This document shows positions 1-20,000 of a stretch of DNA of 20,000 bases, piece after piece (position 1 is the stretch's first letter; each line of letters opens with the position of its first letter). The notes beneath the pieces were generated by a model that made no database searches, was not told the DNA's origin, and worked only from the letters and a program-made list of their open reading frames with translations. This DNA is from Chiloscyllium plagiosum (taxonomy: Eukaryota): the NCBI RefSeq assembly GCF_004010195.1, contig NC_057749.1, positions 17,262,551 through 17,282,550 of the forward strand, in the 5' to 3' direction. The position numbers were made by a program, and so were the translations under genes.

Positions 1-60
1 CCTCAATTATTTACTATCTGTGTTAATGACTTGAAGGAGTGGACATCATACAAGATCCCA
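1..60 (+). mobile_element. Small old CR1 RT fragment at the window edge
   Basis: cctcaattattt actatctgtgttaatgacttg reads PQLFTICVNDL, like the GPQLFIIFINDLD RT motif in other CR1 copies in this window. Confidence 0.45.
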
Positions 61-1175
61 GTTTCTATGGAAGCAGAGATGAGCAAGAATGGAGGAGGAA
101 CATTAGTTTAATTTTTCACATGCTTACTGCCTCTCCAGCTGCTTTATGTTCAGTTTTGTGTTTATTATTAGAACTATAAATTTCTTTGTTTTCTCAAGTA
201 CTTTTATCTCATTGTCTGGAAAAAGTTGGTGTTGAGGTACATACCTAATTGTGGTCTTATGGGTTATTTTCACCTTTCTAGATTTTGAAAGTGAGATCAA
301 CTCTCAAAACAAATTCCAAACTAAATTCAATATACTGTCAAACAAAGATTTGAATTTTAGTGTAGCTCTATTTAACAATCTTGGTCAGAGTGTTTTTCTC
401 TGCTGGTGGCATCTCTATTCAGAATGATGCAATTGCTCATTTCTAAAATAGAATTTTCAAAATAGTTTTGCTTGAGTGTCTTATCATGACAGTTTTGATA
501 AATCATTGAAGTCTGATTTTTTTTTTTACAGAATCATCTCTGTGTATATTAGCCTAGTTCTGATGTGTTACCGTGCTATCTGCTTTTGTACTCTCAAGAA
601 GGGACAGAAAAATTCATAACACACAGATAGTCGTACACTAGAGGAATTTAGGATTGAAAGACATCTGAGGGTCTTTGCGAATAGCATTATGTAAAGCATG
701 TATGGAGGAAATTAGAACAGCCCTTGTAGAATGTCGGAAGCTTGTGTATTTTACTGAATGCCAAGGGCAACAATCACCTACTGAAATTTCTGCCTCAAAC
801 TGAAGGGCAGGTTGTAGATTGTGGTGACTGGTAGCTGAGAGTTTCCGTGATACATTGATCTTTCCCAGAGGAATTGTAGCTTGTTCTAAGTAGTGCAGAT
901 TGTTCATTGGTCTGTCTTCATTTCATTTTCTTGCCCTCCATAATCTTCCTCAGTGTTAATAATATTTTCTCTATCACATAATATTTCTGTTGAAGAGTTA
1001 GACTATGTATTCCATCTACTGTCTCACTTGTAACAGTAGTTGGCAATTATTCTGTAGGTGCATGGGTAGAAGGACTTCATCCATAAATTCTTATACCCAT
1101 ATATTGGCTGTGGTATAAAGGGAGCAAAAATAATAAATGTATTGCCAAGCATATTTAAATAAATCTTTACCATGT

Positions 1176-1948
1176 AAGCAATTAGCAGGACTTCTACACT
1201 TAATGGTAAGGTCATAGGGAGTGTTGCTGAACAAAGAGACCTTGGAGTGCAGGTTCATAGCTCCTTGAAAGTGGAGTCACAGGTAGATGGGATAGTGAAG
1301 AAGGTGTTTGGTATGCTTTCCTTTATTGGTCAGAGTATTGAGTACAGGCGTTGGGAGGTCATGTTGCGGCTGTACAGGACATTGGTTAGGCCACTGTTGG
1401 AATATTGCATGCAGTTCTGGTCTCCTTCCTATCGGAAAGATGTTGTGAAACTTGAAAGGGTTCAGAAAAGATTTACAAGGATGTTGCCAGGGTTGGAGGA
1501 TCTGCGCTACAGGGAGAGGCTGAACAGGCTGGGGGTGTTTTCCCTGGAGCGTTGGAGGCTGAGGGGTGACCTTATAGAGGTTTACAAAATTATGAGGGGC
1601 ACGGATAGGATAAATAGACAAAGTCTTTTCCCTGGGGTCAGGGAGTCCAGAACTAGAGGATATAGATTTAGGGTGAGGGGGGGAAAGATATAAAAGGGAC
1701 CTAAGGGGCAACATTTTCATGCAGAGGGTGGTACGTGTATGGAATGAGCTGCCAGAGGAAGTGGTGGAGGCTGGTACAATTGTAACATCTAAGAGGCATT
1801 TGGATGGGTGTATGAATAGGAAGGGTTTGGAGGGATATGGGCCGGGTGCTGGCAGGTGGGACTAGATTGGGTTGGGATATCTGGTCGGCATGGACAGGTT
1901 GGGCCGAAGGGTCTGTTTCCATGCTGTACATCTCTGTGACTCTGACTC
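1176..1948 (+). mobile_element. 5'-truncated CR1-type LINE (family A), ORF2 C-terminus plus 3' UTR
   Basis: ORF 1247..1693 (LYRTLVRPLLEYC..WSP..LERVQKRFTRMLPGL). Ends in a tctgtgactctgactc tail. Highly similar to copies at 5873-7501 and 11918-14953. Confidence 0.93.
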
Positions 1949-2569
1949 AATGCTATTCACTGTTGTTATGCCAACATCAATAAGTCACAGCTGTTCTTCC
2001 ACTTAATTTTGAAGAAGAACAAACTACATTTCTTCTTCAATGAAAGTATCGATAGAATAAGATTGTACCTTTGCCGGAGGCAGCATTTTGAAATTTTCAA
2101 GATATGTGTACTCTTCTTACTGCAACCTGACCTAATTTCTCTTGCTGTCATACATGGGTTGACTTGATAGGATTCTTTTGAAAAAGAATGTACAAGTTAA
2201 TGAGATGCAGGCAAGTGTTTGCTTTCATGTTAAGGAGCCAAAGTTAAATCAAGGATTGTTATTTTTGAGATCCTGGTAGAAAATGCATAATTACATTATT
2301 CTTGTGATACATCTAATAGTGCTGATTGACAGTTAACTGCCTGGCTTTGTTTGAAATTTAAATCAGGCATATTAACTCTTGCATTGTCCTGAGAAATTAA
2401 CCAGCTATTTTGTTGAGTTGAATTCAGTTCAGTCTACATATGCTTTTTGTGTACACTGTATTAATAAATGCAGCGTCCAGTACACTCAAGTGTATATTAC
2501 AAAATGGACTGTAGCAATTCACCAAAATTACTTAGATATCATCTTACACACCTTCAAATATTACAAGAA

Positions 2570-2717
2570 AGAAGGACAAAGGCAGCAGATGCATGGGAAA
2601 ACCACCACATCCCCTCCAAGTTGCTCACCATCCTGACTTGAAAATGTATCACTATTCCTTCAGTGCTGCTGGATTAACATCTTGGAATTCTCCCAAACAG
2701 CATTCTGGGTGTACCGA
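2570..2717 (+). mobile_element. LINE (CR1/L2 group) ORF2 3' fragment, left half, interrupted by the ERV-like insertion
   Basis: Translates (one frameshift) to ..HHPDLKMYHYSFSAAGLTSWNS..NSILGVP, the WNSLP-type end of LINE ORF2. Continues at 5597. Confidence 0.75.
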
Positions 2718-3250
2718 TGTTGTCCCGGTTCTCCCCTCAGTCGAAATAAAATGCTCAGAGACACTGTATAATTTTGCCTCCCCCGTCTTTTTTCTGGGCC
2801 CTGGAGGGAGAGAGAACGATTGCCCATGTGCACAGGGATATGAGTTCTTGGTCTTCTCTCTTGTACAACAGTTTCTTTATGAATTATATAGTTATTTTAC
2901 AGGGAGGAGCATCCAGATAAGGCAACATAGATATTGATTGGGTGACCATTACAATCAGCAAAGACTTAGCCATCTGCTGTTACAGAATGAATGTTCTTAA
3001 CCTTACCTGGCTTCACATATGAATACTTGTAACCTTGTTAAACTGACCTTACAAAACTGAATGCTTCCAATATTGTTAAATGGCTCTACAGAATGAATGC
3101 TTTTCCACCTTGTTATCTATTACCCTTGCCTCCAGCATCCCATTGTTAACTGCAAGCTCTTATCTGATCTGAGTCATGCTTAGTTGAACCTCTTGTTTTA
3201 TAAAACTCAGAATTTGACTCTTTGCCTGCTTATACCCAAACACATTCTCA
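2718..3250 (-). mobile_element. LTR (533 bp, 3' LTR position)
   Basis: Minus strand starts TGAGAATG directly after a polypurine tract and ends GGGACAACA. Has U3 direct repeats, CCAAT (2937-2941), TATATAA (2884-2890) and a probable decayed polyA signal AAAAAA (2788-2793), in the expected order. Confidence 0.8.
2980..3125. repeat. About 4 degenerate 34-37 bp direct repeats in LTR U3
   Basis: tacagaatgaatg..ccttg/ccttac units starting near 2981, 3014, 3050 and 3087. Confidence 0.65.
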
Positions 3251-3262
3251 TTCTCTCCTTTT
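3251..3262 (-). promoter_or_regulatory. Polypurine tract (plus-strand primer site)
   Basis: AAAAGGAGAGAA on the minus strand, immediately before the TG of the LTR. Confidence 0.78.
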
Positions 3263-3613
3263 ATCATTTCATGATAACCACCTAGATGGCACTACCAGCT
3301 TTCATAAGACTCTGACAGCCAATATTTAAGCAGGTTATTGACACACAGCATGCAATGGTGATAACAAAAAATACTAGTCAGTCACAGTAATTAGAGTTTG
3401 AAGAATCCTCCCACTTGGGAAAAAAAATTCATCAGTGAAGCTCTTAAATCCACAGTCTTTAGTGACCACTCCATCCCTTCCAAGTCGAGTGGAAATAAGC
3501 CAGTTCTCTGCAAATTTCCTTCAGTAAAATCCAACCTGAAAACAAAATCTAGTCTGTCCTTCCGCGCCACTCCACGGAGAAATCTGAATTCTTGGATCAG
3601 GGCAGTTAAATAC

Positions 3614-3926
3614 TTCACAAAACTGATGAGACTTCCATCCTTCTGGAGATGCTTCAGATGGAGAATACCAGCGCATCTGAGCATTTGGTGCAGCAGCTGC
3701 AGGCTCGGTGAATGCAGCATTCTTTGCTGCATCTGCTCCCGTTCTGCTGTTAAATGTAACAAAGCCAACTGGCTGATTTGATGTTGGCTTGATCAGTGAA
3801 CCTTCATATCCCTTAAATGATCTAAAAACAAGGTAAAGTTCACGTGGTTTAATGTCCACAGGAAGACCACTGATGAAGCATACTAACCTCCTCTTCACTG
3901 TTGTTAGCTTCACTTTTCATGCTCAT
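3614..3926 (-). pseudogene. RBPMS2: Processed RBPMS2 (Hermes)-like copy: frameshift near 3878, in-frame internal deletion near 3717-3720, probable stop loss at 3614-3617
   Basis: [14 protein letters not shown]../[87 protein letters not shown]. No introns across several junctions of the parental gene. LPVD, AAFT.PAAAA and RWY favour RBPMS2 over RBPMS. Confidence 0.88.
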
Positions 3927-3950
3927 GACTAGGGAGTTGATTGAATCCAT

Positions 3951-4109
3951 TGGATCAGGTTGTGGAGGGGTGGGCGGTGGTCCGAAGGCGTGCTTTACCT
4001 GTGAATGGAGAAACTCTAGCGAAGATTTTAGTTGCAGGAAGTATCTTTGTATTTCCCCTCTCATTCCTTCTTTGCCAAGGTGGTTGTCAGTATGATGATA
4101 GTCGCACAT
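3951..4109 (-). pseudogene. Retroviral pol (integrase)-like remnant
   Basis: YHHTDNHLGKEGMRGEIQRYF resembles the HH half of the integrase HHCC zinc finger. LQLKSSLEFLHSQVKHAFGPPP resembles the helix after the integrase core. The catalytic core is missing. Recognised by eye only. Confidence 0.5.
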
Positions 4110-5255
4110 TTAACTACACTAAAGTGTGTGTACCTATTTCAACATTCTCAGTCGTTTTGACGTCTGTTAGTCTGTTCACTATTTATGACATTATCAAGTT
4201 TTATGCAATCCATAAACTTATAAATTGTACTGCCTAAGCAATTCAGTCAATTATAAACAACAATCAATGGTCCTAAAGTCAAACCCTCTGGTACCTCACT
4301 CAGGTTATTCAAAAATTATTTTCCTTTAACAAATTGATACTTGGCTAACGTGAAAGCAGGAAGAGTATTTTGAAAGTCTGGAACGGCAAGAAAACAACAA
4401 AATGTTTCCTGTACTTTAGCAATTGGAGAGGCAGTTTCAGTTCAGATTTAAATCTCAAATATTCGTGGAAAACAAATGCTGAAAATTTTAAAATTTGTTA
4501 TCCAAATGAAAGTTCACAAATAAAACTGTTGGAATTACGGTGGCAACTTTGGTTGAGATCAACATTCTTTGACTTTGCAATATGAAGAGGGCCAATGAAG
4601 TCTTAACAATAATTGAAAGAATTTAAATGGCTCAGCCTAAAGTTCTAAAATTCTCTAAGATCTTAACAAAACATCAGACTCTAAATACACACTTTTTGTG
4701 AAAACTCTGCATTAAAAACATAGTAGCAAATATAGTACTTTAATATAGTACTTTCATCTGGCTAAAGCATGACCACTAACCCAACTATGTTTTTTTAACA
4801 GGCATTATAGAATTTCAAACAAATCAGAGGCTCAAGGCATTCAATCATTTTGTTTTAAGGTTACAAGTTTGATAATTTTGAAAAGGACATTGTACAATTT
4901 CAATGTAAGAACAAAATCTAGCCCATTACATAGCCCACAAAACACATTGAATTGAGATTCTGATTCAAACAGGGCAAAACAATTATTTAAAATGATTTTC
5001 TGAACCAGTATTTTAACAAACCGGTATTTTTAAACATCAAACACTCTGAGCATGGCACAATTTACGTTGAAACTTGCCTTTTTCAACCCAAGTATTAGTA
5101 CAACCTTAATTTGTGGTTTTCATTTTTATCGACCTATTTATCTACTCACTGAAATTACACTTAAAAAGAGATAGCCCTAGTGGTGAGCCACGTGGCGCCA
5201 CAGTCCAACCCACACTCTTTTTTTTTTTCCCCCCCCCTCCAGAACAAAGACTTGC

Positions 5256-5594
5256 AGAGGCTCAAATTTTGCACGAGGGGACTTTAACCCTTTCTCAATT
5301 TACTCCTCTCAAGGGCTCGAACCCCATTAAACCCAGAGAATGTGAATCCCAATTAAATACAGAGAGCTTCAATCTCACTTAAACACAGAGTTTGAACACC
5401 AGCACAGCGCGGAGGACTCGAACCCCAATCAAACCCGCTCAGGAGACTTGAACCTCAGTATCGTGCAGAGGACTCGAACCTCAAACAAACCCAACCAGGG
5501 GAATTGAACCCCAGTATTGCACAGAGGACTCGAACCTCAATTATTCCCCATCCGGGGACTTGAACCCCAAAACTGCGCAGGGGACTTGAACCTC
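5256..5594 (-). repeat. Array of ~13 T-loop/B-box-like hairpin units (G[AG]GG-TTCRAGT-CC[TC]C on the minus strand)
   Basis: Clean units start at 5412, 5442, 5468, 5498, 5524, 5554 and 5580 (spacing alternates 30/26). Degenerate units lie at ~5256-5400. Confidence 0.85.
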
Positions 5595-5596
5595 CC

Positions 5597-5724
5597 CCTA
5601 CAGCAAATGTACTACAGTGGTTCAAGAAGGCTACTCATCCCCACTTTTTCGAGAGCAGCTAGGGATTGGCAATTATTTCTAGCCCAGCCAGTGACACTTG
5701 CACCCCTGAATGAATTTTTAAAAA
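5597..5724 (+). mobile_element. LINE 3' end, right half of the element starting at 2570
   Basis: Reads PTANVLQWFKKATHPHFFESS*, then a short UTR and a tgaatgaa..aaaaa tail. Confidence 0.75.
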
Positions 5725-5872
5725 TAGCTGCACTACGCTGCCAGCCTGCACTACTAACAGTCCTAAGTTAGTTGTCAGCACAATTGTTTGCGTACGCATT
5801 TGCACAAAAACATGAAGGAATCAAAGCTAATGCAAAATACAATCTCAGCTAATTCTCTTTACATCAAAACCC

Positions 5873-7501
5873 AGAGTCTACAAAGTCATAGAGATGTGCA
5901 GCATAGAAACAGGTCCTTCAACCCGTCTATGCCGACCAGATATCCCAACCCAATCTAGTCCCACCTGCCAGCACCCGGCCCATATCCCTCCAAACCCTTC
6001 CTATTCATATACCCATCCAAATGCTTTTTAAATGTTGCAATTGTACCAGCCTCCACCATTTCCTCTGGCAGCTCATTCCATACGTGTACCACCATCTGCA
6101 TGAAAACGTTGCCCCTTAGGTCTCTTTTATATCTTTCCCCTCTCACCCTAAACCTATACCCTCTAGTTCTGGACTCCCCGACCCCAGGGAAAAGACTTTG
6201 CCTATTTATCCTATCCATGCCCCTCAATTTTGCAAACCTCTATAAGGTTGCCCCTCAGCCTCCGACGCTCCGAGGGAAAATAGTCCCAGCCTGTTCAGCC
6301 TCTCCCTATAGCTCAAATCCTCCAATCCCAGCAACATCCTTGTAAATCTTTTCTGAACCCCTTCAAGTTTCACAACATCTTTCTGATAGGAAGGAGACCA
6401 GAACTGCACGCAGTATTCCAACAGTGGCCTAACCAATGACCTGTACAGCCTCAACATGACGTCCCCAACTCCTGTACTCAATACTCTGACCAATAAAAGA
6501 AAGCATGTCAAACGCCTTCTTCACTATCCTATCTACCTGCGACTCACTTTCAAGGAGCTATGAACCTGCAGTCCAAAGTTTCTTTGTTCAGCAACACTCT
6601 CTAGGACCTTACCATTAAGTGTATAAGCCCTGCTAAAATTTCTTTTCCCAAAATGCAGCACCTCATATTTATCTAAATTAAACTCCATCTGCCACTTCTC
6701 GGCCCATTGGCACATCTGATCAAGATTCTGTTGTAGTCTGAGGTAACCTTCTTCGCTGTTCACTACACCTCCAATTTTGATGTCATCTGCAAACTTACCA
6801 ACTGTACCTCTTATGCTCGCATCCAAATCATTTATATAAATGATGAAAAGCAGTGGACCCAGCACCGATCCTTATGGCATTCTACTGGTCACAGGCCTCC
6901 AGTCTTAAAAAAAAAACCCTCCACCACCACCCTCTGTCTTCTACCTTTGAGCCAGTTCTGTATCCAAATGGCTAGTTCTCCCTGTATTCCGTGAGACTTA
7001 ACCCTGCTAATCAGTCTCCCGGGGGGAACCTTGTCAAATGCCTTACTGAAGTCCATACAGATCACATCTACTGCTCTACCCTCATCAATCCTCTTTGTTA
7101 CTTCCTCAAAAAAACTCAATCAAGTTTGTGAGACATGATTTCCCATGCATAAAACTATGTTGACTATCCCTTATCAGTCCTTGCCTTTCCAAATACATGT
7201 ACATCCTGTCCCTCAGGATTCCCTCCAACAACTTGACCAGTACTGACGCCAGGCTCACTGGTCTATAGTTCCCTGGCTTGTCCTTACCACCCTTCTTAAA
7301 CAGTGGCACCACGTTAGCCAACCTCCAGTCTTCCGGCACCTCACCTGTGACTATCAATGATACAAATATCTCAGTAAGAGGCCCAGCAACCACTTCTCCA
7401 GCTTCCCACAGAGTTCTAGGGTACACCTGATCAGGTCCTGGGGATTTATTCACCTTTGTGTTTCAAGACATCCAGCACTTCCTCCTCTGTAATATGGACA
7501 T
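5873..7501 (-). mobile_element. 5'-truncated, frameshifted CR1 LINE (family A) including the RT domain
   Basis: ORFs 7106..7453 (KSPGPD, PGNYRPVSL), 6889..7119 (DFSKAFDKV), 6533..6865 (FADD), 6224..6511 and 5955..6227. Tail is gagtc..gtcatagag on the + strand. Confidence 0.95.
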
Positions 7502-8072
7502 GATTATGATTTGATTGTCAAGTCAAGTTCTAAACTAAGTATTTTGTGTTAAATCATGTAGTCAAGTAAAATAAGTCCTATGAATTAGTCTGACGATCCA
7601 TCCAGTATACAGGTAATCAAACTCATAAAAATGTGTTTCAGAAAATTTCAGCTTTTCAGGGATTTAGCCTGATCCCTGCCTCACCACAATATATAACCAA
7701 CCCTGATTCTACGAAAATGACATATGTCACAGAACCTGTTCATCACTGCTTAAGACAGTTTGGACAATTTAAATCCACCAATATTATCTTCAATTCACAG
7801 AGCCAATAGCAGTATCTATATCTTTTGGTCATTCTTTGTCTCCCCAGAAGTTGTGCATTCCAATTACGTTTTCAGTCTTTGCTTCCTAAGAAATCAGAAG
7901 GGCCAGTTTTCTCACTTAGCTTCCCTTTTTGATATGGGTCTGTCTTTTTTAAAAAAAAAAATTTGAAACCATGGATTCCATCATGTGTGATACAGAACTC
8001 ATAGTTTATGAGCAGTTGCATTAGTTTAATTTCTGAACAGTTATATTATTGAATTGTTATTATGTGAAATTG

Positions 8073-8577
8073 GATTCTTAGAGATGTACAAAATGGAAAC
8101 AGACCTTTCGGACCAACTGCTTCATATCGACCAGATATCCTAAATTAATACGGTCCCATTTGTCAGCATTTGGCCCGTGTCCCTCTGAACCCTTCCTGTT
8201 CATGTACCCATCCAGATGCCTTTTAAATGTTGCAATTGTACCAGCCTCTCCACCTCTGGCAGCTCATTCCATCCTTGCATCACCTTCTGTGTGAAAATAT
8301 TGCCCCTTAGGTCCCTTTTAAATCTTCCCCTCTCATCTTAAGCCGATGCCCTCTATTTTTAGACTCCACTATATTTGGGAAAAGACCTTGTCCATTCACC
8401 ATATCCATGCCCCTCATGATTTTATTAACCTCTGTAAGGTCACCACTCAGCCTCCGAGGTTCCAGGAAAACAGCCTCAGCCTATTCAACCTCTCCTTATA
8501 CCCCAATCCCTCCTGGCAATATCCTTGTAAATCTTTTCTGAATCCTTTCAAGTTTCATAACATCTTTCCTGTAGCAG
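8073..8577 (-). mobile_element. Diverged CR1 family A 3' fragment
   Basis: Colinear with 5885-6390 but more diverged. Confidence 0.88.
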
Positions 8578-8869
8578 CTTGATCTGTTGCCATTGCTGGT
8601 CTTATTTTGCCATAAAATTGAAATTAGAGGTTATTAGTATTGATAGTCCTATATCATAGGGAATAATTGACCTATTATAGTGGACAAATGTCAAATGTTG
8701 CTACTTTAGCTTTGAATTCTTTGTTCAGCTATGATGGTTGTCATCGTATTCTGTGATTTTTGTTTTTGCTTCCATAAAAAGCATTGCTGTGGTTTGGGAG
8801 TTGCACCAACATTTGAAAGAAATTTCGATGGATGTAATGTTGTTTAGTGACTCCAGAAAACTCATATCT

Positions 8870-9485
8870 ACTGACATCTACAGGCTTTAGGTAAACCTGA
8901 AATTGGCAGATGAAATATAATATAGAAAACTGGTAGATAAAACAGAAAAAAAATTATTTAATTGGAGAGAAGCTGGAGACTGCTGCAATATAGATGGACC
9001 TTGGCATTCTCATACATGAAAGAATATTGAAATGTGGCCTTGATACCAAGAGAATGGAATATAAAAGTGGGACAGACTCTCTTCAACTGCATAAAATGGT
9101 GCGGTGACCACATTTGGTGTACTGTGTGCGGTTTGGACTCGTGACTTAAGGAAGAGTAAAGTTGCATGGAAACCAGTTGAGGGAAGGTTCATTAGGCTGA
9201 TTGTTGGGACGATTGGATTACCGTATGAGGAAAGGTTAAGCAGATTGACCTATACCCATTTAAGTTTGAAAGAATGAGACATAGGATTCTGAGGATGCTT
9301 AACTGGGTGAATGCTGAGATGATATTTCTCGTTGGACAATCCAGAGCGAAGCGACACAGTTTCAGATGAGGGGCCCTCATATTAGATATTGATGAAAAGG
9401 AATTTCTTCTGAATTTCTTGTGAATTTTTGGGATATTTAGAAAGCTGTGAAAGGTGAATCATTGTATTTTTTAAGCTAATAGACC
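8870..9485 (+). mobile_element. Old, heavily decayed CR1 3' fragment
   Basis: Remnants such as tggcagatgaaatataat (WQMKYN), gaccacatttggtgtactgtgtgcggtttgg (RPHLxYCVxFW) and tatgaggaaaggtta (YEERL). Confidence 0.75.
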
Positions 9486-9861
9486 TTTTCTATTATGATA
9501 TCTTGTTCATATGCACTGACCAGATTGAAAAGCGAAGTCAGACAATATGGGCAAGATACCAAAAGATTACCCATATCTGTGAGTATGTTTCCCAAAATAA
9601 TGGAGCTCATTTATGTGTGAGATGGAAAAAATCATTAAGCAATGAATGTTCAGTTGAGTATAAAATAAGTGCAGTTTGAAACAATATGCATTCCACAGTT
9701 GTTACATGCTTTTTTTTTTGCAGATTCTTTTTATTACTCAAATCCAGTTTCCAGGTTTTGAAAGATCTTGACATGCCTCAACATCTTTGGCGATAATTGA
9801 AATGAAGAGCGAGGAACCTTCACTTTGCAGAGTTTCTGACTATTTTTTGTTTCATCAACAG

Positions 9862-9956
9862 GCTTTTGGGAATGCAAAGACAGCTCATAATAACAACTCG
9901 AGCCGTTTTGGTAAATTCATTCAAGTGAACTACCAGGAGACTGGCACTGTACGAGG
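9862..9956 (+). CDS. MYO9A: Myosin-IXa motor-domain coding exon (95 bp), [32 protein letters not shown] (switch I region)
   Basis: Flanked by ttcatcaacAG and GTgagt. Contains the myosin switch [11 protein letters not shown] motif. QVNYQETG matches MYO9A rather than MYO9B as I recall the proteins. Ends in phase 2 (GG), which joins the A of the next exon. Confidence 0.95.
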
Positions 9957-10259
9957 GTGAGTAATGTAAGGCATATGGCTGGATTACTGTTTGTTTAAAA
10001 AGAGTGATGAAAAGAGAAATCATTCAATATTTTTGAATCTCCTCCCACCATAAATAGGTTTCTATTTTATCAGCTAAGTTTGTTGAAGCATTATTAGTGA
10101 TATAATTATTATAAGTTAAATATAAAATAAGTGCACAATGATATTTGCAGAGAGGAGGTTAAGAGGTATGAGACTGTGGGTGGATGAATGGAATTGCTAC
10201 CTTTTGAAAAGCAACAGCACTCAACTATTTAGCCATTTGAAATTCTCCTGTTGATGTTG

Positions 10260-10990
10260 TCAACGAATCGTTTTTGGACCTGCTCTCACTCAAGCAAATA
10301 GAGACTACTTCATTACACCTCTGACCTGTACCTTGTAGTTGGCGGACCAGGTTAAAGATCATACACCAGGTTATAGTCCAACAGGTTTGTTTGGAAGCAC
10401 TAGCTTGGGAGCAGCGCTCTGAGAGCTGGTGCTTCCAAATAAACTTGTTGGACTATAACCTCGTGATGTGAGATTTTTAACTTTGTCCACCCCAGTCCAA
10501 CACTGGCATATCCCACATTCTAGTTGGTGGACAGACTGTGAAGTTGGAAGATGAATTTTGTGCCTTAGAAATCTCCAGGCTCTGCTCTGCTCTTGTAGTC
10601 TCAGTATTTATACAGATGGTTCAGTTTAGTTTCTTGTCTATGGTAAGCCCCAGGATGATAGTGGGAGATTCAGTGATAATATCAGTGGATTTGAAGGGGC
10701 AGTGGTCAGGTTCTCAGTTGTTTGAGATGTTACTTGGTACTTGTTATTGCTCATCAGGTCACGTCAGAGCGTCCAGTTCCTGTTTCGTTTGGACACAAAT
10801 ACTTCAGTGCCTGAGAAATTGTGATTGCTGAAACTTCAACTGACTGTTGACTTTGTAATGGAGAGTGTGTCTTTGATAAAGCAGCTATAGATGGCTGGGC
10901 CTACGAACTCTTACATTGATGTCCTGTGGTGGAGTGATTGACTTTGAGCAATCATAGCCATCTTCCTTTGTGTTTTGTATGACTCCATTG
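10260..10990 (-). mobile_element. Old CR1/L2-group LINE ORF2 fragment, interrupted at 10351-10520
   Basis: Minus strand gives IDKKLN*T..INTETTRAEQSL and YKVQVRGVMK-like remnants on either side of the insertion. Outer boundaries are approximate. Confidence 0.65.
10351..10520. mobile_element. Short palindromic Penelope-like insertion with TSD
   Basis: Inverted arms at 10351-10405 and ~10424-10481. Flanked by tagttggcggac (10336-10347) and tagttggtggac (10521-10532). The Penelope assignment is from recall of this shark repeat. Confidence 0.75.
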
Positions 10991-11379
10991 TCTGCACATA
11001 TGTAGAAGCTTGATGTTTAGTTATGTCATCATAATGCCAAGTGATAGTTTACACCTACTGAAGAAGGAGGTAGAGTGTTTGGCAGGCTTTGGAAAGCACT
11101 GCAGGTGGCAGTTTAAGCAAAGAAGCAATTTGACCATCTAATCCTTGAAGACCTTTTAGAACTCGGTGGTCTTTCTGTCTCAAGTGAGTGAACTAAGTGG
11201 AACATTAAATGGGAATGACAGAGAAAGAAAATTATAATGAACTGTTAGATAAAAGTCATAAAAGGAGATAGGAGTCAATGGACTGAGTGGGTGTGGATGA
11301 TTAAAGAAATTTCATTTGTGATTCCATACACAACTTAATAGAAAGGCCTTTACAGCCAATTAATTATATTTGTACTGCA

Positions 11380-11625
11380 AATGAAAGTTTTGTAGTGTGG
11401 CAGTCAATTTGTGTGTAGCAATGTGATAATGAACAGGTGAATGTTTTACTCATATTGACTGAAGGATAAATATTGGGAAAGACACCAGGGAGAACTCCCC
11501 TGCTCTTCTTAGAAATTTTATCACGGTATCTTTCGCCCTCTTATTTAGGGAGCAGATAGGGCTTCTATTTAACATCTCATCCAAAAGTCAATATTGCTAA
11601 TAGTGGCATACTTCCTCACTCTTGT
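11380..11625 (-). mobile_element. Decayed DeuSINE (SacSINE1/AmnSINE1-like Deu core)
   Basis: gacaccagggagaactcccctgctcttctt..tttaacatctcatccaaaag is the reverse complement of the Deu domain as I recall it. Confidence 0.7.
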
Positions 11626-11917
11626 AGAGAGAAAAAAACAACCTAGCCTTCCTGATCAAGCCCGTTGACCTCTTAATGTTTTTTCCTCAGAACATAGTGC
11701 TGCTTCTAATTCATAGCTAACACCTAATGGTCAGACATGTCAGAGGAGGCAATAGTGATGATGCATATGCTTTAGACCAAAAAGTCCATGATTTTTTAGA
11801 TGACATTTGCAAGAAATGAGAGTGCATAAAGAGGTAACGAGTGGAGAAAACAATTTGATTTTCTTTGTTATTTGTGGATACTTGGGAGTGATGAGTAGTT
11901 TTGGCTCTGATCTGATA

Positions 11918-12615
11918 GAAGAGAAAAGGGTTACCTCAAATTACAACAGGATCTGTACCAGATGGGCCAATGAGCTGAGAAGTGACAGATACAGTTTAAT
12001 TCTGATTAATGCGAGGTGCTGCATTTTGGGAAAGCAAATCTTAGCAGGACTTGTACACTTAATGGTAAGGTCCTGGGGAGTGTTGCTGAACAAAGAGACC
12101 TTGGAGTGCAGGTTTAGTTCCTTGAAAGTGGAGTTGCAGGGAGATAGGATAGTGAAGAAGGCATTTGTTTTGCTTTCCTTTATTGGTCAGAGTATTGAGT
12201 AGAGGAGTTGGGAGGTCATGTTGTGGCTGTACAGGACATTGGTTAGGCCATTGTTGGAATATTGCGTGCAATTCTGGTCTCCTTTCTTTCGGAAGGGTGT
12301 TGTGAAACTTAAAAGTGTTCAGAAAAGATTTACAAGGATGTTGCCAGGGTTGGAGGATTTGAGCTATAGGGAGAGGCTGAACAGGCTGGGGGTGTTTTCC
12401 CTGGTGCGTCGGAGGCTGAGGGGTGACGTTATAGAGGTTTACAAATTATGAGGGGCATGGATAGGATAAATAGACAAAGTATTTTCCCTGGGGTCAGGGA
12501 GTCCAGAACTAGAGGGCATAGGTTTAGGGTGAGAGGGGAAAGATATAAAAGAGACCTAAGGGGCAACTTTTTCATGCAGACGGTGGTACGTATATAGAAT
12601 GAGCTGCCAGAGGAT
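11918..12615 (+). mobile_element. CR1 family A, left part (interrupted at ..ccagAGGAT)
   Basis: From ~12030 it is colinear with 1176-1760. ORFs 11807..12202 and 12218..12451. Confidence 0.93.
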
Positions 12616-12833
12616 AGAAGAAGAAGAATACAGCGCAGTACAGGCCCTTTGGCCCTCGATGTTGCGCTGATCCAAGCCCACCTAACCTATACTAACCCAC
12701 TATCATCCATACACCTATCCAATGCCCGCTTAAATGCCCATAAAGAGGGAGAGTCCACCACTGCTACTGGCAGGGCATTCCATGAACTTACAACTCGCTG
12801 AGTGAAAAACCTACCCCTAACTTCAGTCCTATA
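12616..12833 (-). mobile_element. CR1 family B short 3' end
   Basis: Near-identical to 19752-19963. Tail is agaagaagaagaa on the + strand. Confidence 0.88.
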
Positions 12834-13027
12834 TAGTGAGAAGGCTCATCGGGGAATGTGCAGAGTTAATTCAACTTTTCAGAAAACAAGACCCACAAAA
12901 CCTTTCAAATGCACATCATTTCCATCTGGTTTCCAAGAATTTGCATTGCAAAGTATTGTGGTGTAGAACCCCACATGTACACCCTGCAGTTTTGGAATTA
13001 TCCACCTTTGTGCATGAAATGGAGTTT

Positions 13028-14760
13028 TAGAACATAAAACAGAAATACAGCGCAGAACAGGCCCTTCAGCCCTCAATGTTGCGCCGACCTGTGAACTATT
13101 CTCAGCTCATCTCCCTACACTATCCCATTATCATCCATGTGCTTATCCAAGGATTGTTTAAATGCCCCTAAAGGCAGGTAAGGCATTCCATGCCCTTACC
13201 ACTCTCTGAGTAAACAACCTGTCTCTGACATCTGTCTTAAATCTATCACCACTCAATTTGTAGTTTTGCAAATTACAAGCTGACATCATCATTCTAGGAA
13301 AAAGACTTCTACTGTCTACCCTACCTAATCCTCTGATCATCTTGTATGTGTCTAGCAAATCCCCTCTTAACCTTCTTCTTTCCAATGAGAACAGACCCAA
13401 GTCTTTCAGCCTTTCCTCATAAGACCTTCCCTCCAGACCAGGCAACATCCTGGTAAATCTCCTCTGCACCTTTTCCAATGCTTCTACATCCTTCCTGTAA
13501 TGGGGTGACCAGAGCTGTACACAATATTCCTAGTGTGGCAGCACTAGTTGCAACATGATATTCCCGGCTCGGGTGGCAACTTACAGGGATCTATGCACAT
13601 GGACTCCAAGATCCCTTTGCACATCCACACTACCAAGAATCTTTCCATTGACCCAGTATTCTGCCTACCTGCTATTCTTCCCAAAGTGCATCACCTCACA
13701 TTTAGCTGCATTGAGCTCCATTTGCCACCTCTCAACCCAATTCTGCAGATTATCCAAGTCCTCCTGCAACCAGTAATATTCTTCCAAACTGTCCACTACT
13801 CCACTGACTTTAGTGTCATCTGCAAACTTACTAACCCATCCACCTATGCCTGCGTCTAAGTCATTTATAAAAATAATGAACAGCTGTGGTCCCAAAACAG
13901 ATCCTTGTGGCACACCACTAGTAATCAGACTCCAGACTGAATATTTTCCATCAACACCACTCGCTGCCTTCTTTCAGAAAGCAAGTTTCTAATCCAAACT
14001 GCTAAATCACCCTCAATTCCATGCCTCTGCATTTTATCCAACAGCCTACCATGTAGAATCTTATCAGAGGCTTTACTGAAGTCCATGTATACCACATCAA
14101 CTGCCCTACCCTCATCTACATGCTTGGTCACCTTCTCAAAAAACTCAATAAGGTTTGTGAGACACGACCTTGACAAAAACATGTTGACTATCTGAAATCA
14201 AATTATTGCTTGCTAGATGATTATAAATCCTATCTCTTATAATTCTTTCCAAAACCTTTCCTACAACAAAAATAAGGCTCACTGATCTATAATTACCTGA
14301 GTCATCTCTACTGCCCTTCCTGAACAAGGGCACATTTGCAATCCTCCAATGCTCTGCTACTAAACCTGTAGACAATGACGACTCAAATATCAAACCCTAA
14401 GGCTCTGCTATCTCCTCCCTCGCTTCCCAGAGAATCCTCGGATAAATCCCATCCCTCAAAGCCATCCATTCTACTTATTTGTGACTCAGTATTCACATCG
14501 ACGACAATGCCCTGTTCCTGAGTAAATACTGAAGAAAAGTATTCATTCAGTGTCTCCCCAATCTCTTCCGCCTCCACACGTAACTTCCCACTACTATCCT
14601 TGACTGGGCCTATTCCTACCCTAGTCATTCTTTTATTCCTATCATACCTATAGAAAGCCTTAGGGTTTTCCCTAATCCTACCGACTAAGGACCTTTCATG
14701 TCCCCTCCTTGCTGCTCTTAGCTCTCTCTTCAGGTCCTTCCTGGCTACCCTATAACTCAA
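13028..14760 (-). mobile_element. CR1 family C, 5'-truncated, RT region with several internal deletions
   Basis: ORFs 14383..14763 (ENPKAFY, LNEYFSSVFT), 14145..14393, 13925..14182, 13665..13913 (PQGSVLGP, FADD) and 13158..13478. Tail is tagaacataaaacag. Confidence 0.93.
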
Positions 14761-14762
14761 CA

Positions 14763-14953
14763 AGGATGTGGTGGAGACTGGTACAATTACAACATTTAAA
14801 AGGCATTTGGATGGGTATATGAATAGGAAGGGTTTGGAAGGATATGAGCTGGGTGCTGGCAGGTGGGACTAGATTGGGTTGAGATATCTGGTCAGCATGG
14901 ACAAGTTGGACCGAAGGGTCTATTTCCATGCTGTACATCTCTATGACTCTAAG
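14763..14953 (+). mobile_element. CR1 family A, right part (resumes AGGATgtggtggag)
   Basis: Colinear with 1756-1945 and ends ctatgactct. Confidence 0.92.
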
Positions 14954-15065
14954 AGAGGAACAGTGCCACAACTTGAAATGAGCTAACCATGGCTGATAAT
15001 GGACATCTAGAATGGATGCAACAACGTTTGAACAGATGGATAAATTTGCTTTTCCAGCACCTAAC

Positions 15066-15116
15066 TCGATGGGCAACTTGGCATGGCCAATTCACCTGAC
15101 CTGCACGTCTTTGGAT
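15066..15116 (-). mobile_element. Small fragment of a shark tRNA-derived SINE (HE1-like)
   Basis: gggcaacttggcatggccaattcacctgacctgcacgtctttgga matches the recalled core of this SINE. Confidence 0.55.
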
Positions 15117-15221
15117 CGGATATATGTACCCTGGTTGTATGGACAGACAGGCATGAAGGTTCAGTGGTTGATTTCTAAGAAGGCTTTTTATTGATCTAAT
15201 AACAGAATTTTGCTTTTGTAG

Positions 15222-15284
15222 AGCTTATGTTGAAAAGTACCTGCTGGAGAAGTCGCGGCTGGTCTACCAGGAGCATAATGAACG
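15222..15284 (+). CDS. MYO9A: Myosin-IXa coding exon (63 bp), AYVEKYLLEKSRLVYQEHNE-R
   Basis: ttttgtAG acceptor and GTaaga donor. Contains the YLLEKSR myosin motif. Phase 2 on both sides, in frame with the neighbouring exons. Confidence 0.95.
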
Positions 15285-15871
15285 GTAAGAGGTGCAAACT
15301 ATACAATGAGTCAATTTGACATGACGTGAATATTACAAGAAATTCAGAAAGTGGGGTTCATACTCCATAGAACAAACATACAAAAAAAATGTGTATCTGT
15401 AAATGACAGCTCTAGCTAGTAGGATAAAGTAGGTTTCTAGTATTTTAATTTTAAATTTGGCAATTTAAAAATCATATTAAAAGTTACATTTTAGGATGAA
15501 ATTATAACATACTAATTCCATGTTTCTGGAAAAGGATGTTTTTGTTCTATTTATGTTATTATACTGAAATATAATATATTTTTTGTGCCACAATTACCAC
15601 TGATTAATATTTGTGCAGAAATGGACTTGCCAGATGGCAAGAACTGTAGTTTATGGTAATTTGCTGTGTTGCACCTTGAAATCCAGCAAAGTTTGTTCAT
15701 TGTAAGCTTGTTTGAATTTAATTTCAAAACCATTATTGCAAAACAAAGGTAGCCCGATATTAGCAATTTGGTTGTAACAGGACGTTGGAAGTGGAACAAA
15801 TCACATTGATGCAATAGGGGTAATTTTCATAGATTAGAGCAGGATAAAAGGTATTTTGTTACTCAGGATAA

Positions 15872-16070
15872 ATCTGACCCGGGAGTGTTTGAGAGAACAG
15901 AAAGGAGGAACCTTTATTTGTAAACCTTGTTGTACGATGGAGGTGTTTGGCATGTAGTACATGGTCCTTTATTCTGCCTCATCAGGATTTGCAGGTCAAA
16001 TTAAGTATAATGTGGAGAGAGCTTCACTTTGCATGTAACAGTGGTGTAACTGATATAGAATTTATCAACA
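15872..16070. repeat. Decayed copies of a ~60 bp shark minisatellite-type repeat
   Basis: ctgacccgggagtgtttg.. and gtggagagagcttcactttgcatgtaac resemble a recalled gggagtgtttgatgg..gagggagctttactctgtatctaac unit. Confidence 0.35.
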
Positions 16071-16699
16071 ATGAAATTGTAGAGGCCACCTCATGCTGCT
16101 ACTTTGCAGTAAACACATGAGTGGTATTCTCCACTCATGGGATGCTACTGCCAAGCTCAAAAGATGCTCTGGATACTGACAGATGAGTAATATGGTCTAT
16201 GAATTTCTGTAGTGGTGTGACATTGGGTATGTAGACTGCATGTCTCAGTGATCGGCAGACCATGTCAAACAATATGTCTCTTTAATTATCTGCAAGAGGC
16301 AGCATACTGACTGTACTTAACCAGACCTGCTTGCAAAATTCAGAATGGTGTAACGTGTTTCTGTAATTAGGCAATATGTACGAAATAATCCAAACTCTTA
16401 TGAATTACACCAGAGACCCTTTTAAGATTTGGTCAGGGTTGCAGTATGTTTCATTGGCATGTGCTAGAATTTATTTTGGTAACCTTAAGGACTCTGTTCT
16501 ATGTAGGCAAAAACAATTTGTGTGCAACATTGAATCTTTTTCATTGAGAAGGGGTTTTGGAGCCTGCCAATCCCCACTGCATTCCAGTTGTAATACCCTG
16601 GTTAGTCAGAAATACCTGCCCAGCCTGAGGTTAATCATCTCGTTAGATAGCAGATCCAGCTGCATCTCCATACCAGTGAAATGATACCCCTCTTCTCAT

Positions 16700-16800
16700 G
16701 CCATATAAATTGGTGTTCCTTTCAATATTTGTTTTCTTGCAGCCCATTCCTGATGAGTACAAGACAAAAAGTCTTGACTTTCATGTCCCTTTTTAGTGAT
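16700..16800 (+). mobile_element. Penelope-like terminal remnant with a decayed hammerhead core
   Basis: cCTGATGAgtacaagacAAAAag at 16749-16771, with GAAA changed to AAAA. Confidence 0.4.
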
Positions 16801-18009
16801 GTTTGATTTACCTTCTCACAAGCAATTATTTGACTTTTACTTCAACGTTTTTTGTGCTATCTTTGATATTGTGTCTGAAATGGAAATTAATCCCATTTTC
16901 AAGTAGTAACAGTTAATGAATACAAAATTCACTTCAAGATTAAAAGATTTGGGGTAAGGTTTGTGTCCCCATCTAGACAGGACACACAATTTTTACCTTG
17001 AAATTGTTTCCAGTTGAATGCTTAAGGATGCTTAAGTAATGCATGATTTTATCATTGAATAATATTTTACAGAAGTGGAGCTTCTGTGTTGGAAAATAAA
17101 AGATAATTTGTTCGAAAAGGAATTTCTGTTATTAACTTACCAATGAAACTGGCAAGACACTGGGGAATAGTCATTCAAATTGCAGCTGCTTTAATTTTTC
17201 TGAGGATTAAAATGTAGCAGATTTTACATGGAAAAGGATGACAACAGAGACCAGACCTAGATAAGAGAGAGAGATTTTAACTGAAATCATTGGGTTTGGT
17301 AATAATTTGGTATGTATGCCCTTGTGATGGTTAATCTGTTTATGTCAATTATTGATTTTTAGCGAAAAATCATTCACTTTTCATGTATCCTTTGTATAAG
17401 TCACTCTTTGACTTAATAACTGAAAAGTCCAAACTCAACACTTGCACCACTCAATGAAGTCAAACTCTCCCTGATACAAACCTCCTCATCCATAGAACGA
17501 TAGGAAAACACACCATTTGATGTTGGCTGCTCAATTTTAGATCCTTTTGATGTAACTTCTGGGGGCAAGTCTGGCAGGAACAATGTCCAGTTTCTCTAAA
17601 ATGTTGCTTGTAAAAGTCAACCCCCTATATCTTGAGTTTAAAAAATGAATTTGATGATTTGTGTCAAGTCAGTAGCTGTTTTCCCTTGATTAGATGTGCA
17701 GAGAGCGATTCTGTAATTTGATCTTGGATCAATATATGGATGTGTAAAAACTAATATAGTCTGTTCTCAGCACCATCGATAGTACAATCAGACTCCATTA
17801 TATGCAGATAGAGGCAACTCCACTTCCAACTGTTTCAGCATAAATTAACACATTTAGACCTGAGCATTTTTACTGTTAGGATAATACAAATGGCTTCTCT
17901 TTATATTGCATAACTGATGTAAATTTGCCATATCTTCACAACTTTATTGTCGCATTGCAGTTGCTTGAATGTTAATGTAACATTGTGTGGTGTGTCATTC
18001 CTGTTTCAG

Positions 18010-18109
18010 AAACTATCATGTATTCTATTACTTGCTGGCAGGAGCCAATGAAGAAGAGAAAAAAAGTTTCCACCTGCAGGAGCCTGAAGAATACCATTAC
18101 TTGAATCAG
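18010..18109 (+). CDS. MYO9A: Myosin-IXa coding exon (100 bp), NYHVFYYLLAGANEEEKKSFHLQEPEEYHYLNQ
   Basis: ctgtttcAG acceptor and GTtagt donor. CG+A completes the ERNYHVFY motif. Overlaps ORF 17987..18178. Confidence 0.95.
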
Positions 18110-19495
18110 GTTAGTGCCAAAAGTTCATCCTGTGCAAAGCATTCATTGGAGATGTTACTTGTGAAATTTTTAAGGTAATATGTTTAGAAATTACAGCTGG
18201 AATGCATGTTGTTCAGAATTAAGTGGATTGACGTTGTGGCAGCTGGCATAAACATGAAAGCTTCTTTGCATTCATATGTATGTTAGAAAATTAATGGCAG
18301 CTTATATAATGATTATATTTATTTGATATCTTATATTAAATTATGAAGTTTCTGTGGTGTGAAGTTATGTTCCCAAACTAACATGGGTAGGGACATGGCA
18401 ATTGTTAACTATTGAATGGAAGTTTGGGGCAAAAGGTGTCACCAGCAGCTTTGAGGCATCTCAAACCCTTTTGATTGAAGTTCAGAATAAGACAATTGAT
18501 TTAGATGCAAATTAATAAAGCACAAAGTTCAAAATTGTAGCTGGGGTTGATTATTTTGTTAGATTATTTTATGCAGTATAAATATAGATGATTGAATCTT
18601 TCAGAATCAAAAACAGCTTATCATCTCTTTTAAAAGCATGCCTTTGATCGGACTGCAAAAGTCTGTGACTCATCTTTTTGGCTTTTTGTTTCCATCCTTT
18701 GATGAAGTTAATTTAGATTTACTCTCATTGTAGGAGAGAGAACACTGTAATTGCAATTTGAAACAAAGTACATTAATCTCCCTCAATAATATTGCTTAAG
18801 GCAATACGTGGCTGACTAATTGAGTTTTGCAAATCAGAAAATCTAGACTGTGCTTTAACAAAGGACAGGCATGCGAACTCTACCAGGGCAACAATTACAT
18901 AGTTACAATTGAGACCTCGAGGAGAAAAGGTGTGCTTCTTATTTTAGATCTCATTCTGCTGAAAAGTCTCTTCGTGGATCTTGAGTTAGGACAAATTTGA
19001 GCTTGTTCTTGCTGACAGCTGCTTTTGCTCGTAAAGGTTGGTGATGTTCTTGATGTATTTGGTATAATTGATGGCCATGGTACTGTGACAAATGAGGTCA
19101 AAGCGTAGTGAAATCTGTGCCGCAGTTAGCAGGCAACCAGTTTCCATGTGCAAAGCATAGAGCTGCTGATCCAACAGGCTTATCAAACACTATTCCTGTG
19201 TACTGCTGCCATCTCCCCTTTACCATGAATACATTTCTTACTCTATGAATGATACCTGCAATCTACTGAGAAAGGTTAAAACATACAAATTGGATATACA
19301 TAAGTAACCTTTTGACTTAAAAAATGTGCTTGGTTGGTGGTCTTCATGAGCAATTTTAACTTAATGTTCCAATATACCCTTGTATCTACTTTAATAAATG
19401 GACAATTTCTCTGTTCTATTTTTGCATGTTTGAATCAAATTACATGAGCTTTTTGGATTGTGATAACTATTTCAATTTGTTACAATAATGAATTA

Positions 19496-19741
19496 AAGTC
19501 ATACAGCATGGAAACATACTCTTCGGTCTCATTCGTCTGCGCCGACTAGATATCCCAATCTGACCTAGTCCCATTTGACAGCGTTTGGCCTGTGTCTCTC
19601 TAAAAAGTTTCTATTCGTGTACTCATCCAGATGCCTTTTAAATGTTACAATTGTACCCCCCCTCCACCACCTTCCCTGGCAGCTCGTTCCATACACTCAC
19701 TGCCCTCTGCATGAAAAGTTGCCCCTCAGACCCCTTTTAAA
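19496..19741 (-). mobile_element. Diverged CR1 family A 3' fragment
   Basis: Colinear with 5884-6130. Confidence 0.88.
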
Positions 19742-19742
19742 C

Positions 19743-20000
19743 AGAGAACATAGAAGAATACAGCGCAGTACAGGCCCTTCGGCCCTCGATGTTGCGCCGA
19801 TCCAAGCCTACCTAACCTACACTAGCCCACTATCCTCCATATGCCTATCCAATGCCCGCTTAAATGCCCATAATGAGGGAGAGTCCACCACTGCTACTGG
19901 CAGGGCATTCCATGAACTCACGACTCGCTGAGTAAAGAACCTACCCCTAACATTTGTCCTATACCTACCCCCCCCTTAATTTAAAGCTATGCCCCCTTGT
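19743..20000 (-). mobile_element. CR1 family B 3' end, runs off the window
   Basis: agaacatagaagaa tail. Near-identical to 12616-12833. Confidence 0.88.

Follow-up and report, generated by a model that had tools for sequence, protein, structure and literature searches.

A high-copy, non-autonomous LTR element carrying a spliced RBPMS2 mRNA in the genome of the shark Chiloscyllium plagiosum

The v-onc retroviruses have captured spliced cellular mRNAs through template switching; viral genes were lost in the process, so that these viruses are defective and helper-dependent. Mouse ETn, which has no recognisable host gene, is copied in trans with MusD. Among endogenous retroviruses (ERVs), the closest described systems are crocodilian: CrocERV31 carries nectin3 in place of env and CrocERV29 carries KIT-ligand, with six to nine copies and ORFs for which purifying selection is reported (Chong et al. 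2014, PMC4299795). LTR-mediated retroposition places a partial mRNA copy, without poly(A), between discontinuous parts of an LTR element, and the product is retroposed again non-autonomously; microsimilarity at the junctions was demonstrated in those cases, and maize Bs1 is mentioned in the same paper among non-autonomous LTR elements (Tan et al. 2016, PMC5131818). A further review touches on v-onc transduction (PMC13297096). A search of the full-text literature turned up no description of an element with RBPMS2, nor one of gene capture by shark ERVs.

The window analysed here is a 20,000-nucleotide stretch of C. plagiosum DNA (contig NC_057749.1, positions 17,262,551 to 17,282,550). Its positions 2718-5596, read on the minus strand, very probably belong to a high-copy, non-autonomous LTR element family that descends from an ERV, probably of class I (MLV-like); the copy is old, 5'-truncated and dead. 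Like the v-onc retroviruses, this element combines capture of a cellular mRNA with viral gene loss; unlike those exogenous, short-lived viruses of somatic tumours, it is multicopy and germline-fixed, with a cargo other than a growth gene. With ETn/MusD and Bs1 it shares a non-coding or foreign internal region, retention of LTR, primer-binding site and polypurine tract, and spread that would depend on a helper, although it differs from ETn in carrying a host gene and from Bs1 in that the latter is a low-copy plant element. The resemblance to the crocodilian elements is closer, in that an ERV holds a spliced host mRNA, env is replaced (as in the nectin3 case) and several germline copies share the capture (PMC4299795). 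The shark family nevertheless departs from the published description of those elements in its scale (67 verified loci and about 600 candidates, as against six to nine copies), in the lack of a purifying-selection signal and the presence of a stop codon after a deletion in most copies of the window's subfamily, in a vehicle that would have exchanged its LTR and primer-binding site and shed gag, pro and RT, and in its shark host and MLV-like pol relatives, the crocodilian elements being ERV4. As in the cases of Tan et al. (PMC5131818), a chimera without poly(A) underwent secondary retroposition as a non-autonomous element; those cases are described as young and mostly single-copy or confined to few sites, whereas the shark amplification is old and hundreds-fold.

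The initial annotation had proposed an ERV that captured a spliced RBPMS2 mRNA, and all of the parts it listed were found at, or a few bases off, the positions first assigned. From 5596 to 2718 the minus-strand order is a 56-bp tandem array, an AT-rich spacer, an integrase stub, an intronless RBPMS2 cDNA, a 12-nt polypurine tract and a 533-bp LTR with TG..CA ends, as had been supposed. The array (5322..5596) consists of 56-bp units (TRF period 56 at 5412-5594, 3.3 copies, 80% matches) and a decayed stretch of period 26 at 5322-5390, corresponding to repeat families D8 and D11; full copies have this array behind their leader. Each 56-bp unit is made of two halves of 26-30 nt, each with a short T-arm-like hairpin. 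The hairpins first described are 4-5 bp stems with T-arm-like loops; folding of the complete array does not surpass that of shuffled sequence (z -0.95 and +0.70), and Rfam on window positions 2600-5700 gave just two chance-level rows (E 0.6-1). The spacer (4111..5321), an internal part of the window's subfamily without a long ORF, returned 620 first-look candidates, with scored hits 81-85% identical. Pfam gave no match for spacer, leader or array ORFs among the ORFs of five full copies.

At the other end, the polypurine tract AAAAGGAGAGAA (3262-3251) directly precedes the LTR, as the same tract precedes the 3' LTR of other copies. The LTR (2718..3250) has a TATA-like box and a decayed AATAAA. 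That this segment might belong to no repeated family, an objection raised at the outset, was not borne out: as a query it found 2151 first-look candidates, of which 40 were scored, 39 of these being non-self at 82-85% identity. At eight fetched loci (L020, L024, L025, L026, L031, L032, L033 and L036) both LTRs flank the same internal sequence, with 84.7-88.8% identity between the members of seven pairs. Full copies thus have two direct LTRs with TG..CA ends, and the window copy has the 3' LTR only. Exact 4-bp target duplications flank L025, L026, L032 and the solo LTR L002 (CGTT), and duplications matching at three of four positions flank L031, L033 and the window copy. A primer-binding site lies 4 nt past the 5' LTR, where 17 of 18 bases are complementary to the 3' end, plus CCA, of a tRNA-Ser(AGA) from the same genome (L032, L020 and L024).

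In the 3.56-Gb genome searched, every part of the element is multicopy. A query with the cargo segment returned 653 first-look candidates and 39 scored non-self hits, 81-87% identical and each covering at least 748 of 848 nt; a second cargo query (588 candidates) added 28 loci, for 67 distinct verified loci, and copy numbers beyond these 67 are unscored first-look candidates. The suggestion of a multicopy mobile family with a host cargo is thereby upheld, the same junctions occurring throughout. One could suspect that unrelated insertions (array, spacer, retrocopy and solo LTR) piled up by chance, since the window copy has no 5' LTR and spacer and array have no known origin; this is refuted, to the point of having virtually no probability, by the identical order and junctions that paired LTRs enclose at dozens of loci, spread over many contigs.

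The retroviral ancestry of the element is visible in what remains of pol. Window positions 4062..4109 encode a stub of the integrase N-terminal zinc-binding (HHCC) domain, with 10 of 16 residues (4109-4062) identical to residues 171-186 of P0121, in its Integrase_H2C2 domain (E 5e-5). In L039, the least-deleted copy, the motif of the stub continues into a full integrase core, and alignment extends from RNase H through that core (P0121, E 7e-60; P0178, E 3e-40). When the RNase H ORF was compared with longer proteins by a word-indexed search, nothing matched; an exhaustive search with an ORF of the full-length subfamily gave 117 protein matches at E <= 1e-3. All nine long matches scanned are Pol proteins with an RNase_H domain, and six of the nine also have MLVIN_C; together with the 4-bp duplication this would suit a class I (gamma/epsilon-like) ERV. 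The element itself retains no RT for a tree, and its own C-terminal domain is not significant. The next piece (3953..4061), which follows the integrase core in L039, is probably the linker between integrase core and C-terminal domain, judging from that position and from weak alignments at the same relative place in three of nine Pol proteins (E 0.05-0.6); Pfam found nothing relevant in it. A splice-acceptor-like ...cacag|g also occurs within 3953-4061. That the stub might be host 5' UTR was rejected: it aligns to integrase, and the match to host exon 1 starts no more than 26 nt upstream of the ATG in the window and 73 nt upstream in L039. Neither the window copy nor any of the fetched copies has a gag, pro, RT or env reading frame, in agreement with the non-autonomous character first attributed to the element. 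Neither was a cargo-free autonomous relative found with either LTR (none of seven LTR-only loci has pol within 1.5 kb), and in a search for the helper virus P0121 gave 4471 first-look genome candidates, none of which could be tied to either LTR.

The cargo is a spliced copy of host RBPMS2. Its ORF (3521-3916, minus strand) matches Pfam RRM_1 (E 4.1e-7, 30.2 bits, cut-off 20.7), and its best database matches are RBPMS2 proteins. The host gene occupies the same contig as the window (C40), from 25026091 to beyond 25132090, a span of more than 105 kb with canonical splice sites, among them gtaagt, visible at the donor of exon 6, and ccag at the acceptor of exon 7. Cargo copies are contiguous across the host exons, including across the intron in the 3' UTR; the joins e3/e4, e4/e5, e5/e6 and e6/e7 were seen on both sides, the exon 1 donor and exon 3 acceptor were also seen, and exon 2 was not located. 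The captured span runs from 73 nt 5' of the ATG to about 220 nt into the host 3' UTR, without poly(A). Full-length copies keep all 73 nt of 5' UTR, and the window copy keeps the last 26 (3927..3952, aligned to host exon 1 at L051 691-806). These are followed in the window by an RBPMS2 coding remnant with exact exon-exon joins (3617..3926), supported by host exon alignments, RRM_1 and protein matches, and by host 3' UTR (3405..3616) comprising 7 nt of exon 6 and then exon 7, joined at 3607/3606 (aligned to L056 8921-8995 and L057 1898-2090). Host homology stops at about 3405, inside a longer 3' UTR. Of the roughly 350 bp first labelled probable UTR, about 212 nt (3616 to about 3405) are indeed host 3' UTR, but the last 140 nt or so before the polypurine tract (3263..3404) are unmatched in the host exon; this stretch, presumed viral, is common to both subfamilies; in copies with full-length cargo it extends to the LTR that is their own.

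The junctions bear on how the cargo arrived. In L039, its 5' end directly abuts integrase sequence, and 33 other copies of the full-length type match across this junction; its 3' end lies about 140 nt ahead of the polypurine tract, which is the place of env. Env is replaced, as the initial annotation had it, with the refinement that the last part of pol may have been replaced too. Host homology in L039 and in the window ends at the same host base, within 1 nt. The 5' junction common to full-length copies, the matching host end base and the one deletion junction in 25 of 25 copies of the window's subfamily speak for a single capture of RBPMS2. A LINE-made processed RBPMS2 pseudogene that landed in an ERV, the composite then being copied, would yield a similar end product with cargo between LTRs, and LINE reverse-transcriptase fragments are abundant nearby (RVT_1 at 6533-6871 on the minus strand, and repeats). 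We regard this origin as very improbable, since the cargo ends some 220 nt into a longer host 3' UTR without poly(A), has no duplication around it, and is set between integrase and the pre-polypurine-tract stretch at the position of env. The cargo thus lies between viral parts, replaces viral genes and shows neither a poly(A) nor a target duplication of its own, either of which had been named as evidence against capture. With its 3' end breaking within the host 3' UTR and its LTR belonging to a repeated family, both observations that could have told against the original reading came out in its favour.

Two vehicles carry the cargo, and they differ in LTR and primer-binding site. In the rarer subfamily, of about 34 copies, RNase H and integrase of an MLV-like pol precede a full RBPMS2 coding sequence. 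The window's subfamily is marked by one 85-codon cargo deletion with a single junction in 25 of 25 aligned copies; a stop codon follows the deletion immediately in 17 of 24 readable copies, and the other seven are one base away from that stop. This subfamily spread with its cargo frame already truncated. Exon skipping was considered as the source of the gap and rejected: the gap starts when about 7 nt of exon 3 are still to come, ends inside exon 5 and has no GT..AG at its breakpoints. In the window itself, the cargo lacks 3 nt near the start, is frameshifted by 1 nt at about 3876 and carries the 85-codon deletion at 3717/3716, and the host stop codon position reads GAA (3616-3614). The initial annotation had suggested looking for two-LTR copies with an intact ORF; the eight two-LTR loci exist, and an intact cargo frame was found in none of 25 copies.

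Selection on the cargo, which the initial annotation had proposed to measure, was not seen. Across 25 copies from the window's subfamily, the in-frame dN/dS of 0.82 compares with 0.72 and 0.63 in shifted control frames, which indicates no constraint on the cargo in this subfamily; among six full-length copies it is 0.78, as against 0.57 and 0.52 shifted. The parent RBPMS2 encodes a germ-cell RNA-binding protein, and this could favour a cargo that is or was functional for element or host, for example in steering RNA to germ plasm or as a domesticated protein. On the same side, a 132-aa 'RBPMS2-like' protein with an open frame (P0001) is annotated from one of the copies, L039 keeps an open frame over residues 14-175, and dN/dS between host and full-length copies is 0.42 as against 0.70 and 0.83 in shifted frames. 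That low value, however, can stem from the host branch alone, and dN/dS among the copies is not below that of shifted frames. Since 17 of 24 copies share the stop and the other seven are one base off, the open frame of P0001 looks like a chance change, and the 85-codon deletion removes the last strand of the RRM. With no intact frame among 25 copies, a functional cargo is highly unlikely, and no role for it is supported. The cargo appears to be a passenger, with no sign found of its protein mattering for spread. A bolder scenario, highly improbable in our estimation, is that the founder expressed a working RBPMS2-type protein from the env position, tying its own RNA to the germ-plasm/Balbiani-body machinery of the oocyte and thereby promoting its inheritance through the germ line, and/or that the hundreds of copies with RBPMS2 now feed small RNAs acting on host RBPMS2; if true, a germ-cell RNA regulator would have served a retrovirus as a tool rather than a passenger.

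The insertion site of the window copy is a multicopy interspersed repeat (1070 first-look candidates). Two intact copies of this older repeat, L049 and L050, run uninterrupted across the insertion point and leave TAGG (5600-5597) and TCGG (2717-2714) as a duplication matching at three of four positions. The earlier account of an older LINE split by the block with a flanking duplication holds for the repeat and the duplication, the repeat being a candidate LINE. The copy was also correctly described as disabled, its cargo frame being broken and its 5' part absent: it has no 5' LTR, nor the primer-binding site and leader present in full family members, and begins inside the array. Against our preferred reading of a 5'-truncated family member stands the fact that the copy starts within the array and yet has an intact flank and a duplication, a combination that ordinary two-ended integration does not yield; the 5' LTR may have been lost later. 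Other 5'-incomplete copies (L023, L030, L035 and L038) are broken at differing places. The age of the insertion shows in its presence under two other organism labels, one junction each, as a contig from organism B spans the 5' junction and a contig from organism C (X15 record 1) spans the 3' junction with its TCGG, both about 4-5% diverged. Short-sided joints in X15 that skip 2947-2959 nt were considered as an empty site and set aside, being most likely other copies of the older repeat. The contigs of X20, guessed to be RNA, are 90-95% alike to the window and so could derive from paralogues or from DNA.

The anatomy, copy numbers, exon joins, junctions, primer-binding-site match, target duplications and presence under other labels are direct observations; template switching, co-packaging and helper steps belong to a model that we infer rather than to anything observed. 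In this model, the polymerase in an ancestral virus particle, in the course of reverse transcription, would have switched from viral RNA to a co-packaged, fully spliced RBPMS2 mRNA and then back. The resulting provirus would have retained pol up to integrase, with a break that may fall within the C-terminal domain of integrase. The remaining pol and env would have given way to RBPMS2, beginning 73 nt upstream of the ATG and ending about 220 nt into the 3' UTR; behind it would have come some 140 nt of viral origin, then the polypurine tract and the LTR. Such a chimera would be incapable of replicating alone and would need copying by helper retroviruses. Presumably gag, pro and RT were lost first and then most of integrase, the full coding sequence being kept in about 34 copies. 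One descendant would have gained a different LTR, the tRNA-Ser primer-binding site, the tandem array and the AT-rich spacer, and lost 85 cargo codons, to give the window's subfamily, now at 588-653 first-look candidates.

Capture of spliced host mRNA by vertebrate ERVs is known from a handful of low-copy cases, and with 67 verified loci and about 600 candidates the shark RBPMS2 family is an unusually high-copy case of this known type. It has immediate consequences for annotation, as one copy is listed as an 'RBPMS2-like' gene and RBPMS2 probes, primers and small-RNA maps will match many loci in this shark. The family also comprises integrase-bearing, integrase-deleted, hybrid and cargo-deleted forms, a dated and internally ordered series suited to the study of recombination between co-packaged retroviral RNAs. 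The many copies of a germ-cell gene fragment may affect the parent RBPMS2, which can be put to the test. Since the chimera spread widely and changed its vehicle, both LTR and primer-binding site, a defective retrovirus with a host cargo can act as a long-lived non-autonomous transposon.

Read on the minus strand, the window copy consists of a tandem array of period 56 (5412-5594; TRF, 3.3 copies, 80% matches), a decayed stretch of period 26 (5322-5390; TRF), an AT-rich stretch in which an ORF scan finds no long ORFs (5321-4111), an ORF that starts with an integrase-like motif and continues into RBPMS2 coding sequence (4109-3849), a further ORF matching Pfam RRM_1 at an E-value of 4.1e-7 (3916-3521; 167 database hits, with RBPMS2 proteins ranking first), a 12-nt polypurine tract (3262-3251) and a 533-bp TG..CA repeat, the LTR (3250-2718). 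The locus is C40:17262551-17282550 in a genome of 3.56 Gb. Comparison with the older flanking repeat places a target duplication, TAGG/TCGG, at the bounds of the minus-strand reading (5600-2714); intact copies of that repeat (loci L049 and L050) are continuous across the insertion point, leaving TAGG and TCGG over. The copy begins inside the array, yet its target is intact with the duplication. The initial annotation had described each part correctly (array, spacer, pol-like stub, RBPMS2, polypurine tract, LTR and split older repeat); its observation is confirmed and its interpretation as ERV capture is supported. The window also holds many LINE copies of one family, at 1182-1943(+), 5919-6871(-), 8070-8574, 11920-12614, 13430-14167 and 19502-19963, with an RVT_1 domain at 6533-6871; two of them form inverted repeats of 92-94% identity, 4.0-4.7 kb apart, that bracket the RBPMS2 element. 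A near-perfect palindrome lies at 10364-10465 (42-nt arms, 90% complementary, 18-nt spacer).

The element is multicopy, a possibility raised in the initial annotation. The LTR at 2718-3250 returns 2151 first-look candidates in the genome, the 848-nt cargo segment 653 and the spacer 620, all of these counts being unscored and indicative only. Scored non-self matches are 82-85% identical for the LTR (39 of 39) and 81-87% identical over at least 748 nt for the cargo (39 of 39). The 3' half of the cargo as a second query gives 588 candidates and 39 non-self scored matches, 28 of them new, so that both queries together verify at least 67 distinct cargo loci. When fetched loci were annotated with pieces of the window element, a recurring order emerged: LTR, leader of ~280 nt, array of 150-700 nt, spacer, cargo, LTR. 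Two-LTR copies, which the initial annotation had envisaged, occur at eight fetched loci (L020, L024, L025, L026, L031, L032, L033 and L036), and seven LTR pairs are 84.7-88.8% identical (Jukes-Cantor distance 0.09-0.15). Exact four-base duplications flank L025 (CTGG), L026 (ACTG), L032 (GTGT) and the solo LTR L002 (CGTT), while three of four bases match in L031, L033 and the window. Four bases downstream of the 5' LTR, the copies have a primer-binding site that fits the 3' ends of the genome's own tRNA-Ser(AGA) genes (ARAGORN); CCA is added to the tRNA 3' end, and with it 17 of 18 bases match in each of L032, L020 and L024. The leader carries an AAG|GTAAGA site, a putative viral splice donor. 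L035 (G000:C11:55283500-55291500) has an internal deletion of LTR, primer-binding site and leader whose breakpoint is not the one in the window: on its minus strand, near 4511, the array follows straight after the initial ~25 nt of the 5' LTR.

The parent gene is host RBPMS2 (protein P0115, contig C40), with exon 1 at C40:25026091-25026206 (gtaag donor) and further exons at C40:25088013-078, 25094300-450, 25100771-919, 25128921-995 and from 25131898 on, with canonical splice sites visible. None of the exons located covers residues 15-52. Host isoform P0115 ends in an alternative exon of 48 residues (G000:C40:25109259-25109402, or L046 9259-9402), which resembles ORFs in repeat copies (L045 4512-4723 and 9395-9589) and an ORF opposite a window LINE (6390-6563(+)), and looks like an exonised repeat fragment. 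Element copies are contiguous over every host exon join, including a 3'-UTR intron 7 nt past the stop, which bears out the earlier description of the copy as intronless. Host homology in full-length copies starts 73 nt 5' of the ATG; the host sequence upstream of that point is a C-rich tract without an acceptor site, where the host mRNA may start. At the other end, a poly(A) is absent, as first noted, and homology breaks off ~220 nt inside the 3' UTR, which itself is longer; the breakpoint in the window and in L039, a full-length-cargo copy, falls on one host base to within 1 nt. Both subfamilies then share ~140 nt of non-host sequence that leads up to the polypurine tract. Given these host ends and viral flanks, with an integrase piece upstream, the cargo occupies the env position and might also replace the terminal part of pol. 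Both ends of the cargo resemble internal switch points rather than the ends of a LINE-made retrocopy.

The rarer subfamily, which has the full RBPMS2 coding sequence, retains more of the retrovirus. Its specific 5' segment yields 41 candidates; of the 40 scored rows, one is the query, 33 are further copies, one is host exon 1 and five are weak partial matches. It has its own LTR (282 candidates), a primer-binding site (L047:2196-2216) that differs from the tRNA-Ser site, and an internal region X (261 candidates). Searched exhaustively against proteins, a 168-aa ORF of X yields 117 matches with E <= 1e-3. All nine long matches scanned are retroviral Pol, six of them with MLVIN_C, and the matched stretch is the end of the RNase_H domain; one short match spans that entire domain. 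The alignment of L039, the least-deleted copy, to Pol proteins extends over RNase H, the zinc-binding domain and the integrase core (P0121: 44% identity, 244 residues, E 7e-60; P0178: reaching L039:1095, E 3e-40). Other fetched full-length copies and all window-type copies lack 658 nt of integrase and keep just 14-16 codons from the start of the zinc-binding domain; the pol-like stub is this remnant (window 4109-4062, E 5e-5). Window 4061-3953, which has no Pfam match, aligns weakly between integrase core and C-terminal domain at the same position in three of nine Pol proteins (E 0.05-0.6) and is probably a piece of that interval. With no RT in the element for a tree, the MLV-type integrase C-terminal domains of its Pol relatives and its 4-bp duplication would fit a class I ERV.

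A single junction, residue 72 joined to 158, is found in 25/25 aligned window-type copies, which also share a 170-nt deletion 5' of the ATG. Exon skipping does not account for the cargo gap: one breakpoint falls ~7 nt short of the end of exon 3 and the other within exon 5, splice signals are missing, and the two sides share no more than 1-2 nt. The gap is a deletion within the element line. The host tyrosine-161 codon is TAG in 17 of 24 readable window-type copies and, in the remaining seven, one base from TAG and two from the host codon, so this subfamily evidently spread with a cut-off cargo frame. The annotated protein P0001 ('RNA-binding protein with multiple splicing 2-like', 132 aa), apparently on C4, is a copy that carries the family deletion. 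It is extended at its N terminus by the integrase-linker piece and reads tryptophan at the position of the stop in those 17. L047 (G000:C42:19218001-19224500, ~1646-5893) is a hybrid, with the rarer LTRs (88% identical), primer-binding site and X (RNase H region), followed by no more than the final 260 nt of the spacer and by the cargo in its deleted form; this combination indicates recombination between the two vehicles. The sole match of the window-type leader to L047 is 47 nt around the donor-like site (leader 72-118, 79%). Three full-length-cargo copies (G000:C26:40839585, 40889378 and 40951690) lie within 112 kb, and L040 and L044 align at ~80% over most of both loci, beyond the mapped element pieces, which points to one insertion copied in an old segmental duplication.

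None of the 25 window-type copies has an uninterrupted cargo frame. Pairwise dN/dS is 0.82 among window-type copies (shifted control frames 0.72 and 0.63; 300 pairs) and 0.78 among six full-length copies (shifted frames 0.57 and 0.52). Between host and these six it is 0.42 (shifted frames 0.70 and 0.83), a low value for which constraint on the host branch would be sufficient. Over residues 53-175 the six share no amino-acid change except at position 62, where their residue is that of the Callorhinchus protein; capture and spread were thus probably close in time. Full-length copies are 82-89% identical to host exons. The window insertion is spanned, at ~4-5% divergence, by contigs labelled with two other organisms, X9 record 23 (organism B; spacer, array and left flank) and X15 record 1 (organism C; right flank and LTR). 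The insertion, already truncated, therefore predates the split of organisms A and B, and LTR-pair divergence points to a family ~2.5-3.5 times older than that split.

Chong et al. (2014, PMC4299795) describe crocodilian ERVs with captured KIT-ligand or, replacing env, nectin3, and report 6-9 copies and purifying selection; Tan et al. (2016, PMC5131818) describe LTR-mediated retroposition with secondary retroposition. The shark RBPMS2 element works likewise, but it has far more copies, is old and decayed, and has recombined between vehicles. Our full-text search of the literature found no report of an RBPMS2-carrying element. The shark RBPMS2 element is a high-copy case of a known kind, host-mRNA capture by an ERV.
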